Program-made: the position numbers and the translations under genes
Origin: an uncultured Candidatus Saccharibacteria bacterium
Lineage (GTDB): Bacteria > Patescibacteriota > Minisyncoccia > Portnoybacterales > UBA2143
NCBI GenBank assembly: GCA_964596615.1
Contig: CAZQUN010000003.1
Location: 2,550 to 66,549 of the forward strand
Reading direction: 5' to 3'
DNA length: 64,000 bases
Notes under the pieces: model-generated
What the model was told of the DNA's origin: nothing
What the model saw: the letters and a program-made list of their open reading frames with translations, nothing else
Databases searched by the model: none
Shown here: positions 1 to 64,000 of the stretch, one piece after another
How the letters are laid out: every line of letters begins with the position of its first letter
Numbering within the stretch: position 1 is the stretch's first letter

Positions 1-1399
1 CCATCAACGGTTGGCCCGCCGGTTTTTTCATAAAACCAGGATATTTTTTCAGCTGAAGTCGGAAAATCAGGAAACCAATTGGCATCATGCATTGACCAGG
101 CCGTGCTGACTTTCTGGATTGGCCGGGGTGGAATAATTTTCTCATGAAGCTGACCATCAGCATTATATACCCCATCAACAAAAAGATTAGTCATTTCTCC
201 CCGGTCTAATTCCAAAAGCCCGTAGGTGCCAATAAATCCGCCGGTTGCTCTAATTTCGCTGTTATTCTGGAAAATTAAGAGGTACTGACGAGGATTATTA
301 TGTCCTAAAATCTTAAGAAAAGCAGCGGAATAATCCAGGGCTCCTTCGAGCATTTCTTCAACCAAGGGAAGTTTTTCGCCCAAGGAAACAACTTCCGGCT
401 GAATTTCATCCGGCAAAGCATCAATTTTAACCTGACGGAGTTCCTCTATGGCAACTTCAATATCTTTTAAGGCTGTTTCTAAATTACTCTGGCTCAGAGC
501 AATTTTTTCTGTTAAATATTCCTGGCCTTCTTCTTTTGAGGCCAAGACATTATCAGATGAAGGCGTTTCAATTAATTCAAATAAATTACCAAAGGAAAAT
601 AGCTGGATAGCGGAAGACAAGGTCTGGCCGGCATCAGCCAGGTTTTCCCCAACCTTAACCAAGTGACTTCCTGAAGAAACTAGGGAACCGCCCGGTAATT
701 TGCCCAAAATACCAACGGTCAGCCGGCCAAGTTTGTTAATCTCATTCTGGGTTTCCAAAAAGTCAGCATGGGCCAGATTAAAATTCTTCTCAGCTGTTTC
801 AAAATCAGCTTTTTCCAGAGATTCCTTAGCCATTAAAAGATTCTGGTAGGCAGATGAGCCACTACCTAAAACCTCATCCTTAATTTCAAGACCCTGGCTT
901 AACCAGGTGAAAATAGGGATAAGGAGGGCAATAAGAAATCCGGTTATTAAAAACCTGGGTATTGACCAAGAAGAAATTTTATCTATAACCGGTTCCTTTG
1001 ATTCAACAACTGGCTGAGGATATTCCTGAGAAGCAACCTCGGGGAAATAGAAGTCGGATGCTTCGGGATGAATTTCTTCTGGTTTTTCCTCTTTTTCTTT
1101 AACTATTTCAACCGGTTTAATTTCAGGCAAACTATCAAGGACTTCCATTTCACTCGCTAATTCTGCTATAGCTTTTTCTCTGGTCATTTCTTCTTCAAAA
1201 ACAATCCTTTCTTCTATAATCTCCCTAGCTGGCTTTATTTTAATCGCCTTTTCTTTTCTTTCAGTTTCTCCTTCTGTTTCAGCTTCTCTTAAATCAACTA
1301 ATCCTTTAACCTGCTTTATTCTTTCCACATCCAAATTCCCCCTTTCTGTAACGGGCCTGACATCAAAGAGGGCTGATGAAATGTTTATTTTCCTCCTCA
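1..1399 (-). CDS. Large membrane-anchored extracytoplasmic protein, DUF4012-like (partial; C-terminus lies beyond window start)
   Basis: Minus-strand frame is open from ATG (rc of cat at 1397-1399) to position 1. Translation begins MRRKINISSAL..., has one TM helix (FLITGFLIALLIPIFTWL) and a motif QYLLIFQNNSEIRATGGFIGTYG that resembles DUF4012 proteins. No complete minus ORF is reported here, consistent with a gene running off the edge. Confidence 0.55.
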
Positions 1400-1542
1400 T
1401 ATACCCAAAAAGTCCCCTCTTAAGAGGTTTGCCTCCTAATTATATCATACTTTCTAAATCTCCCTATCCACAATCAATCCACAATTGAAAACGCCGCTTA
1501 TTAAGCGGCCTTTTCTATTTTTGGCTTTGTTATCTAGCCACG

Positions 1543-1911
1543 TTATGGTCTAATCTTTTTGGGCACTAAAACAACCTTAATACTAGCGTCTGCTTCTGTA
1601 GATAGAAGAAGTTGGATGATTCTACCCGACTCTATAGACACACGAACGCACATCTCAATTCTCTCTATTCCGACATCGCGTAATTTAAGAGCCGAAATAA
1701 ATTTATCTAGTTCTAGGGACGTGAAAAAATCTGCTATACCTAAACCCGCTGCGTGAACATCCATCCTATCCCACGGAATCTGTCTCCCGGGTATTGGAAA
1801 TAACAACATTACTTTTGGTTCAGGATTTTCTGCTTCCTGTTCTTCTGCCTTGCTCACCGAAGGACAGAGAAAAAAGACCAAGATAATAAGTATGATTGTT
1901 TTTCTAAACAT
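1543..1911 (-). CDS. Small secreted protein (signal peptide), hypothetical
   Basis: 122 aa; N-terminal MFRKTIILIILVFFLCPSVSKA looks like a signal peptide. Strong SD: AAGGAGG sits 6 nt upstream of the ATG on the minus strand. Confidence 0.5.
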   Translation of the reverse strand: MFRKTIILIILVFFLCPSVSKAEEQEAENPEPKVMLLFPIPGRQIPWDRMDVHAAGLGIADFFTSLELDKFISALKLRDVGIERIEMCVRVSIESGRIIQLLLSTEADASIKVVLVPKKIRP

Positions 1912-1958
1912 TTTATTCCTCCTTCGTCTCTAAGGTTGTAGGATAGAAAAAAATCTGC

Positions 1959-3056
1959 CTATGGCTTTAAAGAACTATAAACCCCCATCATTTCCTTCCC
2001 CATTCTTTGCCAACTATACTCCTTTATCTTTTCCTTTCCCAGGGAAATCATTTTCTTTTGAAGTTTTTTATCTTCTAAAACTTGTTTAATTTTTCCTGCT
2101 ATTTCTTCAGGATTCTCCGGATTGAAATATATGACAGCATCTCCTAAAATCTCCGGTAGACAGGTTGCTGATGATGAAATCACGGGAAGATTATGAGCTA
2201 TGGCTTCCAGGGGCGGCAGACCGAATCCTTCACAAAGAGATGGAAAGATGTATAAAGAAGCATTTTGATAAAGAGAAGTTAATTCCTCGTCAGAAACAAA
2301 ATCGGTTAAAATAATGTCTTTTTCTTTTTCAAGCCGGTTGTAGAAGTAATCCAATTCGCCAACCAAAACTAATTGCAAATCCTTTTCTTTTTTCAATTCC
2401 TTAAAAGCCAAAATCAATTTTTCCAGATTCTTATGCGGATAGGCATTACCAACATAAAGCAGATACGGTTTTGAGATTCCTTCTGGCCGTTTTTGAAGAT
2501 TAGATACAGACTCAGGGGCTCCTTCGTAAATAACATCTATTTTCTCAGGATTAACCTTAAAGTAATCAAGAATATCTTTCTTAGTATAATTCGAAACAGC
2601 AATAATTTTTTTAGCCCGTTTAACAGCGGAATTAATAACCAGGTGGTAAGCTGTTTTTTTAAGCCAGTAAAAAAATGGATGAAGAGTTGAGGCTCTTTTT
2701 GTTGGAAATCTTTTTAAAATTAAATCGTGGATGGTAACAACAAAAGGAACCGGACAAAACAAAGGAACATTAAAATGAGGGAAATGAACCAAATCAACTT
2801 TGTTTTGCCAGATTTTTATTGGTAGAAATATTTGTTCCTTAAATCCGTACCATTTAGTATCTGATAAAACTTTTTTGAAGTTAGGATTTTTTGGCTGGTA
2901 TTCATCCCAGTTTTCTCTCCGAAGAAAAACAACGTATTGATTTTCATTATCAACCCTTTCTAATTCCTGGATTAGTTTTTCAACATAGCGGCCTAAACCT
3001 TTTTGTCTTGGTCCGTAGAATCGAGCATCAATACCAATTTTTAGTTGTTTTTTCAT
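1959..3056 (-). CDS. Glycosyltransferase family 1 (GT4-type, GT-B fold)
   Basis: EGFGLPPLEAIAHNLPVISS motif (E-x7-E region of GT4). Start probably at the internal MKKQLKIGIDARFYG. Confidence 0.85.
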   Translation of the reverse strand: MKKQLKIGIDARFYGPRQKGLGRYVEKLIQELERVDNENQYVVFLRRENWDEYQPKNPNFKKVLSDTKWYGFKEQIFLPIKIWQNKVDLVHFPHFNVPLFCPVPFVVTIHDLILKRFPTKRASTLHPFFYWLKKTAYHLVINSAVKRAKKIIAVSNYTKKDILDYFKVNPEKIDVIYEGAPESVSNLQKRPEGISKPYLLYVGNAYPHKNLEKLILAFKELKKEKDLQLVLVGELDYFYNRLEKEKDIILTDFVSDEELTSLYQNASLYIFPSLCEGFGLPPLEAIAHNLPVISSSATCLPEILGDAVIYFNPENPEEIAGKIKQVLEDKKLQKKMISLGKEKIKEYSWQRMGKEMMGVYSSLKP

Positions 3057-4183
3057 TTTGTTAAAACCCCTAATGTCTCTCTGGCGCATTTTTGCCAGGA
3101 AAACTTTTTGGCCCGTTCTAGGCCTTTTTTTGTTAAATGATTCCTTAAATCGTTATCAGTCAAAACTGTCTCCATGGCCCAGGCCAGTTCATCAATATTT
3201 AATGGATTAATCATCAGGGCACCGTCCCCAACCACCTCCGGCAAAGACGAATTATTCGAAACAATTGTTGGCAGTCCACAGGCCATGGCTTCTAAAGGCG
3301 GAAAGCCAAATCCTTCAAAAAAACTCGGGTAGATAAATAATTCGGCCAGACCATACAAAACGGGCTTATCCTTTTCATCAACAAAACCAGTAAAAGCAAT
3401 ATCATCCCTGTATTTTGACTGATTGACTGCCTTGAAAACATCTTTGTAAAGCCATCCTTTTGTTCCGGCAATAACCAATCTGATTAATTGTTTTTTTCTG
3501 ACTGATTCAAAAGCTTTAATTAAACCGATTAGATTCTTTCTCGGTTCAATTGTGCCAAAGTAGAGAATGAATTTATCAGGCAGATTATACTTCCCCCTAA
3601 TTTCTTCTTCTTTTTCCCTATTCTCCCCTGGTTTAAATTGTTCTCCAACCCCGGAATAAATTACCTTAATTTTTTCTTCTTTAATCTGATAAAGATTAAT
3701 TAAATCGGTTTTGGTTGAGTTTGAGACGGCAATAATCTTATCAGCTCCCCGAGCTTCTTTTCTGGTTTTCATTAAAAACCTTTGCCATAATCTTTTTCGC
3801 CAGGAAAAAAATTCTGGATAATGAATGAAAGATAAATCATGAAAAGTCATTATCTTTCTGCATTTCAAAGAAACCGGCGAAACAAAGAAATGGGGATTGA
3901 AATATGCTTCAATTCCTTTAAGAAGTTTATCAATTCTGGGTCGGTTGAAATATGTGGCCGAAGTAAAAAAAAGACGATTAGGAATCTTAAAATCCTTTAA
4001 CTCAACATTATCAAGAGAAAGCCAGGGATAATCCAAATTAACTTTTCGCAGAGCATTGTAGAAAAGATGGTAATTGGCTTTAGATTCCAGAGGAAGAAGA
4101 TAAGATAAAAGATTAATTACATATTCCTCTACTCCGGTCCTGGCACCGCGGGCTAAAACCCTGATATCAATACCGATGTTCAT
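3053..4183 (-). CDS. Glycosyltransferase family 1 (GT4-type)
   Basis: EGFGFPPLEAMACGLPTIVS motif. Start probably at the internal MNIGIDIRVLARG. Confidence 0.85.
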   Translation of the reverse strand: MNIGIDIRVLARGARTGVEEYVINLLSYLLPLESKANYHLFYNALRKVNLDYPWLSLDNVELKDFKIPNRLFFTSATYFNRPRIDKLLKGIEAYFNPHFFVSPVSLKCRKIMTFHDLSFIHYPEFFSWRKRLWQRFLMKTRKEARGADKIIAVSNSTKTDLINLYQIKEEKIKVIYSGVGEQFKPGENREKEEEIRGKYNLPDKFILYFGTIEPRKNLIGLIKAFESVRKKQLIRLVIAGTKGWLYKDVFKAVNQSKYRDDIAFTGFVDEKDKPVLYGLAELFIYPSFFEGFGFPPLEAMACGLPTIVSNNSSLPEVVGDGALMINPLNIDELAWAMETVLTDNDLRNHLTKKGLERAKKFSWQKCARETLGVLTK

Positions 4184-5252
4184 TAATAAATTTCTTAATT
4201 TTTTCCTTAAATTTTTCTTTGTCAAATTCAAGGGCTCTTTCTCTGATTTCTTCCGGATCAAAATCATTCGGATTAAAATCTTTTAATACTTTAATTAACT
4301 CTTCTGTTTTTTGTTTTTTAAAAAACAAGCCGGTTAATCCTGGCTGAATAATTTCCAGGGCACCGCCTGACTGATAAGCAATAACCGGTCGGCCGGAAGC
4401 CATTGATTCAAGAGCAGTAATGCCAAAATCTTCTTCCTGGGGAAAAATCATTGCCCGGGAATGAGCGTAATAGTATTTGAGGAGGTCGTCGGAAACCAAG
4501 CCAACAAATTCAATGTTTTTTTTGGCAATTTTGGTCAATCTTTTTCTGTCCGGACCATCGCCAATAATTTTCAACGGCCAACCAAGTTGATTAAAAGCCT
4601 TAATAGCCAGGTCGAAGCGCTTGTAGGGAAGGAACCGGCCAACCATTAAAAAGTAATCTTCTGGTTTCTGGGCAATGTAGAAAAGATTGGCTTTGACCGG
4701 CGGATGAATAACTTCTGAATCCCTTTGATAATATTTTCTTATCCTTTTTTTAACAAAATGGGAATTGGCAATAAAGGCATCGACCCGGCAGGAGGCCTTT
4801 TCATCCCAGAGTCTAATATAGTTCATGAAAAAAGGAATTAGTTTTTTAATCGGTCCAGGATAACCAAATTCTTCAATGTATTTATGGGAATCATCCCAGG
4901 CATAACGAATCGGAGTATGACAATAGCAAATATGAAGGGTTTGGGGACCGGTAATAATTCCCTTGGCGTAACTGGCTGAATCAGATAAAACCAAATCAAA
5001 ATCAGAAAAATCAAACTGTTCAACAGCAATTGGCATCAGCATTAAAAAAGGACGGTGATGGGATTTAACCAAAGGAACTCTTTGAAGAAATGAAGTCTTA
5101 ATTTTTCTTCCTTCAAAAGCATAACCGGTTCTCTTTTTATCATAAAGCAGGGTATAAATTGGCGCTTTGGGATAAATTTCAAGAAAGGCCTCCAAAACCC
5201 TTTCTGCCCCTCCATACTGATTGAGGTAGTCGTGAACCAGGGCAACTTTCAT
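4167..5252 (-). CDS. Glycosyltransferase family 1 (GT4-type)
   Basis: DFGITALESMASGRPVIAYQSGG motif; N-terminal MKVALVHDYL is typical of GT4. Confidence 0.85.
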   Translation of the reverse strand: MKVALVHDYLNQYGGAERVLEAFLEIYPKAPIYTLLYDKKRTGYAFEGRKIKTSFLQRVPLVKSHHRPFLMLMPIAVEQFDFSDFDLVLSDSASYAKGIITGPQTLHICYCHTPIRYAWDDSHKYIEEFGYPGPIKKLIPFFMNYIRLWDEKASCRVDAFIANSHFVKKRIRKYYQRDSEVIHPPVKANLFYIAQKPEDYFLMVGRFLPYKRFDLAIKAFNQLGWPLKIIGDGPDRKRLTKIAKKNIEFVGLVSDDLLKYYYAHSRAMIFPQEEDFGITALESMASGRPVIAYQSGGALEIIQPGLTGLFFKKQKTEELIKVLKDFNPNDFDPEEIRERALEFDKEKFKEKIKKFINEHRY

Positions 5253-5255
5253 ATA

Positions 5256-6644
5256 TTACTGAGCAGATTTATCCCGAAACAAAACAATCCAGGTCCTTAA
5301 AAATATTTTCAAATCCATTAGCAAGGACCAGTTTTCAACATAATAGGTATCTAATTTAATTTCTTCTTCAAAAGGCAAATCGGAACTGCCGGAGATTTGG
5401 GCAAAACCGGTCATACCTGATTTTATCGCCAAAACCTTCTTATGATGTTTTTCGTATTTGGCAATCTCATCCGGCTGATGGGGCCTTGGCCCAACCAAGC
5501 TCATTTCCCCTTTTAAAACATTGATTAACTGGGGAAATTCATCAATCCGATATTTCCTTAAGAAACGGCCAACTCTTGTTATTCTTGGATCATCCCTCAT
5601 TTTAAACAAGGGTCCTTCTTTTCTTTCATTGTAATCCCAGAGAAACCTTTTTAAATCTTCGGCTCCTTTAATCATGGAGCGGAATTTGTAAAGATTAAAT
5701 TCATTCCCCTGGCTGATTCTTTTTAATTTCTTAAAGACCGGTCCCTTGGAATCCCACTTGATAATGAAGGCGACTAAGAGGAAAAAAGGAGAAAGAATAA
5801 TTAGGCCAAGCAGAGAACCAATGAAATCAGTAATTCTTTTAATAATCCTCCCCCAGCCATCGAGGGTAGTTCTTTTTAATTCAACCAAAGGAACATCACC
5901 CAATGTTTCAACCGTAGCGTTGCTCGTTAAGGTCTGAAAAAGATTAGGAACAAACTTAAAGGTTAAGTGATTATCTTCGCAGAAATTAACTAATTCCAAA
6001 ATCTTTTCTTTGGGCCAGTCCGGATCAGCCAGAATAACTTCCTCAACACCAGGATTACTAACTTTGTTTTTAATTTCGTTAATATCAGGCTCGATTAAAT
6101 TAGTCACTAAATAATATCCCCAGATGGGCTGGTTTTTAATCTGATTGATAATCTTTTGACTAATACCGTCCTTTCCAACAACCAGAACCCGGCGAGAACC
6201 AAAATGATATTTTCTCATTAAATACCTCTGCCAACGATTAACCAAAAAACGACCAAGAGAAACAAAAACAATCGCTATTAACCAACCGGCTAAAACCAGG
6301 AACCGGGAATTGAATAATTCCTGGCGAAGGAAAATGTAGAAGACCAAAACAAAAACTCCGGCTGAAACACCGATAATGACTTTAAGAAGATCATCTAAAA
6401 GGATTCTTCTAACCTGAATTCGATAAAGTCCAACTAAGGCAAAGACAAAGAGTAGAAAAAGAGAAACCCCGGCAATCAGGGCAAAATACCGGTTAAAAGG
6501 CAAACTTAAATTAAAAAGCACCGGTCGGTATTGAACAACCATCGGACTAGTTCGCAGAAAATATGTAAAAAGCCCTGCCCCTAGAAGCATTAGAAAATCC
6601 AAAGGCGGCAGAATTGCTGTAAAGATTAATTCTGGCTTCTTCAT
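5256..6644 (-). CDS. Polyprenyl-phosphate sugar phosphotransferase (bacterial sugar transferase, WbaP/CpsE-like priming enzyme)
   Basis: N-terminal TM helices; C-terminal GPLFKMRDDPRITRVGRFLRKYRIDEFPQLINVLKGEMSLVGPRP, the bacterial sugar transferase signature. Confidence 0.85.
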   Translation of the reverse strand: MKKPELIFTAILPPLDFLMLLGAGLFTYFLRTSPMVVQYRPVLFNLSLPFNRYFALIAGVSLFLLFVFALVGLYRIQVRRILLDDLLKVIIGVSAGVFVLVFYIFLRQELFNSRFLVLAGWLIAIVFVSLGRFLVNRWQRYLMRKYHFGSRRVLVVGKDGISQKIINQIKNQPIWGYYLVTNLIEPDINEIKNKVSNPGVEEVILADPDWPKEKILELVNFCEDNHLTFKFVPNLFQTLTSNATVETLGDVPLVELKRTTLDGWGRIIKRITDFIGSLLGLIILSPFFLLVAFIIKWDSKGPVFKKLKRISQGNEFNLYKFRSMIKGAEDLKRFLWDYNERKEGPLFKMRDDPRITRVGRFLRKYRIDEFPQLINVLKGEMSLVGPRPHQPDEIAKYEKHHKKVLAIKSGMTGFAQISGSSDLPFEEEIKLDTYYVENWSLLMDLKIFLRTWIVLFRDKSAQ

Positions 6645-6682
6645 TATCTTAATACTAGTTAATTAAGCCGGAAAAAGCAACA

Positions 6683-6710
6683 AAAAAATCCCGTTTCAAC
6701 GGGGTTTTCT
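6683..6710 (-). terminator. Rho-independent terminator downstream of rnpB
   Basis: Minus strand reads CCCCGTT gaaa AACGGG followed by a T-run. Confidence 0.6.
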
Positions 6711-7052
6711 TGTGTCCAAGCAAGCCGTAAGCCGGGTTCTGTCTTGGATAGTCATCTATCTGGGATCAATATTACTATTGACCTCAAGCGAGCTACTTTT
6801 TTCCGCCAAAGGCGGATTTGCTCTTGCACCAGGCAGGGTTTACCACGTCTCAGCATCTCTGCCGGACGAGAGGAGTTAATCCTCACTTTTCACCTTTCCT
6901 CCCTTTAGGAGAGTACCCCTAAAGCGAAGTAGTATTGTCTCTGTGGCACTTTCCCTATTCTCACGAACGGTGGGCGTTACCCACTGCCACTTAGTGGTGC
7001 CCGGACTTTCCTCCCCCAATGGAGGGCGACTATCTAACTTACTTGGACAACT
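6711..7052 (-). ncRNA. rnpB: RNase P RNA (bacterial type A)
   Basis: Minus strand contains the universal P4 strands GGAGGAAAGTCCGGGC and ACAGAACCCGGCTTA. P1 helix: 5' TTGTCCAAGTAAG pairs with 3' CTTGCTTGGACA. No ORF over this stretch. Confidence 0.85.
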
Positions 7053-7057
7053 CCATT

Positions 7058-7086
7058 CTATCATAAATATCGCTTTTGTCAATATT
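7058..7086 (-). promoter_or_regulatory. Sigma70-like promoter for rnpB (TTGACA-16-TAGAAT)
   Basis: Minus strand: TTGACAaaagcgatatttatgaTAGAAT, about 7 nt upstream of the predicted P1 5' end. Confidence 0.5.
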
Positions 7087-7135
7087 AAGAAGCGGCGTCC
7101 GTAGACACCGCTCCGATAGAGTCATTTTTCGACTC

Positions 7136-7657
7136 CTACAAACGATCAAATACCAATAGAATATCCCGGATTTCACTAATTTTACCATCTCCGTCTCTCA
7201 CTGTCAGAACCTCTTCCTTAATCTGTTTTTCTATCGCCTCTATCTCTCCTTCAATCGCGCCTATAACAATCTGTAGCGATTCTTTGGTATAAGGATTTTT
7301 TACATCCTTTATTTTTTCTCCAAGACGAATCAGGAATCTGTCTTGAAATATTATTCTGTCATCTTCTCTGATCCGTTTTTCAAAAGTAGTTTTCTGTTTT
7401 TCTATCGCCTGATAAAAAAACTTCAACGATTCGATTATAAGTTTACTTTTTTTCGATATAGCCTCTTGATCGGTTTCGCTGATAACAGACTCTTCCGTAA
7501 TTATAATACCTGCTTCTTCAAGGTGTTTTTCTGCTTCCTCTTGGTGTAAGCGAAGAACTACACAACTTTTACAACAGCTTCCTCCGATCTCCAGTAAGCC
7601 ACCTCCTTCAACATCCGGTCTTATCTGGCATGCTTCATTAATAATCCAACATTTCAT
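7136..7657 (-). CDS. Hypothetical protein with N-terminal Cys cluster (C3,C10,C28,C29,C32) and coiled-coil C-terminus
   Basis: 173 aa; SD GGAGGAG upstream; no recognisable family. Confidence 0.5.
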   Translation of the reverse strand: MKCWIINEACQIRPDVEGGGLLEIGGSCCKSCVVLRLHQEEAEKHLEEAGIIITEESVISETDQEAISKKSKLIIESLKFFYQAIEKQKTTFEKRIREDDRIIFQDRFLIRLGEKIKDVKNPYTKESLQIVIGAIEGEIEAIEKQIKEEVLTVRDGDGKISEIRDILLVFDRL

Positions 7658-7712
7658 ATTTATCTCTCCTCCCGATTCTAAGAATATTTAATAGATATAT
7701 ATATTCACCTAT

Positions 7713-7738
7713 TAAAAAACAAGAGTTCCTCCTTGTTC
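7713..7738 (-). terminator. Rho-independent terminator downstream of rnhA
   Basis: Minus strand: AACAAG gaggaact CTTGTT followed by TTTTTT. Confidence 0.5.
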
Positions 7739-7768
7739 TAAATCTATCATAACTTAACAGATAGTCAA

Positions 7769-8200
7769 CTATAAAAGCTTTTGATTCTTCCCCTCGTTGT
7801 CCAGGGCTTCATTAAGCAATCGGTCAGCTTCTTTGTTTTCCTGCCTGGGAATATGACTAAAACCAACCTTCTTAAAATCAAGTATTAGATTAAGAATTTT
7901 AATAAAAAGCGGTTGAAGATCTTTTTCCTTAATTTTGTATTGGCGATTTAACTGCTTTGCTACTAATTCGCTGTCCATTAGTATCTCTATCTCCATTTCC
8001 TTGGTTTTCTTTTTACCAAAAAGGAGCTTGGCTTTTTTTAAGGCAAAAATAACTGCCTGATATTCAGCCTGATTATTAGTCATCTCCCCAACTACTTCGC
8101 CATATTTTTTAATTGCCTGGCCGTCTTTTGAAATGACGACTCCGATGGCAGCTGGCCCAGGATTCCCTCTTGAACCACCGTCGGTATAGATTTGTACCAT
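7769..8200 (-). CDS. rnhA: Ribonuclease HI
   Basis: IYTDGGSRGNPGPAAIGVV motif and a C-terminal ADRLLNEAL-type motif of the RNase H fold. Confidence 0.85.
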   Translation of the reverse strand: MVQIYTDGGSRGNPGPAAIGVVISKDGQAIKKYGEVVGEMTNNQAEYQAVIFALKKAKLLFGKKKTKEMEIEILMDSELVAKQLNRQYKIKEKDLQPLFIKILNLILDFKKVGFSHIPRQENKEADRLLNEALDNEGKNQKLL

Positions 8201-8202
8201 AA

Positions 8203-9945
8203 TTAATCTGTTAATTTTAAATCAATAATTTTTAGTTCTAAATCGCGACTGCCGTTCCATTCATTTAGGATAAACTCAAAAACAATATCAATCAAATCTC
8301 CTTTTTTTAATCCGCCTTCTTTTTCTCCCATGCCAAAGGCAATCGCTTTGAAATTTTTGGCTTTACTCCCATCAAAACAGATTAAATCAAGTTTCAAATG
8401 CCCCCCATTGTTACCAACCACTCTCAAATCCTTAACTTCCAATCCTTTGATTAAAAATCTTGGCTCCGAATTACCCCGGCCAAAAGGAGCGAATTTCTGA
8501 ATCTGGTCGTAATTTGACCAATTAATGTCATTCAGAGTCAGTTGAGCGTCAATTTTTACAGTCGAAATTAAATCTTCGGCTTTTAATTTCTTCTCTGCTT
8601 CTTTGATGAAAATATCTTTAACTTTTTTCAGATTTTCTTTTTTGACTCTGAAACCGGCTCCGCCCCTATGCCCGCCGTAATCATCTAAGAATTTAGCCGC
8701 TTTTTTAATTGGTCCCATTAAATCAAATTGGGGGATACTTCGACAGGAAGCATGGATTAAATCTCCTTTTTCATGATAAATTACTGCTGGTCGGCAATAT
8801 TTCTCCCGAACCTTGTTCGCCACCAGTCCAACCAGGCCAACTGGCCAATCAGGGCTGCCTTCAAAAATAGCTTTCCCTTTTAGAGGAGGGTTAAGACGGC
8901 TTTCTAATTCCTGAACAATCTTAAGGGTTAAATTCTGCCTTCTAGTATTTTTCTGGTTAAGAGCCATTGCCAGCCTATTAGCTTCTTTCCTGTTCTGGGT
9001 AGTCAGTAAATGAAAAGCGGCGTTGGCATGGTCCATTCGACTAGCGGCGTTCAATCGAGGACCAATGACAAAACCAAGAGTAGTCGCATTAAGATTGGTT
9101 ATCGGTGCTTCCCCATCCGTTGAGCGCTGGATTACCTTGGGTTCTACCCGGGCAGTTTTCATTAATTCTTTTAGTCCCGGTCTTTCGGTCTGAGCTAAAA
9201 CCCCTAAGCCGTATCTAACCATAGTTCTGTTTTCCCCGATAATTGGCATCATATCAACAACCGTTGCAATCGCAACTAAATCAAGGAGCCATTTTTTGAA
9301 CGGTTCTTTTTTGCCGTTCTTTAAATCCAGGAGCGCCCAAGAAAGTTTGTAAGCAACGCCGGCGCCGGAGAGTTTCTTAAAGGGATACTTGTCCTCTTTT
9401 TGAAGAGGATTAACCAGAGCCAGAGCTTTAGGTAATTTATCATGAACTTCGTGATGGTCGGTGATAATAACATCCAAGCCTAAAGAGTTAGCCAATTTAA
9501 CCTCCTCAAAATCAGTACTGCCGCAATCAACAGTGACAATTAATTTTACCCCTTTCCGGGCCAATTCTCTGACCGAATTTTCATTCAAGCCATGGTTTTC
9601 TTTTTCCCGGTTTGGAATATATGTATCAAGGCTCTTACAACCAAGTTTTTTTAAGGTTGAATACAAAATTACTGAAGCGCAAACCCCGTCAGTATCAAAA
9701 TCTCCGTAAACAGTGATTTTTTCTTTCTCTTCAATCGCCTTTGAAATCCTTTTGACCGCCTCTTTCATTCCTTTTAAAAGATAGGGGTCGTGAAAGTCCT
9801 GATGAAAATCAGGATGAAAAAACTCATCAATTGATTCCTGGGTTTTTAATCCCCGGCTATAGAGCAACTGGATAATTAAAGGAGAATATTCTGGAAATTG
9901 TTTCAAAAAAGCGCCAGGCGCTTTTGGTTGCACTTGCCATTTCAT
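8203..9945 (-). CDS. recJ: Single-stranded-DNA-specific exonuclease RecJ
   Basis: DHH family motifs (DFDTDGVCAS, VIITDHH); DHHA1-like C-terminus; 580 aa. Confidence 0.9.
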   Translation of the reverse strand: MKWQVQPKAPGAFLKQFPEYSPLIIQLLYSRGLKTQESIDEFFHPDFHQDFHDPYLLKGMKEAVKRISKAIEEKEKITVYGDFDTDGVCASVILYSTLKKLGCKSLDTYIPNREKENHGLNENSVRELARKGVKLIVTVDCGSTDFEEVKLANSLGLDVIITDHHEVHDKLPKALALVNPLQKEDKYPFKKLSGAGVAYKLSWALLDLKNGKKEPFKKWLLDLVAIATVVDMMPIIGENRTMVRYGLGVLAQTERPGLKELMKTARVEPKVIQRSTDGEAPITNLNATTLGFVIGPRLNAASRMDHANAAFHLLTTQNRKEANRLAMALNQKNTRRQNLTLKIVQELESRLNPPLKGKAIFEGSPDWPVGLVGLVANKVREKYCRPAVIYHEKGDLIHASCRSIPQFDLMGPIKKAAKFLDDYGGHRGGAGFRVKKENLKKVKDIFIKEAEKKLKAEDLISTVKIDAQLTLNDINWSNYDQIQKFAPFGRGNSEPRFLIKGLEVKDLRVVGNNGGHLKLDLICFDGSKAKNFKAIAFGMGEKEGGLKKGDLIDIVFEFILNEWNGSRDLELKIIDLKLTD

Positions 9946-9949
9946 ATTT

Positions 9950-11032
9950 TTATCTAAGAATTTCTATTCCAGGCAATTTCTTGCCACTCAAAAACTCAAG
10001 CATTGCTCCTCCTCCGGTAGAAACATGGTCAATCTTATTCAAAAGACCAAGGTTTTCTAAAAGAACAATGGTATCACCGCCGCCAGCCAAAGAAAAACTA
10101 TCTGATTCAACTATTGCTTGAGATATTTTTTCACTCCCTGGCTGAAATTGTTTCTTTTCAAAAAGCCCCATTGGACCATTAAAGATAATTGTCTTGGCAG
10201 AAGAGATTATTTCTTCAAACTCTTTGATTGTTTCCTTTCCAATATCTAAAATCATTTGTTCTGATTCAATCCAGTCAACTGGTAAATGAACCTTGGGATT
10301 GTCGATAAATTCTCTGGCCTGCTCCAGCATTTCATCCTCAACAACTGATTTCTTAACATCAATGCCTTTGGCTTTTAGAGCTGTATTAGCCAGAGCGCCG
10401 CCTAAAAGAATATGGTCAGCTTTTGCCAGAAAACTCTTAATCAGTTTAATTTTAGTTGAGATCTTGGCTCCGCCGATAATAATCACTATTGGATGTTCTG
10501 ATTGTCCTAAAACCTTGGAAAGGGCTTTGATTTCCTTTTCTAAAAGCAAACCAGCGCCGCTGGGCAAAAGATTAGGCAAACCAACAATTGAAGCATGAGA
10601 ACGGTGGGAAACAGCAAAAGCGTTGTTAAGATAAATTTCTCCCAGTTGGGCCAGTTGTTTGGCAAAATCAGGATCGTTTTTTTCTTCGCCCGGATTAAAA
10701 CGGAGGTTTTCTAGAAGAATAATTTGGTCTTTTGAATCTCTTACTTCATATCCATCTACTTTTTTTACCGGCTGGTTAAGTAATTCTTCGAGGCGCTTGG
10801 CAATTGGATCTGTTTTTAATTCTTTGACAAACTTGCCTTTTGGTCGGCCCAAGTGAGTCATTAAAATTATTCTGGCTTTTTTATCCAATAAATACTTAAT
10901 TGTTGGCAAACTGGCTTCAAGACGCCAATCCTCTTTTTCGTCAATCTGACCATCATCACCTAAAGAAACATTAAAATCAGCCCTCAAAAGGACCTTTTTG
11001 TTCTTAAAATCAAAATCTGAAAGAGATTTCAT
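9950..11032 (-). CDS. pgk: Phosphoglycerate kinase
   Basis: N-terminal KVLLRADFNVSL and a C-terminal GGGA...L region typical of PGK. Confidence 0.9.
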   Translation of the reverse strand: MKSLSDFDFKNKKVLLRADFNVSLGDDGQIDEKEDWRLEASLPTIKYLLDKKARIILMTHLGRPKGKFVKELKTDPIAKRLEELLNQPVKKVDGYEVRDSKDQIILLENLRFNPGEEKNDPDFAKQLAQLGEIYLNNAFAVSHRSHASIVGLPNLLPSGAGLLLEKEIKALSKVLGQSEHPIVIIIGGAKISTKIKLIKSFLAKADHILLGGALANTALKAKGIDVKKSVVEDEMLEQAREFIDNPKVHLPVDWIESEQMILDIGKETIKEFEEIISSAKTIIFNGPMGLFEKKQFQPGSEKISQAIVESDSFSLAGGGDTIVLLENLGLLNKIDHVSTGGGAMLEFLSGKKLPGIEILR

Positions 11033-11790
11033 GAGATACTTCCAATGATTTTAATAAACTCGCTTGCATTAAGAGACGCTCCGCCAACTAAAAGACCTTC
11101 CATGCCGGCGTTTTTAACGTATTCAACCGCATTTTTACTATCAACGCTGCCGCCGTAAATTATCCTGACTTTTTCAGCTGCAGCCCGGTCATAGAGTTTG
11201 GTTAAAATCTTGCGAATGAATAATCTGGCTTTCATGGCATCATCCGGCGAACAGGGATTATCTGTTCCAATTGCCCAAACCGGTTCATAGGCAATAACCA
11301 GGTCTCTTAATTTTTCAACCGGAAGATCAATTAAATCCTTTTCTAATTGTTCGCCAACAGTTAAACTCATTTCATTAACTGGTCTTCCTTCATGATTAAA
11401 ACTATCCCGGGCTTCTTCGCCCAGACAGAGAATTGGTTTTAATCTGGCATTTAGAGTTGCCTTTAATTTCTTGTTAACAATTTCATCGGTTTCGTTAAAA
11501 TATTTTCTTCTTTCCGAATGACCAATAATGACGTATTGACAACCTAAATCTTTGAGTATTGAAGGAGAAACTTCGCCAGTATATGCCCCCTTGTCTTCCC
11601 AAAAGCAATCCTGTCCGCCTGAAATGTATTTATCTTTAATTAGAGAAAGATAAGGAAAAGGTGGACAAATTACCGTTTCAATCTCTTTTTCTCTTTTAAT
11701 CTCTCTGAATGAATCCAAAAGACGTTCAACTTCTTTCTGGCTGGTTGGATTCATTTTCCAATTAGCGATGATTAATAGTTTTTTATCCAT
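11029..11790 (-). CDS. tpiA: Triosephosphate isomerase
   Basis: LIIANWKMN and VIAYEPVWAIGT motifs. Start probably at the internal MDKKLLII. Confidence 0.9.
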   Translation of the reverse strand: MDKKLLIIANWKMNPTSQKEVERLLDSFREIKREKEIETVICPPFPYLSLIKDKYISGGQDCFWEDKGAYTGEVSPSILKDLGCQYVIIGHSERRKYFNETDEIVNKKLKATLNARLKPILCLGEEARDSFNHEGRPVNEMSLTVGEQLEKDLIDLPVEKLRDLVIAYEPVWAIGTDNPCSPDDAMKARLFIRKILTKLYDRAAAEKVRIIYGGSVDSKNAVEYVKNAGMEGLLVGGASLNASEFIKIIGSIS

Positions 11791-12403
11791 ATTTTTTGTT
11801 CTGATGAAAGTGCCTCCAAATCCACCAGATGATACCAATAATGATTAAAATGGCGATTGGCCATTGGAATTTCCTGAAATACGTTTCTAAATGCTCCCAA
11901 TTTTCTCCCATGACTACTCCAGCATAAGTCAGGGCAAAAGACCAAGGCAGAGAACCAAGAAAAGTGTAAAAAGAGAATTTCTTGAAATCCATTTTGGCAA
12001 TCCCAGCCGGGAGGGAAATAAATGTCCTGATAATCGGCAAAAGACGGGAGAAAAAGACAGTCCCCTGGCCATATTTTTCAAACCAGCGATCAGCGATTTC
12101 CAAATCATGACGGGAAAGTAAAATGTATTTACCATATTTCTCTATTAAAGGCCGGCCGCCGACATAGCCAACCCAGTAAGCCAACCAGGAACCAAGCAGG
12201 TTTCCAATTGTCCCCCATAAGACTACCAGCCAGAAACCAAACCTTCCTTCGTGAACCAGAAACCCGGAAAAGGGCATTATGACTTCGGATGGAATCGGAA
12301 TACAAGCGCTTTCCAAAGCCATTAATACCGTGATACCAGTATAACCTGTTGAAGAGATAGTATTAGTGACAAAAGAAGCAAGTAGTGATAAAATCTCATC
12401 CAT
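11783..12403 (-). CDS. DedA/VTT-domain family membrane protein
   Basis: Multi-TM protein with a LPIIRTFISLPAGIAKM-type DedA motif. The listed ORF start is TTG; an ATG (MDEIL) lies 3 codons later. Confidence 0.8.
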   Translation of the reverse strand: MDEILSLLASFVTNTISSTGYTGITVLMALESACIPIPSEVIMPFSGFLVHEGRFGFWLVVLWGTIGNLLGSWLAYWVGYVGGRPLIEKYGKYILLSRHDLEIADRWFEKYGQGTVFFSRLLPIIRTFISLPAGIAKMDFKKFSFYTFLGSLPWSFALTYAGVVMGENWEHLETYFRKFQWPIAILIIIGIIWWIWRHFHQNKKYG

Positions 12404-12530
12404 AAAATCCAAATGTCAAAATCCAAATGTCAATTCAAATCCTAAACCCAAATGACTAAATTGAATTAAATTCTTTTTTGACATTTAATCATTTGGCATT
12501 CATTTGAAATTTGAGCTTTGAATTTTGTCA

Positions 12531-13523
12531 TTACTTTTTTAAAAACTCAGCTGCTTTCTCAGGTTCAATTGTAGAAATTTCCATGCCGGCTCCTAATTCA
12601 AAACCAGCCATAATTGATGTCTTGGGCAGAATATTCAAATGCCAGTGATAATGTTCATGTCCCTGGTCGTCCCCCGGCGCAGTGTGGAAATAGAAATTGT
12701 AGGCCGGATCTTTTAATTTGGTATAGATTCTGTTAAGAGCAACTCGAAAAGCATCAGCAAAAAGTTCTTTTTCCTTTTCTGTCATTTTTTCGAAATAGGG
12801 TTGGTGTTTCTTTGGATAAACCCTGACTTCAAATGAAACCTGGGGAGCAAAGGGAGAAAGAACGACAAATTCATCATTCTGATAAATTATTCTTCTTTTA
12901 TCCTTAATATCCCATCCAATCATAGAGCAGTAAACACATTTTTTATGCTTCTGGTAATAATTATCAGCGCCGTCCAGACTACTGCGCAAATCCGGGTCAA
13001 GAACCGGAATAGCAATTAATTGGGAATGAGGGTGAGCAATTGAAGCCCCGGCTTCCTTGCCATGATTATGAAAAATTGAAACGTATTTAATCAGTTCTTT
13101 ATCAATTAAATCTAAATACCTTTTTTGATATAAATCAATAACTAATTTAATTTCTTGGTTTGTCATCTGGGCCATCTGTTTTTTGTGGTCGGATGTAATA
13201 ATGACCTCGTGAAAACCAATTCCATCCATTTTCCTATTCGGTCCTTCTTCTTTTTCATTCAAAGAATCCCCTTTTGAAAGAGCCGGGAAATCATTCGGAA
13301 TGGATAAAACAAACCAGGAACCATCTGGTTTGTTTAATGTTAGAACTGATTTATCCAGAATTTTTGGCTGACAAAAAGGACATTTCTCAGGCGAAACATC
13401 GTCCCTTATTCTTTTCTCTTCGGCAAAGGTTTCCGGCCGTCTCGCCCGGCCAGTGGCAATAACGACCCAGTCATTAGAGACCAGGTCAAGCCGAAGTTCT
13501 GATGGAAATCTATCCTTTATCAT
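12531..13523 (-). CDS. galT: Galactose-1-phosphate uridylyltransferase (HIT superfamily, GalT branch)
   Basis: CPFC zinc motif and HPHSQLIAIP (HxHxQ) motif; 330 aa. Confidence 0.8.
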   Translation of the reverse strand: MIKDRFPSELRLDLVSNDWVVIATGRARRPETFAEEKRIRDDVSPEKCPFCQPKILDKSVLTLNKPDGSWFVLSIPNDFPALSKGDSLNEKEEGPNRKMDGIGFHEVIITSDHKKQMAQMTNQEIKLVIDLYQKRYLDLIDKELIKYVSIFHNHGKEAGASIAHPHSQLIAIPVLDPDLRSSLDGADNYYQKHKKCVYCSMIGWDIKDKRRIIYQNDEFVVLSPFAPQVSFEVRVYPKKHQPYFEKMTEKEKELFADAFRVALNRIYTKLKDPAYNFYFHTAPGDDQGHEHYHWHLNILPKTSIMAGFELGAGMEISTIEPEKAAEFLKK

Positions 13524-14286
13524 ATTTCCCTCTAATTAAATTCCATTTAATCTTAAAAAGTTCTTTAAAAGTATTCAAATATCCTTTTAAATTAACCCGG
13601 CTGTCAGGAGAATTTATCCAATTAACCGGAATTATTCCAATCTTGTATCCTAGTTTCCTGGCTAGAGCCAGGGATTCAATATCAAAACCCCAGCGGTCAA
13701 TTTTAAGTCGGGAAAAAATATCTTCGGTTGCCTTTTGGCTAAAAGCCTTGAATCCGCACTGGGTATCCCAGATTCCCGGTACCGCTACTAATTGAATCAA
13801 AAGGTTTCCTAGATTGCCTAATTGTCTTTTAAGAAATGACTGGGGAACGGCCTGTTTCGCTTCTTTGGCATCTTTTTTATCCCGGGAGCCAATAACAATC
13901 TGATGACCTTCGTTAAAAAGGGGTATCATTTTCTCAAAATGCTCTATGGTTGTCGCATTATCAGCATCCATAAAAAGACGGATTTCTCCTTTAGCCTCCA
14001 GCATCCCCTGTTTAACAACCCAGCCTTTGCCATGATTTTTCTCGTTATCAATCAATCTCAAATTCTTAATTAATTCAGAGAATTTACGGACTATTCCGGA
14101 AGTGTTATCCGGCGAACCATCATTAACAACAACAATCTCATAACTATACTTCTGCTCGCTCAAATACTGGTCAATGTCTAATAGGGTTTTAGTAATTCTT
14201 TTTTCTTCCCGATAAGCCGGGATAACAACAGATAAATATATTTTTTTCATATCTTGTATTATACAATAGTTTCCATTAACATACAA
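13510..14286 (-). CDS. Glycosyltransferase family 2 (polyprenol-phosphate glycosyltransferase-like)
   Basis: LSVVIPAYREEKRI N-terminus and a DxD-type region (MDAD). Confidence 0.8.
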   Translation of the reverse strand: MYVNGNYCIIQDMKKIYLSVVIPAYREEKRITKTLLDIDQYLSEQKYSYEIVVVNDGSPDNTSGIVRKFSELIKNLRLIDNEKNHGKGWVVKQGMLEAKGEIRLFMDADNATTIEHFEKMIPLFNEGHQIVIGSRDKKDAKEAKQAVPQSFLKRQLGNLGNLLIQLVAVPGIWDTQCGFKAFSQKATEDIFSRLKIDRWGFDIESLALARKLGYKIGIIPVNWINSPDSRVNLKGYLNTFKELFKIKWNLIRGKYDKG

Positions 14287-14289
14287 AGC

Positions 14290-15270
14290 ATGAAATACCG
14301 TATCATCACCTATGGCTGTCAGATGAATAAGAGTGATTCTGAAAGATTAGCCGCCAAGCTGGAAAAACAAAAATATCAGTCGGCTAATATTAAATTGGCT
14401 GATTTAATTGTAATTAATATCTGTTCTGTTCGCCAATCCGCTATTGACCGGGTTTACGCTAAAATTAGGCAGTTAAACAAACAAAAACCAAAACCAAGAA
14501 TAGTTTTAACCGGCTGTATTCTGGAAAAAGATAAAAAAATCCTCAAAAACCAGGTTAATGATATTTGGCCAATTGCTGATTTTGAAGAAAAAGCTAAATG
14601 TTTTTCAGAAAAAGAAGCTTTTGTTCCGATTATGACTGGCTGTGATAATTTCTGTTCCTACTGCGCTGTTCCATATGCCCGGGGTAGAGAAAAATCCAGG
14701 AAATCTAATGAAATTATCAAAGAAATTAAAGATTTAATCAAAAAGGATTACAAGAAAATTATTCTTCTTGGTCAGAATGTTAATAGTTATTCCGACGGAA
14801 AAACTAACTTTCCAAAACTTCTTAAATTAGTTGATAACATTGAAAGTAATTTTAGGATAGAATTTATGACATCACACCCTAAAGATTTTTCAGATGAATT
14901 AATCAATGTAATTTCAAAGAGTAAAAAAATATCAAAACAGATTCATTTGCCGATTCAGTCAGGTGATAATACAATTTTAAAGAAAATGAATCGTCGATAT
15001 ACGGTTGGCAGATACAAGAATTTAATTAAAAAAATCCGGAAGAAAATTCCGAATGTTAAAATCTCAACTGACCTTATTGTCGGTTTTCCAACTGAGACAG
15101 AAAAGCAGTTTCAAAATTCCGTTAAACTGGTTAAAGAAATGAATTTCTGCCAGATTTATGTTTCTGCTTATTCCTCCCGTCCCGGCACTGCCGCCTCAGA
15201 ATTGAAAGACAATATCCCTTCGGATATAAAGAAAAAGAGAAAGACAATTCTTTTAAAAATGATTGAATAA
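14290..15270 (+). CDS. Radical SAM methylthiotransferase, MiaB/RimO-like, lacking the C-terminal TRAM domain
   Basis: MTTase N-domain (MKYRIITYGCQMN) and radical SAM CDNFCSYCAVPYARG. It ends right after the radical SAM core at ...IKKKRKTILLKMIE, so about 100 aa including the TRAM domain are absent. Start is probably the internal MKY (14290). Confidence 0.75.
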   Translation: MKYRIITYGCQMNKSDSERLAAKLEKQKYQSANIKLADLIVINICSVRQSAIDRVYAKIRQLNKQKPKPRIVLTGCILEKDKKILKNQVNDIWPIADFEEKAKCFSEKEAFVPIMTGCDNFCSYCAVPYARGREKSRKSNEIIKEIKDLIKKDYKKIILLGQNVNSYSDGKTNFPKLLKLVDNIESNFRIEFMTSHPKDFSDELINVISKSKKISKQIHLPIQSGDNTILKKMNRRYTVGRYKNLIKKIRKKIPNVKISTDLIVGFPTETEKQFQNSVKLVKEMNFCQIYVSAYSSRPGTAASELKDNIPSDIKKKRKTILLKMIE

Positions 15271-15282
15271 AAAAAGAAAGGG

Positions 15283-15330
15283 CGTCCACTTTCTTCTTTA
15301 CGAAAATGGAGCCCTTTGCCCACTTAAAGA
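15283..15330. terminator. Bidirectional hairpin terminator between the miaB-like gene (+) and the small Thr/Pro ORF (-)
   Basis: GGGCgTCCA ...18-nt loop... TGGAGCCC, flanked by an A-run upstream and T-rich sequence downstream. Confidence 0.45.
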
Positions 15331-15332
15331 GT

Positions 15333-15467
15333 TTACCCTGAGTCGCGGGTAGTATCCGTCGATGTGGTCGGCGTCGTTGTTGTTGCCGTCGTGGTTGTCG
15401 GGGTTGTCGACGTCTTGGTGCCCTTTTTGCCTGTCCGCTCGGTATTCTTGGTATGATGCTCGGTCAT
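15333..15467 (-). CDS. Small Thr/Pro-rich peptide (44 aa), GC-rich, hypothetical
   Basis: Minus strand has a perfect SD AAGGAGG 6 nt before the ATG. Peptide: MTEHHTKNTERTGKKGTKTSTTPTTTTATTTTPTTSTDTTRDSG. Local GC is far above the surrounding sequence. A TTGACA-17-TAGTAT promoter lies upstream at 15550-15578. Confidence 0.45.
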   Translation of the reverse strand: MTEHHTKNTERTGKKGTKTSTTPTTTTATTTTPTTSTDTTRDSG

Positions 15468-15549
15468 GGTGTCCTCCTTTATTGTGAAGTACGTTACGGC
15501 GAAAATTCGCTAAACCAAACCTAGAAAGAACTAATACAAACTTATACTT

Positions 15550-15593
15550 ATACTACTATCCCCAAAAATCCATGTCAAAGGAACTTATCCACA
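15550..15593 (-). promoter_or_regulatory. Repeat module copy 1: sigma70-like promoter (TTGACA-17-TAGTAT) with adjacent TTATCCACA box
   Basis: Plus strand ccATGTCAAAGGAACTTATCCACAcc. Its reverse complement gives TGTGGATAA followed by TTGACA. It is 23/24 nt identical to copy 2. Confidence 0.5.
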
Positions 15594-15599
15594 CCTTAT

Positions 15600-15640
15600 A
15601 AAAAGAGAGGGCGCCATTGTTTCGCAACAGCGCCTCGTCA
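15600..15640 (-). terminator. Rho-independent terminator of the 21-aa ORF unit
   Basis: Minus strand GAGGCGC tgttgcgaaacaatg GCGCCCTC followed by TCTTTTT. Confidence 0.5.
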
Positions 15641-15720
15641 AACTAGTTGGCATGTACTAGGAGCACCGCGACCCCGGGCACTCTACCTGCCCATACCCGT
15701 ATTTGAGTCCCGTATTTGAG

Positions 15721-15786
15721 TCAAAAGTGGGTTTCATCCATGCGATCGTCGCCAGCATTTACCAACAGAACTAAAAGCTTCTTCAT
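15721..15786 (-). CDS. Very small ORF (21 aa, MKKLLVLLVNAGDDRMDETHF) with a strong SD
   Basis: AAGGAGG 7 nt upstream of the ATG on the minus strand. Followed by a tandem 13-bp repeat (actcaaatacggg x2) and a terminator. Confidence 0.35.
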   Translation of the reverse strand: MKKLLVLLVNAGDDRMDETHF

Positions 15787-15843
15787 TTTGACACCTCCTT
15801 GGTTAGGGGAGAATAAAAAAACACCGAAGAGCTTCCTTAATTA

Positions 15844-15886
15844 AATCATATCATTACTTAACTCCATGTCAAAGAAACTTATCCAC
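15844..15886 (-). promoter_or_regulatory. Repeat module copy 2: sigma70-like promoter (TTGACA-16-TATGAT) with adjacent TTATCCACA box
   Basis: Plus strand ccATGTCAAAGAAACTTATCCACAga. Shares about 45 nt of similarity with copy 1, including the flanking tAAAAAGA(r)GCGCC. Confidence 0.5.
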
Positions 15887-15894
15887 AGAATAAA

Positions 15895-16080
15895 AAGAAG
15901 CGCCGGGTTTAATATATCTTAATGATAAATGACGCTTTAAATTTGCAACCCTATTGGAAAGCGGGGTTACGGCTGCGCAAAAAAAATAAGGTTCTATGTT
16001 TTTCGAGAGCGGAATTCCGCTCTCATTGGTCCAAAGGGACCAATAAAGAAACAACAATGAAAGAACTCGATAATTAAATC
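15895..16080 (-). ncRNA. Candidate small non-coding RNA transcribed from repeat module copy 3
   Basis: Downstream of the perfect TTGACA-16-TATAAT promoter. No SD-preceded ORF. Perfect hairpins GGTCCctttGGACC and GAGAGCGGaattCCGCTCTC. T8 run. Confidence 0.3.
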
Positions 16081-16081
16081 C

Positions 16082-16127
16082 ATTATATAGATTCTAAACC
16101 TTATGTCAAGAAAAATTCATCCACATA
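16082..16127 (-). promoter_or_regulatory. Repeat module copy 3: perfect consensus sigma70 promoter (TTGACA-16-TATAAT) overlapping the miaA start codon; degenerate TCATCCACA box
   Basis: Reverse complement of 16082-16109 gives TTGACAtaaggtttagaatctaTATAAT. The miaA ATG (16103-16105) overlaps the -35 hexamer. Confidence 0.5.
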
Positions 16128-17023
16128 ATAGGTTAATTGTTATTCTCGGACCGACTGCTTCGGGCAAGTCATCTTTGGCTGTTAAATTAGCCAAAGAATT
16201 TAATGGTGAAATTATTTCAGCCGATTCAAGACAAATCTACAAGGAAATGGATATTGGTACGGCTAAAATTACCAAAAAAGAAATGGATGGCATTTCCCAT
16301 TATTTAATAGATATTGTTAAACCCAATCAAGGCTTTACTTTAGCCCAATACAAAAGAGAAGCGATAAAGATTATTAAAGATATTCAAAAAAAAGAAAAAC
16401 TTCCCTTTTTGGTTGGCGGCACCGGTTTATACATCCAATCAATTGTTGATAATCTGGAAATTCCTCAAGTTAAACCTGATAAAAAATTAAGAGAAAAACT
16501 GGAAAAGCAAGATACAAATGATTTATTCAGGCAATTAAAAAAACTGGATCCGGAGAGTATTCAATTTATTGACCGGAATAACAAAAGAAGAATTATCCGG
16601 GCCTTAGAAGTCTGTTTTTTGACACAAAAACCGTTTTCAAAGCAAAGAAAAAGAGGCCAACCTATATTTGATGTTTTACAGATCGGCATTAATGTTGAAA
16701 AAAATGAATTAGAAAAGAGAACAGAGAAAAGAACAGAAGAAATGATAAAGGAAGGTCTGGTTGAAGAAGTTAAAAAACTTCTTGAAAAATACAACCCTGA
16801 CCTCCCTTGTTTTAGCGGAATCGGCTATCAAGAGATAATTCCCTATCTTAAAGGAGAAATATCTCTTGATAAAGCCAAGGAGCTCATTGCCCGACATACC
16901 CGCCAGTATGCTAAAAAGCAAATGGTTTGGTTTAAGCGGGATAAGCGCATTCATTGGGTAAAGAGTTATCCCCAAGTAAAGAAATCAACCGAAAAATTCT
17001 TGTCTGGCGAGACGCTCTGCTGA
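16103..17023 (+). CDS. miaA: tRNA dimethylallyltransferase (tRNA isopentenyltransferase)
   Basis: P-loop LIVILGPTASGKSSLAV, IISADSRQIYKEMDIGTAK, LVGGTGLYIQS, RQYAKKQMVWFKR. No SD upstream of the ATG. Confidence 0.85.
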   Translation: MSRKIHPHNRLIVILGPTASGKSSLAVKLAKEFNGEIISADSRQIYKEMDIGTAKITKKEMDGISHYLIDIVKPNQGFTLAQYKREAIKIIKDIQKKEKLPFLVGGTGLYIQSIVDNLEIPQVKPDKKLREKLEKQDTNDLFRQLKKLDPESIQFIDRNNKRRIIRALEVCFLTQKPFSKQRKRGQPIFDVLQIGINVEKNELEKRTEKRTEEMIKEGLVEEVKKLLEKYNPDLPCFSGIGYQEIIPYLKGEISLDKAKELIARHTRQYAKKQMVWFKRDKRIHWVKSYPQVKKSTEKFLSGETLC

Positions 17024-17404
17024 AATAATTACTTTTTCGATGTCTGCCAACGAAGAAGATTCCAATTCACACTTTTTAGCCCTGAATGGTAAAATTGTCT
17101 CCAGGATATCCTCGATACAATAATATCTTCTGTCAACAGGATAACCGAGTTTCCGGTGTGAACAGAAGACGCATGACTTTATAGATGGTTTTTGAGGAGC
17201 AAAACACTCCAATCCGCCCTTGTTTAAAGCGAGACGCTTTACAGCACATTTTTCTCTGTTTAAGCACCATTCTTTCAAAAGAACCATACATAACCGGTGA
17301 AGTTGTACACCCTGTGCAATTTTCTCTATTCGCCTTTGGTCTGGCCAAGAACCCATTGGCTTGCCTTTTTCTAGGTCTAATATAATGTCGTGCGATTTTG
17401 GCAT
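16985..17404 (-). CDS. Hypothetical Cys-rich protein (139 aa)
   Basis: SD AAGGAGG on the minus strand. Seven Cys residues in CxnC clusters. Overlaps the miaA 3' end by 39 nt. No family recognised. Confidence 0.45.
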   Translation of the reverse strand: MPKSHDIILDLEKGKPMGSWPDQRRIEKIAQGVQLHRLCMVLLKEWCLNREKCAVKRLALNKGGLECFAPQKPSIKSCVFCSHRKLGYPVDRRYYCIEDILETILPFRAKKCELESSSLADIEKVIISAERLARQEFFG

Positions 17405-17452
17405 ATCTCCTCCTTTCTTGTTAAAAAACAGGTTAAACCCCGCCGAGCGAGG

Positions 17453-17480
17453 TAAAAAAAATGCCCCTCAGGGCTTTTTA
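17453..17480. terminator. Bidirectional hairpin terminator (gatB side has a T8 run)
   Basis: A8-GCCC ctca GGGC-T5. Confidence 0.55.
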
Positions 17481-17505
17481 CTTTTTAAAAAAATACTCAT
17501 TGTTT

Positions 17506-18972
17506 CTATTCTACCGCTTTCAAAAGTTCTGTCAAGATTTCCCGGGCAATTTCCGGATTAGCCTGACCTTTGCTTTTAGCCATAACTTTTCCAACCAGAA
17601 ATTGAAGAGCGTTTTCTCTACCCGACTTATAATCCTCAACTGATTTTTGGTTTTCCTTAATAACTTCTTTGGCTATCTTCCCTATCGTATCTTTATCACT
17701 GACTTGTTTTAATTCCTTTGATTCAACAATATGGGATGGGTCAGCTCCGGTCTGACACATTTCTTTCAGAGTTGTCTGGGCAGCTGAACTTGAAATTTCT
17801 TTTTTCTCAATCATGGAAATGAATTCAGCAAAGTTCTCCGGACTAATATGGCAATCTTCAATTCTTGTTTTGCTCTCTGAAAGAAGCTTCTGAAGTTCGG
17901 TTAAAAGATAATTAGCCGTTAATTTAATTAATTTGTCCTTATCCTCAATTCCCTTTATCTTTAACCAGGTTTCTAATTCTGAAACAATTTGTTCGAAATA
18001 GTCTGAAAGGCCTTTATTTGAAATTAAAACTTGGATATCTTTTTGAGGTAATTTGTATTGATTTAAAAACCTTTCTCTCTTTTGGCTGGGCATTTCAGGA
18101 ATTTCTTTTGAGATTTTCCCGCTTATTGTATTCAAATCAGTCAAAGGAGGTAAATCCGGTTCGGGGAAATATCGGTAATCCTGGGATTCTTCCTTTATTC
18201 TCTGGGAAAATGTTCTTTGCTTGTTTTCATCCCAACCCCGGGTTTCCTGAATAATTTTGTCGTTGGAATCTAACAAATCGGTCTGTCTTTTAATTTCGTA
18301 ATCAATTGCTCTTTTAACCGAACGGAAAGAATTAAGATTTTTAATTTCAACCTTTGTTCCCAATTCCTTTTTTTCTGATTTAAGAGAGATATTGACTTCG
18401 CATCGCATCTGACCTTTTTCCATATTAGCTTCAGAAACATCCAGATAGCGGAGAATCAACTGTAATTCTTCACAAAATTGCTTAGCTTCATCCCCAGTTT
18501 CAATATCCGGTTCGGTGACTAATTCCATTAAAGGCACTCCGGCCCGGTTAAAATCAACTAATGAATATTCTGTTTTTTCAGGATGAATTAGTTTACCAGT
18601 ATCTTCCTCCAAATGAACCCGGGTGATTCTAATCTTCTTGCCATTTATTTCCAGAAATCCCTTATTAGACAAAGGCAAATCATATTGGGAAATCTGGTAG
18701 CCCTTGGGCAGGTCGGGGTAGAAGTAGTTTTTGCGGTCAAACTTGGCTGAATCAGGAATTGAACAATTCAAAGCCAGAGCAGTTTTAATCACCGATTCAA
18801 TTGCTTTCTTATTAATTACAGGCAAACTTCCCGGTTGAGCAGTACAAATCGGGCAAATATGGACATTGGCCTGATTAACATCCGGATCATTAAGACAATC
18901 GCAGAACATTTTGCTCTCTGTTTTTAATTCAGCGTGGATTTCCAGTCCAATAACTGGCTGATATTTAGACAT
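17506..18972 (-). CDS. gatB: Asp-tRNA(Asn)/Glu-tRNA(Gln) amidotransferase subunit B
   Basis: MSKYQPVIGLEIHAELKTESKMFCDC N-terminus; full GatB/GatE catalytic plus YqeY tail. Confidence 0.9.
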   Translation of the reverse strand: MSKYQPVIGLEIHAELKTESKMFCDCLNDPDVNQANVHICPICTAQPGSLPVINKKAIESVIKTALALNCSIPDSAKFDRKNYFYPDLPKGYQISQYDLPLSNKGFLEINGKKIRITRVHLEEDTGKLIHPEKTEYSLVDFNRAGVPLMELVTEPDIETGDEAKQFCEELQLILRYLDVSEANMEKGQMRCEVNISLKSEKKELGTKVEIKNLNSFRSVKRAIDYEIKRQTDLLDSNDKIIQETRGWDENKQRTFSQRIKEESQDYRYFPEPDLPPLTDLNTISGKISKEIPEMPSQKRERFLNQYKLPQKDIQVLISNKGLSDYFEQIVSELETWLKIKGIEDKDKLIKLTANYLLTELQKLLSESKTRIEDCHISPENFAEFISMIEKKEISSSAAQTTLKEMCQTGADPSHIVESKELKQVSDKDTIGKIAKEVIKENQKSVEDYKSGRENALQFLVGKVMAKSKGQANPEIAREILTELLKAVE

Positions 18973-19041
18973 ATATTCAACTTAATCTTATCTGATTTTT
19001 TGGGAAAAATAAAGGGTCTATTTGAGTAATTATCACCAATG

Positions 19042-19069
19042 TTGACATAAGGCACTAAATGATTATTAT
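19042..19069 (+). promoter_or_regulatory. Sigma70-like promoter (TTGACA-16-TATTAT) upstream of the thyA-like operon
   Basis: TTGACAtaaggcactaaatgatTATTAT. The same TTGACATAAGG core occurs in repeat module copy 3. Confidence 0.4.
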
Positions 19070-19120
19070 TTAGATAAATAATAAGCTGTTCATTAACTCT
19101 TTATAACGGAGGTATACCCT

Positions 19121-20038
19121 ATGATTCGATACAAAGAATTTTCAGAAAGGAGACCTGATACACAGTATCGAGATCTTCTGAGGCACATTAGAAGCAAAGG
19201 AGTAAGAGTCTACAGCCAGCAAGAAGAAGACGCCTTGATGGTTCTTGGTTATCAAATGCGTTTTGACCTTGAAAATGGATTCCCCATTATTACCGAACGT
19301 GATCTTGTCAGCTCGGAAAAAGAAAGGCCTTCTCAGTTTCAATTGGCTCTCGGAGAAGTCTGTGCTTTTTTAAATGGAGCCAGAACGCTGGAAGAAATGA
19401 AAAAGTTCGGCTGTGGGTGGTGGTCACGCTGGGTGACCGAAAAAAAATGCGCTAAACGAGGACTCAAGCCAGGTGATCTTGGTCCAGGATCTTATGGTCC
19501 AGCTTGGCGAAGTTTTCCTACCAGCGAAGGAAAGCCATTTGATCAGATTACACATCTGATTGAACAGATTAATGAAATTCCTCATCTTCGGACTCATATT
19601 GTCAATCCTTGGATCCCTCAGTACCTCGGTCGTGGCAAGGGAAAGCAACAAAAAGTGGTTGTTGTTCCCTGTCATGGTTGGTTCCATGTCTCCGTAAACA
19701 CCCATACTGAAGAACTTTCGCTCCATCATTTCCAACGGAGTGCTGACGTACCAGTTGGCCTTGTTTTTAATTTCATTCAGTATGCGGCACTGACAATGAT
19801 GATAGCCCAAATTACCAGCTACAAACCAAAAGAGCTTGTCTATACAACTTCTGACACTCACATCTTCTTGAGTCAGATGAAAGATGTAAACGAAGTCCTC
19901 CAAACTGAACCACAGCCATTCCCGACCGTAACAGTGAATCCAGACATCAAAGATATCTTTGCCTTCAGACCGAAAGATTTTGAGGTAACTGACTACTACC
20001 CTCAACTTCCAAGGAGGACAATATGGACACCTGTGTAA
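19121..20038 (+). CDS. thyA: Thymidylate synthase (ThyA) family protein, divergent
   Basis: Aligns by eye to ThyA: YQMRFDL, GWWSRW, LGPGSYGPAWR, DQITHLIEQI, PCHGWFHV (catalytic Cys), FQRSADVPVGLVFNF (Arg-Ser-x-Asp, Asn as in dUMP-specific enzymes), SDTHIF. The N-terminal DRTGTGT-type and SRR regions are changed. GC is higher than the neighbouring genes. Confidence 0.75.
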   Translation: MIRYKEFSERRPDTQYRDLLRHIRSKGVRVYSQQEEDALMVLGYQMRFDLENGFPIITERDLVSSEKERPSQFQLALGEVCAFLNGARTLEEMKKFGCGWWSRWVTEKKCAKRGLKPGDLGPGSYGPAWRSFPTSEGKPFDQITHLIEQINEIPHLRTHIVNPWIPQYLGRGKGKQQKVVVVPCHGWFHVSVNTHTEELSLHHFQRSADVPVGLVFNFIQYAALTMMIAQITSYKPKELVYTTSDTHIFLSQMKDVNEVLQTEPQPFPTVTVNPDIKDIFAFRPKDFEVTDYYPQLPRRTIWTPV

Positions 20039-20481
20039 AGAGCTTCGTTAACATCAAGAATGCCAGAGTTAAAGAACAACGCCAAGTAATGGAGATGATC
20101 GAAAAAGGAAGGTATTGTCCTTTCTGTCCCGAACATTACTCCGAAGCCAAGCTCAGGCCAGTTATCAGACAGGGTAAATATTGGCATATCAGAGAGAATC
20201 GATGGCCATACAAAAATACTCGACTCCATCTTATTCTAATCCATAATTCTCACGTAGAAAGACTTTCCGAAATTACCCCGGAAGCCGCCAAAGAACTCTT
20301 TAGTCTTCTTGAGTGGATTGAAGATGAATATCAGATATTAAGCGGAGCTATTGGTTTGCGGTTTGGCGACATCCACAAAAATGGCGCGACAGTTCTTCAT
20401 ATCCACACACATATCGTTGTAGCAGATTTGATTGATCGCGATAATCCAAATTATTTACCCGTTCGATTCAGAATGGGATAA
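20023..20481 (+). CDS. HIT-superfamily protein, GalT-branch-like (CPFC zinc motif plus HIHTHIV histidine triad)
   Basis: 152 aa; CPFCPEH and LHIHTHIVV. Overlaps the thyA-like stop by 16 nt (translational coupling), or starts at the internal MEM. Confidence 0.65.
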   Translation: MDTCVKSFVNIKNARVKEQRQVMEMIEKGRYCPFCPEHYSEAKLRPVIRQGKYWHIRENRWPYKNTRLHLILIHNSHVERLSEITPEAAKELFSLLEWIEDEYQILSGAIGLRFGDIHKNGATVLHIHTHIVVADLIDRDNPNYLPVRFRMG

Positions 20482-20487
20482 ACAAAC

Positions 20488-20541
20488 GAAAAGGCCCCAC
20501 CTTTAATCAATTAAAGATTAAAGAGTGGGGCTATTTATTTT
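20488..20541. terminator. Bidirectional hairpin between convergent HIT gene and dCMP deaminase gene
   Basis: GGCCCCAC ...24-nt AT loop... GTGGGGC with flanking A/T runs. Confidence 0.4.
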
Positions 20542-21371
20542 ACCAAAATAATTTCTATCTTCTTATCCCGGAGAATTCTTTCTCCATCAAGCATTGCGTA
20601 TCCCGAATTAAAATAACATCTTTTAATTCCGGAGTAAGCGATAAGCTTGGCGCAAGGAGGACAAGGGAAAGTTGTAATGAAAAGATCCGTTCCCCCAAGC
20701 GCTATTCCTCTTCTAGCCGCTTCGCTAATAAGATGAGCTTCCGCATGTTGGTCAGTAGTCAATTCAATATGTATTCCACGACTAAAGAAAGAACGAGCAT
20801 CGCCTTCGAAATAGGGTGTATGAGAAGAGGGTACCTGACGATTGTATCCAACCAAAATAACTTGGCCGTCCCGGACAATAAGAGCACCGGTTTGACGCCA
20901 CTGATTCGTTGCCCTAATACTTTCTTTGATGGCCTGGTCCATCATCTCTTTTTCCATACCGTCGGTTGAAATAATGCGGTCATAGTTTACTTTACTAACG
21001 GCAAGCGATTTTGTCTTATCCCACCGAAGAAAAATACTATTATCAAATTCCACAGAACAACCCTTTAAATATTCCCTTGCTACAGCGTGACACTCATCCT
21101 CGTCTGGCATAATGATTGTAAGACCAGTTGACCGAATATTTTCAAGGTTTTCAATGTTTGCGATACGGATAGAATCAAAGCCACCCCAACCTTTAATAGC
21201 TTGTTTAGCTTGTCCGGGCGACAAAGCACGGATATCCTTTATCAAAGGGCGAAATGAATTTATCAGTTCCTGGCCAAAAAGATAGATTATTTTTACTTCT
21301 GGATACTTCTTAAAAAACTTCCAATAGCCTTGATGAAGTACGGGGATATAGGCTAAAATAATTTTTTTCAT
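20535..21371 (-). CDS. dCMP deaminase (CMP/dCMP deaminase zinc-binding domain) fused to an uncharacterised ~130-aa N-terminal domain
   Basis: C-terminal HAEAHLI...FPCPPCAKLI deaminase motifs (H-A-E and PCxxC). The N-terminal half has no recognisable motif. Confidence 0.8.
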   Translation of the reverse strand: MKKIILAYIPVLHQGYWKFFKKYPEVKIIYLFGQELINSFRPLIKDIRALSPGQAKQAIKGWGGFDSIRIANIENLENIRSTGLTIIMPDEDECHAVAREYLKGCSVEFDNSIFLRWDKTKSLAVSKVNYDRIISTDGMEKEMMDQAIKESIRATNQWRQTGALIVRDGQVILVGYNRQVPSSHTPYFEGDARSFFSRGIHIELTTDQHAEAHLISEAARRGIALGGTDLFITTFPCPPCAKLIAYSGIKRCYFNSGYAMLDGERILRDKKIEIILVK

Positions 21372-21976
21372 GAGCTACCTCCCGTTACATCATCCAGGTA
21401 TTTACAAACCTCTTCAACTGTTTCTCTTAGACGATTTTTTATCTCATCTGACGGCTTAACCAGGATAAGTCTAACTTTCGCCGTTGTCGAGGTAGTTGCC
21501 TGTGATTCAAGAAGTTCAATCGTCCCGCAATATTGTTTAAGACCGACCAAATCTTTTTCTTTGTACATTCTTCTGGTAACAATTAGAACATCGGGACGAA
21601 CGGTTTTAATAAGTTGCCACTTTGTATCTTTGGCCTTTTTTAAAAAAACCAGGTCCACATGACGACAATGGCAGACAATTTCCATTCTTTCGTCTTGGTC
21701 GACAATCGGCCGATTGGGCCCCTTTTTTTGTCTTACTTTTTCATCGCTGTCAACACCAACAACTAGCACATCACCTTGATCTTTGGCTTTTTCAAGATAG
21801 CGACTATGACCGATATGAAATAGGTCAAAAGTTCCCGAAGTCAAAACTATCTTTAAGCCCAATTTTTTACAAGAATCAATCCTTTCCATTAATTGCTCAT
21901 AACTTTGGGCAATTCTTTCTTCGATGTTTGAACCGGGCCCAAAAATATCATGTGTCTTATCACCCATAATATTCAC
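21368..21976 (-). CDS. Cytidylyltransferase-like nucleotidyltransferase (HldE domain II / TagD-like, HxGH motif)
   Basis: KIVLTSGTFDLFHIGHSRYLEKAKDQGDVLVVGVDSD closely matches the RfaE/HldE adenylyltransferase domain. 4-nt overlap with the upstream deaminase gene. Confidence 0.7.
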   Translation of the reverse strand: MNIMGDKTHDIFGPGSNIEERIAQSYEQLMERIDSCKKLGLKIVLTSGTFDLFHIGHSRYLEKAKDQGDVLVVGVDSDEKVRQKKGPNRPIVDQDERMEIVCHCRHVDLVFLKKAKDTKWQLIKTVRPDVLIVTRRMYKEKDLVGLKQYCGTIELLESQATTSTTAKVRLILVKPSDEIKNRLRETVEEVCKYLDDVTGGSS

Positions 21977-22178
21977 CTCCTATATTTTTGATTATAAACC
22001 CAAAAGGACAGATGTCTCTGCCCTCCTCATTTAACACTTGGTTCTTTCGGTATTTGACCAACCTTACAGCCCCTGCCAGAAACCCTTTTGACAAACCATT
22101 TCCAGGGATTCTTCCAAAATTTTATCTTCTTCTCTTTTTTCTTCACCTGACACCTCCATATATTTTTAAAGTCCTATC

Positions 22179-22601
22179 CTACTTAACCTCAATCCCCATT
22201 GACCTTGCTGTCCCTTCGACAATTTTCTGGGCCTGCTCTAAATTATAGGCATTAAGGTCAACCATTTTCTTCTGGGCAATTTCCTTGATTTGTTCTTTAG
22301 TCACTTTTCCAACATTGGTCTTATTCGGTTCGCCGGAACCTTTTTGCAATCCGGCCGCTTTTTTAAGTAAATCAGAAGCTGGCGGAGTTTTCAACTTAAA
22401 ATCAAAAGTTCGGTCCTCGTAAACCGTAATTTCAACAGGAATAATATCGCCCTGTTTATCCTTTGTCGCTTCATTAAAACGAGTACAGAAATCCTGGATA
22501 TTTAATCCATGCTGTCCTAAGGCTGGACCAACCGGCGGAGCCGGATTAGCCTGTCCGGCCTGAATCTGTAGTTTAATAATTGTCAGTACTTTTTTAGCCA
22601 T
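22179..22601 (-). CDS. rplK: 50S ribosomal protein L11
   Basis: [35 protein letters not shown]. Confidence 0.9.
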
Positions 22602-22602
22602 T

Positions 22603-23145
22603 TTAAATCTTTTTGACCTGTAAGAAATCTAATTCAACCGGAGTTTCCCTGCCAAACATTGAAACCAGGACTTTAACTTTTCCTCTTTTCTCGTCAATCT
22701 CAGAAATCTTCCCGTCAAAATCCTTAAAAGGCCCGTCAACAATTTTAACATTGTCACCGACAATAACATCGATTTTGAATTTAGGCTCTTCAACACCCAT
22801 TCTTTTCTGAAGAGATTTAATTTCATCCAGAGAAATCGGAGTTGGAACCGTTCCGGCACCGATAAAACCGGTTACTCTCGGGGTATTCCGAACAACATAC
22901 CAGGAATCATCTGTCACAACCATTTCAACTAAAACATAGCCCGGATAGACTTTTTCTTCAACAATCTGGCGTTTGCCGCTTTTAATCTTAATTTTCTTCT
23001 CGGTCGGGACTAAAACATTAAAAATCTTGTCCTCCATATTCATTGATTCAATCCGCTGCTTTAAATTTCTAGCAACGGCTTCTTCGTATCCGGAATAGGT
23101 ATGGAGAACATACCAGTTTTTCCCTTGTTCTACTTGCTTAGGCAT
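22603..23145 (-). CDS. nusG: Transcription termination/antitermination factor NusG
   Basis: NGN domain ([12 protein letters not shown]) and C-terminal KOW. Confidence 0.9.
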
Positions 23146-23148
23146 AAT

Positions 23149-23349
23149 CTATATGACAAAAGTATTTAGTAACCAACTGAATAGGAAATCCAAGCCGCCC
23201 AAAAAAGCGGCAACGGCCAGGCTTAAACCAATAACAATTAAGGTGTGCTTAATTGTTTCCTGGCGAGTTGGCCAAGTTACCCGTTTTAATTCCAAGCGGA
23301 CTTCTTTTAGAAACCCTATTCCCTTTTGTGGTAGTTGACTAATTTGCAT
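23149..23349 (-). CDS. secE: Preprotein translocase subunit SecE
   Basis: KEVRLELKRVTWPTRQET plus a single TM helix. Probably starts at the internal MQISQ. Confidence 0.8.
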   Translation of the reverse strand: MQISQLPQKGIGFLKEVRLELKRVTWPTRQETIKHTLIVIGLSLAVAAFLGGLDFLFSWLLNTFVI

Positions 23350-23420
23350 TTTCTTAAAAAAGCCCCTCCGGGCTTTATTCAATCCTATCCTAAGCCCGAA
23401 AGAGTGTCAAGTTAGTAAAG

Positions 23421-27279
<3,859 letters not shown>

Positions 27280-27282
27280 ATA

Positions 27283-28266
27283 TTAAAACTGCTTTAAGAA
27301 TCTTAAATCATTTGAATAGAATAACCGGATATCATTAACTTTGTATTTAATCATGGCTAATCTTTCCAAACCGGCGCCAAAGGCAAATCCCTGCCATTTT
27401 TTAGACGGATAACCAACTGATTTAAAAACATTAGGATGAACCATGCCAGCTCCCATTAATTCAAGCCATTTACCTCCTTTTGGTCGGGCATCAACTTCAA
27501 AGCCCGGTTCGACAAATGGGAAATAGCTTGGCCTTAATCTAATTTCTGTTTCCTTTCCAAAAAACCTGGTTAAAAACCCTTCAATTACTCCTTTGAAATT
27601 AGCCGCTGAAATATTTTCTCCGACCATTAATCCTTCAACTTGGTAAAACTGAGCTTCATGGGTGGCATCGGTGGCTTCATGCCGGAAACATCTTCCCGGA
27701 ACAATCATTCTTAAAGGCGGACTATTCTTTTCCATATGCCTGGCCTGCATTGGAGAAGTATGGGTTCTTAAAAGCAAATCAACACCCTTTAACCAATAAG
27801 TATCCCATAAATCTCTGGCCGGATGGTCTTTAGGAATATTCAAGGCGTCAAAATTGTAATATTCGGTTTCAACTTCCGGGCCGTAAATAACGGAAAAGCC
27901 CATTGATTGAAAAATTTCTTCAATCTCTCTTTGGACTAAAGTAATTGGATGAAGATGTCCCTGGGGCGGCAACTTGCCCGGTGCTGTGACATCAATCCAA
28001 CCCTTTTTGCCTTTGCCAAAATCAACTTTTTTAATTGAAAACTTTCCTCTTTTTTCTTTAAAAACTTCTTCTAAATCTTTTTTAATCTGATTGGCTAATT
28101 GGCCTTTTTCCTTTCTTTCTTTTTCATCCAAATCCTTCAAAGAACGCAAAATCTTGGTCAATTCCCCTTTTCGACCAAGATATTGGGTATAGAGAGAGTC
28201 AAGATTTTTTAAATCCTTGACTTCTTTGACTTCATCTAAAATTTTATCTCTTAATTCTTCTAGCAT
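27283..28266 (-). CDS. pheS: Phenylalanine--tRNA ligase alpha subunit
   Basis: Class II aaRS motifs (FRHEATDATHEAQFYQVEG, GAGLERLAM). Confidence 0.9.
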   Translation of the reverse strand: MLEELRDKILDEVKEVKDLKNLDSLYTQYLGRKGELTKILRSLKDLDEKERKEKGQLANQIKKDLEEVFKEKRGKFSIKKVDFGKGKKGWIDVTAPGKLPPQGHLHPITLVQREIEEIFQSMGFSVIYGPEVETEYYNFDALNIPKDHPARDLWDTYWLKGVDLLLRTHTSPMQARHMEKNSPPLRMIVPGRCFRHEATDATHEAQFYQVEGLMVGENISAANFKGVIEGFLTRFFGKETEIRLRPSYFPFVEPGFEVDARPKGGKWLELMGAGMVHPNVFKSVGYPSKKWQGFAFGAGLERLAMIKYKVNDIRLFYSNDLRFLKQF

Positions 28267-28274
28267 AAATTAAG

Positions 28275-28667
28275 TTATCTTTTCATCAGCCACCATTCGG
28301 CTAATCCCACTAAACCAACTAACAAAACCAAGTGCCACCAGGAAAGTATTCTTTGGCTTTGTAAAATTAGGACTGAAATTAAAATGACGCTGAAAAGCAA
28401 TCCCTGGCGAAATGAGATTTCCAAATCTCGGACAACCTGGCTTTTAGGCAAAGGGATTCTTCTTTTCTTCCTGGTAATTTGTCTGACTAAAAATCCGATT
28501 AAAGTGAATATACCGGTAAGGCTGATAAAGAGACAGGAATAGAGTAGGACAAAAACCAAGGTTCCGGAAGCATTGGGATTGAAGTAGATTAAAATAGCTG
28601 CTAAGCAGGCGCTAGCTAAAAAAATGACCAAAACCAACCCTGCTAGATATCCTGATATATTCATATC
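28275..28667 (-). CDS. Hypothetical small membrane protein (3-4 TM)
   Basis: Probably starts at the internal MNISGYLAGLVLVIFL; hydrophobic throughout. Confidence 0.45.
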   Translation of the reverse strand, partial: DMNISGYLAGLVLVIFLASACLAAILIYFNPNASGTLVFVLLYSCLFISLTGIFTLIGFLVRQITRKKRRIPLPKSQVVRDLEISFRQGLLFSVILISVLILQSQRILSWWHLVLLVGLVGLAEWWLMKR

Positions 28668-28753
28668 TATTACTTTAATTTTACTATATTTCAAAGACCA
28701 AGACAACCCCCAAAAGGACTTGAAATATCTTAAAATGTGGAGTATAATAACAT

Positions 28754-28824
28754 TGCGCGGTAGAGAAGTAGTATCTCGTGAGGCCCATAACCTCAAGACC
28801 CGGGTGCAACTCCCGGCCGCGCAA
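28754..28824 (+). tRNA. tRNA-like element with CAU anticodon (non-canonical D- and T-loops; possible degenerate or initiator-like tRNA-Met)
   Basis: Folds as acceptor TGCGCGG/CCGCGCA (7 bp), U8, D-stem GAGA/TCTC, anticodon stem TGAGG/CCTCA with loop CCCATAA, T-stem CCGGG/CCCGG. Has A11:U24 but lacks G18G19. T-loop is TGCAACT. No CCA. Confidence 0.35.
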
Positions 28825-28831
28825 CTCGGAT

Positions 28832-29608
28832 ATGTTATTAAGAAGATGGACCAAAGAAGAAGAGAAAAAACTTAAACACCTCTACTTAAGAACAAAAACA
28901 CCCGTAGAGGAGATTTGTCGAATTATAGACAGATCGCCACCAGCAATTCAGAATAGATTAAAAATATTAGGATTCAAGAAACGTCGGTTTCCTATCATAG
29001 CCAGACATCCAGACAAAGTTACTCCTGCCTTAGCAAGGATTCATGCTCATATATGTGGAGATGGCTGTATGTATACCCTTAGAGAGAAAGACTCTTATGG
29101 CCCATGGGCTAAATATCGAAAAAGGGCCTATAGAACTAAGTATAATACATGTTATACTAATACCAACCCAAAGCTCCTTAAAGAATTCCGGCAAGACATA
29201 CAGGAAGTTTTTGGGATTAAAGGCAAAAAACTAAGAGATTTTGATATAAGGTTAAATTCTAAAAGAATTTGGCGATTACTTAAAGAGATGGGCGCAGGAA
29301 ATTCTCATGAATGGTCTATCCCGAAATCTATCACCCAAGGATCGTCTAATGTGAAAAAGAGTTGGATTAGGGCGTTTTTTGATGACGAGGCGTATTTCAA
29401 TGACCGAGGCAGAATCAGAGTAAAGTGCGTGAATAAAAAAGGGCTCCAGCAAATTACTAAGATATTAAATGAGTTTATTCCATGTAATCTTTTGCCGAAA
29501 AAAGGTTCGTATTGGGGAAATACTTTTTGTATAAGTATAAATAAAAAGGATGCTCCTAAATATTTCTCTAAAATAGGTTCACTTCGTTATAGTATAATGA
29601 AAAAATAA
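28832..29608 (+). CDS. Free-standing LAGLIDADG homing endonuclease (double-motif, with N-terminal HTH)
   Basis: Two LAGLIDADG-type motifs about 108 aa apart (ARIHAHICGDGCMY and IRAFFDDEAYF). N-terminal HTH-like WTKEEEKKLKHLYLRTKTPVEEICRII. The listed ORF start (28778) overlaps the tRNA-like element; MLLRRW (28832) is more likely. Confidence 0.7.
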   Translation: MLLRRWTKEEEKKLKHLYLRTKTPVEEICRIIDRSPPAIQNRLKILGFKKRRFPIIARHPDKVTPALARIHAHICGDGCMYTLREKDSYGPWAKYRKRAYRTKYNTCYTNTNPKLLKEFRQDIQEVFGIKGKKLRDFDIRLNSKRIWRLLKEMGAGNSHEWSIPKSITQGSSNVKKSWIRAFFDDEAYFNDRGRIRVKCVNKKGLQQITKILNEFIPCNLLPKKGSYWGNTFCISINKKDAPKYFSKIGSLRYSIMKK

Positions 29609-29612
29609 TCAT

Positions 29613-29686
29613 GGCGGCGTAGCTCAACTGGTTAGAGCGGGAGACTCATAAGCTCCAGGTTACAGGTTCAAGTCCTGTCGCCGCTA
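29613..29686 (+). tRNA. tRNA-Met or tRNA-Ile2 (anticodon CAU)
   Basis: Cloverleaf GGCGGCG-TA-GCTC-AACTGGTTA-GAGC... with anticodon loop CTCATAA and T-arm ACAGG-TTCAAGT-CCTGT. Resembles both E. coli elongator Met and ileX. No CCA. Confidence 0.85.
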
Positions 29687-29701
29687 CTAAAATTAAATAA
29701 T

Positions 29702-29775
29702 GGGGGCGTAGCTTAGTGGTTTAAAGCGTCTGCCTGTCACGCAGAAGATCGAGGGTTCGAATCCCTTCGTCCCCG
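29702..29775 (+). tRNA. tRNA-Asp (anticodon GUC)
   Basis: GGGGGCG acceptor, anticodon stem TCTGC/GCAGA with loop CTGTCAC, T-arm GAGGG-TTCGAAT-CCCTT, discriminator G. Confidence 0.9.
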
Positions 29776-29787
29776 CAGTTAGAAAAT

Positions 29788-29808
29788 AGCCCGTTTGGGC
29801 TGTTTTTT
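29788..29808 (+). terminator. Rho-independent terminator after the tRNA pair
   Basis: AGCCC gttt GGGCT followed by GTTTTTT. Confidence 0.6.
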
Positions 29809-29844
29809 ATTGTCTTTATTATTCTATGACTATACAATTGAATT

Positions 29845-30678
29845 ATGCCAATAAAAGTAAATAACAAAATTATTGCCATATATGGACCAACGATTTCCAA
29901 GAAAACTGGTCTGGCCGTTGATATTGCTAAATATGTTTGGGGAAAATATAATATTGAACCCGAGCTTATTTCAGCTGATTCAAGAAAAATCTACAAAGAT
30001 TTAACTATCGGACAAGTTCCTATTTGGGCACCTTATGATGGAAAAATTAAAGTCCATATGTTCAAATTTATTGATTCTTTGGAGGAATCTTTTAGTCTTT
30101 ACGGTTACAAGACTAAAACAGAAGAAATAATTGACCAGATTCATAGAAAGAATCATTTACCGATACTTTTCGGCGGAAGCGCTGTATATATTTCATCTAT
30201 ACTTGAAAATTGGAATGTGCCTGAAGATTACAATTCCGGCACGAATCACAAAAATAAGTTTGGCAAATCAAAACCCAAATATGAATATATTATCCTGATA
30301 CCAAAAACTAGAAAAACAATTCTTTTTAAAAAGATCAAAGAACATGTTGAAGAAAATTTTAGAGCTGGAATTTTAGAAGAATTAAAAAGATTAGTTAAAA
30401 AATATCAAATTAATCCGCTATCTCCTCCGACAGATAATATGTTATATAAATCCCTAGAATACAGAGAGTTTTTAGAATATTGTTTCAGAAATAAGAAAAA
30501 ACTAGAAGAATTAGACAAGAAAGATTTGAGGATAATAAAAATAAGTTCGGTCAGTAATCTAAAGAATTTTGCCAGAAGACAACTAAGATGGATTCCTAAG
30601 ATGGAGGGTAAAAAATACTTAGTTGAAAATTACCAAGAAGGAAGAGAAATTGTTGATGAATTCTTAAATCGAGATTAA
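29845..30678 (+). CDS. Isopentenyltransferase (IPT/MiaA) family paralog with degenerate P-loop
   Basis: IIAIYGPTISKKTGLAVDIA (Walker A second Gly replaced by Lys), ISADSRKIYKDLTIGQ, LFGGSAVYISSILENWNVP, RRQLRWIPK. Collinear with MiaA motifs but strongly diverged; 277 aa. Confidence 0.65.
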   Translation: MPIKVNNKIIAIYGPTISKKTGLAVDIAKYVWGKYNIEPELISADSRKIYKDLTIGQVPIWAPYDGKIKVHMFKFIDSLEESFSLYGYKTKTEEIIDQIHRKNHLPILFGGSAVYISSILENWNVPEDYNSGTNHKNKFGKSKPKYEYIILIPKTRKTILFKKIKEHVEENFRAGILEELKRLVKKYQINPLSPPTDNMLYKSLEYREFLEYCFRNKKKLEELDKKDLRIIKISSVSNLKNFARRQLRWIPKMEGKKYLVENYQEGREIVDEFLNRD

Positions 30679-30825
30679 ATTCAACGGACAAACGATGAAC
30701 CTCCCTAACCAATCCCCTAAAAGTTTTCTTATTATCCCCGCCTGCAACGCTATGTCAGCCCGCATGATTCGTGTCAGTGTGTCTGGCGGGCGTAGCATTG
30801 CGGGCAGGCCGAACAACCCCGCCAA

Positions 30826-30862
30826 TAAAAAGGCCCCTGGTGATATTACCCAGGGGCTTTTC
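30826..30862. terminator. Bidirectional rho-independent terminator
   Basis: A5-GCCCCTGG tgatattac CCAGGGGC-TTTT. Confidence 0.6.
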
Positions 30863-30878
30863 GGTTTTATAGTTCTCG

Positions 30879-31202
30879 TTATTGGAAAAGAAAATGTCCA
30901 GTAACAAGAGGGTCTCCTTGACTAGAAGAAGGCCAAGCGTTAATCCACTTTTTTCCTGTATGACCATGTTCGGTCAAAACGCTGCTAAATCTGTCGTAAG
31001 CCTTGTCCAAACCATTAATGATAGCTGTTTGGTTCAATCTATCACCGGTTAATTGTTTCAATACGTTGATGATAGCGCCGATGAATTCCGCTTGAGCGAG
31101 CGAAACATCTGGTGGAGGCATTTGTCCCAATGGATTCCCTAGGTCAAGACTTAACTCCCCGTTTCTCTCAATCTGAAAATTAATTTTGTAATACCCTTTC
31201 AT
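30879..31202 (-). CDS. Hypothetical protein (107 aa)
   Basis: SD AAGGAG; translationally coupled to the upstream tiny zinc-ribbon ORF. Confidence 0.5.
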   Translation of the reverse strand: MKGYYKINFQIERNGELSLDLGNPLGQMPPPDVSLAQAEFIGAIINVLKQLTGDRLNQTAIINGLDKAYDRFSSVLTEHGHTGKKWINAWPSSSQGDPLVTGHFLFQ

Positions 31203-31215
31203 GCTTCTTCTCCTT

Positions 31216-31386
31216 TCAAGTAATTTTGACTATCCCGTTGCCTTTAATAGTGACTTTATTTACATAACCACAATAAGGACATTTTATTCTTCGCCCCGGC
31301 TTCATTCTTCCACTGGACTGATACATTTTTTTTCCACAACCATTTTCTTCGCTGCACCTGGGCGTCTTGGCTATTTTCTTTCCCAT
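31216..31386 (-). CDS. Small zinc-ribbon protein (56 aa; CxxxxxC ... CxxC), not in the supplied ORF track (<60 aa)
   Basis: Minus-strand ORF MGKKIAKTPRCSEENGCGKKMYQSSGRMKPGRRIKCPYCGYVNKVTIKGNGIVKIT. Its TGA stop lies inside the SD of the downstream 107-aa gene. Confidence 0.4.
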   Translation of the reverse strand: MGKKIAKTPRCSEENGCGKKMYQSSGRMKPGRRIKCPYCGYVNKVTIKGNGIVKIT

Positions 31387-31418
31387 TTCTTTTCCTTTCT
31401 ATTCATTTTTTAAGAAAC

Positions 31419-31442
31419 TAAAAAAACTGGCCTGAGAGCCAG
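31419..31442 (-). terminator. Rho-independent terminator downstream of the gatCA-membrane protein operon
   Basis: Minus strand CTGGC tctcag GCCAG followed by T8. Confidence 0.55.
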
Positions 31443-31613
31443 TCCTTTGAAATAACTATCTAAACCTTAATCAAAAAGACCGACTCTCACAACCAGTAAA
31501 AAAGAACCAAAAATAGTTTTGGCTGAAATTATTAATCCGGCTGAAAGAATTGGTTTTTATCATGATAACTAATTTTAACTAATTAAGAAAGTTTGTCAAA
31601 TGAGATATCCACA

Positions 31614-32114
31614 TTAAAGGGCTTCCATGTCTTGAAGGGCTCTTTGATAAATTTCAATTGCTCTTCTGGCCTGGCCCTTACTTACCTGATATCCTGGGTC
31701 GTGAACAATATTGTTCCTCATCTTATGCGCTTGCCAAACTTCGTCAATACTTGCTAATTGAGTTTTAGTAATCTGCTTTAACCTCTCGCCCATATCTTCT
31801 CCCTGATAACCAATCCTTTTCAGAACGTCGTCTAAGATTTTATCCGCTTCAATAACAGCCAGTTTCCAGGAACTTTCATCTTCTAAATCCATCTTATCCA
31901 GGACTGATTGCCAGTTTTCATCAAAAACCTCTTTGACCAATCCAGGCGCTGAAACACTTTCTTCAACTCTTTCAATTGACTGACCAATTCCTTTTCTCAA
32001 TTTGTAAATTAGAAAGGCGCTGGCAATAACAAGTAGGATTGAAATGACGATTGAAATAATTTTCAAAATTGAAACAATATCACTTCCTGCTTCTGAAGCT
32101 GCCGGAGCCGCCAT
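31614..32114 (-). CDS. Membrane-anchored hypothetical protein
   Basis: One TM helix (ILKIISIVISILLVIASAFLIY) then a soluble domain. Start is uncertain (several in-frame Met); probably after the gatA stop. Confidence 0.45.
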   Translation of the reverse strand: MAAPAASEAGSDIVSILKIISIVISILLVIASAFLIYKLRKGIGQSIERVEESVSAPGLVKEVFDENWQSVLDKMDLEDESSWKLAVIEADKILDDVLKRIGYQGEDMGERLKQITKTQLASIDEVWQAHKMRNNIVHDPGYQVSKGQARRAIEIYQRALQDMEAL

Positions 32115-32142
32115 AGCAATATTATCATAGAGTTCAAATAGT

Positions 32143-33552
32143 TCAGTTCTCATAAAGTTTAGCGACTTGAATAATTTTATCTTCTTCAAATTGATTGCCT
32201 AGAATCTGAAGACCAACCGGCAAATTACCCGCTTTACCGACCGGAAGAGAAATACCGCAAATACCAGCCAGATTAGCCGGAGCAGTAAAAACATCGGCCA
32301 AATACATTGCCACCGGATTATCCATTTTCTCCCCTATTCTAAAAGCTGTTGTCGGAGAAACCGGAGTCATTAAAACATCAACTTTTTCAAAAACTTTATC
32401 AAAATCCTGTTTAATCAAAGTTCTGACTTTCTGGGCTTTGAGATAATAGGCATCGTAATATCCGGCTGATAGGGCATATGTTCCAATCATAATTCTTCGG
32501 GTGACTTCATCGCCAAATCCTTTTTGTCTCGTTTTTAAATATCCTTCTAAAAGGTCTTTTGGTTGTTCTGAAAGACCGTATTTAACCCCATCGTATCGGG
32601 CCAGATTAGCTGAAGCCTCGGCCGGGACAATGATATAGTAACAAGGAATAGCGTATTGAGTATGAGGCAAACTAACTTCAATAATTCTTGCTCCCATTTT
32701 TTCGTATTGGGAAATTGCCCCTCTGACTATTCTCTCAACTTCCTTATCAATTCCTTCAATAAAATATTCCTTCGGCACCCCTATTCTTAAATCCTTAATT
32801 TCTACTTTCTGATTTTCCTTTCCTGGCTCTAAACTGGTTGAATCGAATTCATCTTTCCCTTTAATAGCGCTAAAAAGAATTTCTGTATCTTCAGCATTTT
32901 TAGCTATTGGACCAATCTGGTCTAAGGATGAAGCATGAGCAATTAATCCGTATCGGGAAACTGCCCCATAAGTTGGTTTTAATCCGACCACTCCGCAAAA
33001 GGAAGCTGGCTGCCGGATTGAACCGCCGGTATCGGTGCCCAAGGCAATAATAGATTGGTCATCTGCAACAGCCGCAGCTGAGCCACTTGAACTTCCTCCG
33101 GTTACTCTTTCCAAATCATGAGGATTTTTAGTCGGCCCAAAAGCTGAATTCTCACCTGAAGCCCCCATAGTGAATTCGTCCTGATTGGTTTTGCCAATAA
33201 TAACAGCACCGGCTTTTTTTAATTTTTTAATAACTGTCGCATCATAAGGAGCGATATAGTTTTCCAGGATTTTTGAACCGGTTGTACATCTGATTCCCTC
33301 AACCAAAATAGCATCTTTAACTGCAATTGGAATACCGGCCAATAAGTCAATTTCTTCACTATTAGCAATCTTCTTATCTGTTTTCCTGGCTTGTTTCAAA
33401 GCCATTTCTTCAGTAATGGTAATAAAGGAATTGATTTCCGGATTTCTTTCCTTGATTCTATTCAAAACCGCTTCAGTTAATTCAACCGAAGAAAATTCTT
33501 TCTTTTTTAATCCCTGATGGGATTTTTTAATCGTCAATTTATTCAACATCAC
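32143..33552 (-). CDS. gatA: Glutamyl-tRNA(Gln) amidotransferase subunit A
   Basis: Amidase signature GGSSSGSAAAVA and Ser-cisSer-Lys triad region. Confidence 0.9.
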   Translation of the reverse strand: MMLNKLTIKKSHQGLKKKEFSSVELTEAVLNRIKERNPEINSFITITEEMALKQARKTDKKIANSEEIDLLAGIPIAVKDAILVEGIRCTTGSKILENYIAPYDATVIKKLKKAGAVIIGKTNQDEFTMGASGENSAFGPTKNPHDLERVTGGSSSGSAAAVADDQSIIALGTDTGGSIRQPASFCGVVGLKPTYGAVSRYGLIAHASSLDQIGPIAKNAEDTEILFSAIKGKDEFDSTSLEPGKENQKVEIKDLRIGVPKEYFIEGIDKEVERIVRGAISQYEKMGARIIEVSLPHTQYAIPCYYIIVPAEASANLARYDGVKYGLSEQPKDLLEGYLKTRQKGFGDEVTRRIMIGTYALSAGYYDAYYLKAQKVRTLIKQDFDKVFEKVDVLMTPVSPTTAFRIGEKMDNPVAMYLADVFTAPANLAGICGISLPVGKAGNLPVGLQILGNQFEEDKIIQVAKLYEN

Positions 33553-33842
33553 AAAACTGCTTTAACTTTAACATGCCTGTCTTCTGTTTCCGGAGCTAAA
33601 TCTATTAATTTCCCGGTTTCTTTTTCTGTTTTTCTCCTGCTTTTGTCTTTTCTGAAAACATTTTCCAAGCCGGTTACCTGAGCAGTTGGTTCAACTTTAT
33701 CAGTTTTAACTTCGTTTAATTTTTCAACAAAATCTAAAATATCTGAAAGTTCTTTCTCAAATTTCTTTTTTTCATCGCTGCTTAGCCCTAATCGAGCTAA
33801 TTTGGCAACATGTTCAACTTCTTTTTTAGTTAATTTAGCCAT
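33549..33842 (-). CDS. gatC: Glutamyl-tRNA(Gln) amidotransferase subunit C
   Basis: 97 aa; VEHVAKLARLGLSSDEKKKFEKELSDILDFVEKL; 4-nt overlap with gatA. Confidence 0.85.
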   Translation of the reverse strand: MAKLTKKEVEHVAKLARLGLSSDEKKKFEKELSDILDFVEKLNEVKTDKVEPTAQVTGLENVFRKDKSRRKTEKETGKLIDLAPETEDRHVKVKAVL

Positions 33843-35823
33843 TAATTAATTTCAAAAATTCCTTTTCATTAACTATCTTTACGCCTAATTTCTTAGCTTT
33901 ATCATGCTTTGAACCCGGTTCTGTGCCGACAACAACAAAATCTGTTTCTTTGGAAACCGATGAAGAAATATCGCCACCTAATGCTCTGATTCTATTCTTG
34001 GCTTCATCACGGGTAAATCGGTCTAAATGCCCGGTTAAAACAAATACTTGGCCGGATAATTTCTTTTTAATTCTCTTTTGTTTTTCAATCTTAACTCCGT
34101 TTTTGATTAAATCATCAACTAGTTTTTGATTGCTTTTATCATTAAACCACTTAAAAGCACTTTGGGCAACTATTTGGCCAATGTCTTTGACCCGGGCAAA
34201 TTGTTCTAATTTGGCTTTTTCTAGTTTGTCTAGATTACTGAAATATTTGGCCAGATTAATAGCGGTCTCTTCGCCAACATGGCGAATACCAAGAGCGTAA
34301 ATAAATCTGGCTAAAGTAATTTCCTGGCTTTGTTTAATGGCATTAATCAAATTACCGGCTGACTTTTTATCAAATCTTTCCAAGGGAATTAAATCTTCTT
34401 TGGTTAGAGTAAAAATATCAGAAACATTGTTAATCAATCCTTGATTTGTCAATTGATTAACAATTTTAGGACCAAGCCCCTCAATATTAAAGGCGTTTTT
34501 GGAAACAAAATGAGCTATTTGTCTTTTCTGAATAATTGAACATCTTTTGTTAAAACAGCGATGAACGGCTTCGCCTTTCGGCCGGATAATCTTTCCTCCG
34601 CAAATGGGACATTTTTTGGGCATCTGGAATTTCTTTTCTTTGCCAGTCCGCATTTCTTTAACAACTTTAACAACATCGGGAATAACATCGCCGGCTCTTT
34701 GAACAATGACGGTATCGCCAATTCTGACATCAAGCCGTTTAATTTCATCCTCATTATGAAGAGTTGCCCGGCTAATCAAAGCCCCGGCTATTTCAACTGG
34801 TTTTAATTTAGCCACCGGAGTCAAAGCGCCAGTCCGGCCAACCTGGACAATGATATCTTTGATAATTGTTGTCGCTTCCTCAGCTGAAAACTTAAAAGCA
34901 ATTGCTCCCCGGGGGGCTTTGCCAACCACCCCCAGCTTATTAAAAGCCGAATTATCATCAACCTGAACAACCAAACCATCAATCTGGTATTCCAGTTTTT
35001 CCCTTTTCTTCTCAATTTTCTTCCAAAAGTCAATTACCTTTTTTAAATTTGGACAATATTTTCCCTGGTCTGTTTTAAATCCAAGCGCCCGAACAATTTC
35101 ATGTTCTTGAACATGGTTTTTCTGACCCAAATCAGTCACAAGACTATATGCCAAGAAATTCAATTGGCGGGAAGCAGCAACTTTAGGATTAAGCTGCCTA
35201 ATGCTTCCGGCAGCTGTGTTTCTTGGATTGGCGTATAAAGATAATCTTTTCTTTTTTCTTTCCTGATTGATTTTTTCGAAAGTAGAATTGGTCATGTAGA
35301 CCTCGCCCCGAATTTCAATTTCTCCTTTTTTGACTTCCTTATTCAATTTCAAAGGAATTGATTCAATTGTTTTCAGGTTTTGAGTAACATCTTCGCCTGT
35401 TCTTCCATCTCCCCGGGTGGCCCCCTTAAAAAAAACGCCGTCCCTATAAACCAGACTAACAGCAAAACCATCTATTTTTAACTCAGCGAAATAGTCCAGT
35501 TTTTCTCTTGGAATTAATTTCTGAATTCGTTCTTGCCAATCTTCCATTTCTTCTCCAGAAAAAGCATCTTGAAGAGAAAGCATTGGTTTTTTGTGTCTGA
35601 TTTTTTCAAATTTATCCAAAGCTTTACCGCCAATTCTTTGGCTTGGAGAATCAGGAGTAATTAATTCTGGATATTGATTTTCTAAATCCTGAAGTTCTTT
35701 TTTTAGAGAATCCAAAGCCGCGTCAGAAATCTCCGGCTTATCTAAAACATGGTAAAGATAGCGATGATGGTTAATAACTTTCTTTAATTTAACGATTCTT
35801 TTTCTGGCTTCTGCTTTATCCAT
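33835..35823 (-). CDS. ligA: NAD-dependent DNA ligase
   Basis: KxDG adenylation motif (ELKIDGFAVSL), Zn finger (CPICGG), HhH and BRCT regions; 662 aa. Confidence 0.9.
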   Translation of the reverse strand: MDKAEARKRIVKLKKVINHHRYLYHVLDKPEISDAALDSLKKELQDLENQYPELITPDSPSQRIGGKALDKFEKIRHKKPMLSLQDAFSGEEMEDWQERIQKLIPREKLDYFAELKIDGFAVSLVYRDGVFFKGATRGDGRTGEDVTQNLKTIESIPLKLNKEVKKGEIEIRGEVYMTNSTFEKINQERKKKRLSLYANPRNTAAGSIRQLNPKVAASRQLNFLAYSLVTDLGQKNHVQEHEIVRALGFKTDQGKYCPNLKKVIDFWKKIEKKREKLEYQIDGLVVQVDDNSAFNKLGVVGKAPRGAIAFKFSAEEATTIIKDIIVQVGRTGALTPVAKLKPVEIAGALISRATLHNEDEIKRLDVRIGDTVIVQRAGDVIPDVVKVVKEMRTGKEKKFQMPKKCPICGGKIIRPKGEAVHRCFNKRCSIIQKRQIAHFVSKNAFNIEGLGPKIVNQLTNQGLINNVSDIFTLTKEDLIPLERFDKKSAGNLINAIKQSQEITLARFIYALGIRHVGEETAINLAKYFSNLDKLEKAKLEQFARVKDIGQIVAQSAFKWFNDKSNQKLVDDLIKNGVKIEKQKRIKKKLSGQVFVLTGHLDRFTRDEAKNRIRALGGDISSSVSKETDFVVVGTEPGSKHDKAKKLGVKIVNEKEFLKLING

Positions 35824-35938
35824 ATATATTGATTATATCGCTAAAATATGGTCTTTTCAAGAACTACAATAACTTAAAGAGCCCCACGCAATAAAAAGTT
35901 GTAGGGCTCCGATATTTGAAATCTTAGAAAAAAGAACT

Positions 35939-36385
35939 TTACATTTTTTCCGTTTGGTCTAACACCATAGAATCAAGCTTTTCCTGCATCTGCTTTTGAT
36001 AACTCTGCCTGAACCTTATTTGTGTTTCAACTGCGTTCCGTACTGCGCTAATTAAAGAACGGGTTATTCTTTTGGTATCAAAACTAGTTTCGGCGTAATC
36101 TCCAGACGACCATATATTATTGGTGTTAGCCTCGAACTTTTTACTCCAATTACCCGGTTCGACCAAAATTGCTTTGAGACTAGTATTCAATTCGGGTCTT
36201 CTCTGGTCAATATAGGAAAAACTTATCTTAATCACTTCTAACATTTCTTTTATCTGACCAAGCTGCTCGACGGCCGAGAGACAACCTAGAAGAACCTGTC
36301 TCACTTGGTTCATGGTCGGCTCGCCACTCTTGGCTAAAACTCCAGTTTCCGAAAACAAATCAATACTTATCTTTGGCTTATTCAT
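35939..36385 (-). CDS. Hypothetical protein (148 aa)
   Basis: G-rich SD (AGGGGGAAG) upstream; no recognisable motif. Confidence 0.45.
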   Translation of the reverse strand: MNKPKISIDLFSETGVLAKSGEPTMNQVRQVLLGCLSAVEQLGQIKEMLEVIKISFSYIDQRRPELNTSLKAILVEPGNWSKKFEANTNNIWSSGDYAETSFDTKRITRSLISAVRNAVETQIRFRQSYQKQMQEKLDSMVLDQTEKM

Positions 36386-36511
36386 AGCTTCCCCCTTGGG
36401 ACTCAGTCCCTTTTATTTCTATGCCTCATACGACACAGATATAACATCTATATCACACTCACAGCATTTGTCAAGGTTGTCGGTATCTTCTAAGGTGATA
36501 TACTTGGATAT

Positions 36512-39500
36512 ATGAAGTTTACTCATTTGCATGTCCATTCCCACTATTCTCTCCTAGACGGTCTGGCGAAAATAGACCAGATTTTGGATACCTGTCAGGA
36601 ATTAAAAATGCCGTCAATTGCTTTAACCGACCATGGTTCTATGTATGGCCTGGTTGAGTTTTATCAGAAAGCCAAGAAAAGAGGGATTCGGCCAATTTTA
36701 GGCAACGAAGTCTATACTGCCCCCAATGGCATGCTTCAGAAACGGCCTAATATTGATAACAAGAGACATCATTTGGTTCTTCTGGTCAAAAACGAAGAAG
36801 GCTATCGTAATTTAGTCAAAATGACTTCTAAATCATATTTAGAAGGATTCTATTACAAACCCCGAATTGATAAAGATTTGCTTAGAAAACATTCTCAGGG
36901 ATTAATTTGTCTTTCAGCTTGTTTAGCCGGAGAAATTCCTCAAAAAATTATGGCTGGAAAAATGGAGGAAGCCGAAAAAACAGCATTGGAATACAAAGAA
37001 ATATTCGGCCCTGACTTCTATTTAGAAATCCAGCATCATCCCGGATTACCCGAACAAAAAGATGTTAATGAGGTAATGGTTAAAATCGCCAAAAAGCTTG
37101 ATATTCCCCTGGTGGCGACCAATGACGCCCACTATGTCAAATCCGAAGATGTTACTGCCCAGGATGTTTTAATGAGCATCCAGACCGATAAGAAACTTGA
37201 TGATGCTGACCGATTAACCATGAGAGGAGATGATTTTTCCCTCCGACCAACAGAACAGATGATTAAAGATTTCAAAGATCTTCCTGAAGCAATTGCCAAT
37301 ACACAGAAAATATCTGATCAATGTAACTTTAATTTTGAAATAGGGAAAATCCATCTGCCTCAGTTTGATGTTCCTGGCAACAAGGCTCCTGATGAATATT
37401 TGAAGGAACTTTGCCAGAAAGGCCTAAAACAACGCCGATTTGAAAGTTCAACCAAAGAAGTTTCAGAACGAATTGATTATGAACTGAAAGCCATTAAACA
37501 AACCGGCTTCGCCTCATATTTCCTAATCGTAGCTGACTTTGTTAACTGGGCCAAGGAAAATGGAATAGTCGTCGGACCGGGAAGAGGGAGCGCGGCCGGT
37601 TCAATTGTTTCCTATCTTTTAAATATCACCGATATTGATCCGTTGAAGTATGATTTGCTTTTTGAGCGTTTCATTAACACGGAGCGTATTTCAATGCCTG
37701 ATATTGACCTGGATTTTGCTGATGACCGACGGGACGAAGTTATCCAATACGTTACTGAGAAATATGGGCAGGACCGGGTTGCCCAGATCATTACCTTTGG
37801 AACCATGGCCGCCAGAGCAGCCATCCGCGATGTTGGCCGGGCCATGGACTATTCATACAATTTCTGCGACCAAATTGCCAAAATGATACCTTTTGGCTCA
37901 ACCTTGGAAAAAGCTATTCACGAATCACAAGAACTTCATAATACCTATCAATCAGATGAAAGCGCCAAGCAACTGATTGACATGGCCATGAAACTGGAAG
38001 GGGTTGCTCGCCACGCTTCAACCCATGCTGCCGGAGTTGTCATTACCAAAGAACCGCTTGATAATCTTGTCCCCCGCCAGCATCCAACCCAGGATGATGA
38101 AGCAACCGTTATTCAGTATGATATGTATTCTGTTGAAGATTTAGGTCTTTTGAAAATGGACTTTCTCGGTTTGCGAAACCTGACCGTTATCCAAAACACC
38201 CTTAATCAAATCAAAGAATCAACTAATCAGGAAGTTGATTTAACCAATCTTCCTTCAAACGATAAGAAAACCTTTCAACTCTTCAGAGAAGCAAAAACAA
38301 CCAGCGTTTTCCAATTGGAATCAGGAGGAATGAAAAGATATTTGAAACAGTTAAAGCCAAATCATTTTGAAGATATCGTTGCTATGGTTGCTCTTTACCG
38401 TCCCGGACCAATAGAATTTATTCCTGAATTCATTGCCCGAAAACATGGGTTAAAAGAAGTTAAATACCTTCATCCAAAACTGGAACCAATTCTTAAAAAT
38501 ACTTATGGAATCTGTGTTTACCAGGAACAATTAATGCACATGGCCAGAGATTTAGCCGGTTTTACTCCTTCTGAAGCTGATGTTTTAAGAAAAGCTGTCG
38601 GTAAAAAAATCAAGAAGCTTCTTGATGAACAGAAAGAGAAAATGATTGATGGGATGATTAACAATGGCGTTGAAAAAAGAATTGCCAAAAAGATTTGGCA
38701 AACAGTCGAACCCTTTGCTCAATACGGCTTTAACCGAGCCCATAGCGTCTGCTACGCAACCATTGGCTATTGGACCGCCTATCTTAAAGCCCATTTCCCA
38801 ACCGAGTTTATGGCAGCAACATTAACCTCCGAACAAAACGATATTGAAAGGATTGCCTTTTTGGTTGATGAATGCAGACAAATGAAAGTTAAAGTTCTCC
38901 CCCCTAATATTAATCAAAGTTATGAGAATTTCTCCAGAGCGAGTAATCGGGTCATTCATTTCGGATTGAATGCTGTAAAAAATGTCGGTCATAATATTGT
39001 TTCAGCCATTGTTTCAGAAAGAGAAAAAAACGGCCCTTATCAATCAATTGCCGACTTCATTGAAAGAGTCGAATCAAAAGATCTGAACAAAAAATCACTT
39101 GAAAGTCTGGCCAAATGCGGGGCTCTGGATAATTTTGGCGAAAGAAATCAACTTTTAGCCGGAATGGATCAAATGCTGGCTTTAGCCAGAGAAACCCAGC
39201 GAGCCAAACAAAACGGTCAAGTCAGCTTGTTTAGCGGGCAAGAAAGCGCTACTCCTTCTCTTGTTCTGCCCCAGGTTACCCCGGCTTCAAAAAGAGACTA
39301 TCTTTCCTGGGAAAGAGAACTTCTCGGACTCTACATTTCAGAACATCCTTTAGAAAGATACAAAGATAAATTAGATAAATTTACGACCTCCTGCCAAAAC
39401 CTTTCTAAAGTCCGCCACCGACGAAGAATTAAAGTTGGCGGAGTGGTTAGCAAGATAAAGAAGATAAATACCAGAAGCGGCCAACCAATGCTTTTTGTTG

Positions 39501-39667
39501 AGATTGAAGATATGACTGGCCGGATTGAAACTATTGTTTTTCCATCTATTCTCGAGCAGACCGCCCCGGCCTGGCAGGAAGAAAAAATTGTCCTTATCTC
39601 AGGAAGAATCAGCGACCGGGATAATGACTTGAAAATCCTTTGTGACAATGTTAAGGTATTGGAGTAA
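36512..39667 (+). CDS. dnaE: DNA polymerase III alpha subunit (short DnaE)
   Basis: PHP domain HLHVHSHYSLLDG, polymerase core (GPGRGSAAGS), OB-fold C-terminus; 1051 aa. Confidence 0.9.
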   Translation: MKFTHLHVHSHYSLLDGLAKIDQILDTCQELKMPSIALTDHGSMYGLVEFYQKAKKRGIRPILGNEVYTAPNGMLQKRPNIDNKRHHLVLLVKNEEGYRNLVKMTSKSYLEGFYYKPRIDKDLLRKHSQGLICLSACLAGEIPQKIMAGKMEEAEKTALEYKEIFGPDFYLEIQHHPGLPEQKDVNEVMVKIAKKLDIPLVATNDAHYVKSEDVTAQDVLMSIQTDKKLDDADRLTMRGDDFSLRPTEQMIKDFKDLPEAIANTQKISDQCNFNFEIGKIHLPQFDVPGNKAPDEYLKELCQKGLKQRRFESSTKEVSERIDYELKAIKQTGFASYFLIVADFVNWAKENGIVVGPGRGSAAGSIVSYLLNITDIDPLKYDLLFERFINTERISMPDIDLDFADDRRDEVIQYVTEKYGQDRVAQIITFGTMAARAAIRDVGRAMDYSYNFCDQIAKMIPFGSTLEKAIHESQELHNTYQSDESAKQLIDMAMKLEGVARHASTHAAGVVITKEPLDNLVPRQHPTQDDEATVIQYDMYSVEDLGLLKMDFLGLRNLTVIQNTLNQIKESTNQEVDLTNLPSNDKKTFQLFREAKTTSVFQLESGGMKRYLKQLKPNHFEDIVAMVALYRPGPIEFIPEFIARKHGLKEVKYLHPKLEPILKNTYGICVYQEQLMHMARDLAGFTPSEADVLRKAVGKKIKKLLDEQKEKMIDGMINNGVEKRIAKKIWQTVEPFAQYGFNRAHSVCYATIGYWTAYLKAHFPTEFMAATLTSEQNDIERIAFLVDECRQMKVKVLPPNINQSYENFSRASNRVIHFGLNAVKNVGHNIVSAIVSEREKNGPYQSIADFIERVESKDLNKKSLESLAKCGALDNFGERNQLLAGMDQMLALARETQRAKQNGQVSLFSGQESATPSLVLPQVTPASKRDYLSWERELLGLYISEHPLERYKDKLDKFTTSCQNLSKVRHRRRIKVGGVVSKIKKINTRSGQPMLFVEIEDMTGRIETIVFPSILEQTAPAWQEEKIVLISGRISDRDNDLKILCDNVKVLE

Positions 39668-39683
39668 ATTAATTTGATTAAAT

Positions 39684-41420
39684 ATGGCTAAAGAATCGAA
39701 AATTGAAATACTGAGGCATTCCATTTCCCATGTCATGGCAGCAGCAGTAATGGAAATCTTTCCTAAGAGTCAGTTAGGCGTTGGCCCATCTATTGAAGAT
39801 GGGTTTTATCATGACTTTGATTTACCCAAGAAACTAACTCCGGCTGATTTGCCTAAAATTGAAAAGAAAATGAGGGAAATTATTAAAAAAGACCTTCCTT
39901 TTAAGAAAACTACCAAGTCAACCAACGAAGCCTTAAAGGAAGCTAAGAGCAAAAAGCTTAAATACCGGGCTGAATTAATTGAAGATTTAAAAAAAGAAAA
40001 AGAAAAAACTGTTTCATTTTACCAAACCGGTAATTTCATTAATCTCTGCAAGGGATCTCATATAAAATCAACCAAGGAAATTAATCCAAAAGCGTTTAAA
40101 TTAACCAAAATAGCCGGCGCCTACTGGAAAGGTAATGAAAAAAACAAAATGTTGACTAGAATTTACGGAGTTGCTTTTAATACCGAAAAAGAATTAAAAG
40201 AATACTTAAAACAGCAGCAAGAAGCCGAAAAAAGAGACCATCGTAAGATCGGTAAGGATTTAGATTTGTTCAGTTTCCACAACGAAGGACATGGTTTTGC
40301 TTTTTGGCACCCGAAAGGCATGGTTTTGCGCGAGGCCTTAATGGAGTTTTATAACAAAAAACAAAAAGAGGCTGGTTACCGAACAATTTCTACCCCAATC
40401 CTGCTTTCAGAAGAGCTTTGGCACAAATCAGGACACTGGGACAATTACAAGGACCAGATGTATTTCACCAAGATAGATAAAAAAACCTATGCGATTAAGC
40501 CAATGAATTGTCCTGGCTGCATTATTATCTATAATGTCCGCCCTCATTCCTATAAAGAGTTCCCGATAAAACTAATTGAATTAGGGGAAGTCCATCGACA
40601 TGAACCGTCCGGTACTCTTCACGGATTATTCAGAGTAAGGGCTTTCCGCCAAGACGACTCCCATATTTTCACCAGAGAAGACCAAATAGAGGAAGAAATT
40701 AAAAAAGTTATCAACCTAACCCTTGATATTTACAAAATTTTTAACTTTAAGAATGTACATATTGAGATTTCTACCCGGCCTAAAAAATCAATTGGCTCCA
40801 AAGCAATTTGGGACAGGTCAGAAAAAACCATGGAAGATGTGTTAAAAAGCCTAAAACTGGACTACAAGATTAATCACGGAGACGGAGCTTTTTACGGACC
40901 GAAGATTGACTTTCATATTGAAGACTCTATTGGACGTTCCTGGCAATGCGGGACAATCCAATTAGATTTTTCCATGCCTCAAAGGTTTGGTTTAAAATAT
41001 ACCGACAAAGACGGTTCCCTAAAACAGCCCGCTATGATCCATAGAACGATACTTGGATCTATCCAGCGTTTCGTAGGAATCTTAGTAGAACACTTTGCCG
41101 GAACCTTCCCTGTTTGGCTGGCTCCAGTCCAGGTCCAAATTATTCCAGTTAGCCAGAAATTCAAGCAATACGCCAAAGAAGTTGAAAAGCAATTGGAAGA
41201 AGAAAATATTAGGATTGAAGTCAACAAGAGCGACGAAACCTTGGGTAAAAAAATCAGAGAAGGCGAACTTCAAAAAATTCCTTATCTTTTAATTGTCGGT
41301 CAGAAAGAAGAAAAAGCTAATTCAGTCGCAGTCAGAGACAGAAAAAAGGGCGATTTAGGCCCTATGAAAATTAGTAAGTTTATTCAAAAGATCAAGGAAG
41401 AAATAGAAAAGAAAAAATAA
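39684..41420 (+). CDS. thrS: Threonine--tRNA ligase (short form without TGS domain)
   Basis: Editing domain HSISHVMAAAV; class II core (FRVRAFRQDDSHIF, HRTILGSIQRF); anticodon-binding C-terminus. Confidence 0.9.
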   Translation: MAKESKIEILRHSISHVMAAAVMEIFPKSQLGVGPSIEDGFYHDFDLPKKLTPADLPKIEKKMREIIKKDLPFKKTTKSTNEALKEAKSKKLKYRAELIEDLKKEKEKTVSFYQTGNFINLCKGSHIKSTKEINPKAFKLTKIAGAYWKGNEKNKMLTRIYGVAFNTEKELKEYLKQQQEAEKRDHRKIGKDLDLFSFHNEGHGFAFWHPKGMVLREALMEFYNKKQKEAGYRTISTPILLSEELWHKSGHWDNYKDQMYFTKIDKKTYAIKPMNCPGCIIIYNVRPHSYKEFPIKLIELGEVHRHEPSGTLHGLFRVRAFRQDDSHIFTREDQIEEEIKKVINLTLDIYKIFNFKNVHIEISTRPKKSIGSKAIWDRSEKTMEDVLKSLKLDYKINHGDGAFYGPKIDFHIEDSIGRSWQCGTIQLDFSMPQRFGLKYTDKDGSLKQPAMIHRTILGSIQRFVGILVEHFAGTFPVWLAPVQVQIIPVSQKFKQYAKEVEKQLEEENIRIEVNKSDETLGKKIREGELQKIPYLLIVGQKEEKANSVAVRDRKKGDLGPMKISKFIQKIKEEIEKKK

Positions 41421-41461
41421 TCCGTTTGACATTATTTTTTATTCTTATAAACTAGAGATAT

Positions 41462-41755
41462 ATGCCAAAGAAAAAAGAAGTCACAAATGAAGCCCTAGCA
41501 AGAATGGTTCAACGAGGTTTTGAAAGTGTTGATAGTCGCTTTGAAAAAGTTGATAAGCGTTTTAATAGCATTGATAAACGTTTTGAAAAAATCAATCAAG
41601 AAATAGCCGCTCTCAAAGCCGGCCAGGGTCATCTATTAAACAATATGGTGGAAGTTAAGGACAAATTAGATAGGTTAGCTCCATATTACGAATTAAAATT
41701 ACTAGAAAAAAGAATTGAAAGATTAGAACTAAAACTGAATATAAAAGGAACTTAA
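41462..41755 (+). CDS. Hypothetical coiled-coil protein with tandem DxRFEK repeats
   Basis: VDSRFEKVDKRFNSIDKRFEKIN repeats; 97 aa. Confidence 0.45.
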   Translation: MPKKKEVTNEALARMVQRGFESVDSRFEKVDKRFNSIDKRFEKINQEIAALKAGQGHLLNNMVEVKDKLDRLAPYYELKLLEKRIERLELKLNIKGT

Positions 41756-41757
41756 CC

Positions 41758-42495
41758 CTATTCTGTCAAGACTTTTGGGCCTTTTTCGGTGACGGCGATA
41801 GTATGTTCAAAATGAGCTGAAATACTTCCATCTTTTGTCAGATATCCATGCCCGTCCGGGCTTTTTTTAATCCCGGGTTTGCCCATGGTTGCCATTGGCT
41901 CTATGGCTAAAACCATGCCCGGTTTTAATTCTATTCCCTTATGCCTTTGGCCGAAATTAGGAATTTCCGGATTTTCATGAATCTTTTTACCAATACCATG
42001 CCCGCATAAATCGCGGATAACATCAAAACCCTGGTCTTTAATATGCCTTTCTATAGCATGGCCAATATCACCAATGGTCTTGCCTGGTTTTGTCCTGGCA
42101 ATCGCTCTTCGCAGAGCTTTTTTAGTTACCTTAATTAGCCGATTAACTTCCGGGTCAATTGAACCAATTGGCATTGTTATGGCCATATCGGTGTTGAATC
42201 CTTTATAAAGAATACCTAAATCCAGACTTAAAATATCACCATCTTTTAATTGACGGTTGGAAGGAAGAGCATGAACAATTTCTTCATTGATTGAAGTACA
42301 TAAGGCATTAGGAAATCCCCGGTAGCCCTTAAAGGCTGGTTTAGCGCCGTAAGATAAAATAAGGTCGTCAGCGACCTTATCTAATTCTTGGGTAGAAACT
42401 CCCGGCTTAACCTTATTCTTCAATTCTCTGATAATCTTTGCCAGAATCCTCCCACCTTCCCCCATTATTTCAATCTCTTCCTTGGTTTTAATCAT
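41758..42495 (-). CDS. map: Methionine aminopeptidase type I
   Basis: Metal ligands in the DGDILSLDLG, HGIGK and EPM regions. Confidence 0.9.
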   Translation of the reverse strand: MIKTKEEIEIMGEGGRILAKIIRELKNKVKPGVSTQELDKVADDLILSYGAKPAFKGYRGFPNALCTSINEEIVHALPSNRQLKDGDILSLDLGILYKGFNTDMAITMPIGSIDPEVNRLIKVTKKALRRAIARTKPGKTIGDIGHAIERHIKDQGFDVIRDLCGHGIGKKIHENPEIPNFGQRHKGIELKPGMVLAIEPMATMGKPGIKKSPDGHGYLTKDGSISAHFEHTIAVTEKGPKVLTE

Positions 42496-43157
42496 TAAAT
42501 TGCTTTTTTAACATCCCGATAAACATCTTCGATGGTCTGTTCGCCGTCAACTTCAACCAGTTTTTTCTGTTTCTGGTAGTACTTGATTACTGGCTCAACT
42601 TCTTTTTTGAAAAATTCCATTCGGGAATTAATTGCTTTGGAATTATCATCTTTTCTTGTCTCCAATTCCCCACCGCACTGGTCGCAAACCTTCAAACTCT
42701 TGAAAGAACCGGTCCAAGGAATAATCCTGCCGCACATTTTGCAGTATCTCCTCTTAGTCAACCGGTCAAAAGCCTTTTGCCTTGAAATATCTATCAAGAT
42801 AACTTTAATGTTTTTTAACTCAAACCAGTCAAAAGCGGCATCCATTAATTCGGCTTCAAAAACTTTTCTCGGACTGCCGTCGATAATCAGGCCTTTAAAT
42901 CCTTTTTTGTTTTTAACCTTTTCCAATTCCCTGGTCCAGATATTGAAAACCAGCCAGCTCGGAGCCAAAATCCCCTTATTAACAAAATTTGCCAGTTTCT
43001 TGCCGGTGAAATCCTTGGTTCCCATTCTTTTCCTTAAGATCTTCCCACTGCCGAAATAGTCAAAACCAAATTCCTTGATTAAAAGTTTAGCTTGGGTTCC
43101 TTTGCCACTCCCGGAACGACCGATTAGAATAATGATTTGAGGTTGTTTTTTGGCCAT
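42495..43157 (-). CDS. adk: Adenylate kinase (zinc-lid type)
   Basis: P-loop GRSGSGKGTQA; lid CKMCGRI...CDQCGGEL. Confidence 0.9.
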   Translation of the reverse strand: MAKKQPQIIILIGRSGSGKGTQAKLLIKEFGFDYFGSGKILRKRMGTKDFTGKKLANFVNKGILAPSWLVFNIWTRELEKVKNKKGFKGLIIDGSPRKVFEAELMDAAFDWFELKNIKVILIDISRQKAFDRLTKRRYCKMCGRIIPWTGSFKSLKVCDQCGGELETRKDDNSKAINSRMEFFKKEVEPVIKYYQKQKKLVEVDGEQTIEDVYRDVKKAI

Positions 43158-44440
43158 TAAATTCCCTCGTATTCTCTCATGGTTAATTGAGAGTTAATTT
43201 GTCGCATCATTTCCAGGACAACCGAAACAACAATCAGAAGAGCGGTTCCACCAATAGCAAAACCAAAGGCAGTAATACCGGTTGCCCCCTGAACAACTGA
43301 AGGCAAAACCGCAATTGTTCCTAAAAAGATTGCTCCAAAAAGGAGAACTCGGTTGAGGATGAAATAGAGGAAGTCGGAGGTTGGCCGGCCCGGTCGGATA
43401 CCCGGAACAAACCCGCCCATTTTCTGAAGATTATTAGCAATATTTTTCGGGTCAAAAGTAACGGCCGTGTAGAAATATGTAAAGAGAACGACCAGGGCAA
43501 AGTAGGCGGCACCGTAAAACCAGGGATTCTGGAAAAGATTACTGACAATTTGAGAAAGATTAGCTATCCAGGCAGTACTCGAACCACTTAAAAAGCTGGC
43601 AACCATGCCCGGAAAAAGCATAATTGAAAGGGCGAAAATGATTGGAATGACTCCGGCTGGATTAACATTTAAAGGAAGATAAGTTGAAACTCCGCCATAA
43701 ATTTTATTCCCTCGGACCCTTTTAGCGTATGAGACCGGAATATTTCTTCTGCCTTCGGTAATAACAACAACGCCGGCAGTAATGACAAGAGCCAGGACAA
43801 AGAAAGCCAGATAAGACGGGATTTTGGAAGGATCATAGGTCGCCGCTAATTCCCTGATTGAAAGAGGAACTCTTGAAACAATTCCGGCAAAAATTAAAAG
43901 AGAAATACCATTACCAATGCCCTTTTCCGAAATTAATTCTCCCAGCCACATTAAAAACAAGGCTCCGGCAGTAATAACTGTTATTGAAGTCACCCATTGA
44001 TTCATGGTCAAAGGACCAAGAACACCTTGTCGGCTTAAAAGCGTCAACATGGCATATGATTGAAGAGCAGCTAAAGGAACAGCTAACATCCGGCCATACT
44101 GATTAAACTTTTGCCGGCCAGCTTCGCCTTCTTCTTTGTAAATCGCTTCTAATTGAGGAAAAATCATGGTTAGAAGCTGCATAATGATAGTGGCGGTAAT
44201 GTAGGGGCCCAAGCCAAGCATGACAATGGAAAGATTACTCATTGCTCCGCCGGTAAAAATATTTAAAAGACCAAATAGCTGGTTATTGGAAAAAAACTGC
44301 CTTAATTGTTCTGTATCAATTCCAGGAACAGGAACATTAGCCGCGATTCTGAAAACAACCAGAACCATTAAAACAAAGAGGATTTTCTTTCTTAAATCCT
44401 TAATCTTAAATATTTGAATAATCTTATTCAGCCACTTCAT
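43157..44440 (-). CDS. secY: Preprotein translocase subunit SecY
   Basis: 10-TM SecY architecture and conserved GGTALLI-type C-terminal helices. Confidence 0.9.
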   Translation of the reverse strand: MKWLNKIIQIFKIKDLRKKILFVLMVLVVFRIAANVPVPGIDTEQLRQFFSNNQLFGLLNIFTGGAMSNLSIVMLGLGPYITATIIMQLLTMIFPQLEAIYKEEGEAGRQKFNQYGRMLAVPLAALQSYAMLTLLSRQGVLGPLTMNQWVTSITVITAGALFLMWLGELISEKGIGNGISLLIFAGIVSRVPLSIRELAATYDPSKIPSYLAFFVLALVITAGVVVITEGRRNIPVSYAKRVRGNKIYGGVSTYLPLNVNPAGVIPIIFALSIMLFPGMVASFLSGSSTAWIANLSQIVSNLFQNPWFYGAAYFALVVLFTYFYTAVTFDPKNIANNLQKMGGFVPGIRPGRPTSDFLYFILNRVLLFGAIFLGTIAVLPSVVQGATGITAFGFAIGGTALLIVVSVVLEMMRQINSQLTMREYEGI

Positions 44441-44442
44441 AA

Positions 44443-44931
44443 TTATTTCTTCAAAACTTTCTTTTTATTTACCGGCTTGGTTTGTTTTTTAGTTTTTTCC
44501 CGGGCTTTTTTTGAGAAACCAATTCTCCTAAATTCTAATTTCTTCTTGAGATCTCCTTTTCCCAGAATTTTTATCTTCGGTATTCTCCCTTTCATTTTAC
44601 TAATCAAACCCTTTTCGAGCAAGGTCTTGGGCGAAACAATTTCTCCGCTTTTAAAGAGTTTTTCAATTTCTGACAAATTAAAGATAATTGGTTTGATTCT
44701 TTGAGGTTTAACTCCTTTTCTAATTGGAACTTTGCCAACTGAACCTTTTTGTTTCGGTAGTCGTTTGATTAAAGAAGTGTCGCCGCCGGCAAAACCAGGA
44801 CGAGGCTTTTTGCCCGCCCGTGATTTTTGGCCCTTCATTCCTTTGCCTGAATAAGTGCCTTTTTTCCCGCCTCGGCCAACTCTTTTACGATTCTTTTTCT
44901 GATGTTTAGGTTTTAATTGATGTATTTGCAT
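44443..44931 (-). CDS. rplO: 50S ribosomal protein L15 with C-terminal extension
   Basis: MQIHQLKPKHQKKNRKRVGRGGKKGTYSGKGMKGQKSRAG. rpsE lies directly upstream with no L30 gene between them. Confidence 0.85.
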   Translation of the reverse strand: MQIHQLKPKHQKKNRKRVGRGGKKGTYSGKGMKGQKSRAGKKPRPGFAGGDTSLIKRLPKQKGSVGKVPIRKGVKPQRIKPIIFNLSEIEKLFKSGEIVSPKTLLEKGLISKMKGRIPKIKILGKGDLKKKLEFRRIGFSKKAREKTKKQTKPVNKKKVLKK

Positions 44932-44935
44932 GTTT

Positions 44936-45436
44936 TTACTTCTTATTCTTCTCTTTGATTTCTGTTTCTAAACTTTCTAAAGCCTTAATTGTTGCCTTAG
45001 CATTATTAAGCTTATTCCTGGTCTTGCCGACAATCTTTCCAGAAAGGTTATCAATGCCAGCCAAATCACAGACAACCCGGACTGCTCCGCCAGCAACAAT
45101 TCCTCTTCCTTTGGCAGCCGGCTTTAAAATTACCCGAGCAGTGCTGAATTTAGCTTCAACCTGATGAGGAATTGTTCCATTGGTAATCGGAACTCTAATC
45201 ATATTCTTCCTGGCCCGAGCAACCGCTTTTTCAACCGCCAGACTGACATCCTGTCCTTTGCTGACACCAACGCCGACTTTGCCCGCTCTATCGCCAATAA
45301 TCATAACTGCCCGGAAGCGAAATCGACGGCCACCGGCAACAACCCGAACAACCCGGGCAACATCAAGTAATTTTTGATCGTATTCTCCCTGATTAGGAAA
45401 ATCCGTTTTTTTCTTTTTATCTCTTTGCTCTGTCAT
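44936..45436 (-). CDS. rpsE: 30S ribosomal protein S5
   Basis: VVRVVAGGRRFRFRAVMIIGD and GRGIVAGGAVR motifs. Confidence 0.9.
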   Translation of the reverse strand: MTEQRDKKKKTDFPNQGEYDQKLLDVARVVRVVAGGRRFRFRAVMIIGDRAGKVGVGVSKGQDVSLAVEKAVARARKNMIRVPITNGTIPHQVEAKFSTARVILKPAAKGRGIVAGGAVRVVCDLAGIDNLSGKIVGKTRNKLNNAKATIKALESLETEIKEKNKK

Positions 45437-45440
45437 GTTA

Positions 45441-45785
45441 CTAAAACTTTAATCCTCCTTCCCTGGCACCTTCAGCCAAGGCCTTAACCCGACCATGATA
45501 CCTGTATTTTCCTCTGTCAAAAACAACTTCTTTAATTTCTTTTTTTACTGCTTTTTGGGCAATTGATTTACCAACTTCTTGAGCAATTTCTGTTTTAGTC
45601 ATTTTCCCTTTAATTTTCAGATCATTGGCGCTAACTAGGGTCTTTTTCTGGCCATCACCAATTATTTGAGCGCTAATATGCTTGTTGCTTCGAAAAACCG
45701 AAAGCCGGGGACGACTGCTAATCCCTTTTATCTTTGTTCTTGTTCTTTTGGAGCGCTGACGCGCTTTTTCCTGTTTCTTTTGCAT
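45441..45785 (-). CDS. rplR: 50S ribosomal protein L18
   Basis: [19 protein letters not shown]. Probably starts at the internal MQKKQEK. Confidence 0.85.
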
Positions 45786-45789
45786 GTGA

Positions 45790-46332
45790 CTATTCCGTTC
45801 CAACCGCTTTTTTACCGGCCTTTCTTCTAATAACTTCATCAACATATTTTATTCCCTTACCCTTGTAGGGTTCCGGCTTTTTCTTGCTTCTAATTTTTGC
45901 CGCTATCTGACCGACTAACTGTTTGTCAATTCCGGAAACACTGATAAGATTCCTTTCAACCTTGAATTCAATTCCTTCGGGCGCCTCTATTTCTACCGGA
46001 TGAGAAAAACCAAGATGTAAGACCAGTTTTTTACCCTCTAAATTAGCACGGTAACCAACTCCGTTGACTTCCAGTTTTTTCTCAAATCCTTCTGTTACCC
46101 CTTCAATCATGTTGGAAATTAAACTTCGCCAGAGCCCCCACAAAGCGGCTGAATTTTTAGTTTTTTTCCGGGGCGAAACTTTTAATTCTTTTTCCTCTAA
46201 AGAAACTTCCAATTCTAATGGAATTAACCGGGTTAATTCTCCTTTTGGGCCTTTGACTTTAATTTCTCTCTTGCTTAATTTAACTTCAACGCCCTGGGGA
46301 ATTTCAATTGTTTTCTTGCCTATTCTACTCAT
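45790..46332 (-). CDS. rplF: 50S ribosomal protein L6
   Basis: [18 protein letters not shown]...[20 protein letters not shown]. Confidence 0.9.
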
Positions 46333-46336
46333 ATTT

Positions 46337-46726
46337 TTACCAGACCTCGCAAATTACTTCTCCGCCCAGACCTTTTTTTCTTGCTTCTCTGTTACTCATT
46401 ATTCCAGAAGGAGTTGAGATAATACTAATACCGTAATCTTGTCTAATCGGCCTAATCTGGTCTTTTTTGATATAGATTCTTTTACCCGGCTTGCTTATTC
46501 TCCTAATTTTGATTATTGCCGGTCTTTCCTTTTTGTATTTCAAAGTAATTTCTATTGTTCTTTTGGTTTTTCTTCCTTTGGTTTCTATCTGGTTAATAAA
46601 ATCTTCTCTTTCCAAAGCCTTGGCTATCTCCAGTTTAATTTTAGAATAGGGAAAATCAACTCTTTCGTGATTAACCGATTGAGCATTCCTTATTCTAGTC
46701 AACATGTCGGAAATTGGATCTACCAT
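46337..46726 (-). CDS. rpsH: 30S ribosomal protein S8
   Basis: [14 protein letters not shown]-terminus. Confidence 0.9.
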
Positions 46727-46905
46727 GATGATTTTTTAACCCCTGGAATTTCTCCCCGGTTGGCTAATTCCCGGAAACAAATTCGGCAAAGGCCAAATCT
46801 TTTAAAATATCCTCTTTTTCTGCCACAACGAAAGCAGCGCCGGACTATCCGGGTTGAAAACTTTGGTTTCTTATTCGCTCTGGCAATAACTGATTTCTTA
46901 GCCAT
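46720..46905 (-). CDS. rpsN: 30S ribosomal protein S14 type Z (zinc-binding)
   Basis: 61 aa with [20 protein letters not shown]. Confidence 0.85.
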
Positions 46906-46907
46906 AA

Positions 46908-47462
46908 TTATTTGAATTTAATAGGGAAGCCTAATAATCTGAATAATTCTTTTCCTTCTTTTTTTGTTTTGGCTGTTGTGACAACGGCAATCTCAAGGCC
47001 AAAAATATTCCTGGCGCTTTCAGCTGAAATTTCAGGAAAAACAATCTGTTCTTTCATGCCAATGTTCAAATTGCCATTTTGATCAATATTCTTTTTATCC
47101 AGGCCGCGAAAATCTCGGCCTCGAGGTAAAACAATATGAATTAATCTGTCTAAAAAATCATGCATTCTTTGTCCTCTTAAAGTGACGGCCAGACCAACCT
47201 TCATTCCTTCTCTGGTCTTGAATCCGGCAATCGATTTCTTGGCCTGGCGAAAAGCCGGTTTCTGACCGGTAATTATCGCCATATCCTGGGCAACCTCTTC
47301 CTGAAACTTATCATCTCTGATAACCGGGCTAAAACCGGTATTAAGAACAACTTTCTCAATTCTGGGTACAGCTAAATTACTTCGATAGCCGAATTTTTCT
47401 TTCATTTGAGGAATTGCTTCTTTAAGATATTTTTCCTTTAATTTCATAATTCCTGATTGCAT
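46908..47462 (-). CDS. rplE: 50S ribosomal protein L5
   Basis: Position in the spc cluster and L5 motifs ([12 protein letters not shown]-like). Confidence 0.9.
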
Positions 47463-47749
47463 TTTTTACAAAATCGGTATTTACCTTTTTCCGTCAGCCG
47501 GTATCCAACCCGGCTGGCCTTATTACATTTAGAACAAACTAATTTAACACTGGAAGCATCAATCGGTTTGGGCAATTGAATAATTTGTCCTTTTTCCTTT
47601 TCGCTCTTCGGCCGACGATGTTTTTTGACAACGTTAACTCCTTCAACAGCAATTTTATTCAAAAGCGGAAAAACCTCGAGGACTTTTCCTTTTTTACCCT
47701 TGTCTTTTCCGGAGATTATCAAAACATTGTCATCTTTTTTAATTTTCAT
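47444..47749 (-). CDS. rplX: 50S ribosomal protein L24 with C-terminal Cys4 (CxxC...CxxC) zinc-ribbon-like tail
   Basis: KOW motif VLIISGKDKGKKGKVLEV. C-terminal [30 protein letters not shown] aligns to the E. coli L24 tail but with four Cys substitutions. Confidence 0.85.
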   Translation of the reverse strand: MKIKKDDNVLIISGKDKGKKGKVLEVFPLLNKIAVEGVNVVKKHRRPKSEKEKGQIIQLPKPIDASSVKLVCSKCNKASRVGYRLTEKGKYRFCKKCNQEL

Positions 47750-48114
47750 TAAAGTACCTCCGGCGCTAGAGAAACTATCTTATCAAAGCCTTTTTCTTTT
47801 AATTCTCTTGGGACTGGTCCGAAAATCCGACCGCCTTTGGGAACATAGCCATCAACTATGACAGCGGCGTTTTCATCAAAACGAATATATGAGCCGTCCT
47901 TCCGGCGATAGGTCTTTTTCTGACGAACAATTGTTGCTCGGACAATATCCTTTTTTTTGACAGCCTTTCTTGGCTCAGCTGATTTGACTGAAGCGACAAT
48001 AAGGTCGCCGATTTGGGCATAACGTCTTCGGCTTCCGCCTAAAACTTTAAAGCACTGGATAATTTTTGCTCCAGTATTATCTGCGACTTTCAATTTTGTT
48101 CCAGCTTGTATCAT
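47749..48114 (-). CDS. rplN: 50S ribosomal protein L14
   Basis: [17 protein letters not shown]. Confidence 0.9.
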
Positions 48115-48398
48115 ATTTTTTTACTAACAATCCACCTCTTATTCTTACTCATTGGTTTAGCTTCCTGAATAACAACTTTATCTCCTTTTTTGTATTCATT
48201 TTTTTGGTCATCAACCTTGTATTTTTTTGAAACTTTGTATCTTTTTCTGTATTTAGGGTGTTCTTTGTATCGATTAACCAGAACAACAATAGTCTTGTCC
48301 ATTTTATCGCTTAGAACAACACCCTTAAGAAGCCGCCCTGTCTTTTTCGGTTCTGACTCTTTTTTGATTTGTTTCTCTTTTTTATCCATTTTCTTCAA
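48111..48398 (-). CDS. rpsQ: 30S ribosomal protein S17
   Basis: [25 protein letters not shown]. Confidence 0.85.
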
Positions 48399-48573
48399 TG
48401 TTTAAAAGCGTTAAAATCCGGGCGATATCTCTTCTTAATTCTCTGACCTGCCTGACATTTTTGAGCTTCTTTGAGGCCAGGTCAAATTGCAACTGACCGA
48501 CTTTTCGACGATTCTCTTTAAGTAAATTACTTAATTCCTTTTTGCTTTTCTGGCGAAGTTCTTTTATCTTCAT
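48382..48573 (-). CDS. rpmC: 50S ribosomal protein L29
   Basis: 63 aa; [25 protein letters not shown]. Confidence 0.8.
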
Positions 48574-48983
48574 GTTCGGGTGATGAATTTAGTTCTAAAA
48601 GGAAGTTTGTGGCCGGCTCGACGCATGGCTTCTTTAGCTAATTCTTCTGGAACGCCATCCATTTCAAAGATTATCCGGCCGGGCTTAATCATAGCAACAT
48701 AGTGATCAACACTTCCTTTGCCTCCGCCCATTTTAACTTCATTGGGCTTCAGGGTTATGGGTTTGTCAGGAAAAATTCTTATCCAGATTTTTCCTCCCCG
48801 CTGGACATATCTGGTCATTGCCCTTCGGGCGGCTTCAATTTGTCTGGCAGTCAGCCAGGCATCAGTTGTCGCCTTAAGAGCGTAAGAACCAAAGGAAATC
48901 TCCGTTCCCCGAGTTTCCATTCCTTTTCCTTTCCTTCTTCCTCTTTGCCACTTCCTATGTTTTACTTTTTTGGGCTGCAACAT
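48570..48983 (-). CDS. rplP: 50S ribosomal protein L16
   Basis: [19 protein letters not shown]...[11 protein letters not shown]. Confidence 0.9.
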
Positions 48984-49635
48984 AATTAAAGATTTCTCCT
49001 TTGTAAATCCAGACCTTTATTCCAACTGTTCCGTAGGTAGTGTAGGCGGTTGAAGAAGCGTAGTCAATATCAGCCCGCAGGTTCTGAAGAGGAATTTTAC
49101 CATCTTTGAGCCATTCTTTTCGGGCGATTAAAGCTCCGTTTAACCTGCCTTTTATCATAACTCTGGCTCCCTTAATATCCCTGTTCTGCATAATCTTATC
49201 CAAAGCTTGTTTCATTACCCGGCGATAAGGCATTCTCTTTTCAATCTGGAAAGCCATATCAGATGCGACAACATTTGCTTGGCCGGTTGGCTGTCTGACT
49301 TCTTCAATTTCTAAGCGAATTTCTGTTTTAGCCAAAGAAGGGTCTTTTTTAAGAAGTAAATTCTTGATTTGTTTTTTTAAATCCTCTACTCCGGTTCCTC
49401 CCCGGCCAATAACCAGTCCGGGTCGGGCAGTCTCAATAATGATATTAACGAAATTGGCTGAACGCTCTATTTCAACTGAATTAATACCGGCTTTTTCCAG
49501 TTTTTTGGCAATAAAACTCCGCAAGATATGGTCTTGCTCAAGTAAATCCTTGTATTTCTTCTTATTAAACCAACGCGATTTCCAGTTCTTGATTATTCCT
49601 AAACGGAAAGCGAAGGGATGAACTTTTTGTCCCAT
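48955..49635 (-). CDS. rpsC: 30S ribosomal protein S3
   Basis: [23 protein letters not shown] and KH domain. Confidence 0.9.
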
Positions 49636-49637
49636 GA

Positions 49638-50225
49638 TTAAATACTTTTTCTTCTAAATATCTTTTTGGCGTTGCCAAAGGTTTGACGACTAAAAAACCT
49701 TTTCTTGGCTGAAGAAGTTGAACCATATGGTTTTACCGGCGGAACTGCTCTTGCTTTTGGTAAACTCTTGTCTTTTTCTTCAACTTTCTCAATTGGTTCG
49801 GCTGCTTCAGCTGAAACTTCTATTTTGGTTTTTCTCTTTTCTTCAATTTGTTCTTCTTTTTTCTTTAAAGGCGCTTTTTTCTTTGAAACTGACGGTATTT
49901 TTTCTTCCAAAACTAATGTAACATGGCTGGTTCTTTTCAATATCTGGGCTGCCCTGCCGTAGGCTCGGGCCCGCCAACGCTTAAGAGTTGGTCCCGGGTC
50001 AACTAAAACACCGGCGATGTAGAGATTATCTTTTTCCAGTCCGCTGTTATGCTGAGCATTAGCCATAGCTGAATTCAAAAGTTTTAAAATTGGCTGGGCT
50101 GCTCTTTTGCTTGAAAACTTCAATTGCTCCTGAGCTTTGAGAGTATCCAAACCCCTAATCAGATCAGTGACCAATCTGACTTTTCTCGGTGATATTCTTA
50201 AATGTCTTAATTTGGCCGTAATCAT
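49638..50225 (-). CDS. rplV: 50S ribosomal protein L22 with Lys/Glu-rich C-terminal extension
   Basis: AKLRHLRISPRKVRLV; about 80-aa charged tail. Confidence 0.85.
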   Translation of the reverse strand: MITAKLRHLRISPRKVRLVTDLIRGLDTLKAQEQLKFSSKRAAQPILKLLNSAMANAQHNSGLEKDNLYIAGVLVDPGPTLKRWRARAYGRAAQILKRTSHVTLVLEEKIPSVSKKKAPLKKKEEQIEEKRKTKIEVSAEAAEPIEKVEEKDKSLPKARAVPPVKPYGSTSSAKKRFFSRQTFGNAKKIFRRKSI

Positions 50226-50227
50226 AG

Positions 50228-50533
50228 CTATTTCCCAGCTCCTTTCTGTTTAGCAGCGATTTCCTGTTCTTTTTGTATTTTGCCGCCGTGTCTAACGAAT
50301 TTCCGAGTCGGGGAAAATTCACCTAACTTATGACCAACCATATCCTCGCTGATAAAAACAGTGATATGTTCTTTGCCATTATGAACGCCGAAGGTATAGC
50401 CGACCATTTCCGGAGTAATTGAACAGGCCCGCGACCATGTTTTAATAACGGTCTTGTCGCCGGATTTTAAATTGGATATTTTTTTTAGTAATTTCGGGTC
50501 AACGTAGGGACCCTTTTTTAGACTTCTGCTCAT
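50228..50533 (-). CDS. rpsS: 30S ribosomal protein S19
   Basis: [15 protein letters not shown]...[11 protein letters not shown]. Confidence 0.9.
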
Positions 50534-51375
50534 TTTTTCTTTTTCTTTTTAACTCTTCTTTTAATAATCAACTTGCTGCTAATTTTTTTTCTTCTGGTCT
50601 TAACTCCATAAGCTAATTTACCCCAGGGTGTTTTTGGCCCCTTTCTTAAACCAATTGATTGCCGGTTTTCTCCGCCGCCATGAGGATGGTCAGCCGGATT
50701 CATAGCTGAACCCCTGACAGTTGGCCGGCGACCGAGCCAGCGACTCCGTCCGGCTTTACCGATAACAACGGTACCATGCTCTATATTACTCAACTGACCA
50801 ATACTGGCAAAACACTTATCCTGAACTAATCTTATCTCGCCGGAAGACATTTTTAACTGGGTATAGCCATTATCATGAGACATAACCTGAAGATAATTAC
50901 CGGCGCTTCGAGCTATTTGACCGCCCTTCATAGGCATTAGCTCAGCGTTATAGACCTGAGTTCCGGGAGAAATATTAATTAAATGCATCCGATTGCCAAT
51001 TTTAGGAGAAGTTTTTTCCTGGCAAACTATATTCTGTCCTTTTTTTAATCCTTCCGGGGCAAGAATATATCTTTTTTCCCCGTCCTGGTAATGAAGAAGG
51101 GCGATAAAAGCGGTTCGATTCGGGTCATATTCAACGGAAGCAACCTTAGCAGGAATACCCAACTTATCATGTCTCTTGAAATCAATCAATCGATATTTCC
51201 TCTTATGACCGCCGCCCTTGTGCCTGGTTGTTATCCGGCCACGATAACCCCGGCCAGATTTCTTGTTTAACTTCTTAGTTAATTTCCTTTCTGGCTTTTT
51301 CTTGTTTAGAGAAGAATAGTCAACTGATGTCATTCCTCTTCTTCCCGGGCTGGTTGGCTTATGTCTTTTAATCAT
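50530..51375 (-). CDS. rplB: 50S ribosomal protein L2
   Basis: [22 protein letters not shown]. Confidence 0.9.
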
Positions 51376-51376
51376 A

Positions 51377-51808
51377 TTATCTTGGCAATAACTCTATTTT
51401 ATCCCCTTCTCTTAGGGTAACAATTGCTTTTTTAAATCCTTTTTTTAACCCATGTCTGAAACCCTGGCTTCTGCCCAATCTTCTCTTCTTTGGCGCTGAA
51501 TGAACAATATGGACATTTTCAACCTTAACTCCGTAAAGAGATTGAACAACTTTCTTAACTTCCGTCTTATTAGCCCTCGGGTAAATCCGGAAAACATATT
51601 TGTTCTTTTCAGCCAGAAAAGCAGCTTTTTCTGTAATATGGGGTCTTTTAATAATCCGGTAGGCGTTGAGGGCTTCTTTTTGACTAATTTTTACTTCTGG
51701 TTTTGCTTTCTTCTCTTTTTCTGGTTTTTGAGGGACTTTCAAAGCCGCCTTCTTTTTAACAGGTTTTTCCTCTTCTTTCTTTTTTTTGAATCTATCGAGT
51801 AAGGCCAT
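51377..51808 (-). CDS. rplW: 50S ribosomal protein L23 with N-terminal extension
   Basis: YRIIKRPHITEKAAFLAEKNKYVFRIYPRANKTEVKKVV. Confidence 0.8.
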   Translation of the reverse strand: MALLDRFKKKKEEEKPVKKKAALKVPQKPEKEKKAKPEVKISQKEALNAYRIIKRPHITEKAAFLAEKNKYVFRIYPRANKTEVKKVVQSLYGVKVENVHIVHSAPKKRRLGRSQGFRHGLKKGFKKAIVTLREGDKIELLPR

Positions 51809-52448
51809 ATGTCTTTTTAATCACTTTAATTACATCATCAGGTGATAAAATCATTAAATACCGATGGGATAAGATATCTAGAATATTTAAATTATCCGCT
51901 CCGATTACTTTAATTCTTGGGATATTGCGGCTAACCCGCGATATTTTTTCATCTTTTTTGGATGAAATGATTAACATCCCTTTGTTCAAATCTTTTTTAA
52001 TCTTTTCTGATAGATTGATTATGAACTGGCTCATTTTTTTTGTTTTAATCTCACTAATTTCCAGATTATCAATTAAGACCAATTCTTTATCCTTAACTTT
52101 AGATGATAAAACCATACAAAGAGCTTTTCTTTTTACTTTCCTATTAACCTTCTTGGAAAAAACTCTTTCTTTGGTTGGCCCGAAGGTTACTCCGCCGCCC
52201 TTCCAGATTGGTGAACGGATTGAACCGTGCCTGGCTCGGCCGGTTCCCTTTTGCCGCCAGGGCTTTCTGCCGCCGCCTCTTTTCTCGCTTCTATCTTTAG
52301 TATGGGCAATGGCTTTTCTTGAATTAGCCATTTGGGCGACAGCCGCCTGGTGAACTAAATCATTATTAACCTCTAATCCAAAAATCTCTTCGGGTAAATC
52401 CGTTTTTGAAACTTCTTCGCCTTTTTGATTATAGACTATTTCTTTCAT
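51792..52448 (-). CDS. rplD: 50S ribosomal protein L4
   Basis: GGGRKPWRQKGTGRARHGSIRSPIWKGGGVTFGP. Confidence 0.85.
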   Translation of the reverse strand: MKEIVYNQKGEEVSKTDLPEEIFGLEVNNDLVHQAAVAQMANSRKAIAHTKDRSEKRGGGRKPWRQKGTGRARHGSIRSPIWKGGGVTFGPTKERVFSKKVNRKVKRKALCMVLSSKVKDKELVLIDNLEISEIKTKKMSQFIINLSEKIKKDLNKGMLIISSKKDEKISRVSRNIPRIKVIGADNLNILDILSHRYLMILSPDDVIKVIKKTYGLTR

Positions 52449-53194
52449 TTTTCTTGTTCTGGTTTATCTTCTTTCTTTTCTTCCTTTTTGCCGCCTTTCT
52501 TTTCCTGGGCTTCTTTTTCCATTTGCTCTAAAGCAGCAATGGTTTTTTCCTGCTCCTCTTCTTGAACAGTCTCAATTTCTTTGGTTGTAATAATCTCCAA
52601 AAGGGTTTCCTTTCTTCCTGGGATTGCTCCTTTGATAGCCAAAAGATTTTCTTCCTCATCAATCTGGGCGATTTTTAATCCATCAACTGTTATTCGGTCG
52701 TTTCCCATCCGTCCGGCCATTTTCTTGCCCTTGAAAACTCTTTGAGGAAAAGCTGAACCAATTGAACCAGGCGCTCTTAAACCGTGCTTTGTTCCATGAG
52801 ATGCTGGAAAGCCGGAGAAGCCATGTCTTTTGACTACTCCCTGGAATCCTTTTCCTTTGGAAATTCCGGAAACGCGGACTATTTCCCCCTGATTAAAAAT
52901 TGAGACCTTGATAATATCATTGATTTTCAAATCGCTGTTTTTAAATTCTTTTAAATAGCGGTAATTCTTTTTTAGGCCGGCTTTTTTAAAATGCCCCTTT
53001 TGGGGCTTTCTGACATTCTTTTCCTTAATATTATCAAAACCAATCTGAACCGCAGAATAGCCGTCCTTTTCCTCTGTTTTAACAGAAACAACCGGACAAG
53101 GCCCAGCCTCAACTAAGGTCACTGGAACAACTTGACCGTTTTCATCAAAAATCTGACTCATACCAATTTTTTTACCTAATATGAATTTTGCCAT
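52445..53194 (-). CDS. rplC: 50S ribosomal protein L3 with Glu/Lys-rich C-terminal tail
   Basis: MAKFILGKKIGMSQIFDENGQVVPVTLVEAGPC. Confidence 0.9.
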   Translation of the reverse strand: MAKFILGKKIGMSQIFDENGQVVPVTLVEAGPCPVVSVKTEEKDGYSAVQIGFDNIKEKNVRKPQKGHFKKAGLKKNYRYLKEFKNSDLKINDIIKVSIFNQGEIVRVSGISKGKGFQGVVKRHGFSGFPASHGTKHGLRAPGSIGSAFPQRVFKGKKMAGRMGNDRITVDGLKIAQIDEEENLLAIKGAIPGRKETLLEIITTKEIETVQEEEQEKTIAALEQMEKEAQEKKGGKKEEKKEDKPEQEK

Positions 53195-53251
53195 ATTTAT
53201 CTAAATTTTCGAGTCATTTTGACAAAGAAAATTTAGTTTTAAATCTGAGCA

Positions 53252-53386
53252 CCCCGCCCCCTATGCCCTAACAAAGACTAAAGAGTAAAAGTTAGAATCT
53301 AGGGGGCGGGGTAAAGGTTTTGTAATCCCGACTTAAAGTCGGGAACAAAGCCCTTTACAAGTAAAAACCGGGGACTGTCCCCGGTT
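53252..53386 (-). promoter_or_regulatory. Structured leader/spacer between rpsJ and rplC: 12-bp perfect inverted repeat, a second hairpin and a terminator-like hairpin with T-run
   Basis: CCCCGCCCCCTA ...36 nt... TAGGGGGCGGGG (53252-53311); CCCGAC ttaaa GTCGGG; minus-strand ACCGGGGA cag TCCCCGGT followed by T5 (53362-53386). Confidence 0.4.
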
Positions 53387-53420
53387 AAAAGAAAACTAAT
53401 CCCTGTCATCCAATCGTGCG

Positions 53421-53753
53421 TTACATCATTTTAATTTCAACATCAACGCCTGCCGGAAGACTTAATTCCATCAAAGAGTCAATTACCTTTGCTCCAGGAT
53501 TGATAATATCAATTAATCTCTTATGAACTCTCATTTCGTATTGCTCGCGAGAATCCTTATGGACAAAAGTAGAACGATTGACGGTATATTTATGAATCTC
53601 AGTCGGTAAGGGAACTGGTCCGACAATATCTGCTCCATAACGATTAACTACTTCGATAATCTGTTTTACCGACTGGTCAATAAGTTTGTGATCGTATGCC
53701 TGGATTCGGATACGAATTTTCTGCTTAATATCTTCTTCTTTTTTAGGTGCCAT
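53421..53753 (-). CDS. rpsJ: 30S ribosomal protein S10
   Basis: [16 protein letters not shown]...HKRLIDII. Confidence 0.9.
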
Positions 53754-53835
53754 CTTTAATTTATCCTAGTTTCAACCCCGCCATCTGCCTAAGGGCAAAG
53801 GCGGGGCTGATAAAATTCCACCTTAAGACAAGGAA

Positions 53836-55035
53836 TTACTTGATTATTTTAGTAACTACACCAGCGCCAACTGTCTTTCCGCCTTCCCTGATAGCAAATC
53901 GCTGTTTGGCTTCCAGAGCAACCGGTGAAGTCAGTTTAACCTTAAGATTGACTGTATCGCCCGGCATAACCATCTCGGTTCCTTCCGGTAGAGTAACTTC
54001 TCCGGTAACATCGGTTGTTCTAATGTAGAATTGAGGCTTGTATCCCTTAAAGAATGGAGTGTGTCTTCCACCTTCCTCTTTGGAGAGAACGTAAATCTCG
54101 CCTTCAAATTCCTGATGAGGAGTGACTGAACCCGGTTTAACCAGAACCTGACCTCTTTCAATATCTTCTCTTTTAAGACCCCTTAAAAGAATGCCGGCGT
54201 TGTCTCCAGCTTGTCCTTCTTCAAGAGACTTGTTAAACATCTCTATTCCGGTGACAACTGTCTTCTGGGTATCTTTCATTCCGACAATTTCAATCTCATC
54301 ATTAATTTTAAGTCTACCTCTTTCAATCCGGCCGGTAGCAACCGTTCCTCGTCCTTCAATTGAAAAGACATCCTCAACCGGCATTAAGAAATCCTCGTCA
54401 ACCGGACGGGTTGGCTCGGAAATATGCTCATCAGCTTTTTTCATTAATTCCAGGATTGGACCGCATTTTGAACAATCATCTTTACCGCAACCGCATTCAA
54501 GAGCCTGAAGGGCTGAACCGCGAACAATGGGAATATTTTCCCCATCATACTCGTATTTGCTCAAAAGTTCTCTAATTTCCTGTTCAACCAAGTCAACTAA
54601 CTCGGGGTCATCAGCCTGGTCAACCTTGTTCAAAAAGACAATCAAGGCCGGCAGACCAACCTGGCGGGCCAAGAGAATATGTTCTCTTGTCTGCGGCATT
54701 GCTCCATCAGGCGCCGAAACAACTAAAATTGCTCCGTCCATCTGAGCAGCGCCGGTAATCATGTTTTTGATGTAGTCAGCATGACCCGGACAGTCAATAT
54801 GGGCATAGTGCCTTTTCTCTGTCTCGTATTCAACATGAGAGACAGCAATAGTCAAACCCCGCTCCTTTTCTTCCGGAGCGTTATCAATCTGATCAACATT
54901 CTTGCTTTGGGCAGTAAAACCGGCAGCAGCCAAACACTTTAAAATGGCAGCTGTTAAAGTGGTCTTACCATGGTCAACATGACCAATTGTCCCGATGTTG
55001 ATGTGTGGTTTTGTTCTTTCGAATTTTTCAGCCAT
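53836..55035 (-). CDS. tuf: Elongation factor Tu
   Basis: [26 protein letters not shown]; 399 aa. Confidence 0.95.
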
Positions 55036-55177
55036 AATGGCACTTTACAAAAAATATTAGATAAAAGACAACAAAAAACTCAATTGGCTCCTATCCAAAA
55101 TTTCTTGCTAATATTAATATATTTATTTGTCTTTCTTATAAACAAATCTTACAAAAAATATTTTGAATAGTCAATAC

Positions 55178-55405
55178 CTAAAAAGGCAAATCTTCAACTC
55201 TGACTTCCTGATTTTCTGGCTGTGTCATTTCAACCTCCTGCTTTTCCTCGGATTCTTCAGCTTTGAGATGGTCAATATCGCGATTAACCTTTTCGGTTTC
55301 ATCGCCGTTCTCTAGTTTCTTAACCAGATAGGACGGCTGACCTTCTTCTATTATGATACACTGATCTCCCTCCTTTTGCAAGATTCTTTTTATTTTATCC
55401 CACAT
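55178..55405 (-). CDS. Hypothetical small acidic protein (75 aa) between fusA and tuf
   Basis: ATG lies 1 nt after the fusA stop. Its SD GGAGGGG is embedded in the last fusA codons. Acidic C-terminal tail. Confidence 0.45.
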   Translation of the reverse strand: MWDKIKRILQKEGDQCIIIEEGQPSYLVKKLENGDETEKVNRDIDHLKAEESEEKQEVEMTQPENQEVRVEDLPF

Positions 55406-55406
55406 A

Positions 55407-57512
55407 TTATTTCTCCCCTCCAATTATTTCCTCAGCAATGTTTTTAGGAACCTCGGCGTAATGGTCAAATTCCATGGTGAAATTGGCTCGTCCCTGGCTC
55501 ATTGAACGCAACTGAGTTGCATAACCAAACATGCTTGCCAGAGGAACCTTGGCATCAATAACCTTGGTTTTGTTGACCCCTTCACCCCGGTCTTCCATTT
55601 TTTCAATCCGACCTCTTTTGGCATTCAAATCGCCAACAATGTCACCCATAAATTGTTCCGGGGTAACGACTTCCAGTTTCATAACCGGTTCTAAGATAAT
55701 TGGGTCAGATCTTTTAACTGCCTCCTGAAGAGCAAGCGAACCGGCAATCTTAAAAGCCGCCTCTGATGAATCAACTTCATGAAAAGAGCCATCGTAAAGG
55801 GTTGCCTTGATATCAACTAAAGGATAACCGGCCAGAATACCTTTGTCGAGTGCTTCTTTAATACCTTTTTCAACAGCCGGAATATATTCCTGGGGAATAA
55901 CGCCGCCTTTAATTTTATCAATAAATTCAAATCCCTGACCCTGTTCCTGGGGTTCGGTCTTTATCCAGACATGACCATATTGGCCTCGACCACCGGTCTG
56001 CTTAATATATTTCCCTTCGGCTTCAGCAGTTCCTTTAATTGTTTCTTTGTAAGCAACTTGGGGTTTGCCAATATTGGCCTCAACGCTGAATTCCCTCAGC
56101 ATCCGGTCAACCAGAACTTCTAAATGAAGCTCGCCCATGCCGGAAATGATGGTCTGGCCGGTTTCCGGGTCGCCTTTAACCTGAAAGGTTGGGTCTTCTT
56201 CTGCCAATCGCCTTAAAGCCAAAGCCATTTTCTCCTGGTCAGCTTTGGTTTTGGGCTCAATCGCGATAGAAATAACCGGTTCAGGAAACTCAATCTTTTC
56301 TAAAATGACCGGGTGGTCAGTATCAGTTAATGTATTGCCGGTTGTTGTTCCTTTCAAACCGACAATAGCAGCAATATCTCCGGCGTAAATTTCCTTGACT
56401 TCTTCCCTCTTATTGGCATGCATCCGGACAATTCGGCCAACTCTTTCTTTTTTGTTGGTCGTAGCGTTTAAAATGTAGGAGCCGCTTTCAAGTGTGCCGG
56501 AATAGGTTCTGAAATATGTTAATTGGCCGACATAGGGATCAGTCGCAACCTTAAAAGCCAAGGCAGAAAAAGGAGCATCATCCTTAGTCTCCCGAACAAC
56601 TTCTTTTTCGGTCTTAGGCTCAATTCCTTTAACAGCTGGTAAATCAATTGGTGAAGGAAGGTAGTTAATGATGGCGTCTAGAAGAGTTTCAACAATTACT
56701 CCCCGTCCATCACCGCTAAAGACCGGAAAGAAATTTCCGGCCAAAGTGCTTTTTCTGATGGCTTGAACAAATTCGTCTTCTGAAATCTCTTTTCCATCCA
56801 GATATTTCTCAGCCAGTTTATCATCTATTTCAATCGCCTTTTCAAGCAATTCATTTCTGTATTTCTCCGCCTTTTCCTTTAAATCATCCGGAATTTCTTC
56901 TTCAGTTAGTTCCTTGTCATGGAAATCCTTGTAAAGATAGGCTTTCATTTTAACTAAATCAACTACACCAGAAATATCCTTTTCAAAGCCAATTGGCAAC
57001 TGGACCGGGAATGCGTTAGAGCTTAATCTTTCTCTGACAGAATCCAGGCTTTTGTAAAAATCTCCGCCAGTTTGGTTAATTTTATTAATAAAGCACATTC
57101 GGGGAACGCCGAACTTGTCTGCCTGGCGCCAGACTGTCTCTGACTGGGGCTCAACTCCCATTTTGCCGTCAAAAACAACAACCGCCCCGTCTAAAACCCT
57201 TAAAGAACGCTGGACCTCAGCCGTAAAATCAATATGGCCCGGGGTATCGATAATATTAATTTTGTATTCATCCTCGTTCGGATAATGTTTGGCTTTCCAG
57301 AAACAAGTTGTGGCCGCAGAGGTAATGGTAATTCCTCTTTCCCTTTCCTGAGCCATCCAGTCCATCTGGGTATCGCCCTCGTGAACTGCCCCAATCTTAT
57401 GTGTTCTCCCGGTTAAATACAAAACACCCTCCGTTACCGTAGTCTTTCCGGCATCAATATGGGCAATGATGCCAATGTTTCTGGTTTTCTCTAATGAATA
57501 TTTTCTCGGCAT
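55407..57512 (-). CDS. fusA: Elongation factor G
   Basis: [21 protein letters not shown]-type GTPase motifs; 701 aa. Confidence 0.95.
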
Positions 57513-57518
57513 AACTAT

Positions 57519-57989
57519 TTACCAGCCAAAATGAGCGAAAGCCTTGTTAGCCTCAGCAATCTTATGAGTATCTTCTTTCTTCCTGACTGCTGTTCCTTCA
57601 TTCTTTGAGGCCTCAATCAATTCCCTGGCTAATTTTTCCGCCATCGGCTTTCCTTTGCCTGATTTAGCGGCTTTAATAATCCAGCGCATGGCCAGATTAA
57701 TTTTTCTTTCCCCCCGGACTTCTCTTGGAACCTGGTAACGGGCTCCGCCAATTCTTCTTGACCGAACCTCAACCAGAGGAGAAGCGTTTTTGATTGCCAA
57801 ATCAAAAACATCAAGAACTTCTTTGCCCTTGGTCTGTTTTTTAATAATATCAAAAGCCCCGTAGACAACTTTTTGAGCAGTGGATTTTTTTCCGTCTTTC
57901 ATCAAATGATTGATAAATTTAGCGACTAACTCATTGTTGTGCTTTGGGTCTGGTTTAATATCTTTTTTGTATTTTCTTTTCCTTCGCAT
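57519..57989 (-). CDS. rpsG: 30S ribosomal protein S7
   Basis: 156 aa; S7 motifs and position in the str operon. Confidence 0.9.
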   Translation of the reverse strand: MRRKRKYKKDIKPDPKHNNELVAKFINHLMKDGKKSTAQKVVYGAFDIIKKQTKGKEVLDVFDLAIKNASPLVEVRSRRIGGARYQVPREVRGERKINLAMRWIIKAAKSGKGKPMAEKLARELIEASKNEGTAVRKKEDTHKIAEANKAFAHFGW

Positions 57990-57991
57990 AA

Positions 57992-58483
57992 TTATTCAGC
58001 TGGTTTTTCCTCGGCTGGTTCAGAAACAGCTTCAGGCGCGGCTTCTTCGCCGCTACTTGCCGGAGCTTTACCAGATTTTTGTTTTTTAGCTCCATATTTG
58101 CTTCTTTTCTGCCTTCTGCCTTCAACTCCAGAAGTGTCTAAAACACCCCGGACAACATGGTAGCGAACACCGGGTAAATCCTTAACTCTTCCGCCCCGGA
58201 TCATGACAACGGAGTGTTCTTGTAAATTATGTCCCTCGCCGGGAATATAGGCGGTAACTTCCATGCCGTTGGTTAAACGGATTCGGGCAACCTTTCTTAA
58301 AGCCGAATTCGGCTTTTTTGGAGTAACGGTATAGACCTTGGTACAGACCCCTCTTTTAAAAGGTGAAGAATATTTGGTTGGCCGGTTCTTTTTTAAATTA
58401 AAACCGCGCCGTAGAGCTGGCGCTTTCGGTTTTGCTTTAGGAGCCTGTCTTTTTCTTTTAACTAATTGATGAATTGTTGGCAT
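57992..58483 (-). CDS. rpsL: 30S ribosomal protein S12 with ~35-aa Ala/Glu/Pro-rich C-terminal extension
   Basis: [12 protein letters not shown]...[19 protein letters not shown]. The tail is absent from typical 124-aa S12. Confidence 0.9.
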
Positions 58484-58519
58484 TTAAATCCGGCAAGGCA
58501 CAAAAAAACAACCCGCCAC

Positions 58520-58560
58520 TTGAATTAAGATAAGTTTAAGATAGCAGATTGTTTTATTAG
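58520..58560 (-). promoter_or_regulatory. Sigma70-like promoter of the str operon (TTGACA-17-TATCTT)
   Basis: Minus strand TTGACActaataaaacaatctgcTATCTT upstream of rpsL. Confidence 0.35.
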
Positions 58561-58575
58561 TGTCAATTAAGAATC

Positions 58576-59433
58576 TCACTTTTTCATCTGCCGGATAACC
58601 CGTTGGGGAAACGGGATCTCGATTCCTTCCCGGTCAAAAGCATCCTTGATTCTTTTTCTCAACTCGCCTAAAGCGCCCCATTGTTCAAGCGGTTTGACTT
58701 CGCCAGATATCTTAATATCAACCGAAGATGCTCCAAAATTATCAACCCGAACAAATTCAGGCGCTTTTAAAATTTTGTCTTTCCATTCCGGGTCCTTAGC
58801 CATTTCCCGACCAACATTATTAACAACCTCTTTAAGCTTTTCAATATCAGTATCATAGGCAACGCCAATAACCAGATTAACCCGGGCAAATCCCTTAGTC
58901 TTATTAGTTGCAATCTTAATTTCGCCGTTGGGAATATGGTGGACTGCTCCTTCGGCATCTCTTAAAATGGTTGTTCTTAAATTAATGTCTTCAACGCTTC
59001 CGCAAACATCTCCAACGCAGATAACATCACCAACCCGATACTGGTTTTCCAGAATTGTGAAAAGACCGGTGAAAAAATCACGGATAATATATTGAGCGCC
59101 AAAGCCGACTGCCAAACCAATCACACCGGCCCCGGCTAAAAGCGGACCAATATTTATTCCAAATTCAGCCGCAATCATTAAGGCGGCCGCTATCCAGATA
59201 ATGACTCTAAAAGTTCCGCTGAAAACAACAATTAAAGTATCTTCTCTTTTCTTTTCTGCTTCCGGGCTAAGGAAATTATCCGGCACAACCGCTTTTCTAA
59301 TAATTTTATCAATGACAACTCCGGCGAATCGGCGGATAATATAGGCGCCGATTAAAATGAAAACAATTTTAACCCCGTGGTTAAAGAACCACGGACTCAA
59401 TCCTTGAATAAATTTTTGGATAAAATCTGACAT
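58576..59433 (-). CDS. Mechanosensitive ion channel, MscS family
   Basis: Three TM helices then a beta-domain with the VGDVICVGDVCGSVEDINLRTTILR signature. Confidence 0.85.
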   Translation of the reverse strand: MSDFIQKFIQGLSPWFFNHGVKIVFILIGAYIIRRFAGVVIDKIIRKAVVPDNFLSPEAEKKREDTLIVVFSGTFRVIIWIAAALMIAAEFGINIGPLLAGAGVIGLAVGFGAQYIIRDFFTGLFTILENQYRVGDVICVGDVCGSVEDINLRTTILRDAEGAVHHIPNGEIKIATNKTKGFARVNLVIGVAYDTDIEKLKEVVNNVGREMAKDPEWKDKILKAPEFVRVDNFGASSVDIKISGEVKPLEQWGALGELRKRIKDAFDREGIEIPFPQRVIRQMKK

Positions 59434-60317
59434 TAATTTTTGATTTGTTCTAGTTTTACGAATAGACCGTAGTGATCTGATAAAGGAATTTTCTTTTTTG
59501 TCTTGTCAGGAGTAAACCAGATATCATCTAAGACTATTCTTGCATCAATCAACCTATATTTCTTTAAATAATCCTTTTTGTCAATAAAGATATGGTCAAC
59601 TCTTTGCGAAGGCGAAGACCTGAAAAAACCTAATTTATTAAAAATATTGTTTGAATCCCAGGTAAATTGAACTGGATCTTTTCCTTTTGCCTCTTCATCA
59701 ACAGCAAATGAATCATGGAAATCGTTTTCTATCATCTGATTATAGTTATCGATTGAGACCCGAGGACCCGCATTAAAATCGCCTGCCAGCAGATACGAAA
59801 CATTATTCTCGTCCTCTCTGACTGCCTTAATTAATTGTTCTATCTGATTCTTTCTAATTCTCTCGATATACTTGCTCTCTGGCCGGGAAAACAACCCCCT
59901 GGCTGTTGTATGAGTATTTACCAGCTTAACCTTATTTCCCAATGTGGTAGTCAGAAACCCCTTATTTAAAAATGGCCTCTCGAGATAATTGACACTATCA
60001 AACGGAGTAAACTCTTTATCAATAATCTCGCTTTTTGAAAAAGTTATCAGTCCACTTCTTGGAAATTCACGACTATCAGCAAAAGTATGATAAGGATAAT
60101 TTTCTTTTAATTGCTCGATTAAATACTCCTTATCCTCTTTAGAAAATACCTCTTGAAAAGCGATAATGTCTGGGTCTAATCTGATTACATTTTCAACAAT
60201 CTTCTCCAATCTTTGTTCTGGATATGGAATCGGTTGAAAAATTGGAATTCCTAAAAAACTGAAAGAGAGAGCAGCAACATTAATTGTTAAAATCGCAAGC
60301 ATATATTCAATATACAC
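59433..60317 (-). CDS. Endonuclease/exonuclease/phosphatase (EEP) family protein with N-terminal signal/anchor
   Basis: DIIAFQEV ... SDHYGLFVKL catalytic motifs. Confidence 0.8.
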   Translation of the reverse strand: MYIEYMLAILTINVAALSFSFLGIPIFQPIPYPEQRLEKIVENVIRLDPDIIAFQEVFSKEDKEYLIEQLKENYPYHTFADSREFPRSGLITFSKSEIIDKEFTPFDSVNYLERPFLNKGFLTTTLGNKVKLVNTHTTARGLFSRPESKYIERIRKNQIEQLIKAVREDENNVSYLLAGDFNAGPRVSIDNYNQMIENDFHDSFAVDEEAKGKDPVQFTWDSNNIFNKLGFFRSSPSQRVDHIFIDKKDYLKKYRLIDARIVLDDIWFTPDKTKKKIPLSDHYGLFVKLEQIKN

Positions 60318-60346
60318 AAAAACATGACTGATGGCAATAATCTAGG

Positions 60347-60775
60347 CTATTTCAGATTTTCTAATCTTTTATTAACAAACTTTTCTATAAAATCAACCAT
60401 TTCCTTTTTTGCTTCTGGCGGACTCTCTGCAACCCAACGAGCAAAATTATATAGCTCGGTTGTATTAGATTTAAGCCATTTATTATTTGAATGCAAAAAA
60501 ACAAACAAGGTTGTTATGGCAATCCTTTTGTTTCCATTTTTGAACGGATGGTTTTTTATTAGCAGGTAAAATAAAATAGCAGCTTTCCTCTCTAATCCTT
60601 TGTACAGATATTTCTTATTAAATTTCTGGAAAGGCGCTGCGATACAACTCTCCAAGACATTAGGATATCTGGTCTCGAAATCAGGGATTGGTTCGTCCCA
60701 ACTCATTGTCTGAACAGCAAGCTCGTGAGCAATATGCTTAATTCTCTCAATTGTAATATTTTTTATCCTACTCAT
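60347..60775 (-). CDS. Fic/Doc family protein, Doc-type motif (HxFxNGNKR)
   Basis: IKNHPFKNGNKRIAITTLFVFL matches the Doc kinase motif better than the Fic HPFx[DE]GNGR motif. Overlaps the upstream HTH gene. Confidence 0.7.
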   Translation of the reverse strand: MSRIKNITIERIKHIAHELAVQTMSWDEPIPDFETRYPNVLESCIAAPFQKFNKKYLYKGLERKAAILFYLLIKNHPFKNGNKRIAITTLFVFLHSNNKWLKSNTTELYNFARWVAESPPEAKKEMVDFIEKFVNKRLENLK

Positions 60776-61040
60776 TTCCAAGCATCTTAAGGGTTTCGCC
60801 ATATTCTTTGATTACCTTAGCAACACCCTTTTTAATTTCATTCTTATCTTTGTCGCTTAGCTCTTTGGAAATAATATTATCTATATCCTTTTTATAGATA
60901 ATATAGTTTCTTCCCATCTTTTCGGCTTTTATCTGACCCTTTTTAATCTTATTAAAAACGGCGACGCGACTGATGCCTAAAATATCAGCTAGTTCTTTGA
61001 CTGTGTAATAGTTTTTGTTTTTCATATTTTTGTTAATCAT
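60768..61040 (-). CDS. Helix-turn-helix DNA-binding protein (excisionase/MerR-like HTH), putative antitoxin/regulator
   Basis: YYTVKELADILGISRVAVFNKIKKGQIKAEKMGRNYIIYKKDI. Start uncertain (61025, 61040 or 61058). Confidence 0.6.
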   Translation of the reverse strand: MINKNMKNKNYYTVKELADILGISRVAVFNKIKKGQIKAEKMGRNYIIYKKDIDNIISKELSDKDKNEIKKGVAKVIKEYGETLKMLGNE

Positions 61041-61048
61041 ATATCTAA

Positions 61049-61086
61049 AAGTTAACATATGTTAACTTTGCTGTCAATAGTTAACA
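61049..61086. promoter_or_regulatory. Operator-like perfect 20-bp palindrome (AAGTTAACATATGTTAACTT) plus a third GTTAAC half-site and a TTGACA -35 element
   Basis: Perfect inverted repeat at 61049-61068. TAGTTAAC at 61078-61085. Minus-strand TTGACA at 61072-61077. Lies immediately upstream of the HTH gene. Confidence 0.5.
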
Positions 61087-61124
61087 AAAACACCATTAAT
61101 TAAAATGGTATTTTGTGAATCCTG

Positions 61125-61196
61125 GGTGCCCGGAGGGAGTTGAACCCTCGTCGCTAGTTCCACAAACTAGAGCTCTACCGTTGAGCTACGAGCACC
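61125..61196 (-). tRNA. tRNA-His (anticodon GUG) with encoded G-1
   Basis: Minus strand G-GTGCTCG-TA-GCTC-AACGGTA-GAGC..., anticodon loop TTGTGGA, T-arm GAGGG-TTCAACT-CCCTC, discriminator C pairing G-1. Confidence 0.85.
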
Positions 61197-61199
61197 ATC

Positions 61200-61275
61200 T
61201 GGCACGCCTGGAGGGAGTCGAACCCCCGACCTAAGGTTTAGAAAACCTCCGCTCTATCCGCTGAGCTACAGGCGC
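61200..61275 (-). tRNA. tRNA-Arg (anticodon UCU), CCA encoded
   Basis: Minus strand GCGCCTG-TA-GCTC-AGCGGATA-GAGC, anticodon stem GAGGT/ACCTT with loop TTTCTAA, T-arm GGGGG-TTCGACT-CCCTC, then CCA. Confidence 0.85.
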
Positions 61276-61276
61276 A

Positions 61277-61645
61277 TTAACGTCTATTATACCTAAAAAT
61301 ACTGAAAAGTAAAGCAAAAAACACGCCGGCGCTATCAATTAGAACATCCCTGATTGTTCCCTCTCTTCCGAAAATGAAAGTCTGGTGATATTCGTCGGAA
61401 ACAGCATAGAGAATTGCTAAAAAGACAGACCAGAGAATAATCTTTTTTTTGCTCAATTGGTAATTTGATAAAGCCCGGATCAAAAGAAAAGTCAAAATGG
61501 CGTATTCAGAAATATGGGCCAGTTTTCTTAGAATAAAATCCCACTGATTAGGTAAATCAGATTTTAAATCCGGCTGGTGGGAAAAGAAAAAAATTATTCC
61601 TATCCATAAAACGACCAGAAACCAGTTTTTTAATTTTTGATTCAT
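61277..61645 (-). CDS. VanZ-like family membrane protein
   Basis: SDEYHQTFIFGREGTIRDVLIDSAGVFF motif. Start probably at the internal MNQKLKNWFLVV. Confidence 0.7.
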   Translation of the reverse strand: MNQKLKNWFLVVLWIGIIFFFSHQPDLKSDLPNQWDFILRKLAHISEYAILTFLLIRALSNYQLSKKKIILWSVFLAILYAVSDEYHQTFIFGREGTIRDVLIDSAGVFFALLFSIFRYNRR

Positions 61646-61693
61646 AGATGAGACTGCCCTGTCTGTTAAAATCTGTAGACAGGGCAATTTTGA

Positions 61694-61957
61694 TTATCCT
61701 CCGTTTTTTATTAAGACAACGATATTAAAGATGTCTGTCATCTGAGAGCGAATCGCACAAATTTTGCTTTGGAGAGGCTGTACCGCTTCATCTAATGTTT
61801 TTTTCTCTTCCGGCGATAAATCTTGAAACCCATTGTTCAAAGAATCCTTAATTGATTCAAAACAAGATAGTGCGATACCTACTTCGGAGCCAATTTTTTC
61901 CAGAGAGCTTTTCACCGGAGCAAGATCCAGCATGCCACAAGAATTTTCCATCTTCAT
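61694..61957 (-). CDS. Hypothetical protein (87 aa)
   Basis: SD AGGAGG upstream; higher GC than surroundings; no recognisable family. Confidence 0.45.
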   Translation of the reverse strand: MKMENSCGMLDLAPVKSSLEKIGSEVGIALSCFESIKDSLNNGFQDLSPEEKKTLDEAVQPLQSKICAIRSQMTDIFNIVVLIKNGG

Positions 61958-61973
61958 TCCTCCTTTATATCTG

Positions 61974-63689
61974 TTATTTTTGGGAATATTCTAAAAAACT
62001 ATTCAAAGAACATGTATTCAAAACATCTTTTTTAGTTGCCCAGCCTCTTCTGGCCTGGGCAATACCTAATTCCATCATTGGAAATTGATTAAGGCTATGA
62101 GCATCAGTCCCAATGGTCAATTTAACTCCGGCTTTAATCGCTTGGCGGATATCAATATCTTTTAAATCCAATCGGGTAAAATGGGCGTTAATTTCCAAGG
62201 CAGTTTTGTTCTTTTTAGCTGCCTGAAAAACTTTATCAAAATCAAATGAGTATCCTTCTCTTTTGTAAATCACCCGGCCGGTTGGGTGGGCAATAATATC
62301 AATATGGGGATTTTCTATTACCCTGATTAATCTCTTGGTCATATCTTCCTTGTTCATCTTGAATCCGGAATGGATACTGGCAATAACGATATCTAATTTA
62401 GATAAAACTTCGTCTTTGATTGCCAGTGTGCCGTCATTTTTAATATCAACTTCGGCTCCTTTGAGTATTTTAACCCCGGGAACTTCTTTGTCAACCCTGT
62501 CGATTTCTCTCATTTGGTTTAATAATCTTTTTTCATCCAAGCCATTAGCAATTCTTAAAAACCCAGCATGATCAGTGATAACAATATATTGGTAATTCAT
62601 TTTCTTAGCCGCTTTAGCCATCTCCTTGATGCTTTGAACCCCATCAGACCAGTTAGTATGACATTGGGTCTCTCCCTTAATATCATTGTAATCAATTACC
62701 TGAGGTAATTTACCTTTCAAAGCTGCCTCAATTTCACCAGTATTGGTTCTTAATTCCGGTTCAATGTAGGGCAGGCCGATTGAATTGTAAACTTCCTTTT
62801 CATTTTTCCCGGCGATTCTTTTTTTATTCTGATAAACTCCATATTCGTTTAATTTTAATTTCTTTTTTATCGCTAATCGCCTGGTTAAAATATTATGATC
62901 TTTGCTGCCGGTGAAATATTGGAGAGCAGCACCAAAACTTTCTTTTTTAATTACTCGTATATCACAATCAAATCCGTTTTTTAATCTGACTGATGATTTA
63001 GTCGGTCCTTTAGCCCAAATCTTAACTACTCCCGGCATTTTAACAAAGAAATCCATGACTTTGGCTGACTTGGAAGATGTGACTAAAATATCAGCGTCGC
63101 CAATAGTTTCTTTCATTCTTCTGATTGAGCCAGCAAAACTGACTTTGCCGGTTTCAGGCAATTCCTCAAGACGAGCAACAATCTCTCTGACAACCGGTAA
63201 AATTGAGCCCAAAAGAAATCTTCCTTTGCTTGATTTAACAAATTCAATTGCCTGTAAAATATTTTCCTCGCTTTTTGGACCAAAACCTTCTAATTCCCCG
63301 ATTTTTCCTCTTTTAGCTGCCTTTTCCAGATCTTTAATACTTTTAATGCCCAGTTTTTCGTAAAGAATCTTAATTTTCCTTGGTCCGATTCCTTCAACTT
63401 TGGTTAATTCTTCAACATCAACTGGAGATTCTTTTTTTAATTTATGATATTCTTTTACTTTTCCTGTTTTCAAAAACTCTTCAATCCTTTGAGCAATATT
63501 TTTACCAACTCCTGGAATTTCTTCCAGGGCTTTTAAGCCGCCTTCCTGATAAATCTCTTCAATATCTTTTTCCATCGATTCTAAAACCCGGGCAACTTTT
63601 GAGTAAGCCCGGGCCCGAAAACCATGTTCCTCTAATTCAAGAAATTCAGTCATCCGATAAAAGATTTGAGATAATTCCAGATTTTTCAT
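61974..63689 (-). CDS. DNA polymerase X family with C-terminal PHP phosphoesterase domain (PolX)
   Basis: N-terminal HhH (GVGKNIAQRIEEF), Pol beta-like palm, PHP motif CHTNWSDG...VITDHAG; 571 aa. Confidence 0.85.
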   Translation of the reverse strand: MKNLELSQIFYRMTEFLELEEHGFRARAYSKVARVLESMEKDIEEIYQEGGLKALEEIPGVGKNIAQRIEEFLKTGKVKEYHKLKKESPVDVEELTKVEGIGPRKIKILYEKLGIKSIKDLEKAAKRGKIGELEGFGPKSEENILQAIEFVKSSKGRFLLGSILPVVREIVARLEELPETGKVSFAGSIRRMKETIGDADILVTSSKSAKVMDFFVKMPGVVKIWAKGPTKSSVRLKNGFDCDIRVIKKESFGAALQYFTGSKDHNILTRRLAIKKKLKLNEYGVYQNKKRIAGKNEKEVYNSIGLPYIEPELRTNTGEIEAALKGKLPQVIDYNDIKGETQCHTNWSDGVQSIKEMAKAAKKMNYQYIVITDHAGFLRIANGLDEKRLLNQMREIDRVDKEVPGVKILKGAEVDIKNDGTLAIKDEVLSKLDIVIASIHSGFKMNKEDMTKRLIRVIENPHIDIIAHPTGRVIYKREGYSFDFDKVFQAAKKNKTALEINAHFTRLDLKDIDIRQAIKAGVKLTIGTDAHSLNQFPMMELGIAQARRGWATKKDVLNTCSLNSFLEYSQK

Positions 63690-63696
63690 ACCTTAA

Positions 63697-63915
63697 TCAT
63701 AAACTTTTACCCCAGGGATGACAAGTAGAAATTCTTTTTATTCCCAACCAAAGACCTTTCAGAGCTCCATATTTTTTAACTGAGTTATAGGTATATTGAG
63801 AACAAGTTGGATAATGCCGGCATTGGCCCATAATCCGCAGAATGGGAAAAGCACCATGATCGGGTGAAATGGTCTTTTGGTAAATCTTTATTAAAAGTAA
63901 AACTATTGGTTTCAT
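63697..63915 (-). CDS. yidD: Membrane protein insertion efficiency factor YidD
   Basis: 72 aa; CRHYPTCSQY and HPWGK motifs. Confidence 0.8.
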   Translation of the reverse strand: MKPIVLLLIKIYQKTISPDHGAFPILRIMGQCRHYPTCSQYTYNSVKKYGALKGLWLGIKRISTCHPWGKSL

Positions 63916-64000
63916 ATTTGTATTGTAGCATAAATAGAAGAGCCGTTGTCTTTCCGAACAACAGCCCTGGTCTTGAACTTAAGTATATAGCAACAAAAGA

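Follow-up and report, generated by a model that had tools for sequence, protein, structure and literature searches.

The window, i.e., the whole 64,000-nucleotide stretch of DNA analysed here, carries a second, divergent gene derived from miaA beside a canonical copy, and this paralog can be regarded with high confidence as a real, selected, non-canonical MiaA-derived subfamily. The best reading of the data is a small, lineage-restricted MiaA offshoot, reduced to the P-loop-kinase-like core domain and distinct from both canonical MiaA and the cytokinin-type adenylate isopentenyltransferases (adenylate IPTs, AIPTs). Its job probably differs from that of the canonical enzyme.

The presence of such a paralog, proposed in the first-pass annotation, is confirmed by the match of the 277-aa protein to the Pfam IPPT family PF01715 (83.9 bits, cutoff 23.6; 282.5 bits for the canonical copy, 16103-17023) and by 27% identity between the two copies in the window (E 2e-21). 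Profile-profile comparison of the paralog with canonical MiaA (hhalign) reports a probability of 100%. According to NCBIfam TIGR00174 (miaA), however, the paralog scores 104.3 bits, which is below the equivalog cutoff of 148.65, and its best stretch covers model positions 1-115 only, whereas the canonical copy reaches 320.6 bits. Besides PF01715 the paralog has only two sub-cutoff matches, both to unrelated families, and, unlike the canonical copy, it matches no kinase or AAA family; its GPTISKKT sequence also does not agree with the Walker A pattern GxxxxGK[ST] of P-loop NTPases and kinases. PF01745 gives no match for the paralog at E < 0.1, compared with 38.7 bits for the canonical copy. A cluster look-up for the paralog family returned only "hypothetical protein", and some family members are automatically annotated as "tRNA A37 N6-isopentenyltransferase MiaA". 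This label is probably wrong and inflates the apparent MiaA copy number. Coordinates of the gene, its motifs, and the surrounding elements are given in Table 1.

Table 1. Features of the paralog locus and of the canonical miaA region (positions in the window; residue numbers of the paralog unless stated otherwise)
Feature	Position	Strand	Details
miaB-like radical-SAM gene	14254..15270	+	UPF0004 and Radical_SAM; upstream of canonical miaA and partnered with that copy rather than with the paralog
Canonical miaA (comparison copy)	16103..17023	+	PF01715, TIGR00174; model with insertion domain
Terminator-like hairpin	29780..29809	+	Ends the upstream tRNA-Met/tRNA-Asp unit and sets the gene apart from the tRNAs
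Promoter-like site TTGTCT-17-TACAAT	29810..29838	+	Consensus match only (9/12); ends 6 nt 5' of the ATG
Core-only MiaA-like protein gene ("mini-IPT")	29845..30678	+	277 aa from an ATG start, without internal stops
Degenerate P-loop GPTISKKT, residues 14-21	29884..29907	+	Gly14, Pro15, Thr16, and Lys20 invariant; Lys19 in place of the second Walker glycine
Family-specific KY(V/I)WGKY motif	29929..29949	+	Within 6 residues inserted after helix 1 and before strand 2
Catalytic motif DSRKIY	29977..29994	+	Asp45 = E. coli Asp42 (general base), Tyr50 = Tyr47, Lys48 at the canonical Gln position
Remodelled strand 2-helix 2 loop IGQVP (canonical IGTAK)	30007..30021	+	Thr54 and tRNA-binding Lys56 (E. 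coli) lost
Short low-confidence loop, residues 124-146	30214..30282	+	At the site of the missing four-helix insertion domain; alignment gaps and models
His167 at the catalytic Arg position (E. coli Arg217, Mod5 Arg220, Tzs Arg138)	30343..30345	+	Alignment
ARRQLRW	30571..30591	+	Lys280, Arg281, Gln282, and Trp285 equivalents (E. coli) kept in the window's subclade; family-wide only Gln invariant
GC-rich structured 3' region	30736..30870	+	Long hairpin 30736-30806, then U-tract hairpin 30833-30870

The residue map compares the paralog family (34 members) with 82 canonical MiaAs, with residue roles (Asp42 as general base, Lys56 in tRNA binding, etc.) taken from PMC8234997 (section 2.2) and PMC2836551. 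In E. coli numbering, the family has lost G22, Q45, T54, K56, H67, the segment R130-E173, and R217, and it retains the chemistry residues. The canonical copy of the same genome has all 17 mapped functional residues intact. Thr19, Asp42, Tyr47, Lys23, Glu229, Tyr251, and Gln282 vary little or not at all among the family members. The Asp45 and Tyr50 positions of the paralog never vary, and Thr16 (E. coli Thr19) is threonine in 33 of 34 members; with identities falling to 31-35%, the Thr19, Asp42, and Tyr47 equivalents together with the P-loop lysine are found in 33-34 of the 34.

As for the P-loop, which reads GPTASGKS in the canonical copy, the first-pass annotation was right in calling the Walker A broken: the second glycine (Gly22) is present in all 82 canonical MiaAs versus 4 of the 34 family members, and the remaining 30 have K, N, E, or S with no preferred residue. 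No intact P-loop appears once the sequences are properly aligned. Lys23 is retained in the family; Thr24 is kept in the window protein and replaced by Leu in the Portnoybacteria-type clade, which implies that the Mg ligand is lost there. At the Gln45 position the family has an invariant lysine (Lys48) three residues past the catalytic Asp, and in the strand 2-helix 2 loop the replacements are Q or P for T54 and L, S, P, and others for K56. The DMAPP-binding His67 is Val70 in the window protein and V, I, L, or T in the family. The Arg217 position is occupied by H (17 members), N (7), Y (6), S (3), and W (1). Four alignment methods, including MAFFT, phmmer (versus 2qgn and 3eph), and hhalign, agree on the loss of Arg217 and His67. 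Arg217 has been described as stabilising the leaving diphosphate and as being present without exception among known tRNA- and adenylate-IPTs (PMC8234997, PMC2836551).

The first-pass annotation also described the paralog as aligning motif for motif with canonical MiaA. The motifs it listed are indeed found (ISADSRKIYKD, FGGSAVYISS, and ARRQLRW), but the insertion domain is deleted and Arg217, His67, Lys56, and Thr54 are lost, so that the description holds only in part. Ser46, Tyr115, and Trp249 of the paralog are in the tRNA-IPT state, with the conservation of Tyr115 and Trp249 confined to part of the family; the Lys280 equivalent is Arg244 in the window protein, and the equivalent of Mod5 Gln256 is variable in the family. 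In the KY(V/I)WGKY motif, K29, Y30, W32, G33, and Y35 are nearly invariant, and the motif is common to a sister group (P0035-37).

The deleted four-helix domain, which clamps the anticodon stem and includes Arg167 and Arg170, accounts for 48-52 residues (48 in the hhalign gap, 52 in comparison with E. coli). The AF2 model of the paralog has an overall pLDDT of 91.5, falling to 64 at residues 131-140, and contains in this region a single helix (135-139), compared with helices 127-134, 138-148, 150-154, and 161-174 in the model of the canonical copy. The best Foldseek matches are the MiaA structures 3exa, 2qgn, and 3d3q (E 4e-15 to 8e-13), and all top matches are MiaA or Mod5. The TM-score relative to the target is 0.84 against MiaA crystal models with a disordered insertion domain (2qgn, 3crm). 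The plant AIPT 3a8t ranks near the MiaAs, with a TM-score relative to the query of 0.75.

About 30 relatives of the paralog with 35-79% identity were found in Patescibacteria/CPR metagenomes. A set of 27 homologs (256-311 aa) has 19 invariant positions, including G14, P15, T16, K20, D45, K48, Y50, and Q246. The ratio dN/dS equals 0.071 (dS 1.69, versus a 77%-identical relative), and canonical miaA has a similar value of 0.107 (dS 1.70, versus a relative that comes from the same series of samples). The low ratio and the conserved length in about 30 relatives indicate that the paralog is functional and not decaying. Species-representative genomes contain only the distant clade with 31-37% identity (in Portnoybacteria, in other Patescibacteria, and in a few MAGs with different labels), and the window's own subclade is absent from them. 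The family is rare, with about 27 clusters versus more than 5800 close canonical homologs. Its GC content in the window (0.300) is the lowest among the 37 ORFs with 200 aa or more (0.386 ± 0.032), and family genes are AT-richer than their flanks at all 10 loci compared. A phage or defence origin was considered and rejected, as a scan of IMG/VR viral contigs gave no paralog relative and there was no meaningful PHROG match and no PADLOC match. A literature search for MiaA paralogs in CPR bacteria found no paper.

In the neighbour-joining tree, which has modest support and is not a maximum-likelihood one, the family together with P0041 and P0042 forms one clade (bootstrap 60). Its sister group comprises short proteins that also have neither the insertion domain nor Arg217, and all of them fall within the MiaA radiation, with Tzs as the outgroup. 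These uncharacterised sister proteins (P0035-38, P0044) have in common with the paralog family the KY/F-x-W/F-G-K/R motif and a C-terminal YAMHQ-type helix but, unlike it, keep GPTSSGKT, DSRQ, the IGT.K loop, and mostly His67. Judging by these sequences, the window's family is a further divergence step than the sister group.

In comparison with bacterial MiaAs (tRNA dimethylallyltransferases, EC 2.5.1.75; E. coli 3foz/2zm5, B. halodurans 2qgn/3exa), the paralog has the same core fold, the G-P-T...K skeleton of the P-loop, the catalytic Asp with the transition-state-stabilising Thr and Tyr, the GG motif, and E229, Y251, and Q282, and it branches within the MiaA radiation. It differs from them by the absence of the insertion domain, Arg217, His67, Lys56, Thr54, and the second P-loop Gly, by the invariant Lys in place of Gln45 and the extra KYxWGKY insertion, as well as by its sub-equivalog score, its rarity and AT-richness, and the absence of linkage to miaB. 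The same domain is deleted in insertion-less MiaAs of comparable length, with a core of about 245 aa (P0055-57), and in a MiaB::MiaA fusion with a TRAM domain (P0054), all four being uncharacterised metagenomic proteins. Unlike the paralog, however, they retain Gly22, Gln45, Lys56, His/Tyr67, Arg217, and Lys280 and group with canonical MiaAs in the tree, i.e., their deletion is independent and their chemistry site intact. The plant AIPT of Humulus lupulus (HlAIPT, 3a8t) and Agrobacterium Tzs (2ze5, PF01745) likewise have the IPT fold without the anticodon-stem-binding domain and provide a precedent for domain loss that accompanies a switch of the acceptor away from tRNA; plant AIPTs descend from tRNA-IPTs (PMC2836551). 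These enzymes differ from the paralog in having a complete Thr/Asp/Arg triad, a P-loop that fits GxxxxGK[ST], and lysines for the nucleotide phosphates. No sequence in the tree is more distant than Tzs, which serves as the long-branch outgroup.

The paralog directly follows a group made up of tRNA-Met, a LAGLIDADG-like ORF, a second tRNA-Met, and tRNA-Asp. The position next to this tRNA and putative homing endonuclease locus, pointed out in the first-pass annotation, is thus correct for this genome, but the tRNA adjacency is not conserved in relatives. The flanking tRNAs (Met-CAU, Asp-GUC) do not have A36 and are therefore not MiaA-type substrates. No obvious Shine-Dalgarno sequence is present at the start of the paralog, so the mRNA is possibly leaderless. 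Downstream, the region 30736-30870 is unique within the window and has a fold z-score of −4.3 (+ strand), and its U-tract hairpin is a probable bidirectional terminator; Rfam contains no family for the GC-rich regions 30680-30870 and 15271-16102. Relatives show no synteny, and no partner gene recurs in the eight distinct contexts examined or in an all-against-all BLAST of the flanking small ORFs. A LOG-family gene is located three genes downstream of the homolog in L003, and such a gene is found nearby only in L003/L004, which belong to one organism (1 of 8 distinct contexts). Paralog homologs are never adjacent to miaB in the contexts examined. The canonical copy, in turn, keeps the miaB-miaA-gatB order, which is also present in the relative L088. 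The paralog and a complete canonical miaA were seen together directly in this genome only, and tblastn of all retrieved loci of relatives revealed no canonical miaA in their flanks.

For the mechanism, the favoured but tentative proposal, to which slightly less than even confidence is given, is that of a neofunctionalised transferase acting on the N6 of adenine, with both donor and acceptor changed, which would make the paralog an accessory gene and not a back-up MiaA. The protein keeps the residues that contact the N6 of the target adenine and the reacting carbon (Thr16, Asp45, Tyr50) as well as the P-loop Lys, and a flipped-out adenine may still enter the conserved channel. The anticodon-stem clamp (Arg167, Arg170) and the Lys56/Thr54 acceptor loop are gone, and the substrate would be other than the canonical A36-A37-A38 anticodon stem-loop; the first-pass proposal of a different tRNA or a nucleotide is a possible one. 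The target adenine would most likely be in RNA, since the window's subclade keeps Tyr115 and Trp249, which stack on the preceding nucleotide, and the ARRQ helix. On the donor side, three elements of the diphosphate site are missing (second P-loop Gly, His67, Arg217) and an invariant Lys has been gained three residues past the catalytic Asp, and the donor would be handled differently from DMAPP-Mg held by the canonical P-loop, His, and Arg.

The replacement of Arg217 by non-conserved H, N, Y, or S argues against efficient prenyl transfer, as do the Gly22 replacements (K, E, N, S) and the Leu at Thr24 in the Portnoybacteria-type clade. These donor-site losses are equally compatible with a non-catalytic binder, and Thr19 and Tyr47 could be retained for structural reasons. 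Hence a pseudoenzyme, i.e., a MiaA-derived protein that binds an adenine ligand or RNA (e.g., unmodified or i6A-bearing tRNA) in a pocket without chemistry and serves as sensor, chaperone, or regulator, is a possible reading, although one to which clearly less than even probability is assigned. It is consistent with the erosion of Arg217, His67 (V/I/L), and Gly22, with the absence of Arg217 from the sister group too, and with the strong purifying selection, which indicates function but not necessarily catalysis. Residues assigned to the chemistry are those that pseudoenzymes usually lose, however, and here the Thr19, Asp42, and Tyr47 equivalents and the P-loop Lys persist almost without exception, while the new Lys48 next to the catalytic Asp resembles an active-site adaptation. 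A redundant or subset-specific second MiaA, still modifying tRNA A37 without the insertion domain, is unlikely. Some MiaAs (P0055-57) do without the insertion domain and have a fully canonical active site, the MiaB fusion with TRAM (P0054) implies that an IPT core can serve the tRNA pathway without a clamp of its own, and the window protein keeps Tyr115, Trp249, and ARRQ; but, in contrast to P0054-57, it has lost Arg217, His67, Lys56, Thr54, and Gly22, it scores below the equivalog cutoff and never stands beside miaB, the genome already has a canonical miaB-miaA pair, and the rarity of the family speaks against a housekeeping role.

The cytokinin-type activity on free AMP, ADP, or ATP suggested in the first-pass annotation is very improbable. 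The missing tRNA-binding domain parallels plant AIPTs (PMC2836551), 3a8t ranks close to the MiaAs in Foldseek, and a LOG-family gene is found near the homolog in L003. HlAIPT, however, has Lys63, Ser131, and Lys275 at the positions of Asp+1, Tyr114, and Trp299 of Mod5 (PMC2836551), where the paralog keeps Ser46, Tyr115, and Trp249, and it has none of the phosphate-binding lysines. Moreover, it does not match PF01745, the Arg of the Thr/Asp/Arg catalytic triad defined in PMC2836551 is missing, the Mod5 Gln256 equivalent varies, LOG occurs in a single context, and Tzs is a distant outgroup. The least probable reading, a decaying duplicate or annotation artefact without function, would agree with the lowest GC in the window, the degenerate P-loop, and the low family-model scores. 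It is refuted by about 30 relatives that have an intact frame and similar lengths, by the dN/dS of 0.07, and by the confidently predicted fold, and the pseudogene that the first-pass annotation had allowed for is likewise at odds with this ratio and with relatives free of frameshifts.

A broader and speculative view, held at low probability, is that the family and its sister group would form a new IPT-fold class. It would combine the adenine-N6 chemistry residues with a donor independent of the Arg/His/Mg-diphosphate site (e.g., a monophosphate such as dimethylallyl phosphate, or another electrophile) and an RNA or nucleotide acceptor outside the tRNA anticodon loop, giving an unknown adenine modification in CPR bacteria, or it would be a dedicated reader of A or i6A.

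Enzymes of the IPT fold have been described as following one invariant Thr/Asp/Arg mechanism, on tRNA or on free adenylates. In the paralog's subfamily, which is under selection, Thr and Asp are retained but Arg, the clamp for tRNA, and some of the diphosphate site have been dropped, and in the very small genome studied here a member exists alongside an ordinary MiaA. If the paralog lacks activity, it would be the first pseudoenzyme known to derive from MiaA. An active paralog would extend the chemistry or the substrates of the fold and suggest an unknown modification of nucleic acids or nucleotides in Patescibacteria.

The paralog lies exactly where the first-pass annotation had placed it, and the description given there, a second divergent MiaA-type gene with a degenerate P-loop, 3' of a tRNA/LAGLIDADG locus, holds on each point. 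It is 27% identical to the canonical copy, reaches 83.9 bits against Pfam IPPT (PF01715), and stays under the NCBIfam MiaA equivalog cutoff (TIGR00174, 104.3 vs 148.65 bits); profile-profile comparison of the paralog family with the canonical family gives a probability of 100%. The 5' neighbours (28754-29776) are, in order, tRNA-Met, a LAGLIDADG-like ORF, tRNA-Met, and tRNA-Asp, the ORF standing between two tRNA-Met genes. This ORF scores 20.9 bits against PF14528, just under the cutoff of 22.5, and its true start is likely at 28832, as called in the related locus L001. A terminator-like hairpin stands between the tRNA genes and the paralog, and a promoter-like site upstream of the latter ends 6 nt before the ATG.

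Coordinates of the genes and hairpins discussed in the text
Feature	Position	Strand	Remarks
miaB-like gene	14254-15270	+	UPF0004 + radical SAM, 338 aa
Canonical miaA	16103-17023	+	textbook MiaA; PF01715 282.5 bits, TIGR00174 320.6 bits
Paralog ORF	29845-30678	+	ATG start, 277 codons
Degenerate P-loop GPTISKKT	29884-29907	+	read from sequence
Long imperfect GC-rich hairpin	30736-30806	+	just 3' of paralog stop codon
Hairpin with U-tract	30833-30870	+	after the GC-rich hairpin

A search of 5.8 billion proteins returned 27 clusters of relatives (35-79% identity, 256-311 aa), all from metagenomes or MAGs of Patescibacteria, e.g., Candidatus Portnoybacteria, and 19 positions are invariant across the family. 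When 1.84 billion representatives were searched exhaustively with a profile, only a handful of further members came up: about 25 representatives exceed 165 bits, and lower scores form a continuum of ordinary MiaAs. Two distant members, L012 (CAZCGQ010000002.1) and L013, come from MAG contigs labelled "uncultured Gammaproteobacteria" (local GC 0.38), which could be due to mislabelling, mis-binning, or a distribution wider than CPR bacteria. Between the paralog and its 77%-identical relative in locus L003, dN/dS is 0.071 and dS 1.69; for canonical miaA and its 74%-identical relative in locus L088 these values are 0.107 and 1.70. Both loci belong to sibling samples of one JGI project; with dS equal in the two comparisons, there is an indirect hint that both genes also occur together in one related organism.

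The AlphaFold2 model of the paralog is confident (pLDDT 91.5). Its Foldseek neighbours are MiaA structures (3exa, 2qgn, 3d3q, and 3foz) and also Mod5, with a TM-score relative to target of 0.84 for 2qgn and 3crm, crystal models with a disordered insertion domain. An adenylate IPT from a plant, 3a8t, lies about as near as the MiaA structures, whereas Tzs is clearly further away.

Residues were mapped against E. coli MiaA (from NC_000913) and 82 diverse canonical MiaAs, with roles taken from PMC8234997 (section 2.2) and PMC2836551. In E. coli numbering, the paralog keeps Gly17, Pro18, Thr19, and Lys23 of the P-loop, Thr24 (Leu in the Portnoybacteria-type clade), the general base Asp42, Ser43, Tyr47, the GG motif, Glu229, Tyr251, and Gln282. 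The second P-loop Gly is found in 82/82 canonical proteins vs 4/34 family members, which otherwise have K/N/E/S without preference. Also lost are Thr54 and the tRNA-binding Lys56 (strand 2-helix 2 loop), DMAPP-binding His67 (V/I/L in the family), and Arg217, which is His167 in the paralog and H/N/Y/S/W across the family; MAFFT, phmmer (vs 2qgn and Mod5), and hhalign agree on this pairing. PMC2836551 describes this Arg, together with Thr and Asp, as fully conserved in all adenylate- and tRNA-IPTs. The insertion domain is absent together with Arg130, Arg167, Arg170, and Glu173: the hhalign alignment has one 48-residue gap, which coincides exactly with four helices of the canonical model (127-134, 138-148, 150-154, and 161-174), where the paralog model has only a low-confidence loop. 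As for gains, an invariant Lys replaces the canonical Gln three residues past the catalytic Asp (DSRQ to DSRK), and a six-residue insertion carries a nearly invariant KYxWGKY motif. The paralog and its close relatives keep the ARRQ helix, Tyr115, and Trp249, the latter two being equivalents of Mod5 Tyr114/Trp299, which stack on A36 (PMC2836551); none of the three features is conserved over the whole family.

By neighbour joining (240 alignment columns, 100 bootstrap replicates; outgroup Tzs, 100% identical to a Ti-plasmid record), the family forms a clade with P0041 and P0042 (bootstrap 60), to which a set of short proteins (P0035-38 and P0044) is sister. Like the family, these have neither insertion domain nor Arg217 and carry the KYxWG motif; unlike it, they retain GPTSSGKT, DSRQ, and the IGT.K loop. 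The canonical copy groups with ordinary Patescibacteria MiaAs. The first-pass annotation had allowed for a paralog clustering tightly among MiaAs with an intact P-loop; both family and sister group indeed fall inside the MiaA radiation, but the family is a separate divergent clade that has mostly lost the second P-loop Gly. Insertion-less MiaAs with a fully canonical site (P0055-57) group with canonical MiaAs, and one protein of this kind, P0054, forms the C-terminal half of a fusion with MiaB (UPF0004, radical SAM, TRAM). Therefore, loss of the insertion domain alone is no proof of a lost tRNA substrate; the distinguishing mark of the family is the loss of Arg217, His67, Lys56, Thr54, and Gly22. 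Among other metagenomic proteins from the profile search, P0123 is a MiaB::MiaA fusion with full-length MiaA, and in P0086 MiaA is interrupted by a DUF559 domain.

The acceptor site has been rebuilt, having lost both the insertion domain and the loop with Thr54 and Lys56, and so has the donor site, with Gly22, His67, Arg217, and in one clade Thr24 gone. Thr19, Asp42, and Tyr47, assigned to the chemical step, and the P-loop Lys are invariant or nearly so, with a new invariant Lys beside the Asp. This combination tentatively favours an adenine-N6 transferase that has been neofunctionalised and would take a non-canonical acceptor and hold its donor in an altered way. Because Tyr115, Trp249, and ARRQ are present, the acceptor in this subclade would probably still be an RNA. 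A non-catalytic adenine or RNA binder seems a less probable though not negligible reading.

A surviving but unusual tRNA-IPT, with which the missing insertion domain would be compatible, appears unlikely given the five further losses. The cytokinin-type adenylate IPT suggested in the first-pass annotation is more improbable still: despite the closeness of 3a8t, four of five membership tests went against it, and Tzs serves as outgroup. A pseudogene, also considered there, is ruled out by the intact relatives (27 clusters of 256-311 aa), the dN/dS of 0.071, and the confident fold, so that a dead gene is the least credible reading of all and already refuted. The neofunctionalised transferase stays the preferred, if provisional, reading.

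No gene recurs beside family members in the eight distinct contexts examined, and tRNA genes adjoin only the window's paralog. These tRNAs, Met-CAU and Asp-GUC, lack A36 and so are not MiaA-type substrates. The miaB-miaA-gatB order around the canonical copy is constant between relatives, whereas the paralog's neighbours are not kept. Among the window's 37 ORFs with 200 aa or more, the paralog has the lowest GC and GC3 (0.300 and 0.242; means 0.386 and 0.348, respectively), and in 10/10 loci the family gene has a higher AT content than the sequence flanking it. With 27 clusters vs >5800 close canonical homologs at E <1e-60, the family is rarer than its counterpart by about two orders of magnitude. 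It has no match in IMG/VR or to defence-system models, and the sole PHROG match is marginal and unrelated. These traits make up the profile of an accessory chromosomal gene that moves or is reshuffled. In L003, a LOG-family (PF03641) gene (13480-14223) lies three genes downstream of the paralog's relative; it is not found in the other contexts.

Downstream of the paralog, 30736-30870 has a fold z-score of −4.3 (+ strand), is unique in the window, matches no Rfam family, and has no counterpart 3' of the 77% relative in L003; its U-tract hairpin could terminate both the paralog and a convergent 107-aa ORF. The miaB-like gene has no TRAM domain, and its relative in L088 has this short form too (327 aa). 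Between it and canonical miaA lies an ORF-free spacer of ~830 bp (15271-16102; GC 0.45-0.53 at 15300-15800 vs 0.39 for the window), while their L088 counterparts share a 4-nt overlap. The spacer has no Rfam match, so an unclassified structured RNA, or else an inserted element, may be present there.

In the literature searched, neither a description of such a subfamily nor a paper on MiaA paralogs in CPR bacteria was found, and in databases its members go under "hypothetical protein" or under "MiaA", a name transferred automatically. The paralog resembles an IPT core but qualifies neither as a MiaA equivalog nor as an adenylate IPT. The family, rare and narrowly distributed, represents a clear departure from the supposedly universal catalytic triad.
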